Of a DNA stretch of 64,000 nucleotides, positions 1 to 64,000 are shown one piece after another. Location: the NCBI GenBank assembly GCA_002412495.1, contig DHVE01000054.1, positions 2,419 to 66,418 on the forward strand, given 5' to 3'. The stretch comes from Betaproteobacteria bacterium UBA5216 (GTDB lineage: Bacteria > Pseudomonadota > Gammaproteobacteria > Burkholderiales > SG8-41). Position 1 is the first letter of the stretch; the number at the start of each line of letters is the position of its first letter. Both the position numbers and the translations under genes were made by a program. The notes below the pieces were generated by a model. The model searched no databases. It saw only the letters and a program-made list of their open reading frames with translations, and was not told the DNA's origin.

Positions 1-423
1 TACAAAGGCGGCGGCCCCGGCATGGTGGCGCTGATGGGCAGCGAGATCGACATGATGGTGGCGCAAATCCCTTCCAGCAAACAATTGCATGTGGGCGGCA
101 AAGTGCGCGCGCTGGCCATCTCCACCGCCAAACGCTCGCCTGCCATGCCCGATGTGCCTACGATTCAAGAAGCCGCGTTGCCCGGCTTTGAAGCCACGTC
201 ATGGTACTGCGTGGTGGCGCCGGCCGGCACGCCGCAAGCAATCATCACGCGCCTGAACACCGAAATCATCAAGGCGCTGAACACGTCCGAGATGCGCCAG
301 CGCCTCGCCGATGAAGGCGCCGACGTTGAACCGTCTACCCCCGCGGAACTCGCGCGCTTTGTGCGTGCGGAAATCGTCAAGTGGGCAAAAGCGGTGAAGG
401 ATTCCGGCGCGCAAGTGGATTAG
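1..423 (+). CDS. Bug-family (TctC-like) tripartite tricarboxylate transporter substrate-binding protein, C-terminal fragment (5' end outside window)
   Basis: Frame 1 is open from nt 1. Translation YKGGGPGMVALMGSEIDMMVAQIPSS...GKVRALAISTAKRSPAMPDVPT matches the conserved C-terminal half of Bug/TctC receptors as I recall them. Stop at 421-423. Confidence 0.8.
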   Translation, partial: YKGGGPGMVALMGSEIDMMVAQIPSSKQLHVGGKVRALAISTAKRSPAMPDVPTIQEAALPGFEATSWYCVVAPAGTPQAIITRLNTEIIKALNTSEMRQRLADEGADVEPSTPAELARFVRAEIVKWAKAVKDSGAQVD

Positions 424-510
424 AGCCGTTGAATTACCAGTCGGCTCCACGCGATTTTGCGCCGAACGAACTGACATGACTGGAATCGCGTCCTGAAAAC
501 CCGCGAACGC

Positions 511-813
511 TCAACACGGGCATTGTTCTTCAAATCGTTTTTTTAGAAACGGTATTACGGTGTCGCGCCAGAACGAAGGATTGATGCAGCCGCTCGACAT
601 GCCGCCGTGGCTGTACTTTTCCACAAAAACAATGTCGGGATGTGAAACCGGCACCCCGGTCAGCAATTCGAACTCGGTCCGAAGCCATGCGGTAAATTCG
701 TCGGCATTTACAGGTTGCCGTGCCGCATCGATACGCTGCATCAAATCCCTCCATAGCCAGGGGTCCCCGCGCAGGTTCCACTGATGCGGCTGCTTCTGGA
801 AAAGCAGGGACAA
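511..813 (-). CDS. small hypothetical protein (start uncertain)
   Basis: ORF-track frame 511..951 overlaps the metY 3' end by about 90 nt. Only the part downstream of the metY stop looks coding (WNLRGDPWLWRDLMQRIDAARQPVNADEFTAWLRTEFELLTG...). Candidate starts are TTG 811-813 or ATG 739-741. No family recognised and no clear SD. Confidence 0.35.
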   Translation of the reverse strand: MSLLFQKQPHQWNLRGDPWLWRDLMQRIDAARQPVNADEFTAWLRTEFELLTGVPVSHPDIVFVEKYSHGGMSSGCINPSFWRDTVIPFLKKRFEEQCPC

Positions 814-859
814 TGGGCGCGAATGGGCGCGGGTTGCCCATGTGAGTCCGCGACGATCG

Positions 860-2140
860 CTACACTGCCGCCAACGCCTGATCGACGTCGGCCTTGATGT
901 CGTCGATGTGCTCGATCCCGATCGACAGCCGCACCAGATCTTCGCTGACACCGGCGCTTTCCAGTTCTTTCGCGGTAAGCTGGCGATGCGTGGTGGTCGC
1001 CGGATGGCATGCCAACGATTTCGCGTCGCCGATATTCACCAGCCGTGTTACCAGCTTTAGTGCATCGATGAATCGGCCCCCCGCCGCCTTGGCATCGCCG
1101 GAACCCTTGATTCCAAAGCTCAGGATGCCCGAGGCGCGTCCGCTCATGTATTTGTCCACCAGCGGTTTGTCGGCGTGATCAGGCAGACCGGCATAGCGTA
1201 CCCAGCCGACTTTCTTGTGCCCCTGCAAAAATTTCGCGATCGCCAGCGCGTTATCGCAGATGCGGTCCATGCGTACCGCCAGTGTTTCGATGCCCTGCAG
1301 TATCAGAAACGAATTAAAGGGCGAGATCGCGGCGCCCATGTTGCGCAACGGCACCACCCGCGCGCGGCCGATATACGCCTCCGGGCCCAGTGCCTCGGTG
1401 TAGACTACGCCGTGATAGGACACATCCGGTTCGTTCAGGCGCTTGAATTTTTGCTTGTGCTCGGCCCACGGAAATTTTCCGGAGTCGACGATCACGCCGC
1501 CGATGGAGTTGCCATGGCCGCCGAGATATTTGGTGAGCGAATGCACCACGATGTCGGCGCCGTGCTCAAACGGCCTGCACAGATACGGCGTTGGCACCGT
1601 GTTGTCGACAATGATCGGTACGCCGTGCTTGTGCGCGATCTTGGCCAGTGCGCCGAAATCCACCACGTTGCCGAGCGGATTGCCGACGGTTTCGCAAAAT
1701 ATGGCCTTGGTCTTGCCATCGATCAGTTTTTCCCAGGCCTTGGGGTCGCGGTAGTCCGCGAATCGCACGTCGATGCCATACTGCGGAAAGGTATGCGCGA
1801 ACAAATTGTAGGTGCCGCCATAGAGCGCGCTCGATGTGACGATGTTGTCGCCCGCTTCGGCGATGGTCATGACGGCATAGGTGATCGCCGCCATGCCCGA
1901 CGCCAGCGCGAGCCCCGCGATGCCACCTTCCATCGCGGCGATGCGCTTTTCCAGCACATCCGTGGTCGGGTTCATGATGCGTGTGTAGATGTTGCCCTGC
2001 ACCTTGAGATCGAACAAATCGGCGCCGTGTTGCGTGCTGTCAAAGGCATACGACGTGGTCTGATAAATCGGTACCGCGACGGCCTTGGTGGTTGGGTCGG
2101 GTGTATAGCCGCCATGCACAGCGAGGGTTTCGATTTTCAT
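860..2140 (-). CDS. metY: O-acetylhomoserine aminocarboxypropyltransferase/sulfhydrylase (PLP-dependent)
   Basis: N-terminus MKIETLAVHGGYTPDPTTKAVAVPIYQTTSYAF and the PLP-lysine motif SLTKYLGGHG are typical of the Cys/Met-metabolism PLP family. ATG has a GGAG upstream. Confidence 0.9.
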   Translation of the reverse strand: MKIETLAVHGGYTPDPTTKAVAVPIYQTTSYAFDSTQHGADLFDLKVQGNIYTRIMNPTTDVLEKRIAAMEGGIAGLALASGMAAITYAVMTIAEAGDNIVTSSALYGGTYNLFAHTFPQYGIDVRFADYRDPKAWEKLIDGKTKAIFCETVGNPLGNVVDFGALAKIAHKHGVPIIVDNTVPTPYLCRPFEHGADIVVHSLTKYLGGHGNSIGGVIVDSGKFPWAEHKQKFKRLNEPDVSYHGVVYTEALGPEAYIGRARVVPLRNMGAAISPFNSFLILQGIETLAVRMDRICDNALAIAKFLQGHKKVGWVRYAGLPDHADKPLVDKYMSGRASGILSFGIKGSGDAKAAGGRFIDALKLVTRLVNIGDAKSLACHPATTTHRQLTAKELESAGVSEDLVRLSIGIEHIDDIKADVDQALAAV

Positions 2141-2266
2141 GGGATCTCCGATAGTGGATGGAAACGGAATTAGTATAGGCTCCCGTTCCGCTGGATGCCA
2201 CTGTTCACAACGCAGTTAATTTATGTCACTGCCTGTGACAGAATTACCCAGAGATTAGAAACCGTC

Positions 2267-4306
2267 ATGCCCAATCGACTCGCCCACGAAACCAGTCCGT
2301 ACCTCCAGCAGCATGCGGAAAATCCGGTTGACTGGTATCCGTGGGGCGAAGAAGCGCTGACACTGGCGCGCACACAAGATAAACCGATACTGCTGTCGGT
2401 GGGTTACTCCGCGTGTCACTGGTGCCATGTGATGGCGCATGAGTCATTCGAAGATGCCGCTGTCGCCGCCGAAATGAACCGGCTGTTTATCAACATCAAA
2501 GTCGATCGCGAAGAGCGGCCCGATCTGGATCAAATTTACCAGACCGCGCATCACATGCTGACGCAGCGCAACGGCGGCTGGCCGCTGACGATGTTTCTGA
2601 TGCCGGACGGCACGCCGTTTTTCGGTGGTACGTATTTCCCGAAAACGCCGCGTTACAACATGCCCGGGTTCCTGCAATTGCTGCCGCGGATTGAACAGGC
2701 TTACCGCGAGCAACGTGAAGAAATCGGCAAACAGAATGCATCGTTGCTGGCGGCGCTGGCGGGCACCGTGCCCTTGGGTGCCGATGCAGGCGCTTTCGTG
2801 CGCGCGCCGCTAGCCAAGGCGTTGCAGGAGTTCGCCCAGATGTTCGACCGCGAACACGGCGGCATCGGTCATGCGCCGAAGTTTCCGCATCCGTATGAAC
2901 TGGCTTTTTGTTTACGGCGGCACGCGATCGACAACGATGCCGACAACGAAACAACAGGCCTCGACATCGCTCGCACCACGCTCACGCACATGGCCGAAGG
3001 CGGCATTTACGATCATCTGGGCGGCGGTTTTGCGCGCTACAGCGTGGATGACACCTGGACCATTCCGCATTTCGAGAAAATGCTCTACGACAACGGGCCG
3101 CTGCTGGCGCTCTACAGCGATGCATGGCTGGTGACGCAATCGCCGCGTTACAAAACCGTGTGCGCGGAAACCGCGGCGTGGGTGATGCGAGAGATGCAGC
3201 ATGACGCCGGCGGTTATTACTCCTCGTTCGATGCCGACTCCGAGCACGTCGAAGGCAAGTTTTATGTGTGGACGCCGGATGTCGTCAAAGCCCTGCTCAC
3301 GCCGGAGGAATACGCGGTAATCGCGCCGCACTATGGCCTCAATGGGAGCGCGAATTTCGAACACGAGCATTGGCACCTGCGTGTTACGAAACCCTTGCCG
3401 CCAGGGAGCGAAGCATTGCTTGCCTCGGCCCGAGCCAAGTTACTCGCCGCGCGCAACCAGCGCATCTGGCCGGGCCGCGACGATAAAATCCTGACCAGTT
3501 GGAATGCGCTGATGATCAAGGGCATGGCACGTGCCGCGCGGGTGTTCGATGAACCGGCGTGGCTCGCCTCGGCGCAACGCGCGCTGGATTTCATTCGTAG
3601 CGCGCTGTGGCAAGACAGTCGCCTGCTCGCCACCTGCAAAGATGGCAAGGCGCATCTGAATGCGTATCTCGACGATTACGCATTTTTGCTCGATGCATTG
3701 CTTGAACTGATGCAGACCGAATTTCGCGCCGAGGATCTCGCGTTCGCGCGTGCCCTCGCGGACCGGCTGCTCGGTCAGTTTGAAGACCCCGATAATGGCG
3801 GGTTCTTTTTTACCAGCCACGATCACGAAAAACTCATCCTTCGCAACAAGCCGGGGCACGACAATGCCACGCCGTCGGGCAACGGCGTCGCCGCGTTTGC
3901 GCTGCAACGGCTGGGGCATGTGATCGGTGAGCCGCGCTATATCGATGCCGCCGAGCGCGCGATCCGTTTGTTTTATGGCGCCATGCAGCGCCAGCCCAGC
4001 GCGTTTGTGAGCTTGCTCGCCGCGCTGGAAGAAACGCTCGCGCCGCCGCGCGTGTTGGTGCTGCGCGGCGAGGCCGGCGCGCTGCGCGAGTGGCAACGCG
4101 CGCTCGCCGGGCGTTATCGGCCCGACACCCTGGTCATCGCCCTGCCAAACGACGCCGCGAACCTGCCGCCCGCGCTCGACAAGCGGCCCGTAATGGCGAA
4201 GGCAGCCGGCGGCGTCAACGCGTGGCTTTGTCAGGGCGTTAGTTGCTTGCCACCGGTATCCGAATTGGGCACAATCGTGCGCCTGCTGGATGCGGGATGC
4301 AATTAA
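2267..4306 (+). CDS. thioredoxin-domain protein of the YyaL/DUF255 family (N-terminal Trx-like domain plus six-hairpin domain)
   Basis: [31 protein letters not shown]...[20 protein letters not shown] is the family signature. The ATG at 2267 is preferred over the track start at 2195, which adds a non-conserved leader. Confidence 0.85.
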
Positions 4307-4345
4307 AAGTCAATTTAAACAAATACTTATATGGAATCCTCGATT

Positions 4346-4657
4346 ATGAAACGTTTGCTCGCGGTCTCGGCCGCAACCTTGGGCCTGTTACTCGCGAGTG
4401 GCGCGCAGGCTGATGAGAAGATCGCGCAAGCCAATGGCTGCATGACCTGTCATCAGATCGACAAGAAAATTCTCGGCCCGTCGTTCAAGGACGTAGCCGC
4501 TAAATACAAGGGCGACAAAGCCGCCGAAGCCACGCTGATCAAGAAAGTGAAAGACGGCGGCAAAGGCGTGTGGGGCGAAATGCCCATGCCGCCCAATGCC
4601 CACGTAAAAGACGCCGACATCACCGCGATTGTGAAGTGGATTCTGGCGCAGAAGTAA
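4346..4657 (+). CDS. class I c-type cytochrome (c551/c552-like), periplasmic
   Basis: Signal peptide MKRLLAVSAATLGLLLASGAQA, a single CMTCH heme motif, and distal MPMPPN Met-ligand region. An alternative ATG lies at 4331. Confidence 0.85.
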   Translation: MKRLLAVSAATLGLLLASGAQADEKIAQANGCMTCHQIDKKILGPSFKDVAAKYKGDKAAEATLIKKVKDGGKGVWGEMPMPPNAHVKDADITAIVKWILAQK

Positions 4658-4674
4658 CACCGCATTCTTGACGC

Positions 4675-4706
4675 AAAAAAGCCGGCTCGCGCCGGCTTTT
4701 TTGTTT
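4675..4706 (+). terminator. rho-independent terminator after the cytochrome c gene
   Basis: aaaaaa-GCCGGC-tcgc-GCCGGC-ttttttgttt: perfect 6-bp GC stem, 4-nt loop, T-run. The A-run upstream makes it potentially bidirectional. Confidence 0.7.
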
Positions 4707-4757
4707 GAGGCATTTGTAGCGGTGCTGGCAAAGCGTGGTGCTCCAAAACTCCTACTT

Positions 4758-4787
4758 CTGTCGTTCCCGCCTGCGCGGAAACGACAG
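4758..4787. repeat. REP-like 13-bp-stem hairpin
   Basis: ctgtcgttcccgc-ctgc-gcggaaacgacag: arms complementary at 12/13, 4-nt loop, located between convergent genes. Confidence 0.4.
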
Positions 4788-4829
4788 TGCTATGGTTTGT
4801 TCCGGCGTTTGGTACGGTGACGACCGGAA

Positions 4830-5645
4830 CTAAAAAAACGCCAGCGCCCGCGCTTCGATGCTCTGCCGCGGCGGCGCGCCCGGCGGCGTGGCCGGATCTT
4901 CAAACGAAGTGTGCGCGGTAAAACGCGCGCGGCCGTCTTTCATCGAATCGTACACCTTGAACACCAGCGCTTCGTCGCGCGTCATTTTTGGAAAATAAAT
5001 CCAGCGGTGCCTGGGGTTATAGGCCAGGCGATAGGTCTGCCCGATCCGATTCGGATAGCGCCGCTCGGCGATCAGTAAATCATCAAAGGCGATGGTGTGG
5101 GCGTCCACCATTGCCAGCGGATTCGATTCAATCGGCTGGTTGATTGCCCGCCAGACCTGAATGATCGCAAAGCGCTTTTGCAACAACGCCTCGGCTTCAT
5201 CCGGCAGCAAATCACGCACGCGCTGCGGGCCGGACCACTCGGTGTAATCGTTGTGTGCCGAAACCACCGGCTCGCGAATCAGCTTGGCCTCGCGCTCGGC
5301 CTGATCCCCGGAGCGCAAGGTGTGATCGAACAGCACCACGCGCGTGGCACCCGATTCGCGTTTGATGAGATCCTCGACTTCGCGGTAGTACACCGACTTT
5401 AATTCCTGCTCGTCGAAAAAATTCTTCACGGCGGTTTTGTGATCGACAAACACGAAGCCGTTTTTTTCCAGCGTGAATGTCGCCGCCGCCGGCCGCCCGT
5501 TTTCCATCGGCATCGGGCGCATATCCAGCGCGCCGGTCTTGCGGCGGCTGATGTTGCCGGGGCCAAAGGTTTCATTGACGAGTTTTTCGCCGGTGTTCAG
5601 GGTGTACGGTATTTCAACCAGTTTTTGAGGATTGGGCGCGTTCAT
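4830..5645 (-). CDS. CmcJ/NvfI-like oxidoreductase (putative non-heme Fe(II)/2-oxoglutarate-type oxygenase)
   Basis: MNAPNPQKLVEIPYTLNTG...VVSAHNDYTEWSG...RFAIIQVWRAINQPI resembles the CmcJ-related family, including an HxD-type motif (HND). The ATG at 5643-5645 is preferred; the track's extra 72 N-terminal residues look non-coding. Confidence 0.7.
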   Translation of the reverse strand: MNAPNPQKLVEIPYTLNTGEKLVNETFGPGNISRRKTGALDMRPMPMENGRPAAATFTLEKNGFVFVDHKTAVKNFFDEQELKSVYYREVEDLIKRESGATRVVLFDHTLRSGDQAEREAKLIREPVVSAHNDYTEWSGPQRVRDLLPDEAEALLQKRFAIIQVWRAINQPIESNPLAMVDAHTIAFDDLLIAERRYPNRIGQTYRLAYNPRHRWIYFPKMTRDEALVFKVYDSMKDGRARFTAHTSFEDPATPPGAPPRQSIEARALAFF

Positions 5646-5777
5646 GGGTTCACCTTCATTCAGGGGGCCAGACTGCAAGACTAGGTCATCGCCGGGCAAA
5701 CGGTCAAATGTGCGTACAATGCGCGCCATCGAATCAACCGGGAGAAGACCGTGGCTGCAAAGCATGAATCGCAGGAA

Positions 5778-6683
5778 ATGATGGGCTTTATCGGCGTGGG
5801 TGTGATGGGCGGGCGCATGGCGCGGCGGCTGCTCGAAGCGGGATTTCCGCTGGTGATACACGACGTCAACCCCGCCGCCCTAAAACCGCTGGTGAAGCTG
5901 GGCGCGAAAGTCGCGCGCACCCCGCGCGAGGTGGCGGACAAGGCGCGCATTGTGTTTGCGAGCGTGCCCACACCGCCGGTGTTGCGCGAGGTGGCATTGG
6001 GAGCCAGCGGATTAATCCACGGCAAGGCCATCAACATACTGGTTGATCTTTCCACCACCGGTTCTACTATCGAAAAGGAAATCGCCAAAGCCGTCGCCGC
6101 GCGCGGCATCGACATGGTGGATTCCCCGGTGTCTGGCGGCGCGTCGGGCGCCGACAAAGGCACGCTAGCGGTGATGGTCGCCGGCAAGGCGGCCTGCGTC
6201 GCGGACGTGCGCGAAGCGCTGAACGTGATTGGCAAGGTGTTTGTCGTCGGCAAACAGCCGGGCCAGGCGCAAACCATGAAGCTGCTCAACAACCTGCTGT
6301 CCACCAGCGCGCTGGCAATGAGCCTCGAAGTATTCGTGGCGGGCGCGAAAGCCGGACTCGATCCCGACATGATGGTGGCCGTCATCAACGCCGGTAGCGG
6401 CCGCAACAGCGCCACCGAGGAAAAAATTCCGAAATCGGTGCTCACGCGCAACTTCGATTTTGGCTTTCCGATTTCCGGCGCACGCAAGGATATCGGCCTT
6501 GCCATCGAGGAATGCCAGGCAATGGGCTTGCCCATGATTGTCGGCAACGCCGCCAAACAACTGTGGGAGTTTGCCTACAATCAGGGCGGCGGCAAGCGCG
6601 ACATGACGACGCTGATTACCTATCTGGAACCGTGGGCGGGGGTTGAGGTGCGTGGCAAGGCGGCGGGCAAAAAGCGAAAATAA
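5778..6683 (+). CDS. NAD(P)-dependent oxidoreductase, 3-hydroxyisobutyrate dehydrogenase (HIBADH) family
   Basis: MMGFIGVGVMGGRMARRLLEAGFPLVIHDVNP is a Rossmann GxGxxG N-terminus typical of HIBADH/tartronate-semialdehyde reductases. AGGA lies just upstream. Confidence 0.85.
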   Translation: MMGFIGVGVMGGRMARRLLEAGFPLVIHDVNPAALKPLVKLGAKVARTPREVADKARIVFASVPTPPVLREVALGASGLIHGKAINILVDLSTTGSTIEKEIAKAVAARGIDMVDSPVSGGASGADKGTLAVMVAGKAACVADVREALNVIGKVFVVGKQPGQAQTMKLLNNLLSTSALAMSLEVFVAGAKAGLDPDMMVAVINAGSGRNSATEEKIPKSVLTRNFDFGFPISGARKDIGLAIEECQAMGLPMIVGNAAKQLWEFAYNQGGGKRDMTTLITYLEPWAGVEVRGKAAGKKRK

Positions 6684-6696
6684 AAGCGAAAATGAA

Positions 6697-7371
6697 TCAC
6701 ACGGTGGTATGCCAATGTAATCCAAATGGCAGGTGTGGCGGTCCAAACAGAAAGTGCAAGACGCGACGATTGCCGCCACCGTGAATGCGCGTAGACGCAT
6801 GCAGTAGCAGCGGGCGCATCAGCAACGCAGCGCCCCGGTCCGCCGCGCACACCACCTCGGCGGTTGTTTCGCGCAGGCGTTCGATTTCGCCATCGTTCAG
6901 ACGGCCACTGCAATGCGATCGGGGGATCACGCGTAGCGGCCCCGCATCCGCCGGACACGCATCCAGATGAAGCCGTATCGCGACCAGACTTTCAAGCACA
7001 GCTGCAGGCGGTTGCGTGTGTAAAACGCCCTCTTTAACGGCCCATCCGCTGCACTCGGTGGCATCAACCCGCGCACGGACAGGAATGCCTATATCCTGAT
7101 GAACAGAAACGCCCCAATTCTTTTCGGCACTTTTCTCGAACAGCGTGCATTGCACAGCCGTAGTTGAAGCGCCAAGCAGGGGGGCAATCTTTACATGTGA
7201 TCGAAGGGTCTCTGCGAGACGCTGGCACCACGGCAATTGCAACAAGCTGCGCGAACCTGCTTTGGCGACAGCGAGTTGCGACACATTTTCAAGCGCTACA
7301 TCGCATGCAGCGGACGGAATAACATTCGCAATTAACTCGTAGCCCAGCTCCGTGAAGTGTTCAGTGCTCAT
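6697..7371 (-). CDS. phytanoyl-CoA dioxygenase (PhyH) family protein
   Basis: MSTEHFTELGYELIANVIP...VHQDIGIPV...LRVIPRSHCSGRL shows HxD and a distal H typical of PhyH-type Fe(II)/2OG oxygenases. ATG at 7369-7371. Confidence 0.75.
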   Translation of the reverse strand: MSTEHFTELGYELIANVIPSAACDVALENVSQLAVAKAGSRSLLQLPWCQRLAETLRSHVKIAPLLGASTTAVQCTLFEKSAEKNWGVSVHQDIGIPVRARVDATECSGWAVKEGVLHTQPPAAVLESLVAIRLHLDACPADAGPLRVIPRSHCSGRLNDGEIERLRETTAEVVCAADRGAALLMRPLLLHASTRIHGGGNRRVLHFLFGPPHLPFGLHWHTTV

Positions 7372-7393
7372 TTCGATGCAAAGGCTAGCATGA

Positions 7394-7422
7394 ATTGACA
7401 ACCCCAAGCACGCCAACGATAA
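7394..7422 (+). promoter_or_regulatory. candidate sigma70 promoter of the liv-type operon
   Basis: TTGACA (7394-7399), 17 nt, GATAAT (7417-7422), about 45 nt upstream of the substrate-binding protein ATG. Sequence match only. Confidence 0.45.
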
Positions 7423-7467
7423 TCAATTTTCCAGCACAAACAACAGCTTATCGATAGGGGGATCACC

Positions 7468-8712
7468 ATGAACCGCAGACAGTTAATCCACGCCGCCGCG
7501 GCCATTGCGACCCTGCTCGCGCTAACCGCTTGCGGCGACAAAGCGGCACCGCCCGCACCCAAAAAAGCCGACGCGCCGAAGGCGCCGGAGGTACAGGTGG
7601 TAAAGATTGGCGTGGCTTCGCCGCTGACCGGCGCACAGGCGCATATCGGCATCGATATCCGCAACGGCGTGCAGCTCGCGATTGAAGACGCCAACAAGGC
7701 CGGTGTCAGCATCGGCGGCAAGGCAGTGAAGCTGGAGATGGTGGCCGAAGACGACGAAGCGAATCCCACCAAAGCGACGACCGTGGCGCAAAAGCTTGCT
7801 GACGCCAAAGTCTCGGCCGTGGTAGGACACTTCAATTCCGGCGCGTCAATTCCGGCGTCGAAGATTTATGCGGATGCCGGCATTCCGCAGATTTCGCCCT
7901 CGAGCACCAATCCGGATTACACGCTGAAAGGCTACAAGACCACCTTCCGCGTGGTCGCGCACGACGGTCAGCAAGGCCCGACCCTGGGCCGCTTTGCACT
8001 CGATAAGCTCAAGGCGAAGACCATCGCGGTCATTGACGACAGCACGGCGTATGGCCAAGGTCTGGCGGACAACTTTGAAGCGGCGGTGAAAGTGGGCGGC
8101 GCCAAGCTGGTGGCGCGCGAGCACACCACCGACAAAGATACCGACTTCAAAGCGATACTCACCAAGATCAAGGGCAAGAATCCGGATCTCATCATGTTCG
8201 GCGGCATTGATCCGCAAGCCGGCCCGATGAAAAAACAAATGGCTGAACTCGGCATCAAAGTGCCGCTGATCGGCGGTGACGGCATGCAAACGCCAAATTT
8301 CATCAAGCTCGCGGGCGAGGCGTCCGAAGGTACGATGGCCTCGATCCCTGGCCTGCCGAAAGACAAAATGCCCGGCGGCACGGAGTTTCTTGCCAAGTAC
8401 AAGGCCAAGTTCAATGCCGAGGTCGAGTTGTTCGCGCCGATGGGCTACGACGCGGTGATGGTGTTTATCGAAGCGATGAAGCGCGCGGGTTCATCCGACC
8501 CGGCGAAGTTTCTGCCCGAAATCAGCAAAACCAATTACAACGGGGTGATCGGCCCCATCGCGTTCGACGAAAAAGGGGATCTCACCAATGGCCCGATAAC
8601 CATTTACGTGGTGAAGGGCGGCAAATGGGAGGCGCTGGAAACCGTTACGCCCAACACCGGCGCCAATAACACATCAAAGGCAGAAGCACCCAAGGACGCG
8701 GCGAAGAAGTAA
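7468..8712 (+). CDS. branched-chain amino acid ABC transporter substrate-binding protein (LivJ/K-like), probable lipoprotein
   Basis: Leader MNRRQLIHAAAAIATLLALTAC has a lipobox LTAC. The body (IGVASPLTGAQAHIG...VVGHFNSGASIPAS...IAVIDDSTAYGQGLA) is typical of the LivJ/K periplasmic-binding family. Strong RBS AGGGGGA. Confidence 0.9.
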   Translation: MNRRQLIHAAAAIATLLALTACGDKAAPPAPKKADAPKAPEVQVVKIGVASPLTGAQAHIGIDIRNGVQLAIEDANKAGVSIGGKAVKLEMVAEDDEANPTKATTVAQKLADAKVSAVVGHFNSGASIPASKIYADAGIPQISPSSTNPDYTLKGYKTTFRVVAHDGQQGPTLGRFALDKLKAKTIAVIDDSTAYGQGLADNFEAAVKVGGAKLVAREHTTDKDTDFKAILTKIKGKNPDLIMFGGIDPQAGPMKKQMAELGIKVPLIGGDGMQTPNFIKLAGEASEGTMASIPGLPKDKMPGGTEFLAKYKAKFNAEVELFAPMGYDAVMVFIEAMKRAGSSDPAKFLPEISKTNYNGVIGPIAFDEKGDLTNGPITIYVVKGGKWEALETVTPNTGANNTSKAEAPKDAAKK

Positions 8713-8742
8713 GTGGTACGCTACACGTCATAAAGCAAAATA

Positions 8743-8766
8743 ACGGCACCCGCGCGGTGCCGTTTT
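8743..8766 (+). terminator. intrinsic terminator/attenuator between the binding-protein gene and the permease genes
   Basis: ACGGCACC-cgcgc-GGTGCCGT followed by TTT: perfect 8-bp stem. Confidence 0.5.
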
Positions 8767-8776
8767 CATGTGATTC

Positions 8777-9697
8777 ATGGATATATTCCTCCAACAAATC
8801 CTGAACGGCCTGTTGCTCGGCAGCATCTATGCGCTTGTCGCACTGGGCTACACCATGGTCTACGGCATCCTGGGGCTGATCAACTTCGCGCACGGCGACA
8901 TCGTGATGGTGGGTGCGCTGGTGGCGTGGTCGGTGATTAGCGCATTGGGCGCGAGCCTGCCGGTGCCGACGGTATTGCTGCTGGCCACGGCGGCGGCCAT
9001 CGTAGTGTGCGTGGTGCTGGGGCTGGTGGTCGAACGCGCCGCGTATCGCCCGCTGCGCCACGCGCCGCGGCTGGCGCCGTTAATTACCGCCATCGGTGTG
9101 TCGATACTGATCCAGTATTCGGCGGCGCTGGTGTGGGGCAAGCAATATCTGTCGCTGCCGGAAATCGTCAAGCCCGGCCAGATCGAATTCGGCGGCGCGC
9201 AGATCACCACCACGCAGGCGTTCATTTTTGTGCTCGCGTGCGCCATCATGGCGGCGCTGCTGTGGTTTGTAAAAGCCAGCCGCATGGGGCGCGCGATGCG
9301 CGCCACGGAACAAAACCCGGATGTCGCGGGGCTGATGGGTGTGAACACCACGCGGGTGATCGCGTTCACCTTCGCGCTGGGCGCATCGATCGGCGCTATC
9401 GCGGGCGTGATGGTGGTCTTGTATTACGGGCAAGGGCATTACTTCATGGGCTTCATGCTGGGATTAAAAGCATTTACGGCGGCGGTGCTCGGCGGCATAG
9501 GCAATATTCCTGGCGCGATGCTCGGCGGTCTGCTGCTGGGGCTGATCGAAAGTCTGGCCGCCGGTTATATGGGCGACATCACCGGCGGCGTGTTTGGCAG
9601 CAATTATCGCGATGTGTATGCGTTTATTGTGTTGGTGCTGGTGTTGATGTTGCGACCGTCGGGGTTGATGGGGGTGGGCTCAGGTGATCGAGCTTAA
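8777..9697 (+). CDS. livH: branched-chain amino acid ABC transporter permease
   Basis: MDIFLQQILNGLLLGSIYALVALGYTMVYGILGLINFAHGD is the canonical LivH N-terminus. Polytopic hydrophobic protein. Confidence 0.9.
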   Translation: MDIFLQQILNGLLLGSIYALVALGYTMVYGILGLINFAHGDIVMVGALVAWSVISALGASLPVPTVLLLATAAAIVVCVVLGLVVERAAYRPLRHAPRLAPLITAIGVSILIQYSAALVWGKQYLSLPEIVKPGQIEFGGAQITTTQAFIFVLACAIMAALLWFVKASRMGRAMRATEQNPDVAGLMGVNTTRVIAFTFALGASIGAIAGVMVVLYYGQGHYFMGFMLGLKAFTAAVLGGIGNIPGAMLGGLLLGLIESLAAGYMGDITGGVFGSNYRDVYAFIVLVLVLMLRPSGLMGVGSGDRA

Positions 9698-9713
9698 CGC
9701 CCAAAATCTTTTT

Positions 9714-9743
9714 GACACAGATTAACGCGGATGAACGCAGATT
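9714..9743. repeat. left 30-bp inverted repeat of the GxxExxY cassette
   Basis: gacacagattaacgcggatgaacgcagatt. The reverse complement of 10110-10139 is gacacagatttacgcagatgaacgcagatt, matching at 28/30. Confidence 0.85.
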
Positions 9744-10111
9744 TAGACATTAACAAGGTGACCGAGTTGGTCATCGGATGCGCTTATCGGGTTGGAAGTG
9801 CATTGGGCTCGGGCTTTCTTGAAAAAGTATATGAGAATGCGTTGATTGTTGAATTACGCAAAGCAAACATGCCGTTTAGCCAACAACACGCCATGAAGGT
9901 TATGTACTCTGGTGAAGTGGTAGGCGACTATATTGCCGATATCCTTGTGGCTGGCTATGTGATCGTCGAAATCAAGGCGTTACATCGTATTGAGAAGATT
10001 CACATGGCCCAATGTCTGAATTATCTAAGGGCATTAAATTTGCGGATCGGTTTGCTGATCAATTTCGGTGCGCCGAGTGTAGAAATCAAACGTATCGTCA
10101 ACGGACTTTAA
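9731..10111 (+). CDS. GxxExxY family protein (PD-(D/E)XK nuclease-like fold)
   Basis: Literal G-FL-E-KV-Y motif (GFLEKVYENAL), then D...E-I-K (ADILVAGYVIVEIKA) and a C-terminal LINFG motif, as in the GxxExxY/PDDEXK_3 family as I recall it. Confidence 0.8.
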   Translation: MNADLDINKVTELVIGCAYRVGSALGSGFLEKVYENALIVELRKANMPFSQQHAMKVMYSGEVVGDYIADILVAGYVIVEIKALHRIEKIHMAQCLNYLRALNLRIGLLINFGAPSVEIKRIVNGL

Positions 10112-10139
10112 TCTGCGTTCATCTGCGTAAATCTGTGTC
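10110..10139. repeat. right 30-bp inverted repeat of the GxxExxY cassette
   Basis: aatctgcgttcatctgcgtaaatctgtgtc. See the left repeat. Confidence 0.85.
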
Positions 10140-10146
10140 GAAGAAT

Positions 10147-11203
10147 TTGACCTTACATCGTTTTCTCCTTTACGCATCCATTGCAATAGCAATGATCGCG
10201 CTGCCGTTTGTAATCGACGCGACTCTGGGCCGTGCATGGGTGCGTATCATCGACGTGGCGTTGCTGTTCGTGATGCTGGCGCTGGGCTTGAACATTGTTG
10301 TCGGTTACGCCGGCCTGCTTGACTTGGGGTACATCGCGTTTTTTGCCGTGGGTGCGTATTGTTATGCGTTGCTCGCGTCGCCGCAGTTTGGCATACACGC
10401 GTCATTTCTGGTGTTGCTGCCATTGGGCGCGATGGTGGCTGCGGTGTTTGGCGTGATTCTGGGCGCGCCTACGTTGAAATTGCGCGGTGACTATCTCGCC
10501 ATTGTGACGTTGGGTTTCGGCGAGATCATCCGCATTTTTTTGAACAACCTGAATCGCCCGGTGAATATCACCAACGGGCCGCAGGGCATCACGCTGATCG
10601 ACCCCTTGCAAGCGGCTGGCTTTTCTCTTTCAAAAACATATACTTACGGCGGGTTCGTGATTGCGCCCGTGCATCTGTATTACTTCGTGTTTCTGGCGTG
10701 CGCGCTGCTGACGATTTTTATTTCGCAGCGCCTGGAAAATTCGCGCATCGGCCGCGCGTGGGTGGCGATACGCGAAGACGAACTGGCCGCCAGCGCGATG
10801 GGCATCAACACGCGCAACGTCAAGCTGCTGGCGTTTGCGATGGGCGCAACGTTCGGCGGCGTGGCCGGCGGCTTGTTCGCGTCGTTTCAGGGTTTCATCA
10901 GCCCGGAGAGTTTTACGCTGCTCGATTCGGTGATGGTGTTGTGCATGGTGGTGCTGGGCGGCATGGGCAATGTGCGCGGCGTGGTGCTGGGCGCAATTTT
11001 GCTCACGGCATTGCCCGAGGCCTTGCGCTACATCGGGCCGCTGCAACAGCAATGGCTGGGACGCGTATTCATTGACCCTTCCGACTTGCGCATGTTGTTG
11101 TTTGGCCTCGCACTGGTGCTAATGATGTTGTTCCGCCCGGCGGGCTTGTGGCCTTCCAAAACGCGCCGGCGCGAGCTGTTGATTAACGCTACGGAGAAAG
11201 CTG

Positions 11204-11211
<8 letters not shown>
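10147..11211 (+). CDS. livM: branched-chain amino acid ABC transporter permease
   Basis: ALLFVMLALGLNIVVGYAGLLDLGYIAFFAVGAY and the downstream membrane segments are LivM-like. The start is uncertain (TTG 10147 or ATG 10192). The track start at 10012 reads through the GxxExxY gene and the right repeat and is rejected. Confidence 0.85.
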
Positions 11212-11966
<755 letters not shown>

Positions 11967-11974
<8 letters not shown>

Positions 11975-12683
11975 CGCGCTGCTTCATGTCGAGGGCCTCA
12001 AGGTGGCTTACGGTGGCATCTATGCCGTCAAAGGCATCGATCTCGACGTGCGCGCGGGCGAAATGGTGGCCCTGATCGGCGCCAACGGCGCGGGCAAGAC
12101 CACCACGTTAAAAGCGCTGTCCGGCCTGTTGATGCCTGCCGCAGGCAGCGTGCGTTACGACGGACACGACATAACGGGAATGCCTGCGTTTGAGCTGGTG
12201 CGGCGCGGCCTGGCACTCGTGCCCGAGGGCCGCGGGGTGTTTGCGCGCCTCACCGTCGAAGAAAATCTCGCGATGGGCGCTTACATTCGTAATGACAAGG
12301 CAGCGATTGCCGCGGATTGCGAACGTGCCTATGCCACGTTTCCGCGGCTCGCCGAACGCCGCGCGCAACTCGCCGGCACGCTCTCCGGCGGCGAGCAGCA
12401 AATGCTCGCCATCGCGCGTGCGTTGATGTGCAAGCCGCGCTTGCTGCTGCTGGATGAGCCGAGCATGGGTTTGGCGCCGATTGTGGTGCAGAAAATTTTT
12501 GAAACCATCCGTACGGTTGCGCGCGAGGGCGTTACGCTACTGTTGATCGAACAAAACGCGCGCCTGGCGCTGCAAACCTGTGATCGCGGTTATGTGATGG
12601 AAAGTGGGTTGATTACGTTAAGCGGCGAAGCGAAAGCGCTGCTCGATAACGCGGACGTGCGGCGTGCCTATCTAGGCGAATAA
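11967..12683 (+). CDS. livF: branched-chain amino acid ABC transporter ATP-binding protein
   Basis: Walker A ALIGANGAGKTT, LSGGEQQMLAIARAL, LLLLDEPSMGLAP. TTG start with GGGAG 6 nt upstream, overlapping the livG stop. Confidence 0.9.
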
Positions 12684-12724
12684 CGGCGCCTTCACCCGGC
12701 GCGTGTATCGGGTGCGCGCCTGCA

Positions 12725-14128
12725 CTACAGATATTTATCCCACAGCAGATTTCTTAGCCGGTTACCCGGATCAACGCGCGCCTTCAGCGCGGCGAAGGCG
12801 CGGGCTTGCGGGTAGGCGCGGTCAAATTGTTCGCGCGTCGCGTGCAGACGATACGGCAGGTAGTAGCGCCCGCCCAGTTCCAATGCCGCATCGATCAGCT
12901 TCCGGGTCCAGACACCCACGGCATCGCTGGCCGAGGGTTGCGTGCCCTGTTTGTAATAAAGCACAAACGTAAACATTTCCACCGGCGCCCACGCCATCAA
13001 CGACACCGTATCCGCCGGCGAGTGACGGATCGACACATTCAGCGCATTGACCTGATGCGCCTTCAGGATACCGGCCATCCGCTGCGTGAACGGCACGAGG
13101 TTTGCCACCGGCACAAAGTATTCCTGCAACAGGTAGGTGGATTGGCGGCGCGAGCGGGGCTCCAGTGACGCCGCGTCCTGACTGGCCTCGTAGTTTCGCC
13201 AAGTCACGGCTTTTTTCAGCAACAGGGCGCGGTCGATCACGCTCTCGCGCAAATGACTGCCGCCGGGCAGTTCCGTGAGCGCCCAAATCGCATTTTTTTC
13301 GAGGTTGTAGTCGAGACCGCGCGGCACCAGCCGGGCTTTTTCCGTCAGCGGTTGTTCGGAAGTAATCCAACTGATCGCGCGCGGCGACGCAAAGTGTGGC
13401 GGCGTCAAATCCGCGTTATGCAAGACCATGTTCTTGTTGGTCAGAATCTTGTCGCGGAAAAACGCGGGATATTGTTCCAGCGCCACGTTCTCCACCACGC
13501 GTTCGATTCTAGAATTGGCATCGAGCGCGAGTTCCACTTCCGTGATGATTCCCAGCCCGCCATAACCCCCGGCTACCGCGCGAAACAGTTCCGGCTCTCG
13601 CGTGCGCGATAACTCCAGCACGTCGCCGCCGGCGGTCACCATTTGCATGGCCTGCACGGCATTCACCAGCGGCCCCTGACCCACGTAGCGTCCATGCACA
13701 TTCACGGACACCGAGCCGCCCACCGTAAAGTTGGCGTAGCTCTGCATGATTTTCACCGACAAATCGCGCGGGTCGATAACCTCCTGCAGATCGCGCCAGG
13801 TCATGCCTGCCTGCACGCGTATGCTGCGTCGCGCCGCGTCGAAAGACACCACCTGATTCATCGCGCGCATGTCCAGATGCAGTGAACCGGCGGCGGCAAT
13901 CTGCCCGCCCATGCTGTAGCGGCCGCCGCCTACCGATACCGAACCGCGCCACGCCCGCAACGCAGTGCGAATGTCATCGGCGGAACGCGGCTTGCGTTCG
14001 TCCGCGACGATGACCGGGTTCAGTTGCGTCACGTCGTTGATGGTTTTGCCGCTGGTCGCACCGAGCACGGGGGCGAGTGGGGAGACGCCTGCGATGGCGG
14101 CAAGTTCGAGAAAACGGCGGCGGTGCAT
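12725..14128 (-). CDS. FAD-binding (PCMH-type) oxidoreductase with twin-arginine signal
   Basis: MHRRRFLELAAIAGVSPLAPVLG is a Tat-type leader. An FAD-binding region (GGGRYSMGGQ...) and a C-terminal YYLPYRLHATREQF...DPGNRLRNLLWDKY are typical of FAD-linked oxidases. ATG at 14126-14128. Confidence 0.8.
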   Translation of the reverse strand: MHRRRFLELAAIAGVSPLAPVLGATSGKTINDVTQLNPVIVADERKPRSADDIRTALRAWRGSVSVGGGRYSMGGQIAAAGSLHLDMRAMNQVVSFDAARRSIRVQAGMTWRDLQEVIDPRDLSVKIMQSYANFTVGGSVSVNVHGRYVGQGPLVNAVQAMQMVTAGGDVLELSRTREPELFRAVAGGYGGLGIITEVELALDANSRIERVVENVALEQYPAFFRDKILTNKNMVLHNADLTPPHFASPRAISWITSEQPLTEKARLVPRGLDYNLEKNAIWALTELPGGSHLRESVIDRALLLKKAVTWRNYEASQDAASLEPRSRRQSTYLLQEYFVPVANLVPFTQRMAGILKAHQVNALNVSIRHSPADTVSLMAWAPVEMFTFVLYYKQGTQPSASDAVGVWTRKLIDAALELGGRYYLPYRLHATREQFDRAYPQARAFAALKARVDPGNRLRNLLWDKYL

Positions 14129-14266
14129 GGAGGCTTTTCTGGCCAAGCGCAAAATTTAACGGCTGCGTGAGCAACACGTCTATTTTAACCATGCGCCGAA
14201 CCCGAATTCCAACCCGTGCCGCTACTGACGGAAGTCGCGGGATGTATCCGGTATGATGACGCCACG

Positions 14267-15232
14267 ATGAACAAACGCCAGCGTTTTATGGCCGCCGTAC
14301 GCGGCGAACCGGTCGATTACCCGCCCACGGTGGCGTGGTGCAATTTCGCCACCGATGCGATCGATGGCGCCGAGAACGCGCGCCGCCAGTTGGCGTTTCA
14401 CGCGCTGTGCGATTGGGACATCTGCAAGGTAATGAACGACTATCGGCTGATTCCGCCGGCCGGCATCGAAACCATAACGACGCCCGCCGACATGCGACGC
14501 TTCGTGAAGCAGTCCATGAGCGAACGCATTTACGCCGAGCAGCTCACGTGTTTGCGCATCATGCGCGACCGGCTTGATCCCGAAGTGCCGCTGATCGATA
14601 CGCTGTTCGAACCGTTTTTTTCGCTGCTGTTCGCGGTCGGCTTCTCCAAGGCGCCGCTGATCCGCAGCCACCCGGACGCGGCGGCCGGCATGCTGAATGC
14701 GCTTACCGATACCTTTATCGATTATCTCGCGGAGATTCGCAAAATCCCGGTGGACGGCGTGCTCTACGCCACCAATGCCTGCATCCTTGCCCCGTCGTCG
14801 CGCGGCATCAGTGACGACGAATTTCACCAGTTTCACGAGCCGTACGACCGGCGTTTGCTCAATGCCATGGCGGGCCTCACGCGCATCGTGCATGCGCACG
14901 GCAATCCGCTGGATTTGCGGCGCATACTGGATTATCCCTGCGAGGTGTTGAGTTGGTCTGACCGGCTGGCGGGAAACCCCTCCATCGCCGCATTACGCAA
15001 ACTCACCGGCAAGTGTTTGATGGGCGGCATCGACGAAACCAAGCTGCACGAACGCGCGCTGCCGGAAATCCGCGCCGAAGTGGCCGATGCGCTGGCGCAG
15101 GCCGGCGGTACACGCAACTTCATCCTCGCACCCGGTTGCAATGTCGCGCCAGGCATCGCGCTGCGCGCCCTGCATTGTTTTCGCGATGCCGCACGCGCGT
15201 CAACGGCGTCAGCGGCTTCAGCAAAAGGGTAA
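14267..15232 (+). CDS. uroporphyrinogen decarboxylase (URO-D) family protein, paralog of unknown function
   Basis: MNKRQRFMAAVRGEPVDYPP (URO-D-type N-terminus) and C-terminal NFILAPGCNVAPG. Clearly distinct from the genuine hemE at 61804. Confidence 0.6.
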   Translation: MNKRQRFMAAVRGEPVDYPPTVAWCNFATDAIDGAENARRQLAFHALCDWDICKVMNDYRLIPPAGIETITTPADMRRFVKQSMSERIYAEQLTCLRIMRDRLDPEVPLIDTLFEPFFSLLFAVGFSKAPLIRSHPDAAAGMLNALTDTFIDYLAEIRKIPVDGVLYATNACILAPSSRGISDDEFHQFHEPYDRRLLNAMAGLTRIVHAHGNPLDLRRILDYPCEVLSWSDRLAGNPSIAALRKLTGKCLMGGIDETKLHERALPEIRAEVADALAQAGGTRNFILAPGCNVAPGIALRALHCFRDAARASTASAASAKG

Positions 15233-15238
15233 GGCGCC

Positions 15239-16501
15239 ATGTCCCGGCACGTTGTCGTTATCGGTGCGGGCGTGGTGGGCGCGGCGAGCGCTATCGAAGC
15301 CTTGCAAGACGGGCATCGCGTCACGCTCGTTGACCCCGCGGAACCCGGTGGCGAAGCGGCGGCAAGTTACGGTAATGCCGGCTGGCTGTCTTCGCACTCG
15401 GTGTTGCCGCCGACCGAGCCGGGGCTGTGGAAAAAAGTGCCGCGCTTTCTGCTCAACCCGCTGGGACCGTTGACCATCCGCTGGGCCTATCTCCCGCGGG
15501 CGGCGCCGTGGCTGTTGCGTTATCTCGCCGCCGGATGGACGACCGCGCGCGTCGAGACCACGGCCCGCGCGCTGCGCGCCTTGCTGGAAGATGCGCCGCG
15601 CCTGCATCAGGCGCTCGCGGAAAAAGCCGGCGTTACGCAGCTCATAGAACGGCGCGGCGTGTTGCACATCTATCCGTCGCGCGCGAATTTTGAAGCGGAG
15701 GCCAACGCCTGGCGCATACGGCGCATGATGGGCGTGCAGTGGGAGGAGCTGAACGCTGACGCATTGCATCAGCGCGAGCCCGACTTGCATGCGCGCTACC
15801 AGTTTGGCATTGCCGTGGACGAGGCCGGCAGTTGCCGCGACCCCGGCGCTTACGTCGCGGCGCTGGTTGCTCATGCGCAGGCGCGGGGCGCGCAACTCGT
15901 GCGCGACCAGGCGAATGGGTTTCGCATCGAGGGCGGACGATTGAAAGCGGTCACAACGGGCGGCGGCGACATCCCTTGTGACGCTGCCGTGATCGCCGCC
16001 GGCGTGCGTTCAAAATTGCTCGCGGCGCGGGCGGGCGACCGTGTGCCGCTGGGCGCCGAGCGCGGCTACCACGCCGTGATCGATCAGCCCGAAGCCGGGC
16101 CGCGCACGGCGATGATGGCGTCTGACTGCAAGGCCGTCGCCACACCCACCTCGACCGGATTGCGTATCGCCGGACAAGTGGAAATTGCGGCAGTGGATGC
16201 CGCGCCGAACTGGCGCCGTGCGGAGATATTGCGTGATCATCTGCTCAGTCTGTTCCCGCGGCTGCCGCGTGACATTCCGGCGCATCGCCTGCGTTACTGG
16301 ATGGGTTGCCGCCCCAGCATGCCGGACGGCTTGCCGTGCATCGGGTATGCAAACGCAAGCCGCGATATTATTCATGCGTTCGGCCACGGGCATATTGGCT
16401 TGGGAGGCGCGGCGCGCACGGCGCGTGTGGTCGCGCAACTGCTGTCTGATCGCGCGCCGGAAATTCCACTGGGGCCCTATGCCCCGGGACGCTTTGCCTG
16501 A
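15239..16501 (+). CDS. FAD-dependent oxidoreductase, D-amino-acid dehydrogenase (DadA)-like
   Basis: VVVIGAGVVGAASAIEALQDGHRVTLVD dinucleotide-binding motif, SYGNAGWLS, and C-terminal GHGHIGLGGAA, all DAO/DadA-family features. Starts 6 nt after the upstream stop, with RBS AAGG. Confidence 0.85.
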   Translation: MSRHVVVIGAGVVGAASAIEALQDGHRVTLVDPAEPGGEAAASYGNAGWLSSHSVLPPTEPGLWKKVPRFLLNPLGPLTIRWAYLPRAAPWLLRYLAAGWTTARVETTARALRALLEDAPRLHQALAEKAGVTQLIERRGVLHIYPSRANFEAEANAWRIRRMMGVQWEELNADALHQREPDLHARYQFGIAVDEAGSCRDPGAYVAALVAHAQARGAQLVRDQANGFRIEGGRLKAVTTGGGDIPCDAAVIAAGVRSKLLAARAGDRVPLGAERGYHAVIDQPEAGPRTAMMASDCKAVATPTSTGLRIAGQVEIAAVDAAPNWRRAEILRDHLLSLFPRLPRDIPAHRLRYWMGCRPSMPDGLPCIGYANASRDIIHAFGHGHIGLGGAARTARVVAQLLSDRAPEIPLGPYAPGRFA

Positions 16502-16528
16502 TAGGTTCGCCGCAAGGAGCACTGCCAG

Positions 16529-17266
16529 ATGGTCTCTTCAGCATCACCCAATATTGCGCGCGGCGGAAAGGCTGTTTACGGCGCGCCGCTCGGCATACTC
16601 ATGCTGGAAGCGCGCTTTCCGCGCATCCCCGGCGACATGGGCAACGCCACTACCTGGCCGTTTCCGGTGTTGTATCGCGTGGTGCGCGGCGCGAGTCCGG
16701 AAAAGGTCGTGCTGCACGGCGCGCGCGGATTGCTGCCGGATTTTCTCGATGCAGCGAAAGATCTGGTTCGCCTTGGCGCCGAAGCGATCACCACCAATTG
16801 CGGATTCCTGTCACTGTTTCAAAATGAACTTGCGGCGGCGGCGGGCGTGCCAGTGGCCACGTCATCGATGATGCAGGTACGCTGGGTGCAGGCTACCCTG
16901 CCGCCGGGAAAACGTGTCGGCATCGTCACGGTGAGCGGTTCGACACTGACGCCGGCGCATCTGGAATCAGCAGGCGTGCCGCTCGATACGCCTTATGTCG
17001 GCACCGAAAACGGTCGCGAGTTTTTTCGCGTGCTGATCAAGGCCGAGAAGGACGACATGGATATCGATATGGCACGGCAGGATATTGTGGATGCCGGCAG
17101 AACGCTGGTGGCCCGGCATCCCGACATCGGCGCCATCGTACTTGAATGCACCAATATGCCGCCCTATGCCGCCGCCTTGCGCGAGGCCGTTGGATTGCCG
17201 GTCTATGATATTTATTCGATGATCAACTGGTTTCACGCAGGCTTGCGTCCGCGTCGGTTCGATTGA
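16529..17266 (+). CDS. Asp/Glu/hydantoin racemase-family protein
   Basis: GILMLEARFPRIPGDMGNATTWPFPVLYRVV...AITTNCGFLSLFQ...ECTNMPPY resembles the aspartate/glutamate racemase-like family. Two conserved Cys contexts (TNCGF, ECTNM). RBS AAGGAG. Confidence 0.65.
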   Translation: MVSSASPNIARGGKAVYGAPLGILMLEARFPRIPGDMGNATTWPFPVLYRVVRGASPEKVVLHGARGLLPDFLDAAKDLVRLGAEAITTNCGFLSLFQNELAAAAGVPVATSSMMQVRWVQATLPPGKRVGIVTVSGSTLTPAHLESAGVPLDTPYVGTENGREFFRVLIKAEKDDMDIDMARQDIVDAGRTLVARHPDIGAIVLECTNMPPYAAALREAVGLPVYDIYSMINWFHAGLRPRRFD

Positions 17267-17275
17267 TATAACACA

Positions 17276-18238
17276 ATGATTATAAACAATATTTTTAGGC
17301 CCTTCTGGTGGGGCTTGTTGTTTGCAACCGCAGCCCACGGGGCGTATCCCGAGAAACCGGTTCGCATCATCGTGCCGTTTCCGCCCGGCGGCAGCGCGGA
17401 TATTCTGGCGCGCACGCTCGGCAACAAACTGCACCCGGTATTACGCCAGGTATTTATTGTCGATAACCGCGCGGGCGCGGCGGGCAATATCGGCACGGAC
17501 CTCGTCGCAAAATCCAAACCCGATGGCTACACCCTGCTGGTGGGCCTGATGAACACGCACGTGGTGAATCAGGCGTTTAATGCCAACCTGCCATTCAAGG
17601 GCGTGGATGATTTCACGCCGGTGGCGAATCTGGCGGCTGTCGTCACCACCATGGCGATACATCCTTCGGTGCCGGTCAGCAATGTCAAACAGTTCATCGC
17701 CTTCGCCAAGGCCAATCCCGGCAAGCTGGCGTACGCAACCGCCGGCAGCGGCTCATCCAATCATCTGTGCGCCGCCGTGTTCGAGAAGATGGCGGGATTG
17801 CGCATGCTGCACATACCCTACAAGGGTGGCGCGCCCGCGACGCTCGATACCGTGACCGGTCAGGCGCAAGTGATTTTCACCGCCGCCACGCAGACGCTGC
17901 CGCACGTGAAAACCGGGCGTCTTAAATTACTGGGCGTTACGCGCGGTCAGCGGGTTTCGCTGTTGCCCGATGTGCCCGCCATTGCCGAGACGCTGCCAGG
18001 ATACGACATCGTGGTGTGGTTCGGCCTGTTCGGTCCGGCCGGCATGCCGAAAGACATCACCGCGCGGCTCAATACCGAAGTTAATCGTGTGATGAATACG
18101 CCGGAGACCAAAAAAACCATGGAAGACATGGGCGTCGAGGTGTACAACGCAACGCCGGAGCAGTTTCTCGACACGCTTCGCAAGGAAACGGCTTACTGGA
18201 ACAAGGCGGTGCGCGAGTACAGTCTCAAAGTGGATTGA
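17276..18238 (+). CDS. Bug-family (TctC-like) tripartite tricarboxylate transporter substrate-binding protein
   Basis: AYPEKPVRIIVPFPPGGSADILAR...YKGGAPATLD...LKLLGVTRGQRVSLLPDVPA is the Bug family hallmark. No tctA/tctB membrane genes are nearby. Confidence 0.85.
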   Translation: MIINNIFRPFWWGLLFATAAHGAYPEKPVRIIVPFPPGGSADILARTLGNKLHPVLRQVFIVDNRAGAAGNIGTDLVAKSKPDGYTLLVGLMNTHVVNQAFNANLPFKGVDDFTPVANLAAVVTTMAIHPSVPVSNVKQFIAFAKANPGKLAYATAGSGSSNHLCAAVFEKMAGLRMLHIPYKGGAPATLDTVTGQAQVIFTAATQTLPHVKTGRLKLLGVTRGQRVSLLPDVPAIAETLPGYDIVVWFGLFGPAGMPKDITARLNTEVNRVMNTPETKKTMEDMGVEVYNATPEQFLDTLRKETAYWNKAVREYSLKVD

Positions 18239-18280
18239 GCGCGCGACCGCAAATAATTGATTAACCACATAAAGACGTTC

Positions 18281-19996
18281 ATGCACGCCTATCGCCCCAC
18301 CCTCACCGGCACACGTCACATGATTTCAGCCGGCCATCACGCCGCCGCGCACGCGGGCTTCACGGTACTTGAGGCCGGCGGCAACGCGGTGGATGCCGGC
18401 GTTGCGGCGGGTATTGCGCTGGGTGTTTTGCAAACCGATCTGGTTAATTTCGCCGGTGTTGCGCCGATGATGATTTATCTCGCCGGCACGCGCGAAGTAA
18501 TCAACATCGACGGCCTCGGCACGTGGCCGAAGGCGGCGGACATCAACGTGTTCATTCAGCAGCATGGCGGCAAAATGCCGCCGGGTATATTGCGCACGGT
18601 GATTCCCGCCGCGCCTGATGCCTGGATTACCGCGCTGGAAAAATACGGCACCCTGAGTTTTGGCGAAGTGGCGCAAGCCGCCATTCGTTTTGCGCGTGAT
18701 GGTTTTGCCATGCACTGGCTGATGGCCGGATTCATTGAGCAAAACGAAGCGGAATACCGTCGCTGGCCCTCGAACACGCAAACGTTTTTGCCCAACGGTA
18801 AACCGCCGCGTGTTGGCGACCTCTTCGTGCAAAGCGAGCTCGGCCGTACGCTCCAATACATGGCCGACGAAGAAGCCGTGCAATCCGGCAAAGGCCGCGT
18901 CGCCGGATTACGCGCCGCGCGCAACGCGTTTTATCGCGGCGATATTGCTGCCGCCATCGCACGCTATCACCGCGAAAACGGCGGCTGGGTAACGATGCAA
19001 GACATGGCAGATTACACCGTTTCATTCGAGACGCCGCAGCGCACGCGCTTTGCCGATGTCGATCTGTATACCTGCGGGCCATGGTCGCAGGGCCCGGTGC
19101 TGCCGCAGGCGCTCAATGTGCTGTCCGGCATGAATCTGCGCGCGCTGGGCCATAACACGACGCCTTACATACACGCCGTGACCGAGGCGCTGAAACTCGC
19201 CTATGCCGATCGCCAGTGTTATTACGGCGATCCCAAATTTGTCAGCGTGCCGATGGATGCGCTGCTGTCGGTTTCGTATGCGGATCAACAGCGCAAGCGT
19301 ATCGATGCGCTGAAAGCTGCGCCGGGCATGCCCCAGCCCGGCGCCGTTGCCGGCCGCCCGGCCCATACACCGCAACTACCGCCGGCGGCGACGGGCAATC
19401 CACCGCCCGCGCCGGACACCTCATACGTCAGTGTGATTGATCGCCACGGCAATGCGTTTTCGGCGACGCCGAGCGATGCGTCATCCGCCACGCCGGTGAT
19501 TCCCGGCATCGGCCTGTGCCCTTCGTCGCGCGGCTCACAGTCGTGGTGCGATCCGAATCATCCCGCGTCCGTTGCGCCCGGCAAGCGGCCGCGACTCACG
19601 TGCAGCCCGGCGATGGCGCTGCGCAACGGCAAGGCCTACATGCCGTTCGGCTCGCCCGGCAACGATGTGCAGCCGCAGGCCATGTTGCAGGTATTTTTGA
19701 ATCTGCACGTGTTCGGCATGGATTTGCAGTCCGCCATCGAAGCACCGCGGTTCGCAACCTACAGCTACCCGTCTTCATCCGAGCCGCACACCTATCTGCC
19801 CGCGCGGCTCACCCTCGAAAGCCGCGTGCCGCGCGCAACCGGCGACGCATTGGCGTCACTGGGACACGACATCAAGTGGTGGCCCGAGCTCGAAGAAGCC
19901 GCGGGTGCGGTGTGCGCGGTACGCGTGAATCCGGAAACCGGCGTGCTCGAAGGTGGCGCCGATCCGCGCAGACTGGCTTACGCGTTGGGGTGGTAG
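18281..19996 (+). CDS. gamma-glutamyltransferase-family (Ntn-hydrolase) protein without obvious signal peptide
   Basis: HHAAAHAGFTVLEAGGNAVDAGVAAGIALGV plus a putative autoprocessing/nucleophile site PDTSYVSVIDRHGNAFSATPS. First ATG is at 18281; the track start at 18257 is a TTG. Confidence 0.8.
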   Translation: MHAYRPTLTGTRHMISAGHHAAAHAGFTVLEAGGNAVDAGVAAGIALGVLQTDLVNFAGVAPMMIYLAGTREVINIDGLGTWPKAADINVFIQQHGGKMPPGILRTVIPAAPDAWITALEKYGTLSFGEVAQAAIRFARDGFAMHWLMAGFIEQNEAEYRRWPSNTQTFLPNGKPPRVGDLFVQSELGRTLQYMADEEAVQSGKGRVAGLRAARNAFYRGDIAAAIARYHRENGGWVTMQDMADYTVSFETPQRTRFADVDLYTCGPWSQGPVLPQALNVLSGMNLRALGHNTTPYIHAVTEALKLAYADRQCYYGDPKFVSVPMDALLSVSYADQQRKRIDALKAAPGMPQPGAVAGRPAHTPQLPPAATGNPPPAPDTSYVSVIDRHGNAFSATPSDASSATPVIPGIGLCPSSRGSQSWCDPNHPASVAPGKRPRLTCSPAMALRNGKAYMPFGSPGNDVQPQAMLQVFLNLHVFGMDLQSAIEAPRFATYSYPSSSEPHTYLPARLTLESRVPRATGDALASLGHDIKWWPELEEAAGAVCAVRVNPETGVLEGGADPRRLAYALGW

Positions 19997-20035
19997 GGGC
20001 AACTGCTGCGCGCGAGGCGGGGTATGGCGTGAGTC

Positions 20036-20905
20036 TTATAGCCGGCTAGAAGCATCAGTAGTCGCAGACCTTTGTTTCTCCAGTATCACCAGCGCGATCC
20101 CGCCCAGTATGGCGACCGACGCCAATACCAGACGCAGGGTAAGTTGCTCGCCCAAAAGAAGAATGCCGCCCACCGCTGCTATGACCGGAACGCTCAGTTG
20201 CACGGTTGCCGCGCTGGTGGCTTTTAAGGCGGGCAGCGCGGTGTACCAAATTGCATAGCCGATGCCGGACGCCAGGGCACCCGACGCCACGGCATAGGCG
20301 ATGCCGGTGTTATCCAGCGTCGCGTGGTCATGCAGCAGCACGCTTACCACCGCCGCAATCGGCACGGCACGCAAAAAATTACCCGCCGTAATCCGCGTGG
20401 GATCGCCCGCGCCCCTGCCGCGCAGGGAATAAACGCCCCATGCCGCACCGGCGGCCAACATCAACAGCGCGCCGATCAAGGGCGGCGCCGCCAGCCCCGG
20501 CAGCAGCAACCCCACCAGGCCCGCGAGTGCGAGCGCCAGACCAACGATCTGCACTTTGCGGAACCGCTCGCCGGCCCACAGGCCGTGGCCGATCATGGTG
20601 GCCTGCACCGCGCCAAACAGCAACAGCGCGCCCGTCGCCGCGGTCAGGCTCACATAGGCAAACGAAAAACACACCGCATAACCGCACAAGGCCGCAGCCG
20701 ACAGCCAATTGCCGCTGCCGTGATTGGCGCGACGCGTCGCGCGCGCCACCAGCCACAACATGAGCGCGCCGGACGTCAATCGAATCAGCGTAAAACTCGC
20801 CGCATCAATGGGCGTGTGTTTGAGCGCAATCCGGCACAGCAGTGAATTGCCCGCAAACGCAATCATCGCCAGCGTGGTCAGGGTGATGAGGCGGGCGCGG
20901 GACAT
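20036..20905 (-). CDS. DMT-superfamily (EamA-like) transporter
   Basis: About 10 hydrophobic segments. MSRARLITLTTLAMIAFAGNSLLCRIAL and the internal duplication are typical of EamA. ATG at 20903-20905 avoids overlap with the upstream gene. Confidence 0.85.
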   Translation of the reverse strand: MSRARLITLTTLAMIAFAGNSLLCRIALKHTPIDAASFTLIRLTSGALMLWLVARATRRANHGSGNWLSAAALCGYAVCFSFAYVSLTAATGALLLFGAVQATMIGHGLWAGERFRKVQIVGLALALAGLVGLLLPGLAAPPLIGALLMLAAGAAWGVYSLRGRGAGDPTRITAGNFLRAVPIAAVVSVLLHDHATLDNTGIAYAVASGALASGIGYAIWYTALPALKATSAATVQLSVPVIAAVGGILLLGEQLTLRLVLASVAILGGIALVILEKQRSATTDASSRL

Positions 20906-20988
20906 CGAACGGGTTTTACAAGATCTTCGGGACGATGTGAACGTGCGGGTAAGTGTTCTACCGAACGGGGTGCCATCGGGCACCCCGT

Positions 20989-21468
20989 TCACAGGCCCAG
21001 TTCGGACAAGCCCGGATGTTCATCGGGGCGGCGCCCCAGCGGCCAGTGAAACTTGCGATCACCGGCCTGAATCGGCAGATCGTTGATGCTGGCTATTCTG
21101 CGATGCATGAACCCCTGTTCGTTGAACTCCCAGTTTTCATTGCCGTACGAGCGAAACCAGTTGCCCGAATCGTCGTGCCACTCATAGGCAAACCGGACCG
21201 CGATGCGATTGCCGTGAAAGGCCCACAGTTCTTTCACCAACCGGTAGTCCAGCTCTTTTTGCCATTTACGCCGCAGGAATTGCACAATGGATTCGCGTCC
21301 GGAAAGAAATTCAGAACGGTTTCTCCAGACGCTGTCCGGCGTGTACGCCAGCGAAACCCGCTCTGGATTTCGGGTGTTCCAGGCGTCTTCAGCCATGCGA
21401 ACCTTCTGCGCCGCAGATGCGCCGTCAAACGGCGGAAAGGGGGGTCTGGGTGGTTCGGCAGTGCTCAT
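20989..21468 (-). CDS. DUF1348-family (NTF2/SnoaL-like) protein
   Basis: [63 protein letters not shown] matches DUF1348 as I recall it. Strong RBS GAGGAG. Confidence 0.8.
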
Positions 21469-21486
21469 GCTGATCTCCTCCAGTAT

Positions 21487-21741
21487 TCAAGTGTGACTAA
21501 CGTTTGAGCCAATTGGCGGCGTGCCCACCAAAGCGCAGTCCGCACCCGACGTGCCGTACTCTCCGCGAGGGGCAACAGGCCCAAGGACAAGCGCGATACG
21601 GGCAACCGAGTCTTGAATCGATCGCAGGAGCCCGGCGGGATCGCACGAACGTAAAAGGCTGGACTTTGATCCGTGCGTAACACGAACCGATGATCCTTCG
21701 CGCGTTACGACTAGATCGAGGTCGGCATCGGTGAAAGGCAT
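21487..21741 (-). CDS. doubtful 84-aa ORF (possible partner gene, gene remnant, or non-coding)
   Basis: Open frame only. No SD, no recognisable family, GC-rich unlike the adjacent islet gene. Confidence 0.2.
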   Translation of the reverse strand: MPFTDADLDLVVTREGSSVRVTHGSKSSLLRSCDPAGLLRSIQDSVARIALVLGPVAPRGEYGTSGADCALVGTPPIGSNVSHT

Positions 21742-21806
21742 CCGTAGCAGGGAAATGGGCAGGTTTGCTGGAGTTGCTTAACGTGTCGCTCAGCCGCCGC
21801 TAACGG

Positions 21807-22775
21807 TTACACATCCTCATCTGTTTGCCTTGCCAGATGGGGTAGCGTGGCACGAATGGTAGCCTTGAGAGCGGAAGCGGCCATGTCCGGAGCGGCGGCA
21901 TCCCAGACAATTGTCAAATGATGGTTCGTGTCGAAGTGCGTCTTCGTTTCCTCAAACTTAGTGCGTTCGCATGTATAAATGACCGGTTTGCCAAGCCCTT
22001 CCGCATACCCAGCCTCCCAATAAGCGCCTAGGTTATCGTGCGTAAGATCTGCAACCAAGAAGTCGGAGCTTTGAATTTCGACTCGAAGTCGATCATCAAT
22101 TAATCCAGCTTTTGGAACATCGTCAAGCTTAAAAAGATCAAATCCGGCCAACTTCGCCGCAGGCTTAAGGACGTCGATTAGTAACCTCTCTAACACGGAA
22201 TCACCAAACTTCATTGCCATGAAAGCCTTCCTATAGGCAGCACTTCCTTTTGCGAGATCCTCATAGAACGTCCAGCCATGAAATGACAGTGTCGCCTTTG
22301 CATTGCCTTGTACCCCGATGGTCTTCAGCTGATGCCCTGTCAGCAGACCAACTGCGAAGAGATGATCTAGTATGAGCGCGAATCCGCTATCCGATTTGGC
22401 GCCGACTATGCTCGCATGCGTTCTCGGAGATATGTCGACAAGCTCCCCAGGTCCAGGAAGGGATTGAGCTAACCAACGGATCAAAAGGTCCGCCTGCTGC
22501 TGTGGCCGAGGCAGAGGTCGCTTTAGAACTTCCTCAATAGTCGCAGTAGAAAACATTACTTCCGAATTCACTTCTTGGGCACGTCGCAGGGCGTGGCTCA
22601 GCTTTGCCGACGCATCTGTCGCAGACGACAGTATTCCTGGAAGCGTTGCGATCAACGTGCGAGTGAGAACAAAGCGGCCACATCGAGGACAAGAGAAACG
22701 TGTTGCATCTCTCTCATCGGGAGTCGATGGCGAAGTGAGCAGCGGTGTATTACAGATCGGACAGTTGGCGCTCAT
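21807..22775 (-). CDS. zinc-ribbon protein with C-terminal nucleoside 2-deoxyribosyltransferase/TIR-like domain (uncharacterised)
   Basis: C5-x2-C8...C29-x2-C32 (CPICN...CPRCG). Residues about 183-292, AFMAMKFGD...SSDFLVADLTHDNLGAYWEAGYAEGLGKPVIY, fit the NDT/DNPH1-type pattern (beta1, acidic residue, N-x-G-x3-E-x-G-x-A-x3-GKP-VI). Hand-counted 60-nt lines give 37%, 52% and 47% G+C versus 65% in a flanking line. Confidence 0.75.
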   Translation of the reverse strand: MSANCPICNTPLLTSPSTPDERDATRFSCPRCGRFVLTRTLIATLPGILSSATDASAKLSHALRRAQEVNSEVMFSTATIEEVLKRPLPRPQQQADLLIRWLAQSLPGPGELVDISPRTHASIVGAKSDSGFALILDHLFAVGLLTGHQLKTIGVQGNAKATLSFHGWTFYEDLAKGSAAYRKAFMAMKFGDSVLERLLIDVLKPAAKLAGFDLFKLDDVPKAGLIDDRLRVEIQSSDFLVADLTHDNLGAYWEAGYAEGLGKPVIYTCERTKFEETKTHFDTNHHLTIVWDAAAPDMAASALKATIRATLPHLARQTDEDV

Positions 22776-22913
22776 CGCTGCGTTGTGTGGGAAATATAAC
22801 GTCTTGCTGAACGGCGGGCTAGGATGGTATTCATAGAGCCTATGGCGCGGGCGGCCCGTCGGTTCAATATAGAGTTATGTCTATAATACTCGTTACAAGT
22901 GTCCGATGCTTGA

Positions 22914-23849
22914 TCAGACGCCGGGAGCGGATGTGGCGAGCCAGTCTCTCGCCACCAGAAACGTATCGTATAAAGATGCTTCACGCGAACCCGCCTCCGG
23001 CTTCCAGTCATACCGCCAGTTCACCACCGGTGGCAGCGACATCAGTATCGATTCCGCCCGCCCGCCGGACTGCAGCCCGAACAGGGTACCGCGGTCATAG
23101 ACAAGATTGAATTCAACATAGCGCCCGCGGCGGTAGGCCTGAAACGCGCGCTCGGGTTCGCCATAGGGCAGCGCGCGGCGGCGCTCGACGATGGGGGCGT
23201 AGGCTTTGAGAAAATGATCGCCCACGCTTTGCATCATGGCAAAGCAGGTGACGAAATCGGGGGTGTGTACGTCGTCGTAAAAAATGCCGCCGATGCCGCG
23301 CGGCTCGTTGCGGTGTTTCAGATAGAAATAATCGTCACACCATTTTTTGAATTTAGGGTGCAGATCGGCGCCAAAGGGAGATAGTGCATCGCGGCAGGTT
23401 TGATGAAAATGGCGCGCGTCTTCTTCAAACCCATAATAGGGCGTGAGATCCATGCCGCCGCCGAACCACCACACGGCATCCGCGCCCGGCTTGACCGCGC
23501 AAAACAGGCGCACGTTCATGTGTACGGTGGGCACCATCGGGTTGCGCGGGTGCAGCACCAGCGACACGCCCATCGCCTCATACGAACGGCCCGCGAGTTC
23601 CGGGCGCGCGGCGGTTGCCGAGGGCGGCAGACCTTGCCCGAACACGTGCGAGAAACCGACGCCACCGCGCTCGAACACGTTGCCTTCTTCAAGGATGCAG
23701 GTGAGGCCGCCGCCACCGCCCAAGTTTGCAGGCCGCGTCCAGGCGTCGCGTTTGAAGGCTTTGCCGTCGAGCGTGGTCAGCGCATCGATGATGCGGGTTT
23801 GCAGCCCTTCGAGATAAGTTTTTACCGCTTGAGTATCCATAGTATCCAT
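22914..23849 (-). CDS. hemF: oxygen-dependent coproporphyrinogen III oxidase
   Basis: [33 protein letters not shown]...[15 protein letters not shown]...[13 protein letters not shown] are canonical HemF blocks. First ATG at 23849; the track start at 23858 is a TTG. Confidence 0.9.
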
Positions 23850-23882
23850 GGGGTGCAAGGATACCTTACCGCGACACCGGTG

Positions 23883-25178
23883 TTAGGGCTTGCGTGCACC
23901 GGCAGGGCCGATTGCGCGATAGCCGATATCCCGCCGCAGTTGCATGCCGTCAAACCGGATTTGCGCGGCAATTTCGTAGGCGCGTTTTTGCGCGGTGCGC
24001 ACGTTGTGGCCGAGCGCGGTGACGCACAGTACGCGTCCGCCGCTGATGACCACATCGTTGCCCTGCAATGTTGTGCCGGCATGAAACACGTGATAATCCT
24101 CGCCGGCTTCGCGTGATTCCGGAAGCCCGCTGATCACGTCGCCCTTGCGCGGATTGTCGGGATAACCGTGTGCGGCCAGCACCACGCCCAGCGCCACGCG
24201 CAGATCCCATTCGGCTTCGACTTGATCGAGCGTGCCGTCGATGGCGTGTTCGATCAGGTCCACCAAATCACTCTTTAAACGCATCATGATGGGCTGCGTT
24301 TCCGGATCGCCCATGCGGCAGTTGAATTCCAGCGTGTTGACCTTGCCATCTTTGGTGATCATCAACCCGGCATACAAAAAGCCGGTGTAGGGGATGCCGT
24401 CCTTTTCCATGCCCGCGAGCGTGGGCAAAATGACTTCGCGCATCGCGCGCGCGTGGATCGACGGCGTGACCACCGGCGCCGGCGAGTAAGCGCCCATGCC
24501 GCCGGTGTTGGGGCCGATATCGCCATCGCCCAGACGCTTGTGATCCTGACTGCTGGCGAGCGCCAGCGCGTGTTTGCCGTCGGCGAGCACGATGAAGCTG
24601 GCCTCCTCGCCTTCGAGAAAGGCTTCGATCACCACGCGCGCACCGGCCGCGCCCATTTTGTTGTCGATCAGCATCATATCGACCGCGGCGTGCGCCTCGG
24701 CGACGTTCATCGCCACCACCACGCCTTTTCCGGCGGCGAGGCCATCGGCCTTGATCACGATGGGCGCGCCTTGCTGGTCGATATAGGCGTGCGCTTCTTG
24801 GGCGTCGCTGAAAGTGGCGTGAGCGGCGGTGGGTATGCCGTGACGCTTCATGAAGCTCTTGGAAAAATCCTTGGAGCTTTCGAGTTGTGCGGCAGCTTGT
24901 GTCGGGCCGAAGATGCGCAGCCCGGCGGCGCGAAAGGCATCCACCACGCCGTCGGCAAGCGGCGCTTCCGGGCCGACGACTGTCAGTAACACATTGTTTT
25001 TATTGACAAATTCTATAAGGTCGGCGGTGCGTGTCAGAGGCACATTTTCCAGACCCTTTTCGCGCGCGGTTCCCGCATTGCCGGGCGCGACATACACTTT
25101 TGAAACGCGCGGCGATTGCAACAAACGCCACGCCAGTGCATGCTCGCGACCGCCGGAACCGATAACGAGAATTTTCAT
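23883..25178 (-). CDS. purD: phosphoribosylamine--glycine ligase
   Basis: MKILVIGSGGREHALAWRL...GPNTGGMGAYSPAP are PurD hallmarks. Confidence 0.95.
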   Translation of the reverse strand: MKILVIGSGGREHALAWRLLQSPRVSKVYVAPGNAGTAREKGLENVPLTRTADLIEFVNKNNVLLTVVGPEAPLADGVVDAFRAAGLRIFGPTQAAAQLESSKDFSKSFMKRHGIPTAAHATFSDAQEAHAYIDQQGAPIVIKADGLAAGKGVVVAMNVAEAHAAVDMMLIDNKMGAAGARVVIEAFLEGEEASFIVLADGKHALALASSQDHKRLGDGDIGPNTGGMGAYSPAPVVTPSIHARAMREVILPTLAGMEKDGIPYTGFLYAGLMITKDGKVNTLEFNCRMGDPETQPIMMRLKSDLVDLIEHAIDGTLDQVEAEWDLRVALGVVLAAHGYPDNPRKGDVISGLPESREAGEDYHVFHAGTTLQGNDVVISGGRVLCVTALGHNVRTAQKRAYEIAAQIRFDGMQLRRDIGYRAIGPAGARKP

Positions 25179-26771
25179 TTAGTGTCTGAAATGTCGCACG
25201 CCGGTGTACACCATTGCGATGCCGTGTTCATCGGCCGCGGCGACCACTTCTTCATCACGGATGCTGCCGCCGGGTTGAATAATCGCTTTCGCGCCGGCTT
25301 CGGCCACCACATCAACGCCATCGCGAAACGGGAAGAACGCGTCCGACGCCACGACGGAACCGGCTAATGTCAGCTTGGCATTGGCGGCCTTGATCGATGC
25401 AATGCGCGCGGAATCGATGCGGCTCATTTGCCCGGCACCCACGCCCAGCGTTTGCCCGTTGCCGCAGAACACGATGGCGTTGGATTTCACGTACTTGGCG
25501 ACTTTCCAGGCGAACAGCAAGTCGGCGAGCTGTTGCGACGTGGGCTTGATTTGGGTGACCACTTTGACATCGGCGGCGGAAATCACTTTGTTGTCTGCGG
25601 ATTGAATCAGCAGACCGGAACCGATGCGCTTCACATCGTGCGCATTGCGGCCTTGCTCCCACGCGGTTTTGCCGTCTGACTTGACGTTATCCAGCGGGAT
25701 TTCCAATACGCGCACATTCGCTTTGGCCGCGATGATTTTCAGCGCGTCGGCCGCATACGCCGGCGCGATCAACACCTCGACAAAGAGCTTGCTTACGGCT
25801 TGCATGGCCACCGCATCGAGCGGCCGGTTGAACGCCACAATGCCACCAAATGCGGACGTCGGATCGGTCGCCAACGCCTTGGCATACGCCTCGGCACAAT
25901 CACGGCCCACTGCCACGCCGCACGGATTGGCGTGTTTGACGATCACGCACGCGGGTTCGTCAAACGACTTGACGCACTCCCACGCCGCGTCGGCGTCGGC
26001 GATGTTGTTATACGAAAGTTCCTTGCCCTGTACTTGTTTGGCCGTTACCAGCGCGCCGGGCGCGGGATGCAAGTCGCGATACAGCGCGGCGTGCTGATGC
26101 GGGTTTTCGCCGTAGCGCAAATCCTGCAGCTTGACGAAGCGCCCGTTTGATTGCGCTGGGAATTCGCTCCGTTTGCCGTCGGGCTGAAGTGCTGACAGAT
26201 AATCGCTGATCGCGGCGTCGTAATTGGAGATGCGGTTGAATGCGGCCACGGCCAGCGCGAATCGCGTTTCGTCCGACAATGCGCCGCTGCGTTTGATTTC
26301 GTCCAGCACCGCCGAGTACTGCGCGGCATCGGTCACTACACCCACGCCCCGCCAATTTTTGGCTGCCGAGCGCACCATCGCCGGGCCGCCAATGTCGATG
26401 TTTTCGATCGCGTCTTCGAGCGTGCAATCGGCTTTGGCCACCGTGCTTTCGAACGGATACAGATTAACCACCAGCAAATCAATCGTGGGAATGCCCGCGT
26501 CGGCGATAGCGCGCAGATGGGATGCCTCGTCACGCCGCGCCAGCAGTCCGCCGTGAATTTTCGGATGCAGCGTTTTCACGCGGCCATCAAGCATTTCGGG
26601 AAAACCAGTGTAGTCGGCGACTTCGATAACCTTGAGTCCGGCATCGGCGAGCAATTTTGCGGTGCCGCCGGTGGACAGCAGCGACACGCCGAGCGCGGCC
26701 AACCCGCGTGCAAATTCCACCAGTCCGGTTTTGTCAGAGACGCTGAGCAGCGCCTGTTTGATCGCGGTCAC
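25179..26771 (-). CDS. purH: bifunctional AICAR transformylase / IMP cyclohydrolase
   Basis: (V)[23 protein letters not shown]...GGTAKLL...[16 protein letters not shown] start at 26769-26771. The track's 622-aa version runs through fis in another frame and is rejected. Confidence 0.9.
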
Positions 26772-26773
26772 GG

Positions 26774-27031
26774 CTAAAACTTGATGCCGTGCGCCTTCAT
26801 CTTCTTGCGCAGCGTATTGCGATTGAGCCCCAACATCTGCGCGGCATGCGTTTGATTGCCGCGCACGCGCGTTAACACCGATTCGAGCAGCGGTTTTTCG
26901 ACGCAGTTGATCACCATGTCGTACACGCCGCTCGCTTTCTCTCCGTCCAGATCCTTGAAATATCCTTCGATTGCCTTGCGCACCGTGCGCGCCATATCGC
27001 CGTCGTTCAAGGGCCCCGTTCGATTTATCAT
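26774..27031 (-). CDS. fis: Fis-family DNA-binding protein
   Basis: C-terminal [29 protein letters not shown]. Classical dusB-fis arrangement with ATGA start/stop overlap. Confidence 0.85.
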
Positions 27032-28035
27032 GCCGCAATATCCTCACTGTAGATCAAGTGCCGGCCACGGTACGCGAGTTCGTTGAAGAACGCGTCCACG
27101 GCCTCTAATTGTTCCTGGCAGGTTTCAAGCTGGTTCATCGCATGACGAAACGCGGCTGAACCCGCCAGCCCTTTGCTGTACCACGAGATGTGCTTGCGAG
27201 CGACGCGCACACCGCGCTGCTCGCCGTAAAAACCGTATAGATCGTGCAGATGCGCCACCAGCACACGGTGAATTTCGCGTACTTCCGGGGGCGGCAAATG
27301 GGTGCCCGTGTCGAGAAAATGATTGATCTCGCGAAACATCCACGGGCGACCCTGCGCTGCGCGGCCGATCATCACCGCGTCGGCCTGCGTGTATTCGAGC
27401 ACGTGCTTCACCTGCTCGGGCGTGCTTATGTCGCCATTGGCGATCACTGGTATGCCAATTTGCGATTTCACTTCGGCGATGGTGTCGTACTCGGCCTCGC
27501 CGGAAAAACCACACGCGCGCGTGCGCCCGTGTATCGCCAAAGCCTGGATGCCGGATTTTTCGGCGATCTTCGCCACCGTGACCGCGTTGCGGCTGCCCTG
27601 ATCCCAGCCGGTGCGTATTTTCAACGTCACCGGCACGTCCACTGCATTGACCACGGCATCAAGGATGCGGCCGACCAGCGGCTCGTCTTTTAATAGCGCG
27701 GAGCCGGCCATCACGTTGCATACTTTTTTTGCCGGGCAACCCATGTTGATGTCGATGATCTGCGCGCCGTTGTCGACATTAAAGCGCGCGGCATCGGCGA
27801 GCATTTGCGGATCGGCGCCGGCAATTTGCACGGAGATCGGATCGACTTCGCCTTCGTGGTCCGCGCGGCGGCGGGTTTTTTCAGAGCCCCACAGCAGCGA
27901 GTTGCTTGCCACCATTTCTGACACCGCCATGCCCGCGCCCATTTGTTTGCACAATTGACGGAACGGCCGGTCAGTCACGCCCGCCATCGGCGCCACTACC
28001 AGCTTGTTCTTCAATTTGTGTTTGCCGATTTGCAT
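27028..28035 (-). CDS. dusB: tRNA dihydrouridine synthase B
   Basis: [18 protein letters not shown]...[11 protein letters not shown]...KIRTGW...HGRTR are Dus family motifs. Confidence 0.9.
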
Positions 28036-28370
28036 GCGCGCGATGTTTCAATAAGCCAATGCAGGGAGGACGCGATTCTAATACCGCGTTCGTGGCGCGC
28101 AAAGCGGAAATTGATTAATTTTTGCGCACCATCGGTATCCTCGGCGTACATGCGACACTGCCCCATGCCAGGTCACAGAAACTCGTTATAAACCCAGATA
28201 CTTACCGGTCATTGTTCGCGCGCCACATGCGCACATTACGCTATGCGTTTGCGCGGAGTGGTCTTTTGAATTGGCGAGCGCTTATGCGCAAAAAAATTTC
28301 GTCCGCCATCTTGCAAACAGCCGCCGTTGTGGTATGCGGCGAAACAGTAAGAGCCGCGCGGATTTTATTA

Positions 28371-28444
28371 ACCGCGCGCACCGAAGATCATGCGCCGCGC
28401 GAAAAAAGTTTACCCTCGCGCGCCGAAGATCATACGTCGCGCGA
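28371..28444. repeat. in-frame 42-nt direct duplication of the ubiH-like 3' end including its stop codon
   Basis: On the minus strand: ...gcg cga cgt atg atc ttc ggc gcg cga ggg TAA act ttt ttc gcg cgg cgc atg atc ttc ggt gcg cgc ggt TAA TAA. Both copies encode ARRMIFGARG-stop, and all five differences are synonymous third positions. Confidence 0.7.
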
Positions 28445-29624
28445 CATAGTTTCGCGCGGGTGCGATGCTGCCGAGCAAGGTCATGCCCGCGCCGCGTGCG
28501 ATATCCAGCGGCATAAAATCATTGGAAAATAATCGCACCAAACTGTGCGTGGCCGCGATGGTGGCGTAACGGTCAACGCGCCGGTCTGCGTGATACTGGC
28601 GCAGCAACGCAGGATCCAATAGTGTTTGCACCGTGCCGGTGCGTAAAACTTGCGCCAGCTCCCACGCATCACGCAATCCGAGATTCAGGCCCTGCCCCGC
28701 CACCGGATGCAAGGTTTGCGCCGCGTTGCCAATGGTTACCAGGCCCGGTTGCGGCGTGGCGCCGGCGCCGAGGCGCAGTGTGAGCGGATGACATGCGCGC
28801 TGCGTAACGTCCGAGACGTGGGTAAACGCGCCCAAGCGTCCGCCAAACGCGTCGCGCAATGCCGCAAGAAATACTGTTGTATCGGCTTCGCGCAGTGCGG
28901 CCGCGCGTTCTGGTGCGAGCGTCCACACCAGTGCCATCTCGTCTCCGAATGGTAGTAACGCCAGTGGTCCGTCATGCGTGAAGCGCTCGTAGGCCACATT
29001 GGCATGGGGCCGTGACGTGCGCACGCGCGCGGTGAGTGCTTGCTGCGCGTAGTCGATTATCTTGGGCGGCGCGAGGCCGGCGATGTCGCCACCATCGGCG
29101 ATTACCACCAGATGCGCAGTGAGTTGGTTCAATGCCCCGTCCTGTATATAACCGAGGTACTGCCGGTCGCCGTCGCGCGACAGTGCCGCGGCACGTGCGC
29201 CCGCGCGGAAATCAGTTACCGTGCGCCGCGCAGCCTGCACCAGTGAGTTGTAAATATCATTAAAATCAAATACATATCCCAAGTGTGCCACGCCGGCATC
29301 CGCGGCACTGAAGGCCATGCGACCGAAGCCGCCGCGCTGCGAGACGTGAACGCCGTTGATCGTGCTATGTACGCCTGCGCGTGTGAGGGCGTCCCACGCG
29401 TCAAGTCTTTCCAGCAACAGGCGGCTGCCGTGCGACAACGCGATTGGACGTGGCTCGCGCGCAGCGGCCAGGTCGTGCGGCGCGTGTTCGCCGCGCGATT
29501 CAAGTACGGTGACGCGTAAATTGCCGCCGTGCGATGTAAGCGCCAGTGCCAGCGCTGCGCCCACCGGACCGCCGCCGACAATGACGATGTCTGTGTCAGT
29601 TGTCACTGTGGTATCGACGCTCAT
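28410..29624 (-). CDS. ubiH: UbiH/UbiF/VisC/COQ6-family FAD-dependent ubiquinone-biosynthesis hydroxylase
   Basis: DIVIVGGGPVGAALALAL (GxGxxG), GNAAQTLHPVAGQGLNLGLRD family motif, and pepP-ubiH linkage as in E. coli. ATG at 29622-29624. The symbol is tentative among paralogs. Confidence 0.8.
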   Translation of the reverse strand: MSVDTTVTTDTDIVIVGGGPVGAALALALTSHGGNLRVTVLESRGEHAPHDLAAAREPRPIALSHGSRLLLERLDAWDALTRAGVHSTINGVHVSQRGGFGRMAFSAADAGVAHLGYVFDFNDIYNSLVQAARRTVTDFRAGARAAALSRDGDRQYLGYIQDGALNQLTAHLVVIADGGDIAGLAPPKIIDYAQQALTARVRTSRPHANVAYERFTHDGPLALLPFGDEMALVWTLAPERAAALREADTTVFLAALRDAFGGRLGAFTHVSDVTQRACHPLTLRLGAGATPQPGLVTIGNAAQTLHPVAGQGLNLGLRDAWELAQVLRTGTVQTLLDPALLRQYHADRRVDRYATIAATHSLVRLFSNDFMPLDIARGAGMTLLGSIAPARNYVARRMIFGARG

Positions 29625-29647
29625 CGCAATCTGCGTATTCAGCGCAT

Positions 29648-30949
29648 TTAGCGCGAGGCCATCACGGCTTCGATATCTTGCACCGACTTGGGCGCGGCGC
29701 GCGTGAGGATTTCGCAACCGGCTTCGGTCACCACGACATCGTCTTCGATACGCACGCCGATATTGGCAAAAGCTTCGGGCACGCCCGCGCCGGGGCGGAT
29801 ATAACAGCCCGGCTCCACCGTCAGCACCATGCCCGGCACTAGCGCACGCCATTGTCCATCGAGCTTGTAGTCGCCCGCGTCATGCACGTCGAGTCCCAGC
29901 CAGTGGCCGGTGCGATGCATATAAAACTGGCGATAGGTTTCTTTTTCCAGCGCTTCCTGCAAGCTGCCGCCGAGCAGTTTTAAATCGATGAAGCCTTGCG
30001 CCAGCACTTTGACGGCCGCATCGTGCGGCGCGTTCCAGGTGTTGCCTGCCCGGACTTCGGCGATGGCCGCGGCTTGTGCGGCCAGCACCAGTTCATACAC
30101 TGCTTTTTGCGGGCCGCTGAAACGGCCGTTCACCGGGAACGTGCGCGTGATGTCCGATGCGTAACCATCGAGTTCGCAACCGGCGTCGATCAGCAGCAGG
30201 TCGCCGTCTTTCAGGGGCGCATCGTTGCTCACGTAATGCAGCACGCAGGCATTCGCACCGGACGCCACGATGGAGGTATACGCGGGCGACTGCGCGCCGT
30301 GACGGCGGAATTCATGCAGCAACTCGGCTTCGATCAGGTACTCAGTGCCGCCCGCGCGCGCGGCGCGCATCGCGCGCAGGTGCGCACCGGTGGAAATGTC
30401 GGCGGCGCGGCGCATGGTATTCAGTTCGTCGGCATCCTTGATCAGCCGCAATTCGTCGAGCAGCGTGTGCACGTCGGCGATGTCCCGCGGCGCGGCCACA
30501 CCGGTGCGGGCGCGGCCGCGCACCTCATTTACCCAGCCCAGCAGGCGAGCATCCCACGCGTTGTCGCCGCCGAGGTGCGCGTACACCGCCGGTTGATCGG
30601 CGAGCAGATCGGGCATACGCTTGTCGAGTTCAGCGATCGAATACGTTTCATCAAAGGCGAAGGTTTCCCTGGCCGCCGCCGGCCCAAATCGAAAGCCGTC
30701 CCAGATTTCGCGTTCTTCGTTTTTTTCGCGGCAAAACAGCAGATGGCGCGGCTTTTCGCCGGCGACGATGACGAGCACTGCTTCCGGTTCGGTAAATCCG
30801 GTGAGATGGTAAAAATAGCTGTCGTAGCGATACGGATAATGCGCGTCACGATTGCGCGTGCGCTCGGGCGCGGTGGGCACGATGGCTACGCCATGGCCAA
30901 TCAGTTGCGCGAGCTTTGCGCGGCGGCGGATATACGGGGCGGTGTTCAT
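29648..30949 (-). CDS. pepP: Xaa-Pro aminopeptidase (aminopeptidase P)
   Basis: DLLLIDAGCELDGYASDITRTFP...HRTGHWLGLDVHD...GMVLTVEPG are M24B metal-ligand motifs. Confidence 0.9.
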   Translation of the reverse strand: MNTAPYIRRRAKLAQLIGHGVAIVPTAPERTRNRDAHYPYRYDSYFYHLTGFTEPEAVLVIVAGEKPRHLLFCREKNEEREIWDGFRFGPAAARETFAFDETYSIAELDKRMPDLLADQPAVYAHLGGDNAWDARLLGWVNEVRGRARTGVAAPRDIADVHTLLDELRLIKDADELNTMRRAADISTGAHLRAMRAARAGGTEYLIEAELLHEFRRHGAQSPAYTSIVASGANACVLHYVSNDAPLKDGDLLLIDAGCELDGYASDITRTFPVNGRFSGPQKAVYELVLAAQAAAIAEVRAGNTWNAPHDAAVKVLAQGFIDLKLLGGSLQEALEKETYRQFYMHRTGHWLGLDVHDAGDYKLDGQWRALVPGMVLTVEPGCYIRPGAGVPEAFANIGVRIEDDVVVTEAGCEILTRAAPKSVQDIEAVMASR

Positions 30950-30959
30950 GTTGTCTTGA

Positions 30960-31649
30960 TTATAGCGCCCGTGGGTGACGCGTCAGCCGGGCGTCCAGCG
31001 TCGCCAGCCGTTGCGGCGTGCCGACATCATTCCACTCACCGCGAAAGTGCTCGCCCGATACACGGCCGTCGGCGATGGGGCTCGCAAGCTGTGCGGCAAG
31101 CCGGGCCTTGGCGCCCCGCACAATGTCCGAGAACAGCGCCGGATGGTAGGCGCCAATACCGCTAAACGTCAGACGTTCGCCATCGCTGGTGACCACGCGC
31201 CCGCGCAATCCAAAATCGCCGGCGGGATGATGTTCGGGGTTGTCGACCAGAACCAGATGCACGGGCTGGCTTGCCGACAAGTTTCGCGCGCGCGCCACAA
31301 GGTTTGCAAAGTCGTAGTCGCTGTAAACGTCGCTGTTGACCACCAGAAACGGCTGATTATCCAGTAGCGGCAGCGCCCATGCGATGCCGCCGGCTGTCTC
31401 CAGCGCCTCGCGCTCGAAGGAATAGACGATTTTCACGCCATCGGCGGCGCCATCGCCCAAGGCGGCTTCAATTTGCTCCGCCAGATGCGACACATTCACC
31501 ACCAGATCGGTCACGCCGGCGCGCTTCAGTCGCTCGATCACCCAGCCGATCAATGGTTTGCCGCCAACCTGCAGCAATGGTTTGGGCGTGGTGTCGGTCA
31601 GCGGCCGCATGCGCTCGCCACGGCCCGCCGCCAGGATCATCGCTTTCAT
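30960..31649 (-). CDS. murU: N-acetylmuramate alpha-1-phosphate uridylyltransferase-like nucleotidyltransferase
   Basis: MKAMILAAGRGERMRPLTDTTPKPLL sugar-nucleotidyltransferase N-terminus. Sits next to an amgK-like kinase and divergent from lptD, as in Pseudomonas. Confidence 0.8.
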   Translation of the reverse strand: MKAMILAAGRGERMRPLTDTTPKPLLQVGGKPLIGWVIERLKRAGVTDLVVNVSHLAEQIEAALGDGAADGVKIVYSFEREALETAGGIAWALPLLDNQPFLVVNSDVYSDYDFANLVARARNLSASQPVHLVLVDNPEHHPAGDFGLRGRVVTSDGERLTFSGIGAYHPALFSDIVRGAKARLAAQLASPIADGRVSGEHFRGEWNDVGTPQRLATLDARLTRHPRAL

Positions 31650-31656
31650 GGGCTGA

Positions 31657-32742
31657 TTAAAACGTATAGCCGATGCCGGGCGCACGGCCTTCGAGTTCGT
31701 CGAGCAACTTTGCGAAGGGCCCCAATTCGCGATAGCGCGTGCTTACTTTGCGTGCATATTCGATGAAGCGCGGCGTGTCTTTCAGGTAATGCGGCTTGCC
31801 GTCGCGGTAGTTGATACGCGCAAAGATGCCCAGCACTTTGATGTGGCGTTGCAGGCCCATCCATTCGAAATCGCGCCAGAACGTGGCGAAATCCTCGTTT
31901 ACGGGCAGACCGGCGGCCTTGGCGCGCTCCCAATAACGGATCACCCAGTCGAGTTCGCGTTCCTCGGGCCAACTGATAAAGGCATCACGAAACAATGATG
32001 CGACGTCGTAAGTGATCGGTCCATAGACCGCATCCTGAAAATCCAGCACGCCCGGATTCGGCGTGGAAAACATCAGGTTGCGCGGCATGTAGTCACGGTG
32101 CACATAAACGCGGGGCTGGGCCAGCGCGGCGTCAATCAGGCGTTTGGCAACGTCGTCAAAAACCTTGCGCTGCACCGCGGATAACGTTGTTTGCAGGTGC
32201 TTATCCACATACCAGTCCGGGAACAGATCGATTTCGCGCCGAAGCAGCGCCGCATCATACGGGGGCAATACGCCGGGCTGGCTGGCGCGCTGCCAGGCAA
32301 TCAAGGCGTCTATGGCATCGCTGAAACAGGCGTCCGGATTGCTGGCATCAAAACCATTCAGAAAGGTGGTGGTGCCCAGGTCGCTTAACAGCAAGAAACC
32401 GCGGTCGAGATCCTGCGCCACGATTTGTGGCACGTTCAGGCCGGCGGCCTGCATCAACCCGGCTACCCGAACAAAAGGCCGGCAATCCTCCTGTGGCGAT
32501 GGTGCATCCATCGCGATCCAGGTATTCCCTTGGGCTGTAATGCGAAAATACCGGCGGAAACTGGCATCCGCCGAAGCAGGCGCAAGGGAAAACGTGTTTG
32601 CTTTGAAGAAGTTACCCGCGAGCCATGCGTGTAGCTCCGTCAGCCGGGCATCTTTTTCAGTCAAAGCTTGGATTGCCTTAAGTTGGGATTTATGCGATTT
32701 TAGCACTTCGTCCCGCAGCGTCCCCAACGCCGAAATCCGCAT
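31657..32742 (-). CDS. amgK: aminoglycoside-phosphotransferase-fold kinase (anomeric MurNAc/GlcNAc kinase-like)
   Basis: Catalytic loop VHRDYMPRNLM and DFQD motif. Context with murU. ATG at 32740-32742; the 83-aa N-terminal extension in the track is rejected. Confidence 0.75.
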   Translation of the reverse strand: MRISALGTLRDEVLKSHKSQLKAIQALTEKDARLTELHAWLAGNFFKANTFSLAPASADASFRRYFRITAQGNTWIAMDAPSPQEDCRPFVRVAGLMQAAGLNVPQIVAQDLDRGFLLLSDLGTTTFLNGFDASNPDACFSDAIDALIAWQRASQPGVLPPYDAALLRREIDLFPDWYVDKHLQTTLSAVQRKVFDDVAKRLIDAALAQPRVYVHRDYMPRNLMFSTPNPGVLDFQDAVYGPITYDVASLFRDAFISWPEERELDWVIRYWERAKAAGLPVNEDFATFWRDFEWMGLQRHIKVLGIFARINYRDGKPHYLKDTPRFIEYARKVSTRYRELGPFAKLLDELEGRAPGIGYTF

Positions 32743-32768
32743 CCGAACATCCGTCACGCCTATTGTTA

Positions 32769-35096
32769 ATGACCGCCTGCCCGCGTAAATCCCGTATTGC
32801 GTTAGCGCTATTGTGTGCGTTGCCGGCCTTGGTTCCCGCCTTCGCGCTGGCGCAGCAGGGCCTGCAATTGCGTCCGCAGCCGACGCTGATCGATTTGCCG
32901 CCCACGAATAAAGACGATACGCCGATGTACATGGAAGGTGATCGCATGCAGGGCCACAACGACCGGGAAACCGAGGCGCAAGGCAGCGCACGGTTTCGCG
33001 GTCGAGGGCAGTCCATCGCCGCCGACTGGATGCGGCTCGACAAGCGCGACAACGAACTTACCGCCATCGGCAATGTGCGTATGGAACAGGGCGCGGAATT
33101 GACCGAAGGCGCGCGCCTGCGCTACAACCTCGATACCGACCGCGGGCTGATGGAAAGCGCGCGCTATTCGTTAAGTCCTAAGGATACCGGCAACGCGCCA
33201 GGCTCGACCAACACGGCGCCGGCATTTGATGCGCGCGGCACCGCAGACCGTGTGCTGTTTGAAGGCCCGGGCTTGATGCGCGCGCAGCAGGCGACGTACA
33301 CCACCTGCGAACCAGGCGACGATTCGTGGCTGATCCGTGCGCGCGACATGCTGATCGACAAGGACAACAACACCGGCACCGCGCGCGATGCTCAAGTGGA
33401 GTTTTTGGGCACCAACATTTTTTATACGCCCTACATGACGTTCACGCTGCATCAGGAACGCAAGTCGGGATTTCTTGCGCCGCACTATGGCACCACCAGC
33501 ACCAGCGGTTTTGAATTCAGCGCGCCTTATTACTGGAATATCGCGCCCAATCGCGATATGACGCTCACGCCGCGCATCATGGCGCGGCGCGGCCTGCAAC
33601 TGCGCACGGAATTCCGTTACCTTGACCCCCTGTACAAAGGGCAGTGGGATCTTGAATATCTGCCCAACGACAATGTTACGGGCGTGAATCGCTATATGAT
33701 GAAGATCAACCACACTCAGGCGTTAGGCATGGGGTGGTCGGGCACGGTGGATGTGAACAAAGTTTCGGACGGCAAGTATTTCACCGATATGTCGACGATG
33801 GTTGCCCAAACCTCGCAAACATATCTAGTCCGGCAAGGTGTCCTGTCTCGCGGCGGCACGTGGGGCAACGCCGGCACCTATAGTTTTTCAGCCTTGGCGC
33901 AAGGCTGGCAAACGCTGCAGACCGATCCGCTCGCGCCCCTGACGCCGCCGTACAGCCGGCGTCCGCAGCTCTCGTTTAACGCACAGAACCAGAACGTGCT
34001 GAAGGGAGACTTTGATTTTTACAGCAGCTACGTGGACTTTAGTCATCCCACGCTGGTAAACGGCAAGCGCGTTGTGGCGTATCCCAGCCTGTCGTTTCCG
34101 CTGACCACGCCTTACGCTTATGTAACACCCAAGGTCGGGGTGCACATGACGCGCTATTCGCTGGGTCAAAACAATACCACGGCATTGCCCGATGCCTCGC
34201 GCGTGTTGCCAACATTTACCGCTGACAGCGGGCTGTTGTTTGAGCGCGGCACCAATATATTCGGCAAATCGTATACCCAAACGCTCGAGCCCAAGCTGTA
34301 CTACGTTTACATACCCTATCGCAATCAGAGTTTGATCCCAAACTTTGAGAGTGGCGTGCAGGATATTAACTTTGCCACGATCTATTCCGAAAACCAGTTC
34401 AGCGGCAGTGATCGTATCAATGACGCGAATCAGATCACGCTGGGTGTGAACAGCCGGTTGATAAACCCGGACACCGGCGTCGAGGCGCTGCGCGCGGGCA
34501 TCGCGCAACGTTATTACTTCCGTTCGCCGGTGGTCACCCTGCCGGGCGTCGCGCCCATCAACAGTTCGAGGTCCGACCTGCTCGCGGCGGTAAGCGGCAA
34601 CGTCGCGCCCGGCTGGACAGCGGATCTCGGCTGGCAGTACAGCACTGACACCAGCCAGACGAAACGCATGAGCGTGGGCGCGCGTTATCAGCCGCAGCAA
34701 GGCAAAGTGCTGAATCTTTCGTATCGCCATCAGGCGAATTCGGCCGGTGCCACCGACGGTTTCAAGCAAATGGACATCTCGGGGCAGTGGCCCATCACCG
34801 GCAAGTGGAATGCCGTCGGGCGCTGGAATTATTCGGCGCAGGATAAGCGGCTGCTGGAAGCCTTGGGCGGGCTTGAATATGACGGCGGTTGTTGGGCGCT
34901 GCGTGTCGTGGCGCACCGCCTGTCCACCGCCACCAACGCCAGCACCAGCGCGTTTTTTGTCGAACTGGAATTGAACGGCATGACGCGGATCGGGTCGAAT
35001 CCGCTGGATGTGCTGCGCCGGAATATCGGTGGCTATACACGCTACGATCCGCGACAATCACGCCCCAACGAATATTTTGTGCCGGAACAACGCTAA
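32769..35096 (+). CDS. lptD: LPS-assembly outer-membrane protein LptD
   Basis: Signal peptide ...ALLCALPALVPAFALAQQ, OstA-like N-terminal domain, large beta-barrel, and lptD-surA-pdxA-rsmA synteny. First ATG at 32769. Confidence 0.9.
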   Translation: MTACPRKSRIALALLCALPALVPAFALAQQGLQLRPQPTLIDLPPTNKDDTPMYMEGDRMQGHNDRETEAQGSARFRGRGQSIAADWMRLDKRDNELTAIGNVRMEQGAELTEGARLRYNLDTDRGLMESARYSLSPKDTGNAPGSTNTAPAFDARGTADRVLFEGPGLMRAQQATYTTCEPGDDSWLIRARDMLIDKDNNTGTARDAQVEFLGTNIFYTPYMTFTLHQERKSGFLAPHYGTTSTSGFEFSAPYYWNIAPNRDMTLTPRIMARRGLQLRTEFRYLDPLYKGQWDLEYLPNDNVTGVNRYMMKINHTQALGMGWSGTVDVNKVSDGKYFTDMSTMVAQTSQTYLVRQGVLSRGGTWGNAGTYSFSALAQGWQTLQTDPLAPLTPPYSRRPQLSFNAQNQNVLKGDFDFYSSYVDFSHPTLVNGKRVVAYPSLSFPLTTPYAYVTPKVGVHMTRYSLGQNNTTALPDASRVLPTFTADSGLLFERGTNIFGKSYTQTLEPKLYYVYIPYRNQSLIPNFESGVQDINFATIYSENQFSGSDRINDANQITLGVNSRLINPDTGVEALRAGIAQRYYFRSPVVTLPGVAPINSSRSDLLAAVSGNVAPGWTADLGWQYSTDTSQTKRMSVGARYQPQQGKVLNLSYRHQANSAGATDGFKQMDISGQWPITGKWNAVGRWNYSAQDKRLLEALGGLEYDGGCWALRVVAHRLSTATNASTSAFFVELELNGMTRIGSNPLDVLRRNIGGYTRYDPRQSRPNEYFVPEQR

Positions 35097-35141
35097 CCGG
35101 GTGGATTCCTGCGAGTCAGTTGGCCGGCAGGCCTTACCGGA

Positions 35142-36476
35142 ATGCGAACTAACCATATGTTTTTAAACAGATTTCTATGTGCGCTGCCACTGGGCCTCTG
35201 CACCGCGCTGGCGTTGCCACCCAACGTGGGTGCACAACAAAAACCACGTCTCATCGTTACACTTGATCGTATTGTCGCGGTGGTGAACGATGAAGTCATT
35301 ACCCGCAATGATTTGAGCCAGCGCGTCGCGGTCGCCGAGGCGCAGTTGCGGCGGCAAGGCACGCCGGCGCCGGCGCGGCCGGATCTGGAGCGGCAGGTAT
35401 TGCAGCGCATGATCGCCGATCGTGCGCAACTGCATTTTGCCAAGGAAAACGGCCTGCGCGTGGACGACGTGGAGCTGGACCGCGCCATTGGCCGTATTGC
35501 CGAAGACAATAAATTGTCGACCGCCCAATTACGCGTCGCGGTGGAGCAGGACGGCGTACCCTTCACGAAATTTCGCGAAGACATTCGCAATCAGATTGTC
35601 ATGTCGCGGCTGCGCGAGCGCGAGGTCGACGACAAAATCATCATCACCGAAAGCGAAATCGACAATATGCTGGCCAATCCGCAACAGCAGGCGGCCGGCG
35701 CGGATGAATTCAATGTGTCGCACATACTGGTGCGCGTGCCGGAAAACGCCAACCCCGACCAGATTCAGGGGCGTCTCGATCGCGCCGAAGAAGCGTTGAA
35801 ACAACTGAAAACCGGCGCCAATTTCCGCCAGGTTGCCGCGGCGTTTTCCGAATCGCCCGACGCACTGCAAGGCGGCAACATGGGCTGGCGCGATGGCGAC
35901 CGGCTGCCGACCTTGTTCTTTGATGCCCTGCGCAACATGAAGGCCGGCGAATTAAGTGGCGTGCTGCGCAGTCCCAATGGTTTTCACATACTCAAGCTCG
36001 AAGACCGGCGCGGCGGGCAGGCGCCTGCGACCGTGCAGCAAACCAACGCGCGCCATATCCTGATCAAGGCCAGCGAACTGGTCTCCGACAACGAGGCGCG
36101 CAACCGGCTGCGCAATCTCAAGGAACGCCTGGAAAACAAAACCGATTTTGCGCAGCTCGCGCGTTCCAATTCCGAAGATACCAGCGCCTCCAAGGGCGGC
36201 GATCTCGGCTGGCTTTCTCCCGGCGATACCGTGCCGGAATTCGAGCGCGCGATGAACGCATTAAAGCCCGGCGAGATCAGCGAGCCGGTGCGCTCGCCGT
36301 TCGGCTGGCACTTGATCCAGGTCGTCGAACGGCGCAACGCGGATGTCTCCAAGGAGCGCCGGCGCCTCGTTGCGCGCCAGGCGCTGCGCGAGCGCAAGAG
36401 CGAGGAAGCCTACGAAGAATGGGTGCGTCAATTGCGTGATCGCGCCTACGTCGAATTGCGCCTGGAAGAGCGGTGA
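35142..36476 (+). CDS. surA: periplasmic chaperone / peptidyl-prolyl isomerase SurA
   Basis: DRIVAVVNDEVITRNDL N-terminal domain and two parvulin domains (GGNMGWR..., GGDLGWLSPGD...GWHLIQV). Confidence 0.9.
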   Translation: MRTNHMFLNRFLCALPLGLCTALALPPNVGAQQKPRLIVTLDRIVAVVNDEVITRNDLSQRVAVAEAQLRRQGTPAPARPDLERQVLQRMIADRAQLHFAKENGLRVDDVELDRAIGRIAEDNKLSTAQLRVAVEQDGVPFTKFREDIRNQIVMSRLREREVDDKIIITESEIDNMLANPQQQAAGADEFNVSHILVRVPENANPDQIQGRLDRAEEALKQLKTGANFRQVAAAFSESPDALQGGNMGWRDGDRLPTLFFDALRNMKAGELSGVLRSPNGFHILKLEDRRGGQAPATVQQTNARHILIKASELVSDNEARNRLRNLKERLENKTDFAQLARSNSEDTSASKGGDLGWLSPGDTVPEFERAMNALKPGEISEPVRSPFGWHLIQVVERRNADVSKERRRLVARQALRERKSEEAYEEWVRQLRDRAYVELRLEER

Positions 36477-37477
36477 ATACGCGAGCAGGCGGCGTCTCCA
36501 CACGCCTGCCGACCCTGGCCATCACCGCCGGAGAACCTGCCGGCATCGGTCCTGAAATTTGCGCGGCGCTTAAGACGGCAACATTGCCCGCGCGCCTGGT
36601 GATCATCGCCGATCGCGCATTGTTATGCGAGCGCACCCAAATCGATTGGCCTGACTTCGCCGGTGGTTGTACCGCCGTCGAAGCCGGCGTTAGCGTGCTG
36701 CACGTTCCGCTGACGGTTTCCTCGGTTGCCGGCAAGCTGGATGCCCGCAACAGCGGCTATGTGCTGCGCACCCTGGGCGTCGCCTGCGACGGATGCAGCG
36801 ATGGCCTGTTCGATGCCATGGCCACGGCGCCGGTGCACAAAGGGGTGATCAACGATGCCGGCATTGCCTTCACCGGCCATACGGAATTCTTGCAGGCGCG
36901 TACGCGCTCGCCGCATGTGGTCATGATGCTGGCGGGTGGCGGCATGCGCGTCGCGCTCGCCACCACGCATCTCGCGCTCAAAGACGTGGCATCGCACATT
37001 ACCCGCGCAAGCCTGACGCAGACGCTGCGCGTACTGCATCACGATTTGCAACGGCATTTCGGCATCGCCGCGCCGCGTATCGCGGTGGCGGGATTGAATC
37101 CGCACGCCGGAGAATCCGGGCACATGGGACGCGAAGAAATCGAGGTCATCGCGCCGGTGATCGGTGAATTGCGCGGCGCGGGCTTGACCCTTTCCGATCC
37201 CTTGCCCGCCGACACCCTATTTAATCCCGACCGGCTGAAACACTACGACGCAGTGCTCGCGATGTATCACGATCAAGGTTTGCCGGTGCTCAAATATGCG
37301 AGCTTCGGCGCGGGCGTCAATGTCACGCTGGGCCTGCCCATTATTCGCACTTCGGTTGATCACGGCACCGCGCTGGATATTGCGGGCAGCGGCAAGGCCG
37401 ATGCGGGCAGCCTGATCGAAGCCGTAAAACTCGCCATCAGCATGGCCAACGCCACTGCGCCGCGCCGCAGCGCCTGA
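36473..37477 (+). CDS. pdxA: 4-hydroxythreonine-4-phosphate dehydrogenase
   Basis: ITAGEPAGIGPE...FTGHTEFL...GLNPHAGE...DHGTALD are PdxA motifs. GTG start overlaps the surA stop (GTGA). Confidence 0.9.
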   Translation: MNTRAGGVSTRLPTLAITAGEPAGIGPEICAALKTATLPARLVIIADRALLCERTQIDWPDFAGGCTAVEAGVSVLHVPLTVSSVAGKLDARNSGYVLRTLGVACDGCSDGLFDAMATAPVHKGVINDAGIAFTGHTEFLQARTRSPHVVMMLAGGGMRVALATTHLALKDVASHITRASLTQTLRVLHHDLQRHFGIAAPRIAVAGLNPHAGESGHMGREEIEVIAPVIGELRGAGLTLSDPLPADTLFNPDRLKHYDAVLAMYHDQGLPVLKYASFGAGVNVTLGLPIIRTSVDHGTALDIAGSGKADAGSLIEAVKLAISMANATAPRRSA

Positions 37478-37503
37478 TTCCGCCATGCGCCAGCCGCCGC
37501 AGA

Positions 37504-37548
37504 AGTCGCATTAGTCGCATAAGTCGCTTAGGCCGCATATGCCGCATA
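37504..37548. repeat. 5 x 9-bp imperfect tandem repeat spanning the rsmA start codon
   Basis: agtcgcatt agtcgcata agtcgctta ggccgcata tgccgcata. The rsmA ATG (37539-37541) straddles units 4 and 5. Confidence 0.7.
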
Positions 37549-38318
37549 AACCACGCAAGCGCTTCGGACAAAATTTCCTTCAAAAACAAGAGGTTATTGA
37601 CGATATCCTGTGGGCAATCCACCCGCAACCCGATGATTTGATGGTGGAAATCGGCCCCGGCCTGGGCGCGCTGACTCAGCCGCTGGCCCAAGCGCTGAAA
37701 CAGTTGCATGTGATCGAATTGGATCGCGATATCGTCACAACCCTGCGCGAAAAATACACCAACGGCAACGTGATCATTCACGAAGGCGACGCGCTGAAAT
37801 TCGATTTTGCATCGCTGGGCGCGAAGATTCGGGTGGTTGGCAACCTGCCCTACAACATTTCAACGCCGCTGCTGTTTCATCTCACCGCGCAAATCGCTTG
37901 CGTGCACGACATCCACGCCATGCTGCAAAAAGAAGTGGTCGAGCGCATGGTGGCCGCGCCCGATACCGCCGCGTACGGGCGGCTGTCCGTCGCGCTGCAA
38001 TACCGGTTTGAAATGGAAAAGGTACTCGACGTGGGGCCGGATGCGTTTTATCCGCGGCCGAAAGTGGATTCGGCGGTGATCCGCATGCTGCCGCGCGCGA
38101 AACCCGAACGGCAAGCCAGCGACGAAGCGCTGTTCGCGCGCATCGTCACCACCGCGTTTTCACAGCGCCGCAAGACCTTGCGCAATACGCTGCGCAACGT
38201 GCTGGAGTCAGCCGATTTTGAAGTGCTGGGCATAGATCCGCAAGCGCGCGCCGAGACGCTGGCGGTTGGTGATTTTGTGCGGATCGCCAATCACATAAGC
38301 GCGGGACAAAAACCCTAA
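37539..38318 (+). CDS. rsmA: 16S rRNA (adenine1518/1519-N6)-dimethyltransferase
   Basis: [10 protein letters not shown]...[11 protein letters not shown]...[10 protein letters not shown] are KsgA/RsmA motifs. Confidence 0.9.
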
Positions 38319-38704
38319 GTGGTTTTTCGCTGTACAAACTCGATCTTGTAGCCGTCCGGATCTTCGACAAACGCGATCACGGTGGTGCCGTGTTTCATCG
38401 GTCCCGGTTCGCGCGTAACCTTGCCACCGCGTTTTTTGACTTCTTCGCAGGTTTTGTACGCGTCATCGACTTCAATCGCGATATGGCCGTAGCCGTTGCC
38501 GAGGTCGTATGCGTGCGTGTCCCAGTTGTAGGTCAGTTCCAGCACCGACGTTATTGATTCGTCGTCATAACCAACGAACGTGTTGGTGAAACGTCCCGAC
38601 GGATATTCCGACTGGCGCAGCAACTTCATGCCGAGCACCTGGGTGTAAAAATCGATCGAACGTTGCAGGTCGCCCACGCGGATCATGGTGTGCAGCATTC
38701 TCAT
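38315..38704 (-). CDS. gloA: lactoylglutathione lyase (glyoxalase I)
   Basis: [30 protein letters not shown]...GYGHIA... Confidence 0.9.
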
Positions 38705-38717
38705 GGTGTTGCTCCGG

Positions 38718-38903
38718 TTAAACCTGCACCATTTCGAAATCGTCCTTGCGCGCGCCGCACTCCGGGCAAGTCCAGTTTATTGGCACGTCCTCCCATTTGG
38801 TGCCGGGCGCGATGCCTTCATCGGGTACGCCAGCCGCTTCGCTGTAAATCCAGCCGCAGATGAGACACATCCAGGATTTATAAACAGTTGCTTCGTTGGT
38901 CAT
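38718..38903 (-). CDS. rubredoxin
   Basis: 61 aa with CLICGWIY...CPECG, the two CxxCG knuckles. ATG at 38901-38903. Confidence 0.85.
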
Positions 38904-39031
38904 GATGAGAACGGATCGATATCGGGTTAAATGGTGAATTGCGCTAGAATCGCATTTTAATCGATTCCGCCAGCGGTTCCCGCCGCTTTTCCACTCGGTT
39001 TTCGATATCCAATTGTCTTTTGAATGACGCC

Positions 39032-39886
39032 ATGCCCGAAGCACCGCCCATTGTTCTGGTTTTTTCAGCGACCGATCCCACCGGGGGCGCCGGCATGCAG
39101 GCGGACATTCTCACCCTTGCCAGTATGGGATGTCATCCGCTGTCGGTGATTACCGCGATCACCGTGCAGGATACGATGGGCGTGGACGACATCATGGCGA
39201 TTGACGCCGACTGGATCGCGGATCAGGCGCGTTGCGTGCTCGAAGACATGCCTGTGGCGGCATTCAAAATCGGCGTCATCGGCAGCGTGGATAACGTCAC
39301 CGCGATTGCAGAGGTGGTGTCGGATTACCCGGAAATCCCGCTGATCCTCGATCCCGTGTTTGCGTCGGGCCGCGGCGACGAATTGGCGAATGAAGATATC
39401 GTCGCGGCGATGCGCGAGCTGCTGATCCCGCAAACCACCATCATCACGCCCAACAGTCTCGAGGCGCGCCGGATGGCGATGAATGAGCCCGACGACAAGG
39501 ATGATCCCGATCTTGCGGAGTGCGCGAAACGGATCATCACACTGGGCTGTGAATACGTGTTGATCACCGGCACGCATGAAAACACGCTGCAGGTGGTGAA
39601 TACACTCTACAGTGAAGACGGCGTGGCCAGTGCGGAATCATGGCCGCGGCTCCCGGGCCAATACCATGGATCCGGCTGCACGCTTGCGTCGGCCATAGCC
39701 GCCACCATTGCCAATGGATTGCCGATGGTCGAGGCCGTGAAGGACGCGCAGGAATACACTTGGCAAACGCTCCGGTCGGGCTTTCGCGCCGGCATGGGAC
39801 AACATATCCCGGACCGGCTGTTTTGGGCGCGCGAGGACGAGCCGTCGGCGGACGCGGCTGCTACCGTCGGGAAAGACGCCGTATGA
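39032..39886 (+). CDS. thiD: hydroxymethylpyrimidine/phosphomethylpyrimidine kinase
   Basis: VLVFSATDPTGGAGMQADI...ITPNSLEA...YHGSGCTLASAIA are ThiD motifs. First ATG at 39032; the track start at 39020 is a TTG. Confidence 0.85.
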   Translation: MPEAPPIVLVFSATDPTGGAGMQADILTLASMGCHPLSVITAITVQDTMGVDDIMAIDADWIADQARCVLEDMPVAAFKIGVIGSVDNVTAIAEVVSDYPEIPLILDPVFASGRGDELANEDIVAAMRELLIPQTTIITPNSLEARRMAMNEPDDKDDPDLAECAKRIITLGCEYVLITGTHENTLQVVNTLYSEDGVASAESWPRLPGQYHGSGCTLASAIAATIANGLPMVEAVKDAQEYTWQTLRSGFRAGMGQHIPDRLFWAREDEPSADAAATVGKDAV

Positions 39887-40530
39887 AACCCATGCGCGGC
39901 TTGTATGGCGTGACACCCGACGAGGCAAACAGCGCGCATCTGTTGTCGCGCGTGCGCGGCGCGCTCGCGGGCGGCATGCGCATCCTGCAATATCGCAACA
40001 AGTCGGCGAACGCCGCGTTGCGGCTTGAGCAGGCAACGGCGTTATCCGCGTTATGCCGCGAGTTTGACGCGACACTGATCATTAATGACGATCTGGAATT
40101 GGCCATAGCGGTTGATGCCGGCGGGCTGCATCTGGGCGGCGAAGACGGTTCGCTGGCGGCGGCACGCGCGCGGCTGGGGCCTCGCAAGCGGCTTGGCGCA
40201 TCGTGCTACCGAAGTCTGGATAACGCCGAGCGCGCGATCGCGGAGGGCGCGGATCACATTGCCTTTGGCAGTTTTTTTGTCTCCACCGTAAAGCCCGGCG
40301 CGGTGCGTTCTTCGCCGTCGCTGCTGACGGAGGCGAAGCAAAAATTCAAGGTGCCGGTGGTGGCCATCGGCGGTATCACATTGGATAATGCGCCGGTGCT
40401 GATTTCCGCCGGCGCGGATAGCGTTGCGGTGATCACGGCGTTGTTCGGCGCGCCGGATGTTACGATTGCGGCGGCAAAATTCAACGCGCTCTTTTGTGGT
40501 AACAGCGGTCAGGGTGGTAACTTGCCATGA
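39883..40530 (+). CDS. thiE: thiamine-phosphate synthase
   Basis: [11 protein letters not shown]...ILQYRNK...[10 protein letters not shown]...[13 protein letters not shown] overlap with the thiD stop. The track's longer version is an out-of-context extension. Confidence 0.85.
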
Positions 40531-41813
40531 AACAAAGCCAGAAATTGTTTAATCACGCGCAACTGATCATTCCCGGCGGCGTCAATTCGCCAGTGCGCGC
40601 GTTTCGCTCCGTGGGCGGCACGCCGCCGTTCATCAAGCGCGGCCGCGGTTCACAGATTTGGGATGCCGACGGCAATGTTTATATCGATTACGTCGGATCG
40701 TGGGGGCCGTTGATTGTCGGCCACGCGCATCCGGATGTGGTGAAGTCCGTGCAACAGGTCGCCGAGCGCGGCTTGTCGTTCGGCGCGCCTACCGAATCCG
40801 AACTGGAAATGGCGAGCCTGCTGATCAAGCTCGTGCCATCGATGGAAATGGTGCGTCTGGTCAGTTCGGGTACCGAAGCGACAATGAGCGCCATCCGGGT
40901 CGCGCGTGGATTTACCGGGCGTTCGAAAATTATCAAATTCGAAGGCTGTTATCACGGCCACGCCGACGGACTGCTGGTGAAAGCCGGGTCGGGTGCGCTT
41001 ACGTTCGGGCAGCCCTCCTCAGCGGGCGTGCCAGCGGAAACCACGGCGCACACGCTGGTGCTGGATTTTAATGACGACGCTGGCGTTGCCGCAGTGTTTG
41101 CGCAACAAGGCAGCGATATCGCCGCCGTAATCGTCGAACCGGTAGTGGGTAATGCCAATTTGATTGCACCCAAACCGGGATTTCTGAATCTGTTGCGCGA
41201 GTTATGCACGCAACACGGCGCAGTGCTGATATTCGATGAAGTCATGACCGGTTTCAGAGTCGCGCTCGGCGGCGCGCAGGCGCTCTATAACATCAAGCCC
41301 GACATGACGACGCTAGGCAAAGTGATTGGCGGCGGCATGCCGGTGGGCGCGTTCGGCGGAAGGCGCGACATCATGCAGTGCGTGGCGCCACTGGGGCCGG
41401 TGTATCAGGCCGGAACGCTGTCGGGTAACCCGGTGGCGGTCGCGGCCGGGCTTGCCACGCTAACGCTGGTGCAGGCGGCGGGTTTTTACGACAGGCTCAA
41501 CGCCACGGCCTATACGCTCTGTAAAGGGTTGAACGAAGCAGCAGCATCGCGCAACATCGCGTTTTGCGCGCAACACGTTGGCGGCATGTTTGGATTGTAT
41601 TTTCGTAACGGTCACACCGTACCGCCCCAAACCTACGCCGAAGTCATGCAGTGCGACAAAGAACGTTTTAACGCGTTTTTTCACACCATGTTGGCGGAAG
41701 GCGTGTATCTGGCGCCGTCGGCGTATGAGGCAGGATTTGTATCGGCGGCGCATAGCGCAGCCGATATTGACAAGACTATTGCCGCCGCCGATAAGGCTCT
41801 TGCTACCTTGTAA
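40527..41813 (+). CDS. hemL: glutamate-1-semialdehyde 2,1-aminomutase
   Basis: [17 protein letters not shown]...FDEVMTGFR...[21 protein letters not shown] overlap with the thiE stop. Confidence 0.95.
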
Positions 41814-41849
41814 ATAATCTTTTAAAAATAATTACTTACATAACCTCTA

Positions 41850-42503
41850 TTATCGCAGACCGGCGATATATTCCGATACGGCCGCGATCTCGCGATCAGA
41901 TAACTTACCGGCGACCGTGCGCATCATGTTGTTCGGGTCGTTTTTGCGTTCGCCCGCGCGAAACGCCTTGAGCTGCGCGGCAGTGTATTCGGCATGCTGG
42001 CCCGCCACGCGCGGAAACTGCGCGGGCAACCCGGCGCCGTTTGGCGAGTGACACGACGCGCAGGCAGCCACACCCTTGGCCGCGATACCGCCACGATAAA
42101 TCAGTTGGCCTTGCTTCACCAATTCGGGATCGCGCGCGGAACGCGGACGCGGCGTTTGGCTGGCGTAAAACACCGCGACATTCTTGATATCGTCATCGCT
42201 GAGGCCGGCTGCATTGCCGGCCATGATGGCGTTGCCGCGCTCGGCTGGCTTGCCGTCCTTTGATTTGAAGTTGACGAGTTGCTTGACGATATATTCGGCA
42301 TGTTGCCCGGCAAGGCTGGGGTTAACCGGTAGCGGGCTGTTGCCGTCCGGGCCGTGGCAGGCCGCACAGACTTTGCCGACGATTTCCTGGCCCTTGGCGG
42401 CATCGCCCTTGACGACAGACTGTGCCAACAGCGTGGGCGCGTAAGTGGAAAAGGCAATGGCGGTGACAGAGGCGGCGGTTGCCAGAATCGGGCGGAATGT
42501 CAT
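41850..42503 (-). CDS. diheme cytochrome c4
   Basis: Signal peptide plus two CxxCH motifs (CAACHGPDG, CASCHSPNG), each followed by a Met-ligand region. Confidence 0.85.
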   Translation of the reverse strand: MTFRPILATAASVTAIAFSTYAPTLLAQSVVKGDAAKGQEIVGKVCAACHGPDGNSPLPVNPSLAGQHAEYIVKQLVNFKSKDGKPAERGNAIMAGNAAGLSDDDIKNVAVFYASQTPRPRSARDPELVKQGQLIYRGGIAAKGVAACASCHSPNGAGLPAQFPRVAGQHAEYTAAQLKAFRAGERKNDPNNMMRTVAGKLSDREIAAVSEYIAGLR

Positions 42504-42633
42504 GAAAGCTCCGGAAGGCACAGAAAAATAAGGCAGGGGTATCAGAAGCGCCGTATTGTATAGTACACGGCTATTTTCGCGCCAGAATTGGGCGCATTTA
42601 CAATGACCTAGGCCCCCACACGATGACTACGCC

Positions 42634-43257
42634 ATGACCCATCCCGCCGTAGAGTTTCTCGCTTCCGCGCACCGCATGGAAGAAATGTGGCTGGACACGG
42701 GCCGCGAGGTCGCGTTCGCCGGCCGATCCAACGCTGGAAAATCCAGCGCGATCAATGCGCTGGCGGCGCGACACAAACTAGCGTTTGTGAGCAAAACGCC
42801 GGGACGCACGCAAACCATCAATTTTTTCAGCGCAGGCAAAAATCGTCGCTGGGTGGATCTACCGGGTTACGGCTACGCCAAGGTGTCAAAAACTGAGCGC
42901 GAATACTGGGGCGAGTTAATAAGCACTTACCTGATAAATCGCAAGTCTTTGTTTGGATTAATTATTTTGGCGGACTCCCGCCATGGGATCAAACCGCTGG
43001 ATGCGCAGTTGATCGCGTGGTTTTCGCCTACCCGTCGACCAATACACGTGTTGTTGACCAAGGCCGACAAACTGACGCAGAGTGAGTCGATGGCGATTTT
43101 GCGCAAGGTGAAAAGCGAGCTCGCGCGCGGGTATGCTAACTGTACCGTGCAGCTGTTTTCAGCGACCGCAAATCGTGGCGTGGCGGAAGCGAATTCGGTG
43201 GTTGCCGGCTGGCTGGATGCACCGGCTGAACCAACGCAGGTGGATTTGCCAGAATAG
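42634..43257 (+). CDS. engB: ribosome-biogenesis GTPase YihA/EngB
   Basis: G1 GRSNAGKSSAINAL, DLPGYGYA, and TKADK motifs. Confidence 0.9.
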   Translation: MTHPAVEFLASAHRMEEMWLDTGREVAFAGRSNAGKSSAINALAARHKLAFVSKTPGRTQTINFFSAGKNRRWVDLPGYGYAKVSKTEREYWGELISTYLINRKSLFGLIILADSRHGIKPLDAQLIAWFSPTRRPIHVLLTKADKLTQSESMAILRKVKSELARGYANCTVQLFSATANRGVAEANSVVAGWLDAPAEPTQVDLPE

Positions 43258-43440
43258 CGTACAGAAAAAGCCCCCGGTAAAGGGGAGTAAACCGGGGGCG
43301 AAAATGCCGTTATTTGGATGGAATCCGAAATACGGCGCCCGCTCAGGGAGGTGAAGCGGGAGACGAAAAATCGTCGTCTATTCTTAAGACGCTTATAATC
43401 CGAAAGAGTTCCCTAATTATTTTCTCTCTGTAATCATTAG

Positions 43441-44457
<1,017 letters not shown>

Positions 44458-44458
44458 T

Positions 44459-45061
44459 CTAAGTTTGCGAAAGCAACTCCTCGACGGCCGCAATCTTCGC
44501 GCGCTCGATGGCCTTCCCTGCCAGCGAGGTTTTTAACGGCACGCGCGCATCCCGGGGCGAAAGCACGGTGATTTCGATGTCAGTGCCTTCGTCATTCATG
44601 GTAAACACCGGTACGGTGATGCGCGCCTCGCCGCGGTAGAGCGCCGTTTGTCCTGGCTTGTAGTCGATGCCGCGCCCGATCAGGAATAATTCCACTGACT
44701 TCGCGTCGTCCGTGAACAATTGCAGATTGATGTCGGCGTATTTGCCGGCGTTGCCGGAGAGTACCGAGCCGCACAGATGCGGATTGAATTGCGCCAGTTC
44801 CTGCATTGCGCGCACGGCTTTTTCGCGCAGTTCCTGCAAACGTTCCCGCTGATCATCAGCGCGAAATGTTTCTTGATAACTTTTTAGCGCGTCGTCGATT
44901 TCGTCGTTGCCGGGCAAATGGCGCGTGTCGGCGATGCCCGCCTGACGCGCGGCTTTTTTCTTGGCCAGCGCGTAATCTTCAACGCCATCTTCGACCATAA
45001 TGCGCGCCGCTAGGTGCGCAATGCGCCTGCGCTCGTCGTTGCGGTTCGCGCCTCTGGACAC
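44459..45061 (-). CDS. conserved-looking hypothetical protein (possible degenerate nucleotidyltransferase-fold motif)
   Basis: 200-aa ORF with a GTG start, 6 nt downstream of ponA on the same strand. Contains CGSVLSGNAGKYADINLQLF (G-S-x11-D-x-N). No family confidently recognised. Confidence 0.6.
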   Translation of the reverse strand: MSRGANRNDERRRIAHLAARIMVEDGVEDYALAKKKAARQAGIADTRHLPGNDEIDDALKSYQETFRADDQRERLQELREKAVRAMQELAQFNPHLCGSVLSGNAGKYADINLQLFTDDAKSVELFLIGRGIDYKPGQTALYRGEARITVPVFTMNDEGTDIEITVLSPRDARVPLKTSLAGKAIERAKIAAVEELLSQT

Positions 45062-45067
45062 GGTGGA

Positions 45068-47350
45068 TTAAAACAATTGATTGCGCGCCGATTCGGGCGT
45101 GGGTGGCGCGCCGCCGGGCGCATCGCCCGAGGCTTCGCCTTCGGCGCGCGGGGAGAATTCCTGAAAGTAGACTTCTCCGCCGACGGACGTCACGCCCTGC
45201 GGTGCTTCGAGAGGTTGTTCCGGCACGCCTTTGAGCACCACGGACATGTAATTGATCCAGATCGGAAGCGCCACGCCGCCGCCGGTTTCGTTGCGACCGA
45301 GCGTTTGCGGCTGGTCGAAGCCCACCCACACCACGCCGACCAACCCGGGATTGTAGCCGGCAAACCATGCGTCGAGAAAATCGTTGGTAGTACCGGTTTT
45401 CCCGCCCAAGTCGCTGCGGCCGAGTTTCATCGCGGCGGCCGCCGTGCCGCCGCGCACCACGTCGCGCATCATGCTGGTCATGATATAGGCGTTGCGTGCG
45501 TCGATCACGCGCTCGGCATTTTCATTGGCGCGTACGGGTTTTTCTTCGAACAGCACCGTGCCACGTCCGTCTTCGATGCGCCGGATGAAATAGGGCTTCA
45601 CCCGAAAGCCGCCATTGGCGAATACGGCATAGCCTCCCACCATCTGCATGGGTGTGACGTTACCGGCGCCCAACGCCATGGTGAGATACGGCGGATGCAA
45701 TTTGGCGTCGAAGCCGAACTTGGTGATGTAATCCTGTGCGTAGTTGGTGCCGATCGCTTGCAGGATGCGGATCGATACCAGATTTTTTGAGCGCATCAGA
45801 GCGGTGCGCATGGGCATCGGACCATCGTACTTGCCGTCGTAATTTTTCGGGTCCCATGCCTGTCCGCCGGTTTGCGTGGCGGTGAACTGCAGTGGTTCGT
45901 CATTGATGATGGTGGAGGGCGTAAAGCCTTTTTCCAGGGCCGCCGAATAAATAAAGGGCTTGAAGCTGGAGCCGGGCTGCCGTATTGCCTGGGTAGCATG
46001 GTTATATTGTGTGCGGGCGAAATCGAACCCGCCTACCAGGGCGCGAATAGCGCCGTCTTTGGGATCGGCGGTGATCAGCGTGGATTCTACGGCCGGAAGC
46101 TGCGTGATAAACCAGCGTTTCTTGTCGTCGGGCTGGACGCGGATGATGGCGCCCCGGCGTATGCGTAAATTGGGGCCGGCCTTGTCGGTAAGGGCCTCGG
46201 CAACGAATTTAAGGCCGACGGCATCGTTAATTTCTATCCATTCGCCGCCGCGCCGGTAGGCCTTGACGCGTTTGGGTGATGCTTCGGTGACGATGGCGGC
46301 GCGGATGTCGTCGCTATCCGCGTGGTCCTGCAAGGCTTCTTCGAGCGCTTCTTCGGTGGCGCCCGCCGGGATTTCGGCATAGGCCTCCGGCCCGCGGTAG
46401 CCGTGCCGGCGGTCGTACTCGAGCACGCCTTTTCTCAAAGCCGCATAAGCGGCTGTCTGGTGATCGACGAGGATAGTGGTGGTGACCTTCAGCCCCAACG
46501 CATAGGCGCCTTCCTGGTAACGCTCGTACATGGCCGCGCGCACCATCTCGGCGATGTATTCGGCGCGCGTGGCAAATTCGTTCAGCTCGTTTTTGACCGG
46601 CAGCGGTTGTTTGTCGGCCTCGGCCTGCTGGGTTGGGGTGATGGTGCCCATTTCACGCATGCGCCGTAATACGTATTGCTGGCGCAGCTTGGCGCGCGCT
46701 GGATTCGCCACCGGATTAAAACTGGACGGCGCCTTGGGCAACCCGGCCAGCATGGCGGTTTCCGCCAAAGTCAGTTGGTCGAGATTCTTGCCGTAATAGA
46801 TGTGCGCGGCGGAGGCAAACCCGTAGGCGCGCTGGCCGAGGTAAATCTGGTTGATGTAAAGTTCGAGGATCTGCGATTTGCTCAGGCTGGATTCAATCTT
46901 GAAGGCAAGCAACATTTCGTTGAACTTGCGAGTGAGCGTTTTCTCGCGCGACAGGAAAAAATTGCGCGCCACTTGCATGGTGATGGTGGATGCGCCCTGG
47001 CGCGGGCCGATCAAGGTGAAGTTGGCGATGGCTGCGCGAGCCAGGCCGATGTAGTCAACGCCCTTGTGCTGGTAGTAGCGCTCATCCTCGGCGGCCAGGA
47101 TGGCGTCCACCATCGGTTTTGGAACCTGCTGTATGGACACTACGGCGCGACGTTCCTCACCGAACTCGCCTATTAATTTGCCGTCCGCGCTGTATACTCT
47201 TAACGGCACTTTGGGACGATAGTCGGTGAGAACTTCCAGTGTCGGCAGCGTCGGCCAGACCATCACGGCAACGAAAGCAAACAGCAACGCTGTTGCAAAA
47301 ACACCTACAACCACAAGTAATAGCGGATACGTAATCCAGCGAACAGACAT
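45068..47350 (-). CDS. mrcA: penicillin-binding protein 1A (bifunctional transglycosylase/transpeptidase)
   Basis: GT51 motifs EDERYYQHKGVD and RKFNE. Transpeptidase motifs SSFKP, SKN-type and KTGT(T). Divergent from pilM, as in Neisseria and Pseudomonas. Confidence 0.9.
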   Translation of the reverse strand: MSVRWITYPLLLVVVGVFATALLFAFVAVMVWPTLPTLEVLTDYRPKVPLRVYSADGKLIGEFGEERRAVVSIQQVPKPMVDAILAAEDERYYQHKGVDYIGLARAAIANFTLIGPRQGASTITMQVARNFFLSREKTLTRKFNEMLLAFKIESSLSKSQILELYINQIYLGQRAYGFASAAHIYYGKNLDQLTLAETAMLAGLPKAPSSFNPVANPARAKLRQQYVLRRMREMGTITPTQQAEADKQPLPVKNELNEFATRAEYIAEMVRAAMYERYQEGAYALGLKVTTTILVDHQTAAYAALRKGVLEYDRRHGYRGPEAYAEIPAGATEEALEEALQDHADSDDIRAAIVTEASPKRVKAYRRGGEWIEINDAVGLKFVAEALTDKAGPNLRIRRGAIIRVQPDDKKRWFITQLPAVESTLITADPKDGAIRALVGGFDFARTQYNHATQAIRQPGSSFKPFIYSAALEKGFTPSTIINDEPLQFTATQTGGQAWDPKNYDGKYDGPMPMRTALMRSKNLVSIRILQAIGTNYAQDYITKFGFDAKLHPPYLTMALGAGNVTPMQMVGGYAVFANGGFRVKPYFIRRIEDGRGTVLFEEKPVRANENAERVIDARNAYIMTSMMRDVVRGGTAAAAMKLGRSDLGGKTGTTNDFLDAWFAGYNPGLVGVVWVGFDQPQTLGRNETGGGVALPIWINYMSVVLKGVPEQPLEAPQGVTSVGGEVYFQEFSPRAEGEASGDAPGGAPPTPESARNQLF

Positions 47351-47575
47351 TTAGCGGTGACCTTCCAGACAATATCTTTCGATAATTCCTGCACTTAGCG
47401 GCATTTGTTGATAGTGTACTTGAATATCTACCAAGTCGAAAATGAACACGCTACACTATATCCCAGAATGCAACATTAGCCACGGCGTGCGTCGCAAGCG
47501 GCATGCGATAAAAGTGTTTACAAAATAACGAGTTATACGTATCATTTAAAGTAAATTACGGGCGAAAACACTTAT

Positions 47576-48688
47576 ATGCCTATTCTTAAAGAAAAATTTG
47601 GTGGGGTGATGACGAAGCTGGAGCGCTTGTTCCAAGCCAAATCGCCTCCTGTAATCGGCGTGGATATCAGCACGTCCGCCATCAAAATGGTAGAGCTGAC
47701 CGACCGCGGCAGCCATATGTATCAAATCGAGCGCTACGCAATCGAGCCGTTGCCGCGCGATTCCGTGGTGGAGGGAAATATAAACAATCTTGACGCGGTC
47801 AGCGAATCTCTTAAGCGTTGTCACGCCAAGCTGGGAAGCAGCATCAAAACCGTGGCCATTGCGCTGCCCAACGCTGCCGTGATTACCAAGAAAATAATGG
47901 TGCCGGGTGGTTTGACCGAAGATGAGATAGAAGTTCAGGTCGAAACCGAAGCCAATCAATATATTCCATTTTCGCTGGATGAGGTGAACCTCGATTTTCA
48001 GGTGCTTGGGCCGGCGCCAGGCAGTCCCGATGACATTGAAGTCATGATAGCCGCGTCGCGCAAGGAAAAAATCGAAGACCGGGTCGCCGTGTCGGAAGTT
48101 GCCGGACTCAAGGCGACCGTCGTCGATGTGGATTTGTTTGCCGCGCAATCTGCCTTTGAGCTGATTGAATCGCAGTTCCCCGAAAAGGGCAAAGACCAGA
48201 ACATTGCGATCGTGGACGTGGGCGCCACGTTCACAAATGTCAATGTACTGCGCAATGGTCAATCCATCTATCTGCGCGAGCAACCCTTTGGCGGCGCCCA
48301 GTTGACGCAGGAAATACAAGACAAATTCGGTTTGTCGCGCGAGGAGGCCGAAGTCGCCAAACGCGCTGGCGGCCTGCCCGACAACTACGAGACGGACGTG
48401 CTGAATCCATTCTTGGAAACTTTCGGCCTGGAAGTCGCACGCGCGTTGCAGTTCTTCTTTACCTCGACGCAGTTTAATCAGGTACATCACATCGTGTTGT
48501 CCGGTGGTTGTGCCGCCTTGCCCGGCGCCGATGCTGCCGTGGCAAAACGCACCCAAGTCAATACGGTCATCGCGAATCCCTTCGCCAATATGGCGTTGTC
48601 GTCCAAAGTGAGGCCGAAGAGCCTTGCTCAGGATGCACCGTCGTTGATGGTCGCTTGTGGATTGGCATTGCGGAGGTTCGACTCATGA
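47576..48688 (+). CDS. pilM: type IV pilus assembly protein PilM
   Basis: Actin-like ATPase fold (IGVDISTSAIKMVEL...) at the head of pilMNOPQ. An alternative ATG lies at 47609. Confidence 0.9.
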   Translation: MPILKEKFGGVMTKLERLFQAKSPPVIGVDISTSAIKMVELTDRGSHMYQIERYAIEPLPRDSVVEGNINNLDAVSESLKRCHAKLGSSIKTVAIALPNAAVITKKIMVPGGLTEDEIEVQVETEANQYIPFSLDEVNLDFQVLGPAPGSPDDIEVMIAASRKEKIEDRVAVSEVAGLKATVVDVDLFAAQSAFELIESQFPEKGKDQNIAIVDVGATFTNVNVLRNGQSIYLREQPFGGAQLTQEIQDKFGLSREEAEVAKRAGGLPDNYETDVLNPFLETFGLEVARALQFFFTSTQFNQVHHIVLSGGCAALPGADAAVAKRTQVNTVIANPFANMALSSKVRPKSLAQDAPSLMVACGLALRRFDS

Positions 48689-49272
48689 TTCGCATCAACC
48701 TGCTGCCGCATCGCGAGTTACGGCGTAAACAGCAACAAACACAGTTTTTTACGGCGCTCGGCGTGGTCGCCGTGATTGGCGCGTTAATCGCGTTCGGCAT
48801 TTATTATGTGCTGGACGAAGAACACGACAATCAGGTGAATCGAAACAAATATCTCACTGCGGAGATAGCCAAGGTCGACAAGGAAATCGAAGAAATCAAT
48901 CGCTTGAAAGAGCAGACCGCTTCCTTGCTGGCACGTAAACAAGTCGTGGAAACACTCCAAGGTAATCGTGCGGATACGGTGCATTTGCTGGATCAATTGG
49001 TGCGGCAGTTGCCCGATGGCATGTATTTGCGTTCGGTAAGGCAACAGGGATCTAAAGTGACCATTACGGGTGTTACCCAGTCCCAAGCGCGCGTGTCAAC
49101 ATTAATGCGCAATCTGGAGTCTTCACAGAAACTGGCTAGCCCGGCGCTGGTGGAAATCTCTGCCGCCGCTGCCGCCGCCAACGCGGCGCGCGCCAACAAC
49201 TTTACGATGACGGTGAATGTCGTCCGTCCCAAGCCTGCGGACGCGCAGGGTAAAGCGCCGACAAAAGGATAA
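48685..49272 (+). CDS. pilN: type IV pilus assembly protein PilN
   Basis: MIRINLLPHRE motif plus a single TM segment. ATGA overlap with the pilM stop. Confidence 0.85.
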   Translation: MIRINLLPHRELRRKQQQTQFFTALGVVAVIGALIAFGIYYVLDEEHDNQVNRNKYLTAEIAKVDKEIEEINRLKEQTASLLARKQVVETLQGNRADTVHLLDQLVRQLPDGMYLRSVRQQGSKVTITGVTQSQARVSTLMRNLESSQKLASPALVEISAAAAAANAARANNFTMTVNVVRPKPADAQGKAPTKG

Positions 49273-49278
49273 CTTGCC

Positions 49279-49920
49279 ATGACACTTGACGAATTACGAC
49301 GGCTGGATCCCAAGAAAATTGGCTCATGGCCGGTATTGCCTAAATTGGTGGTGCTCGGCGTCGTACTGCTGGTAATCCTCGGACTGGCATACTGGTTTGT
49401 GTGGCAAGACCAATTGGCCCAGAACGAATCCGAGCGCGCCAAGACCGAGCAACTGAAAACCACGTTTCTGGACAAGAAAAAAGTGGCTGTTGATTTACCT
49501 GCGTATCGCAAGCAGTTGGATGACATCGAAAAGCAATTTGGTGCGCTGTTGAAACAGTTGCCTGGCAAATCCGAGATGGACGCTTTGCTGACCGACATCA
49601 ATCAGGCTGGACTGGGACGCGGCCTGCAATTTGAACTCTTCAAGCCCGCACCCGCCGAAACCGTGAAGGATTTTTATGCGGAGTTGCCCATCACCATCCG
49701 CGTTACTGGCAATTACCATGATATCGGTGCGTTCGCTGGCGATATCGGCAAGCTCTCGCGTATCGTGACCCTCAATGACATTTCCATCAGCGGTCAAGGC
49801 ACCTTGGCGATGGATGCCACAGCCATGACATATCGCTATCTTGATGAAGCTGAAGTGGCACAAAAAAGGAGAGCAGCGGCGGCCTCGGCTAAGAAAGGCG
49901 CTCCGCCGCCCAAAAAATGA
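49279..49920 (+). CDS. pilO: type IV pilus assembly protein PilO
   Basis: N-terminal TM segment, coiled coil, and position in the operon. Confidence 0.85.
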   Translation: MTLDELRRLDPKKIGSWPVLPKLVVLGVVLLVILGLAYWFVWQDQLAQNESERAKTEQLKTTFLDKKKVAVDLPAYRKQLDDIEKQFGALLKQLPGKSEMDALLTDINQAGLGRGLQFELFKPAPAETVKDFYAELPITIRVTGNYHDIGAFAGDIGKLSRIVTLNDISISGQGTLAMDATAMTYRYLDEAEVAQKRRAAAASAKKGAPPPKK

Positions 49921-50429
49921 TGCGTAAATATCTCATACCGCTATTTGCATGTACCCTGCTATCGGCTTGCGGCGGTGAAAAGCATTCCGATTTGCGCGAG
50001 TTCGTTAAAAACTCGGACAATCTGCCGCGTGGTCGAATTCCGCCGTTGCCGGAAGTGCTGCCTTACGTGCCAGTCGAGTATACCGCTTTTGATCTGACCG
50101 ATCCGTTCAAGCCGCGAAAAATCGAGCCGCCGAAAGGCGCGGCCGTGGCAGGCGGTGTGCAACCCGACGTGAACCGCCGCCGCGAACCCTTGGAAGCGTA
50201 CCCACTTGAGGCGCTGAAAATGGTGGGAATTCTTAAGCAAAAGGGGTATTTCGCCCTGGTGAAAACCCCCGACAATAATTTGTTTCAGGTTAAATCTGGA
50301 AACTACTTGGGACAAAATTTCGGACGCATCACGGAAATTTCGGACGGCTCCATAAAACTCAGAGAAATCGTACAGGACAGCAATGGTAACTGGGAAGAAA
50401 AAGACCAGACCCTATTGCTGCAGGAATGA
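49917..50429 (+). CDS. pilP: type IV pilus assembly lipoprotein PilP
   Basis: Lipobox LLSAC. C-terminal ...YFALVKTPDNNLFQVKSGNYLGQNFGRI is PilP-like. ATGA overlap with the pilO stop. Confidence 0.8.
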   Translation: MMRKYLIPLFACTLLSACGGEKHSDLREFVKNSDNLPRGRIPPLPEVLPYVPVEYTAFDLTDPFKPRKIEPPKGAAVAGGVQPDVNRRREPLEAYPLEALKMVGILKQKGYFALVKTPDNNLFQVKSGNYLGQNFGRITEISDGSIKLREIVQDSNGNWEEKDQTLLLQE

Positions 50430-50442
50430 CCAGGAGAACAAG

Positions 50443-52500
50443 ATGAAAATTACCTATCCGTCGTTGTCTTTATCGTTGCGTGCGCGAAACTTCTTGCTCG
50501 CAATGCTGTTCGGAATCGGAGTGCATGCGGCAAATGCCCAGAACAGCATAGAGAGCATTAACGTATCTCCACAAAGTGGAGGCAAAGTGGTGGTTCGCGT
50601 GGGCTTGAAAGAAGCTCTGGCAACGCCCCCGGCAGGATTTACGGTAAACAATCCGCCGCGGCTGGCATTCGATTTTGCGAATACAGCCAATGCCATGGGC
50701 AAAAACGTACAGGACGTTTCCAATGCCGACGTGCGCCGTATCAATGTGGTGCAGGCCGGCAATCGTACGCGCATGGTTCTTGAACTGACTCGTGCGTTGA
50801 ACTATGAAACGCAGCTAGATGGCAAAGTAGTTCTTATCACGTTACAAGGAACAACGGCGGCGGAAGTGGGTGCTAGCGGCCAACGGTTTGCAGACACCGC
50901 TGTTATTGACCAAAAACATAGCTTGCGTAACGTCGATTTCCGTCGTGGTAGCGCGGGGGAGGGACGTGTCGTTATTGATCTGTCTGATAACCAGGTCGGC
51001 ATCGATTTACGGAAACAAGGCCGTTCAATTATTGTAGATTTCGTTAATTCTGACTTGCCGGCCAATCTGGCCAAGCGCTATGACGTTGCAGACTTTGGTA
51101 CGCCTGTCCAATTGATCGAGGCGACAAAACAAGGGAACAGTGCCCGCGTGGTGATTACGCCGACCGGCAATTGGGAGCATTCCGCGTATCAAGCCGACAA
51201 TCGCTTTATCGTGGAGGTGAAGCGGGTTGTGGAAGATCCGAATCGGCTGGTGCAGAAAGGGTTTGCCGGGGAAAAACTTTCTCTTAACTTTCAAAACGTC
51301 GAGGTTCGATCAGTATTGCAAGTGCTGGCTGATTTTACGGGCCTGAATATCATCACCAGTGATTCGGTGACCGGCAATTTGACGCTTCGGCTTAAAGATG
51401 TACCTTGGGATCAGGCCTTGGATATTATTCTGCGTAGCAAGGGCTTGGATATGCGCAAGGAAGGCACCGTCGTCTGGATTGCGCCGCGCGACGAACTGGC
51501 GACGCGTGAAAAATTGGCCCTAGAGTCACGTTCGCAGATATCTGATCTGGAGCCGATGCAGACCGAGCGATTCCAGATCAATTACCAGAAAGCTGATTTA
51601 ATTGTGCCGCAGCTTATCGGGACTGGCGGGGCCGCTGCTGCAAACCGTCTGCTGTCTAAGCGCGGTAGTGTCACCGTTGATGCTCGATCCAATCAGCTTT
51701 TTGTGCAGGACACGCCTTCGCGCCTTGAAGATGTGCGACGCCTGATTCGTGCCATCGATATCCCGGTGCGCCAGGTAATGATCGAGGCCCGGATAGTTGA
51801 AGCATCGGACACTTTCAGCCGTAATCTGGGCTCTCGCCTAAGTTATGTGGACAACACGGCGAATCAGATTGGTTTGCCGATAAACGGTTCAAACCCGTTA
51901 CGGCTAGGCGTTGGTGGAACTAGCAGTGCGCCAATTGGCGGCCCGGTGGGGACCTTGTCTACTGTTCTATTTAATAATAAACAAACCCGCTTTCTGAATC
52001 TTGAATTGACGGCGTTACAAGCAGACGGCAAGGGCAAGATAATTTCCAGCCCGCGGGTTATTACCTCTAACCAGTCCGAGGCGACCATTGAAGATGGCAC
52101 TGAGATTCCCTATCAGCAGGCGTCATCCAGCGGTGCAACAGCTGTATCGTTCAAAAAAGCCACGCTTTCACTTAAAGTAAAACCGCAGGTTACACCCGAC
52201 GATAACGTCATAATGACATTGCGAGTGAATAAGGATTCACGAGGCGAGGTCACAAATGGCGTGCCTGCTATCAACACAAAGCAGGTATCGACAGAGGTGT
52301 TGGTGGAAAACGGAGGTACCGTAGTTCTCGGGGGCATCTACACCTCTGAAGAGCGATCCGACACGTCCAAGGTGCCGGTGTTGGGTGATTTACCTTACGT
52401 GGGCTTTCTGTTCAAGAACAACCAAAAGGTGGATGATCGGCGCGAGTTACTGGTATTTATCTCACCGAAAATCCTCAAAGATAATCTGAACGTGCGGTAG
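50443..52500 (+). CDS. pilQ: type IV pilus secretin PilQ
   Basis: Signal peptide, AMIN-like N-terminal repeats, and secretin C-domain (VLVENGGTVVLGGI...VPVLGDLPYVGFLFK). ATG at 50443. Confidence 0.9.
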   Translation: MKITYPSLSLSLRARNFLLAMLFGIGVHAANAQNSIESINVSPQSGGKVVVRVGLKEALATPPAGFTVNNPPRLAFDFANTANAMGKNVQDVSNADVRRINVVQAGNRTRMVLELTRALNYETQLDGKVVLITLQGTTAAEVGASGQRFADTAVIDQKHSLRNVDFRRGSAGEGRVVIDLSDNQVGIDLRKQGRSIIVDFVNSDLPANLAKRYDVADFGTPVQLIEATKQGNSARVVITPTGNWEHSAYQADNRFIVEVKRVVEDPNRLVQKGFAGEKLSLNFQNVEVRSVLQVLADFTGLNIITSDSVTGNLTLRLKDVPWDQALDIILRSKGLDMRKEGTVVWIAPRDELATREKLALESRSQISDLEPMQTERFQINYQKADLIVPQLIGTGGAAAANRLLSKRGSVTVDARSNQLFVQDTPSRLEDVRRLIRAIDIPVRQVMIEARIVEASDTFSRNLGSRLSYVDNTANQIGLPINGSNPLRLGVGGTSSAPIGGPVGTLSTVLFNNKQTRFLNLELTALQADGKGKIISSPRVITSNQSEATIEDGTEIPYQQASSSGATAVSFKKATLSLKVKPQVTPDDNVIMTLRVNKDSRGEVTNGVPAINTKQVSTEVLVENGGTVVLGGIYTSEERSDTSKVPVLGDLPYVGFLFKNNQKVDDRRELLVFISPKILKDNLNVR

Positions 52501-52538
52501 CGGATAGTTAGAGAAGGCGCGTTCATAGGCAATAGATT

Positions 52539-52569
52539 ACGCGGCATCCGAAGATGCCGCGTTGTTTTT
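52539..52569 (+). terminator. rho-independent terminator after pilQ
   Basis: ACGCGGCATC-cgaa-GATGCCGCGT followed by tgttttt: perfect 10-bp stem. Confidence 0.75.
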
Positions 52570-52637
52570 GGAGCACTGGAATTCGATGCCAAAATACCAA
52601 GGCGCGACGGGATCATCGAATCGGCTAGAATCCGCCC

Positions 52638-53213
52638 ATGAATGCTACAGAACCCCCGCCCCAATTTGTGATCTCCGGTGAAAACATTATCCTAGTCGGC
52701 CTAATGGGTGCCGGGAAAACCTCGGTAGGCAAGGCATTGGCGCGCATTCTAGGTAAGACCTTTGTTGACTCGGATCAGGAAATCGAACGCGCCACGGGCG
52801 TAAGAATCCCCCACATATTCGAGATCGAAGGTGAAGCGGGTTTCCGCGCGCGCGAGAGCAAGATGTTGGTGGAACTCGCGCAGCTCCGCAACATTGTTCT
52901 GGCCACCGGCGGCGGTGCTGTATTGGCTAAAGCAAATCGTGATTTGTTGGCCGCCAGCGGCACCGTGATTTACCTGCACGCGCCCGTGCGGTCTCTGGTC
53001 AAACGCACGAGGCGAGATCGCAACCGACCGCTGCTGCAGGTGCCTGATCCCGCCGCCAAGCTCACGGTATTGTACGAGCAGCGAGATCCACTGTATCGCG
53101 AAGTGGCGCACCTGATCGTGGATACCGGTGATCAGAGCGTGCGGGTGCTCGCGGGTCAGATTGAGGCTAAACTTCACGAACTCACCACCCCGGCCGCGCC
53201 CACAACGACCTGA
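52638..53213 (+). CDS. aroK: shikimate kinase
   Basis: Walker [19 protein letters not shown], and GGG motifs. Confidence 0.9.
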
Positions 53214-53217
53214 TTTC

Positions 53218-54309
53218 ATGCACACTCTATCCGTAGACCTCGGCAATCGCAGCTACCCAATCCATATTGGCTCGGGACTTTACACGCAAGAGCGGCTCAT
53301 ACCGGGGAAGCTGCTAGCGGGGAAAGCCGTTGTTATCACCAATGAAACGATCGCCCCGATCTACCTGGAGCCGTTGCTCGCCTCGCTGCGCGCCCGTGAG
53401 ACCGCGGTTATCCCGATTGTGCTGCCGGACGGTGAAGCCTATAAAAGTTGGGAAACGCTGAACAAGATTTTTGACGCATTGCTCTCGAATCGCTGCGAGC
53501 GCAAGACGCCCTTGATCGCGCTCGGCGGCGGCGTCATCGGCGATCTTACGGGTTTTGCCGCCGCGACCTATCAACGTGGCGTACCTTTTATTCAGATCCC
53601 TACGACGCTACTGGCGCAGGTGGATTCCGCCGTCGGCGGCAAGACCGCCATCAATCATCCGCTGGGCAAAAACATGATCGGCGCGTTTTATCAGCCACAG
53701 GTGGTAATTGCGGACATGGACACGCTGCGCACTCTGCCCCCGCGCGAACTCGCCGCAGGTCTCGCTGAAGTCATCAAGTACGGATTTATCCGGGATTCCG
53801 AGTTTCTCGACTGGCTGGAAAAAAACATAGACCGGCTGAACGCGCTGGAGCCAGAAGCACTTGCTTTTGCCGTCGAACGATCCTGTCAGAATAAGGCCGA
53901 AGTCGTCGCCAGCGACGAACGCGAAACGGGGGATCGCGCGTTGCTGAATTTCGGGCACACGTTTGGGCACGCGATTGAAGCGGGCATGGGGTATGGCACC
54001 TGGCTGCACGGCGAAGCGGTAGCGGCGGGCATGGTCATGGCGGCGAGATTTTCCGAGAAACTCGGCTTGATCAACAAAGCCGATGTTCAGCGCGTGGTGG
54101 ATATTCTGTTGCGCGCCAAACTCCCCGTTGCCGCGCCGGAACTGGGTGCCGACCGCTACCTCGATCTTATGGGGCACGATAAAAAGGTTGAAGGCGGCAA
54201 GATCAAATTCATTCTCCTGAAAACCCCCGGCGAAGCCTTTATCAGCAACCAGTACGACGCAGCCGCGCTCTCCGGCGTGCTCTCCACGCCCGCGGAAATC
54301 CATGCTTAA
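53218..54309 (+). CDS. aroB: 3-dehydroquinate synthase
   Basis: [20 protein letters not shown]...[10 protein letters not shown]...[14 protein letters not shown] at 53218. Confidence 0.9.
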
Positions 54310-55423
54310 AGTCGCGCCCTATGCCGCGCAAGCGGCGGCCACCAGCGGCCGCCTGCATCGCGAGCCCGCAGCGCAGGGCCGCAGTGAATTTCAGCGTGAT
54401 CGAGACCGCATCATTCACTCCACCGCGTTTCGGCGGCTCGAATACAAGACCCAGGTATTCGTGAACCACGAAGGCGATTTGTTCCGAACCCGTCTGACGC
54501 ACAGCCTGGAGGTCGCGCAAATTTCGCGCTCCATCGCGCGCCAGTTGAATCTGGATGAAGACCTCACCGAGGCTATTACGCTGGCGCACGATCTCGGCCA
54601 CACACCCTTCGGCCATGCCGGGCAAGATGCCCTGAATACCTGCATGAAACCCTATGGCGGCTTCGAGCACAATCTGCAAAGTCTGCGCGTGGTCGATCAT
54701 CTCGAACAGCGCTACGGCGGTTTTGACGGCCTCAATCTCACGTTTGAAACCCGCGAAGGCATCTTGAAGCATTGCTCGCGAAAAAATGCGTTGCAACTCG
54801 GCGCAGTGGGCGAACGTTTCATCAAACGGCGGCGCCCTTCGCTCGAAGCCCAACTCGTCAACCTGTCAGACGAACTGGCCTACAACAATCACGATGTAGA
54901 CGATGGCTTGCGTTCCGGATTGGTTACGTTGGAGCAGCTTTCCACCGTGCCAATTTTTTACCGCCATCGCGAACAGGCGCTCAAGGAATTCCCAAAGATC
55001 AATGGCCGCCGCCTGATCCACGAAACCGTCCGCCGTATGATCAGCACCTTGGTGTCTGATCTCACGCGCCAGAGCGCGACCAATATTCGCGCTCTGACGC
55101 CCAAGTCGGTGGAAGACGTGCGGCGCGCGCCGGCACTGATAGCCTTCAGTCCGCGCATCGAAAAGGAGCAGCTTGAATTGAAGCAATTCCTGCGCGTCAA
55201 TCTCTATCAGCACTATCGCGTGGCGCGCATGAGCAGCAAGGCGCGGCGCATCATCACCGAATTGTTCGACGCCCTGCTCGCCGAACCCAAGCTGCTGCCG
55301 CCCGATTTTCAGGCGCGGGCCCGTGACGACAAACCGCGCGCCATCGCCGATTACATCGCTGGCATGACAGACCGCTACGCCATGCTGGAACACCGCCGGC
55401 TGTTCGCCGTGGAGCCCGTCTAA
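54302..55423 (+). CDS. dgt: dGTPase-like HD-domain triphosphohydrolase
   Basis: [24 protein letters not shown]...[13 protein letters not shown]...[10 protein letters not shown]. Conserved aroKB-dgt context. Confidence 0.85.
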
Positions 55424-55588
55424 ACCGTGTCGAATCCACTGCTGACGCCAAAAATTCCCTATTGAAGCAAGGGCTTGGTACCGGTAGACTTGTAGGGTTT
55501 CACCCCTTTATTTTTGGTTCCGCTGCGGTATTTTTGTGGCGGCGCAATAGTTTTCACTTAAGCAATTGTTTTTATTGAATATTTGGTG

Positions 55589-58500
55589 ATGCCCATGAAC
55601 CCGGATTCTGTGAGCGATTGTTACCCGCCCGCTGCCCAAGGTCTGTACGACCCGGCCAACGAACATGATGCCTGTGGCGTCGGTTTTGTTGCGAACATCA
55701 AGGGCAAGAAAAGCCACGAAATCATCGAGCAAGGTCTCACCATCCTGAAAAACCTCACCCATCGCGGCGCGGTGGGCGCGGACCCCAAGGCGTCCGACGG
55801 CGCAGGCATTTTGATCCAGATGCCCGACACTTTTTTCCGTCAGGAGATGGCCAAGCAGGGCGTGAAGCTGCCGCCGTTCGGGCAGTACGGCGTGGGCATG
55901 GTGTTTCTGCCGCGCGAACCGGCCTCGCGATTTGCCTGCGAATACGAAATCGAACGCGCGATCAAGGATGAAGGCCAGGTGCTGCTCGGTTGGCGCGATG
56001 TGCCCGTCGATAACACCGATCTGGGTGAATCCGTAAAAAAGATCGAACCGGTCATCCGCCAGGTGTTCGTCAAGCGCGGCTCCGGCGTCACCGTGACCGA
56101 CGCCCTGGAGCGCAAGCTCTACGTCATCCGCAAGGCTTCTGGCCACGCCATTCAGGCGCTGCATCTGAAGCACGGCTCGGAGTTTTATGTGTCGTCGTTT
56201 TCCGCGCGCACCGTGGTGTACAAGGGCATGCTGATGGCCAATCAGGTCGGCGTGTTCTATAAGGATTTACAAGACGCGCGCGTCGTGTCGGCGCTCGCGC
56301 TGATACACCAGCGCTTTTCGACCAACACGTTTCCCACGTGGGATTTGGCACACCCGTTTCGCATGATCGCGCACAACGGCGAGATCAACACACTGCGCGG
56401 TAACGTCAACTGGATACGCGCGCGGCAAGGCGCGATATCGAGTCCGATCCTCGGCGACGATCTCCAGAAACTTTGGCCGCTGATCTATCCGGGCCAATCC
56501 GATTCCGCGTCGTTCGACAACGCGCTGGAGTTGCTGGTGATGAGCGGCTACTCGATAGCGCACGCCGTGATGATGATGATTCCCGAAGCATGGGAAGGCC
56601 ACGCGCTGATGGACGCCAGCCGCCGCGCGTTCTACGAATATCACGCCGCAATGATGGAGCCGTGGGACGGACCCGCCGCGATAGCCTTTACCGATGGTCG
56701 CCAGATCGGCGCTACGCTCGATCGAAATGGCTTGCGCCCGGCGCGTTATATTGTCACCAGCGATGATCTGGTGGTAATGGGTTCGGAGTGCGGCTGCCTG
56801 AACATTCCTGAAGAAAAAATCATCAAGAAGTGGCGCTTGCAGCCGGGCAAAATGTTCCTGGTGGACCTCGAAAAAGGCCGCATCGTTGACGACAACGAGC
56901 TAAAGGAAACGCTCGCGTCGACCAAGCCGTACGCCGAATGGATCGATCGCATCCGAGTCAAACTGGATGACGTTGAAAGCGACAAGGCGCAGCCGGAACG
57001 CAGTGATGTGTCGTTGCTCGACCGCCAACAGGCCTTCGGCTGGACGCAGGAAGAACTGAAGTTCCTGCTGATGCCCATGGCCAACAACGGCGAAGAGGCC
57101 ATCGGCTCCATGGGCAATGATTCGCCCATGGCTGTTTTATCCAATAAAAACAAAACCTTATATCACTACTTCAAGCAGCTGTTCGCGCAGGTGACGAACC
57201 CGCCGATAGATCCAATACGTGAAGAGCTAGTGACTTCGCTGGTGTCGTTTATCGGGCCGAAGCCCAACCTGCTCGGCATCGACGAAACCAATCCACCGAT
57301 TCGGCTCGAAGTCAGCCAGCCCGTGCTCGATTTTTATGAGATGGAAAAAATCCGTCATATTGATCGCTACACCGACGGCAAATTCAAGTCGTGCGAACTC
57401 GACGTCACCTACCCGCTGGCGTGGGGCAACGAGGCCATCGAAGCGCGACTGGCAAGCCTCGCCGCACAGGCCGAAGACGCCGTGCGCACGGGCTACTCGA
57501 TCCTTATTCTGTCTGATCGCAAGGTTAACCGCGACAACGTGGCCATACCTGCATTGCTGGCGTTGTCGGCGATTCATCAGCATTTGACGGATAAAGGCTT
57601 GCGTACCAGCGCCGGCTTGGTTGTTGAAACCGGCAGTGCGCGCGAGGTGCATCACTTCGCATTGCTCGGCGGTTACGGCGCGGAAGCCGTGCATCCTTAT
57701 CTCGCGATGGAAACGCTGCTGGATCTCGCCGAAAGCAAGCAACTCGGCGCCGATGTCGACGGCAAAAAAGCCATCAAGAATTTCGTCAAGGCCGTGGGCA
57801 AGGGCTTGCGCAAAGTGATGTCCAAGATGGGCATCTCGACGTATATGTCGTACACCGGCGCGCAGATATTCGAAGCCGTGGGCCTGGCTAAGGTTCTGGT
57901 GGATAAATATTTCACCGGCACCACGTCGAACGTGGAAGGCATAGGGCTCTTTCGCGTGGCCGAAGAAGCGATCCGCACCCATCGCGCTGCATTCGGCAAC
58001 GACCCAGTGCTCGCGGGTGCGCTCGACGCGGGCGGCGAATATGCCTGGCGCGTGCGCGGCGAAGAACACATGTGGACGCCGGACGCCATCGCCAAGTTGC
58101 AGCACGCGACACGGCAAAAAAGTTATTCCAGCTTCAAGGAATACACACAGATTATCGATGATCAATCCAAGCGGCACATGACGTTTCGAGGGCTGTTCGA
58201 ATTCAAATTCGACCAATGCAAACCCGTGCCGATTGAAGAAGTGGAGTCTGCCGCGGACATAGTCAAACGGTTCTCCACGGGTGCGATGTCGCTCGGCTCG
58301 ATTTCCACCGAGGCGCACACCTCGCTCGCCATCGCCATGAACCGCATCGGTGGCAAATCCAACACTGGCGAGGGCGGCGAAGATCGCAATCGTTTTGCGC
58401 CGGTGAAAGCCGGTGAAACGCTGCAATCCAAATTAGGCGCGGCGCGCGTGGAGAACTTCGCCGAAATTCACGAAGGTGATTCGCTCAAGTCGAAAATCAA

Positions 58501-60265
58501 GCAGGTGGCTTCGGGACGTTTCGGTGTAACCGCCGAATATTTATCGAGCGCGGAACAAATCCAGATCAAGATGGCGCAGGGCGCCAAGCCCGGTGAGGGC
58601 GGCCAATTACCCGGCAAAAAAGTGTCGGAGTACATCGCCGAGCTGCGTTACTCCACGCCCGGCGTCGAGCTCATTTCGCCGCCGCCACATCATGATATTT
58701 ATTCGATTGAAGATCTCGCACAACTGATTCACGATCTGAAAAACGGCAACCCCAAGGCGTCCATTAGCGTGAAACTGGTTTCCGAAATCGGCGTGGGCAC
58801 GGTGGCCGCGGGCGTCGCAAAGGCCAAGGCGGATCACGTTACCATTTCCGGTCACGACGGCGGTACGGGCGCGTCGCCCTGGTCGTCGATCAAGCACGCG
58901 GGCACGTCGTGGGAACTGGGTCTGGCCGAAACGCAACAAACGTTGGTGCTCAACAAGCTGCGCAGCCGCATTGCCGTTCAAGTCGATGGCCAACTAAAAA
59001 CGGGTCGTGACGTGGTGATCGGCGCGCTGCTGGGTGCGGACGAATTTGGTTTCGCCACGGCGCCGCTGGTCACGCAGGGCTGCATCATGATGCGCAAATG
59101 CCATCTCAATACCTGCCCGGTCGGCGTGGCCACGCAGGATCCAGTGCTGCGCAAAAAATTCACCGGCAAGCCCGAGCACGTGATCAATTTCTTTTTCTTT
59201 ATTGCCGAAGAAATTCGCGAGTTGATGGCGCAACTGGGCGTGCGCAAATTCAATGAGCTGATCGGGCGTTCGGATTTGCTCGACATGCAAAAAGGCGTCA
59301 CGCACTGGAAAGCCCTGAGCCTGGATTTCACGCGCATATTCGCGCAGCCTAAAGTCAGCCCGGACGTGTCGCGCTTCCACTGCGAAACGCAGGATCACGG
59401 CCTCGACAAGGCCATCGATATGCGCCTGATCGAGCTTGCGCAGCCGGCATTGACCCAGGGCGAAAAGGTCACGATCGACATGCCGATCCGCAACATCAAC
59501 CGTACGGTCGGCACCATGCTGTCGCACGAAGTCGCCCGGCGGTATCAGCACGCCGGGTTGCCGGACGACACCATTCACGTGCGTTTTGCAGGATCCGCCG
59601 GCCAAAGTTTCGGCGCATTCCTCGCGCGCGGGGTGACGCTCGATTTGATCGGCGACACCAATGACTATTGCGGCAAAGGCTTGTCCGGCGGGCGCGTCAG
59701 CGTGCAGCCGTCACCCAAGTTCAAGGGCGATCCCACGGAAAATATCATTACCGGCAATGCGGTATTGTATGGCGCGATTGAAGGCGAAGCCTATTTCCGC
59801 GGCGTGGCGGGCGAGCGTTTTGCGGTGCGTAACTCTGGCGCGCATGCGGTGGTCGAAGGCGTCGGCGATCACGGCTGTGAATACATGACCGGGGGCACGA
59901 TCGTGGTGCTGGGCATGACCGGGCGCAATTTCGCGGCGGGCATGTCGGGCGGCATCGCGTATGTGTATAACGACAGCGGCGTTTTCGAGCGGTACTGCAA
60001 CGGCGCGATGGTCAAGCTTGAGCCGGTGCTCACCGAAAAAGAACAGGAGGCCAGGATCGCGTGCGAGTTGTGGCATCGCGGACTGAGCGACGAAGCGCAG
60101 CTCAAGCAAATGATCGACGCGCATGCGCGCAACACCGGCAGCGCGCGCGCCAAGGCGATATTGGATAACTGGGCCGCCGAGCGCGCAAAATTCGTGAAAG
60201 TGTTCCCGCACGAATACCGCCGCGCACTCGGCGAACTGGCCGCAAGCCACAAAAAAGTCGCTTAA
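55589..60265 (+). CDS. gltB: glutamate synthase large subunit
   Basis: Ntn amidotransferase Cys in [15 protein letters not shown], an FMN/Fe-S central domain, and a C-terminal GXGXG domain. About 1558 aa. Start is ATG 55589 or 55595. Confidence 0.95.
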
Positions 60266-60291
60266 AAACATAAACTGACGGTAATACGGCC

Positions 60292-61722
60292 ATGGGTAAA
60301 ATCACCGGATTTCTGGAATACGAGCGACTCATCGAAGTCGCCGAAGACAAGAGCACGCGCATCAAGCACTACCGCGAATTCGTTGGTCATTTGAGCGACG
60401 AGCAAGCGAGCGTGCAGGGCGCGCGCTGCATGGACTGCGGCACACCGTTTTGCATGAGTGGCTGCCCGATCAACAACATCATTCCCGACTGGAACGATCT
60501 TGTTTACAAGCAGAACTGGCGCGCCGCACTCGATACGCTGCACTCGACGAATAACTTTCCGGAATTCACCGGTCGCGTGTGTCCTGCGCCGTGTGAAGAA
60601 GCCTGCACACTGCGCATCAATACCGATCCGGTCGGCATCAAATCCATCGAACACGCGATCATCGACAAGGGTTGGGAAAACGGCTGGGTTGTGCCGCAAC
60701 CGCCGAAACAAAAAACGGGAAAACGCGTGGCGGTGATCGGCTCCGGCCCGTCCGGCATGGCGTGCGCGCAGCAACTGGCGCGCGCCGGGCATGATGTGGT
60801 GTTGTTCGAAAAGAATGATCGCGTTGGTGGCCTGCTGCGCTATGGTATTCCCGATTTCAAGATGGAAAAGCAGTTCATCGACCGACGCGTGGAGCAGATG
60901 AAGGCCGAAGGAGTTGAAGTGCGTGTCAATCAGCACGTCGGCGCGAGCGGCAGCAACGGCGTGGACGCCAAAAAGCTGCTGGCGGAGTTTGACGCCGTGG
61001 TGATGTCCGGCGGCGCGGAAACGCCGCGCGATCTGCCGGTGCCGGGCCGCGAGTTGGCCGGCGTGCATTTCGCGATGGAGTTTTTGCCGCAACAAAACAA
61101 AGTCGTTGCGGGCGACAAAGTGCCGGATCAAATCATGGCCACCGGCAAGCATGTGGTGGTGATTGGCGGCGGCGACACCGGCTCTGACTGCGTGGGCACC
61201 TCCAATCGTCACGGCGCAAAATCGATTGCGCAATTCGAGTTGCTGGGCAAGCCGGATGATCCTCTGCGCAATCCCGTGTGGCCGTACTGGCCGACGCGAC
61301 TGCGAACCTCGTCGTCGCACGAAGAAGGCGCGAATCGCGATTGGTCGATTGCCACCAAATCCTTCGTTGGCGAGAATGGCAAAGTCAAAGCGTTGAAAGC
61401 CGTGCGCCTGAAGTGGGAGGGTGGCAAAATGAGTGAAGTGCCCAGCTCCGAATTTGAAATGCCCGCCGACCTGGTGCTGCTCGCCATGGGCTTTCTGGGT
61501 CCCACGCAAAAAGGCCTGCTCGAACAACTCGGCGTCGAGAAAGATGCGCGCAGCAACGTGAAAGCCGACACCGACAAATATCAGACCTCGGTTGCCAAGG
61601 TATTCGCTGCGGGTGACATGCGCCGCGGACAATCGCTCGTGGTATGGGCGATCCGCGAAGGGCGGCAGTGCGCGCGCGCGGTGGATGAATTTCTCATGGG
61701 AACGTCGGACTTACCGAGGTAA
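60292..61722 (+). CDS. gltD: glutamate synthase small subunit (NADPH)
   Basis: Cys clusters CMDCGTPFC / CPAPCEEAC and [22 protein letters not shown]. Confidence 0.95.
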
Positions 61723-61733
61723 ACCGTAAGGTG

Positions 61734-61786
61734 AAGGCGTGAGGCGTGAGGCGATCCGTGGTGATGCGCCGCACGCCTTACGCCTT
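61734..61786. other. 20-bp-stem hairpin built from tandem heptamers (gltD-hemE spacer)
   Basis: Nt 61734-61753 pair with 61767-61786 (one mismatch, one G:U) around a 13-nt loop. The arms contain ggcgtga x2 and cgcctta x2. No T-run follows. Confidence 0.6.
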
Positions 61787-61803
61787 ACGCCCTGCGCCAT
61801 TCA

Positions 61804-62868
61804 ATGGCCGCACTCATAAACGACACTTTCATTCGCGCCTTGCTGCGCCAGCCCACACCGTATACGCCGGTGTGGATCATGCGGCAGGCGGGGCGTTACC
61901 TGCCCGAGTACAACGCGACGCGCAAACGGGCAGGCAGTTTTCTGGGCCTGGCGAAAAACCCGGGTTACGCCACTGAAGTCACGCTGCAACCGCTGGCGCG
62001 CTTTGCGCTCGACGCGGCGATTTTGTTTTCCGACATTCTTACCGTGCCGGACGCGATGGGCCTGGGCCTGTATTTCGCCGAGGGGGAAGGCCCGAAATTC
62101 GAACGGCCGCTGCGCGACGAAGCGGCGATCAAAAAACTCGCCGTGCCGGATATTGGTTCGACATTGCGTTACGTGACGGACACGGTATCGCAAATCCGCG
62201 GCGCGCTCCATGGCAAGGTGCCACTAATCGGTTTTTCCGGCAGTCCTTATACACTGGCGTGTTACATGGTGGAAGGCGGTGGCAGCGCGGATTTCCGGCG
62301 CATTAAATCCATGCTGTATGACCGGCCTGATCTGCTGCATCACATTCTCGACATCAATGCCCGGTCGGTGATCGCTTACCTCAACGCGCAAATCGAGGCG
62401 GGCGCACAGGCGGTAATGATATTCGACACCTGGGGTGGCTCGCTCAGTGCCGCGGCGTATCGCGAGTTTTCGCTCGCTTACCTGCAACGTATCGTCGCCG
62501 GGCTGACGCGCGATCACGATGGCGTCAGGGTGCCCAGCATCGTGTTTACCAAGGGCGGCGGTTTGTGGCTCGAAGATATTGCCGCGATCGGCTGTGATGC
62601 CGTGGGGCTCGATTGGACCTGCGATATCGGCGCCGCGCGCGCCCGTGTGGGTGCGAAAGTGGCCTTGCAGGGAAATCTGGATCCGATGACGCTTTTCGCA
62701 CAACCCGAATCGATACGCGCGCAGGTGGGCAAGGTGCTCGCGTCATACGGCAATGGCCCTGGCCATGTGTTTAACCTCGGCCACGGTGTTTCACAGTTTA
62801 CCAACCCCGATCACGTCGGCGCGCTGGTCGAGGCCGTGCACGACCTCAGTCGCGCGTACCACGCCTGA
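61804..62868 (+). CDS. hemE: uroporphyrinogen decarboxylase
   Basis: [31 protein letters not shown]...ILFSDIL...FNLGHGV are canonical HemE motifs. Confidence 0.95.
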
Positions 62869-63213
62869 TTCGTCACCTGCGGCAAAGAAACATATACACA
62901 GCAAGGACTTAGCACCGGTATCGCAGCCAGCGTACCAGCGTCCCGGGGTGTTGTTTTGTAAGTGTATCTTTATAAACAATATTTTCACGAGTCTCGTGCG
63001 GCAGGCTAAGTTCTTGAATCCTATGGAAGTCCGCAGAATCTCCGCAGTGAGCAATCATTAACAGAATTATCCACAGGCTAAAATTCAGGCCGGCGGCCAG
63101 CGTGGATGTCCTTGCGGCACAACGGCTTGCGACCTATTCTCAAGTCCGCTCTTAAACAAATCCGCTTAACTTCGCACGGTTTCGCCCTGCCGCTGCCGCA
63201 CCCCGCGCCATTC

Positions 63214-64000
63214 ATGAAAATCGTCCGCGTCGGCTTCGATATGCCGCTCGACAAGCTGTTCGATTACCGATGCGATGCGGTAAGAGACGGCGACATCGGC
63301 GCGCGTGTGCTGGCGCCGTTTGGCAATCGCAACGTGGTCGGTGTCATCCTCGAAATCGCGGACACCAGCAGCGTTGCTACCACACGCATTAAGCCGATTA
63401 CCCGAATCTTGCGCGAAGCGCCAGGCTTTACGCCAGACGACATTCGGCTCCTCCGGTTTGCCGCCGATTACTATCACCACCCTTTCGGCGCGGTGGCGAT
63501 GGGCGCCCTGCCTTCGGGTCTGCGCCGCGTGCGCAAACAACCGGCGAGATCGCTCACGCATTATGTGCTGACGGCCTTGGGCGCGACGCGCACGCTTGAC
63601 AGCTTGCCCGCGCGTGCGGCAACGCGGCGCCGGTTGCTGGGGCTATTTCTGCAACAGAAGGCGCTGGACGATGACGCGGTGCGCGCATGCGCTCCGACCG
63701 CCAAAACCGCGCTGCGGCAACTGATCGAGGCTGGATATGTGACCACCTGCGAAGGCGCGCTCCCCCCGATACCGGACGTTGCCACGCCAGCCCCGCCGGA
63801 CATCGCCGGCCCGTTGCTGACCAACGATCAAACCGCGGCGGTCGAGTCCCTGTGCGCCGAATTGTCCGCGTTCAAGGCGCATTTGCTGCTCGGCGTCACC
63901 GGCAGCGGCAAGACAGAGGTGTATTTGCGCGTCATCGATGCGGTGCTGAAAAAAGGCCGGCAAACGTTGCTGCTGGTGCCGGAAATTTCGCTCACGCCAC
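63214..64000 (+). CDS. priA: primosomal protein N' (replication restart helicase), N-terminal part; runs off the window
   Basis: Not in the ORF track because no stop lies in the window. Own translation from ATG 63214: MKIVRVGFDMPLDKLFDYRCD...LTNDQTAAVESL...LLLGVTGSGKTEVYLRVI (Walker A). Confidence 0.85.
   Translation, partial: MKIVRVGFDMPLDKLFDYRCDAVRDGDIGARVLAPFGNRNVVGVILEIADTSSVATTRIKPITRILREAPGFTPDDIRLLRFAADYYHHPFGAVAMGALPSGLRRVRKQPARSLTHYVLTALGATRTLDSLPARAATRRRLLGLFLQQKALDDDAVRACAPTAKTALRQLIEAGYVTTCEGALPPIPDVATPAPPDIAGPLLTNDQTAAVESLCAELSAFKAHLLLGVTGSGKTEVYLRVIDAVLKKGRQTLLLVPEISLTP

Follow-up and report, generated by a model that had tools for sequence, protein, structure and literature searches.

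The focal gene and its surroundings

The focal gene lies at 21807-22775 on the minus strand of the window (the whole 64,000-nucleotide stretch of DNA that was analysed), starts with ATG, and encodes 322 aa in 969 bp. By their Pfam labels, its neighbours are a DUF1348/SnoaL_2 gene (20989-21468) and hemF (22914-23858). The gap between these two genes measured 1,445 nt and is made up of the focal ORF, 338 nt downstream of it, and 138 nt upstream. A first-pass annotation had described a solitary 322-aa ORF between DUF1348 and hemF, inside about 1.4 kb free of housekeeping genes; coordinates, strand, and length were confirmed, and the measured gap agrees with that estimate. The features of the locus are as follows.

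21807..22775, minus strand: whole 322-aa ORF with zinc ribbon, helical linker, winged helix, and NDT/DNPH1-like domain (ORF call, conservation, AF2 model)
22662..22775, minus strand: Cys4 zinc ribbon, residues 1-38, C5-x2-C8 ... C29-x2-C32 (conservation, weak Zn-ribbon family matches, models)
22506..22661, minus strand: helical linker, residues 39-90, with a conserved LSH-x-[IL]-R motif (common to Rhizobium DUF4145 proteins, BLASTP/tblastn)
22242..22505, minus strand: winged helix-turn-helix, residues 91-178, H-S-H-H-S-S plus a C-terminal helix (N-terminal model, Foldseek)
21846..22229, minus strand: Rossmannoid NDT/DNPH1-superfamily domain, residues 183-310, predicted N-glycosidase effector (Pfam, motif alignment, Foldseek, PHROG)
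22014..22016, minus strand: GAG codon of Glu254, at the NDT/DNPH1 catalytic nucleophile position (aligned to the Glu of DNPH1 'YELG')
21921..21941, minus strand: residues 279-285, T-H-F-D-T-N-H, part of the family-specific THFDTNHH loop, which continues with H286 (alignments)
21787..22802, minus strand: DNA common to the 94%-identical homolog, namely the ORF with 27 nt upstream and 20 nt downstream (92.5% nt identity)
19997..22940, no strand: variable segment between conserved hemF and GGT flanks, holding EamA, DUF1348, the spacer, and the focal ORF (related-lineage comparison)

The composition of the focal ORF differed from that of the other genes in the window. Its GC content was 51.8%, compared with 59.7 ± 3.2% in the 45 other called window genes (z = −2.5), and its GC3 was 49.7%, compared with 69.7 ± 5.4% (z = −3.7), the lowest value among the 46 window genes. 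Inside the ORF, 60-nt segments ranged from 35% to 68% GC. The hand-counted low GC and the foreign composition claimed in the first-pass annotation fit these values. A second low-GC patch, at 47.6-52.5 kb, is pilMNOPQ and is unrelated to the focal gene.

The gene is listed as 137, 249, or 322 aa on contigs with an identical DUF1348 protein, and a pseudogene polymorphism was considered and rejected. The 1,445-nt DNA is identical (0-1 differences) across the contigs carrying the three listings, so the length differences are start choices of the gene callers.

No flanking direct repeats or tRNA were found around the focal gene, Rfam gave no match in the interval 19500-24000 of the window, and the spacer was unstructured (z = +1.75). 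A consensus scan detected no sigma-70-like promoter or terminator near the ORF. The AT-rich palindrome TATAGA-GTTATG-TCTATA, which had been put forward as a promoter or operator, is indeed present upstream of the ORF at 22868-22885, but its occurrence does not exceed what chance gives (P ~0.15 in shuffles of the 138-nt spacer). In the window as a whole, 138 nt contain on average about 0.52 such repeats, and the palindrome falls outside the DNA common to the closest (94%-identical) homolog. Its role as an operator was rejected because it is neither significant nor part of the conserved unit.

Domain architecture of the protein

The focal protein consists of four parts: a Cys4 zinc ribbon, a helical linker, a winged helix, and an NDT/DNPH1-superfamily domain. 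The AF2 model of the whole protein had a mean pLDDT of 81.7 and a pTM of 0.74, and a separate model of the N-terminal part reached a pLDDT of 92.6. The layout proposed at first, with a ribbon, a middle region, and an NDT-like module, is supported by conservation and by these models.

In the zinc ribbon, C5, C29, and C32 were invariant in every alignment, and C8 was likewise invariant in A1 and A6, with conservation of at least 90% in A2; alignment A6 takes in relatives down to 22% identity. Matches to Zn-ribbon families were weak, and the models showed two β-hairpins. The zinc ribbon read from the four cysteines at the outset is upheld, with all four present and conserved in A1, A2, and A6. 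Residues 91-178 were MarR/PadR/ORC-WHD-like, and every Foldseek match in the PDB was a winged-helix protein (E 0.01-0.1; TM to target reached 0.66). What had been called an unknown middle region is in fact this winged helix, judging from the N-terminal model and from Foldseek.

For the C-terminal domain, PF05014 matched residues 195-272 with E = 3.5e-5. The first-pass annotation had foreseen this match, but its score of 24.3 bits is under the Pfam gathering cutoff (28.8); for many homologs a PF05014 match is already precomputed. The motif DNLGAYWEAGYAEGLGKPVIY of the focal protein aligns to PSLGVGYELGRAVALGKPIL of DNPH1/Rcl. NDT and DNPH1 structures were at the top of the Foldseek PDB search (E 1.5e-3 to 1e-2, TM to target up to 0.65), with NDT 8pqt at 1.5e-3 and DNPH1 showing TM to target of 0.56-0.65. 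In BFVD the best matches were a CMP/hydroxymethyl-CMP hydrolase (1.8e-4, rmsd 3.3 Å) and an NDT (3.6e-4). In the predicted model, the flavodoxin-like Rossmannoid fold of the domain superposes on NDT/DNPH1 by Foldseek. The domain also matched phrog_16139 at 1.3e-18, and such PHROG profile matches reflect distant phage NDT-like proteins. When a profile built from 58 family members was searched against every PDB sequence, the best match had E = 0.28 and was not significant; the fold is therefore assigned from structure comparison and the Pfam motif. No Pfam TIR family was found in the focal protein at E<=1; the SARM1 and RPP1 TIR domains were among its weak Foldseek matches.

Around E254 the domain keeps the D-x-G-x3-E-x-G-x-A-x3-G-K-P motif. 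E254, Y252, G256, F281, and D282 were invariant in A1, A2, and A6, down to 22% identity; for D243 this held in A1 and A6, with conservation of 90% or more in A2. The invariance of the catalytic-position Glu and of the full NDT/DNPH1 motif over this range argues for catalysis. The NDT/DNPH1-like fold with a conserved Glu that the first-pass annotation had recognised is borne out by the PDB and BFVD structure matches, by the DNPH1 alignment, and by this invariance. The THFDTNHH loop showed low pLDDT at residues 282-284 in the AF2 model.

DNPH1/Rcl, the NDTs (PF05014), and the phage CMP/hydroxymethyl-CMP hydrolases of the MilA/BlsM type have the same Rossmannoid fold as the focal domain. DNPH1/NDT and the focal protein have in common the pattern x-[SN]-L-G-x-x-[YW]-E-x-G-x-A-x-x-L-G-K-P, with Glu at the nucleophile position. 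The focal protein differs from them in its THFDTNHH loop, its 180-residue zinc-ribbon/winged-helix N-terminus, its non-metabolic context, and its sub-threshold PF05014 match. DNPH1 has a glycine-rich phosphate loop after β-1, which, as read from the sequence, the focal protein lacks.

The two halves of the protein diverge at different rates. In mean pairwise identity the N-terminal parts reached 25-31% and the NDT core 60%, and the N-terminal half diverges about two times faster than the effector half. On plasmids of Rhizobium, Sinorhizobium, and Paracoccus the N-terminal module is fused to DUF4145/HEPN; BLASTP of residues 29-145 against the Rhizobium sequence (L084, 8028-9221) gave 3e-12 with 31% identity, and the linker and winged helix are common to the Rhizobium DUF4145 proteins (tblastn matches H21-H25 and H57). 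The C-terminal domain, for its part, occurs in fusion with TPR/DUF4071 on IncP and Acinetobacter plasmids; the N-terminal domain of these plasmid proteins aligns with residues 185-292 of the focal protein at 28-31% identity. The TPR/DUF4071 fusions cluster with TIR, DUF4231, and recombinase genes, and SLATT genes are also adjacent. The N-terminal module of the Rhizobium DUF4145 protein, used as a query for homologs, gave no match, owing to a word-index limitation, and the modularity evidence therefore consists of a handful of plasmid records.

Transfer, spread and genomic context

A protein 94% identical to the focal one was found in another betaproteobacterium in an unrelated context, and the two copies had no other DNA in common beyond 21787..22802. 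This stretch is the horizontally moved unit. The content of 19997..22940 is swapped for other content in related lineages, and a comparison of the junction, as suggested in the first-pass annotation, found the focal gene absent from the site in all three (3/3).

The focal family is huge, very widespread, and entirely unnamed. It comprised 707 clusters at 50% identity (E<=1e-30), and its carriers were 329 of 185,579 species genomes (0.18%), scattered sporadically over more than eight phyla. Gene GC was below flank GC in 68 of 74 loci. A tblastn search of 50,697 phage genomes gave 0 matches to the family, and viral contigs held only five family loci; this near-absence from phage genomes removes the prophage-cargo argument and is neutral for defence. 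The Enterobacteriaceae homolog had no blastn match in 5,426 E. coli genomes, and the literature search returned no characterised member of the family.

The genomic contexts were mixed, with defence or mobile islands, prophage, plasmids, and solitary insertions among housekeeping genes. Most copies are chromosomal and solitary, and many, the focal one included, stand amid housekeeping genes. One copy had HNH and Abi_C nearby (L004), another a resolvase, Abi_C, a Type ISP restriction enzyme, and ParA (L105). Serine recombinase together with DUF499/DUF3780/DUF1156/PLD-helicase genes was seen at L001, L013, L014, and L097, and AAA_21 with HNH at L086. L099 lies in a prophage and L100 beside an integrase, HicAB and Abi_C genes are close by at some loci, and plasmid copies occur on Bacillus mycoides megaplasmids and a Hydrogenimonas plasmid. 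No partner gene was conserved across the loci, and no nucleotide or salvage genes were among the neighbours, in line with the lack of metabolic partners reported at first. An antitoxin-like small partner ORF was looked for and rejected, because the downstream small ORFs differ between loci and are not homologous; in the window itself the gene callers placed no gene in the 338-nt spacer. The near-versus-far neighbourhood test (148 ORFs per set) gave 119 PADLOC model families near and 36 far, a count of models and not of genes that is inflated by redundant PD-T4-6 kinase and DrmD helicase models. By Pfam, the near neighbours were mostly housekeeping.

At nine Planctomycetota loci with both etf genes called (L046, L048, L052, L054, L056, L057, L060, L062, and L077), the gene is flanked by etfB on one side and etfA on the other, all on one strand, and the divergence of the focal family there tracks that of EtfB (r = 0.52). 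This position and the EtfB-tracking divergence point to long-term vertical retention, and these copies appear to be vertically inherited.

Comparison with known systems and interpretation

Against PADLOC the focal protein had its best match at E = 0.011 (Effector/TIR PDLC00733), which is not significant, and this supports the first-pass view that the architecture is not recognisable as any named defence system. Distant full-length homologs matched the same PDLC00733 model at 7e-18 and 1e-12. The C-terminal domain of the focal protein is homologous to PDLC00733 and to the plasmid DUF4071/TPR 'TRAFs-binding' proteins; the plasmid proteins differ in their TPR sensor and their multigene TIR-DUF4231 clusters, whereas the focal protein has a zinc ribbon and winged helix and a solitary gene.

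Three single-protein or effector systems resemble the focal protein in design. In RAZR, a variable sensor is joined to a conserved effector and the zinc-finger domain sets phage specificity (PMC13017515). RAZR (PD-T7-4), an abortive-infection system, is likewise a single protein in which the N-terminal Cys4 zinc ribbon is the most variable part and the C-terminal effector is conserved, and the N-terminal module of the focal protein is homologous to the N-terminus of the Rhizobium proteins that end in DUF4145, the RAZR effector type. The putative focal effector domain is NDT-like and not a HEPN RNase, and the focal protein has an extra winged helix. The PADLOC PD-T7-4 models matched neither the focal protein nor the Rhizobium DUF4145 protein, and Pfam gave no DUF4145/HEPN match in the focal protein (RAZR RNase motif R-x4-6-H). 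Swarozyc (bioRxiv 10.64898/2026.05.01.722283) combines a TIR/NDT-like NADase with an HTH/winged domain and is activated when it assembles on the portal of the phage. It resembles the focal gene as a single gene that joins a TIR/NDT-like Rossmannoid effector with a catalytic Glu to an HTH/winged-helix auxiliary domain, the focal counterparts being a predicted effector and a predicted winged-helix fold, but its domain order is reversed relative to the N-terminal sensor of the focal protein, which has an additional zinc ribbon. Pfam DUF4062, found in Swarozyc, had no match in the focal protein at E<=1. The retron Ec86 NDT-like effector uses a catalytic Glu and depletes nucleotides (bioRxiv 10.1101/2023.08.16.553469). 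Its NDT-like domain, with a Glu at the position seen in the focal protein, serves as an anti-phage effector, functions in oligomeric form, and is attached to a lobe that binds nucleic acid. Unlike Ec86 (Retron-Eco1), the focal gene has no nearby reverse transcriptase, ncRNA (no Rfam match), or PADLOC retron match, its domain order and sensor domains differ, and it stands alone. NDT fusions to Abi N-terminal domains have also been predicted to be toxins (PMC3710099).

By analogy with RAZR, Swarozyc, and the Ec86 effector, we give about even weight to the reading that the focal gene is a stand-alone, horizontally acquired, single-protein abortive-infection sensor-effector. The zinc ribbon and winged helix would recognise an invader cue, either invader DNA or, as with RAZR and Swarozyc, an assembled phage protein (for instance the portal or a recombinase ring). 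Once the cue was bound, the NDT-like domains would be drawn into one complex; dimers or higher oligomers are the working form of NDTs, of DNPH1, and of the retron Ec86 effector. The complex might then attack the N-glycosidic bonds of nucleotides that the cell cannot do without (NAD+, ATP/adenine nucleotides, or dNMPs), and their loss would stop both the infected cell from growing and the phage from replicating. The defence-effector reading of the first-pass annotation keeps its foreign composition, solitary position, and fold, but a reading as a purely mobile islet would not predict the apparently vertical etfB-etfA copies; the defence function is one that we infer. Several observations speak against the abortive-infection reading: the PADLOC and Pfam matches of the focal protein stay below significance or cutoff, many copies stand alone amid housekeeping genes, the effector is conserved far beyond what is typical of rapidly turning-over immune genes, the apparent vertical retention in Planctomycetota is unusual for defence genes, and the winged helix fits ordinary DNA binding equally well.

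Several of these observations would suit a nucleotide or DNA enzyme with no immune role, which we regard as rather improbable: a DNPH1/MilA-like N-glycosidase for sanitising or salvage, or a DNA-tethered base-excising enzyme, spread horizontally because the gene is self-sufficient. DNPH1, NDT, and CMP/hydroxymethyl-CMP hydrolases are the nearest sequence and fold matches, the catalytic domain is strongly conserved (60-80% identity), the etfB-etfA position is stable, many copies stand amid housekeeping genes, and PGAP labels distant homologs 'nucleoside 2-deoxyribosyltransferase'. Such an enzyme sits poorly with neighbours that include no salvage or nucleotide-metabolism genes and none that is conserved, with presence in so small a share of species and absence from close relatives, and with the foreign GC. 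Salvage enzymes also need no fast-evolving N-terminal half, and both halves of the focal protein are shuffled with HEPN, TIR, and TPR conflict modules. That the ribbon and winged helix might sit on an operator as a regulator, with the NDT-like domain as a silent SLOG/LOG-like nucleotide sensor, seems very improbable. The MarR/PadR-type fold and the upstream AT-rich palindrome would suit it, and Rossmannoid NDT/SLOG domains act as ligand sensors in ThsA-type proteins, but the catalytic-position Glu and NDT/DNPH1 motif remain invariant to 22% identity, and the palindrome is not significant and not kept in the closest homolog. No conserved target gene or divergent partner adjoins the gene; MarR and PadR regulators are dimers with conserved genomic partners, and the focal gene is without any.

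A conflict role not specifically directed at phage is also unlikely in our judgement. The protein would then be a mobile-element addiction or stabilisation toxin, or an anti-plasmid or anti-conjugation effector, with the N-terminal half restraining activity. The megaplasmid and Hydrogenimonas plasmid copies, the neighbouring ParA with resolvase, serine recombinases, and integrase, the C-terminal-domain relatives on IncP and other conjugative plasmids, and the nearby HicAB and Abi_C point this way. Against it stand the lack of a conserved antitoxin-like small ORF and of any called gene in the 338-nt spacer, the mostly chromosomal and solitary copies, and the stable etfBA-embedded copies, which are unlike addiction modules.

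If the abortive-infection reading is true, bacterial immunity would gain a one-gene system of very wide distribution and, for the first time outside retrons, an NDT/DNPH1-type effector that stands alone, here coupled to a sensor made of zinc ribbon and winged helix. The family would also provide a third independent test, after RAZR and Swarozyc, of effector activation by sensor assembly on phage structures, and better annotation for thousands of 'hypothetical' or 'nucleoside 2-deoxyribosyltransferase' database entries. The gene is easy to test because its 969 bp are self-contained, and invariant Glu254, the Cys4 site, and the THFDTNHH loop offer mutational handles. The etfBA-embedded copies of Planctomycetota are a rare tractable case of possible immune-effector domestication. 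A bolder version, to which we attach little probability, is that the zinc ribbon-winged helix-NDT family forms a major unnamed single-gene immune system of environmental bacteria, its NDT-like domain being switched on by template-driven oligomerisation on a phage structure or invader DNA and destroying a nucleotide pool other than the NAD+ that TIR and SIR2 effectors attack (e.g. dNMPs or modified dNMPs, as DNPH1). The Planctomycetota etfB-etfA lineage would then have been domesticated for a housekeeping role tied to the flavin/AMP cofactors of ETF.

Position, composition and acquisition of the focal gene

The focal ORF lies between a DUF1348 gene and hemF, and its coordinates, ATG start and translation agree with the first-pass annotation. 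Pfam labels of the flanking genes are taken from the precomputed annotation of identical contigs.

21807-22775, minus strand: focal ORF, 322 aa, ATG start (ORF listing)
20989-21468: DUF1348/SnoaL_2 gene, one flank of the focal ORF (Pfam label)
22914-23858: hemF, the other flank of the focal ORF (Pfam label)

The DUF1348 gene and hemF are 1,445 nt apart, with purD and purH upstream of hemF and an EamA transporter and gamma-glutamyltransferase (GGT) beyond DUF1348. The focal ORF showed a GC content of 51.8%, compared with 59.7 ± 3.2% for the 45 other called genes of the window. Its GC3 (49.7% against 69.7 ± 5.4%, z = −3.7) was the lowest of the 46 genes, in line with the foreign composition claimed earlier; 60-nt windows within the ORF ranged from 35% to 68% GC. 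A second low-GC patch at 47576-52500 (GC 0.51-0.54, GC3 0.55-0.65) is an ordinary type IV pilus operon, unrelated to the focal gene, in which Pfam identified PilM, PilO, PilP and the PilQ secretin; pilN presumably occupies the stretch from pilM to pilO.

A consensus scan of 21300-23100 gave no sigma-70-like promoter or intrinsic terminator. The palindrome TATAGA-GTTATG-TCTATA was indeed present at 22868-22885, in the spacer between hemF and the focal ORF, but the operator role suggested for it found no support: a perfect inverted repeat with 6-bp arms has a chance P of ~0.15 in such a spacer (window-wide rate 0.52 per 138 nt), and the palindrome lies outside the DNA unit common to the window and L004, the contig with the closest homolog. 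No Shine-Dalgarno sequence was recognisable in the 15 nt preceding the focal ATG (…CCCACACAACGCAGCG-ATG; region 22776-22835), and the 24-27 nt upstream of the ATG are still conserved with close homologs in contigs L004 and L006. These conserved nucleotides hint at a non-canonical yet conserved translation-initiation region.

Public gene callers gave products of 137, 249 or 322 aa on identical DNA (contigs L087-L095 compared with window 21469-22913), and the islet is identical in every contig sharing an identical DUF1348 protein. A pseudogene reading of these lengths was ruled out because the DNA is identical; the lengths are gene-caller artefacts, and the atypical composition of the gene probably misleads the choice of start codon. 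The 137-aa calls retain only the part resembling nucleoside 2-deoxyribosyltransferase (NDT), so database entries of the family are partly truncated.

Three independent tests (composition, bare-ORF transfer and an empty site) identify the focal gene as an acquired islet. Homologs showed GC below their own flanks in 68 of 74 loci, with a mean gap of 6.1 points. The closest homolog (94% aa) was observed in L004, from another uncultured betaproteobacterium, in a wholly different context; DNA identity with the window (92.5%) is confined to 22802 to 21787, covering the ORF with 27 nt of upstream and 20 nt of downstream DNA. Relatives whose HemF is 84-86% identical retain dus-fis-purH-purD-hemF, a block that shares 81% nt identity with window 28243-22941, and one of them, L108, also keeps the GGT-TctC-racemase-UROD block downstream (window 19996-16553). 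When the junction was compared in the relatives L108, L109 and L111, no homolog of the focal gene was found at these loci.

Content downstream of hemF in the window and in three relatives
Window, 19997-22940: EamA, DUF1348, focal gene
L108, 6904-7915: DM13 and a small ORF
L109, 6919-8008: two small ORFs of no known identity and PrpD
L111, 6913-6918: nothing

The content past hemF differs among the relatives, which marks window 19997-22940 as a variable spot in this group of betaproteobacteria; the focal gene, set apart by its composition, has been added to that spot besides. Neither flanking repeats nor a tRNA or recombinase gene was found in the window.

Domain architecture

Pfam, the DNPH1 alignment and structure matches agree on the fold that the first-pass annotation had expected, which places the C-terminal 130 residues in the NDT superfamily, a group of N-glycosidases and transferases. 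PF05014 matched residues 195-272 with E = 3.5e-5 (24.3 bits, below the gathering score of 28.8). In the PDB sequence search the only meaningful local match was rat and human DNPH1/Rcl, over the active-site strand and helix; focal VEIQSSDFLVADLTHDNLGAYWEAGYAEGLGKPVIY pairs with DNPH1/Rcl NWLQQADVVVAEVTQPSLGVGYELGRAVALGKPILC, which places E254 on the catalytic Glu. The focal active-site motif is closest to that of DNPH1, a dNMP N-glycosidase. The AlphaFold2 model built with 40 homologs was confident, with a mean pLDDT of 81.7 and pTM of 0.74. Foldseek ranked Chroococcidiopsis NDT and human DNPH1 at the top of the PDB (E 1.5e-3 to 1e-2, TM to target 0.56-0.65), in a list that mixes in SARM1 and RPP1 TIR domains and generic Ras-like Rossmann folds. 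Among predicted viral structures three matches passed 1e-3: a CMP/hydroxymethyl-CMP hydrolase (1.8e-4, with 137 columns aligned at an rmsd of 3.3 Å), an NDT (3.6e-4) and an entry that carries the label dUTPase. Ties to TIR domains exist at the level expected within the TIR/NDT assemblage: the PADLOC ‘Effector/TIR’ profile PDLC00733 reached only E = 0.011 for the window protein and scored 7e-18 and 1e-12 on distant full-length homologs from Hydrogenimonas and Bacillus plasmids.

The cysteines, D243 and E254 were found where they had been placed. In a long-range alignment that takes in homologs with 22-28% identity (from Bacillus, Hydrogenimonas and a prophage), the four Cys, G33 and G167 were invariant in the N-terminal half, and F185 and A187 (beta-1), D243, Y252, E254, A255, G256, A258 and G260 in the C-terminal half, together with C269, F281, D282 and W291. 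The THFDTNHH loop (residues 279-286) is a family signature, with no counterpart identified elsewhere.

The three-part architecture proposed earlier stood, but its middle region without a motif resolves as a winged helix in the predicted structure. Residues 1-178 modelled alone (pLDDT 92.6) showed two zinc-ribbon hairpins, two long helices, and an H-S-H-H-S-S unit plus helix. Foldseek matches of this model were modest (E 0.01-0.1, TM to target up to 0.66) and uniformly winged-helix DNA-binding proteins (MarR, PadR, LmrR, Pex, ORC and Cdc6 WHDs); no PDB sequence matched significantly in a profile search. The ligand of the winged helix may be DNA instead of a protein.

Distribution, neighbourhoods and modularity of the family

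The indexed search with the focal protein gave more than 5,000 matches at E<=1e-3, the best 120 of which are full-length (~320 aa, 61-93% identity) and all unnamed or ‘hypothetical’. An exhaustive search of 1.84 billion representatives gave 7,591 clusters at E<=1e-3, 3,851 at 1e-10 and 707 at 1e-30, and nearly all of the best 150 were collinear over the full length. With one genome per species, 329 of 185,579 species genomes are carriers, among Beta- and Gammaproteobacteria, Chlorobiota, Planctomycetota, Verrucomicrobiota, Nitrospirota, Nitrospinota, Chloroflexota, Latescibacterota and others. The distribution is sporadic and cross-phylum. By tblastn no homolog occurred in 50,697 phage genomes, none was found in 5,426 E. 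coli genomes, and only 5 IMG/VR contigs held one. Full-length yet distant plasmid copies were observed on Bacillus mycoides megaplasmids, under the annotation ‘nucleoside 2-deoxyribosyltransferase’, and on one Hydrogenimonas plasmid. Public annotation of the family is either ‘hypothetical protein’ or this automatic label.

Crude gene calling and all-against-all clustering of 82 loci detected no universally conserved partner gene, in keeping with the solitary status described earlier; the focal gene is a stand-alone unit and its recurrent neighbour blocks are lineage-specific. Several contexts are of a mobile or defence kind. One island (L013, 8100-20877) runs serine recombinase, 132-aa ORF, focal homolog, 86-aa ORF, DUF499 (1050 aa), DUF3780, DUF1156 methylase and PLD/SNF2 helicase. 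It recurs in Accumulibacter, Brevifollis (Verrucomicrobiota), an unbinned contig and an IMG/VR ‘viral’ contig (L013, L014, L001, L097), so the element crosses phyla. L004 has the focal homolog followed by an HNH protein and an Abi_C protein, and locus L105 has resolvase, Abi_C, Type ISP restriction enzyme, ParA and focal homolog; on the Hydrogenimonas plasmid the homolog precedes AAA_21 (AbiEii-like) and HNH. An SNF2 helicase and a PglX-like methylase lie near the homolog in Chlorobiaceae, and NERD/UmuDC and HicAB are close to it in two loci. One prophage copy adjoins tail, tape-measure and terminase genes, and another copy adjoins an integrase. Housekeeping contexts, besides the etfB-etfA copies described below, are the window itself, NYN-argS (Gallionellaceae), tldD-pmbA (Methylococcales), and a site between cNMP-binding and metH fragments. 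When near and far neighbour sets of 148 ORFs each were compared against both Pfam and PADLOC, PADLOC models numbered 119 for the near set and 36 for the far set, an excess driven by redundant kinase models.

Mean pairwise identity in the family was 31% for the zinc ribbon, 25% for the linker and 29% for the winged helix, against 60% for the NDT core (49%, 51%, 62% and 80% in the closer set). Focal residues 29-145 share 31% identity (BLASTP 3e-12) with the N-terminus of a 398-aa Rhizobium plasmid protein whose C-terminus is DUF4145 (PF13643, 6.5e-12), a HEPN-type RNase domain; similar matches occur in Sinorhizobium and Paracoccus. The match to focal residues 185-292 is the N-terminal domain of ‘TRAFs-binding/DUF4071/TPR’ proteins, which are encoded on IncP, other conjugative and Acinetobacter plasmids in clusters that also hold two or three TIR-domain proteins.

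L084 8028-9224: Rhizobium beringeri plasmid pRlX1 protein, 398 aa; focal N-terminal module, second CxxC...CxxC segment, DUF4145/HEPN
L112 5010-8780: DUF4071/TPR cluster, E. coli IncP plasmid NZ_CP147111.1; with TIR-domain proteins, DUF4231 protein, recombinase
L113 3980-6824: DUF4071/TPR cluster, Acinetobacter plasmid; with TIR-domain proteins

This domain content makes the 398-aa protein a candidate RAZR-like effector with an extended sensor; it gave no match to the PADLOC PD-T7-4 models. An NTase-HEPN gene lies 1.5 kb from its gene. Enterobacterial conjugative plasmids widely carry the DUF4071/TPR homolog, of which we found no characterisation. Variable sensor, conserved effector and domain shuffling are classical conflict-system marks, and NDT fusions to Abi N-terminal domains have been predicted as toxins (Anantharaman et al. 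2013, PMC3710099). Judged by its sequences, the focal family appears to carry these marks, with shuffling among HEPN, TIR and TPR modules.

Proposed function and alternatives

Of the models considered, that of an abortive-infection system made of a single protein has the most support, and we give it roughly even credence. The architecture, conserved catalytic motif, acquisition, modularity and absence of partners are established by this analysis, and from them we infer a defence function. NDT-family active sites are completed across subunit interfaces, so trigger-driven oligomerisation would be a natural on-switch of the NDT-like domain. The putative substrate would be NAD+, adenine nucleotides, dNMPs or DNA, among which the sequence does not discriminate. 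Trigger and activation mode are suggested by analogy with RAZR, Swarozyc and the retron Ec86 effector. RAZR (PD-T7-4) joins a specificity-setting Cys4 zinc-finger domain to a DUF4145/HEPN effector and is switched on by assembling into a 24-mer ring around the rings of phage portal or recombinase proteins (PMC13017515). In Swarozyc, a TIR/NDT-like NADase with a catalytic Glu is coupled to an auxiliary HTH/winged domain, and on the phage portal this domain assembles side by side (bioRxiv 10.64898/2026.05.01.722283). The retron Ec86 effector is a dimer whose NDT-like domain (catalytic Glu106) depletes nucleotides (bioRxiv 10.1101/2023.08.16.553469); unlike in that system, RT, ncRNA and other retron features are absent at the focal locus.

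A non-immune nucleotide enzyme, which we consider unlikely, would account for the DNPH1/MilA-like matches, the very highly conserved catalytic domain and the copies embedded in etfBA, but it leaves the sporadic distribution, foreign GC, fast-evolving N-terminus and conflict-domain shuffling unexplained. The etfB-etfA arrangement is in turn the main observation that the defence reading leaves unexplained. Both genes were called in 9 loci from Planctomycetota (Pirellulales, Phycisphaerales, Sedimentisphaerales; L046, L048, L052, L054, L056, L057, L060, L062 and L077, e.g. L060 9065-14580), and there etfB and etfA flank the homolog, with all three on one strand. The gap to etfB is short in all loci but one, from a few-nt overlap up to ~110 nt, and an acyl-CoA dehydrogenase and a HAD phosphatase come next in several. 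Pairwise identities of the homolog (58-72%) and of EtfB (69-89%) track each other (r = 0.52), a pattern resembling long-term vertical inheritance, within a core operon, of a gene that is otherwise mobile.

We hold it to be quite improbable that the conflict role is something other than defence against phages, for instance plasmid addiction or anti-plasmid activity; such a role would suit the contexts with plasmids, ParA and recombinases, but no conserved antitoxin was found. That the protein is a transcription factor with a nucleotide-sensing domain is very improbable, given its invariant catalytic motif and the lack of any conserved target. No description of the ZnR-wHTH-NDT architecture was found in the literature searched, and PADLOC v2 has no model for it, consistent with the earlier impression that it matches no named defence system. 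Single-gene sensor-effector immunity with a TIR/NDT-like effector is already known as a prediction since 2013; the ZnR-wHTH-NDT combination is new as a variant.
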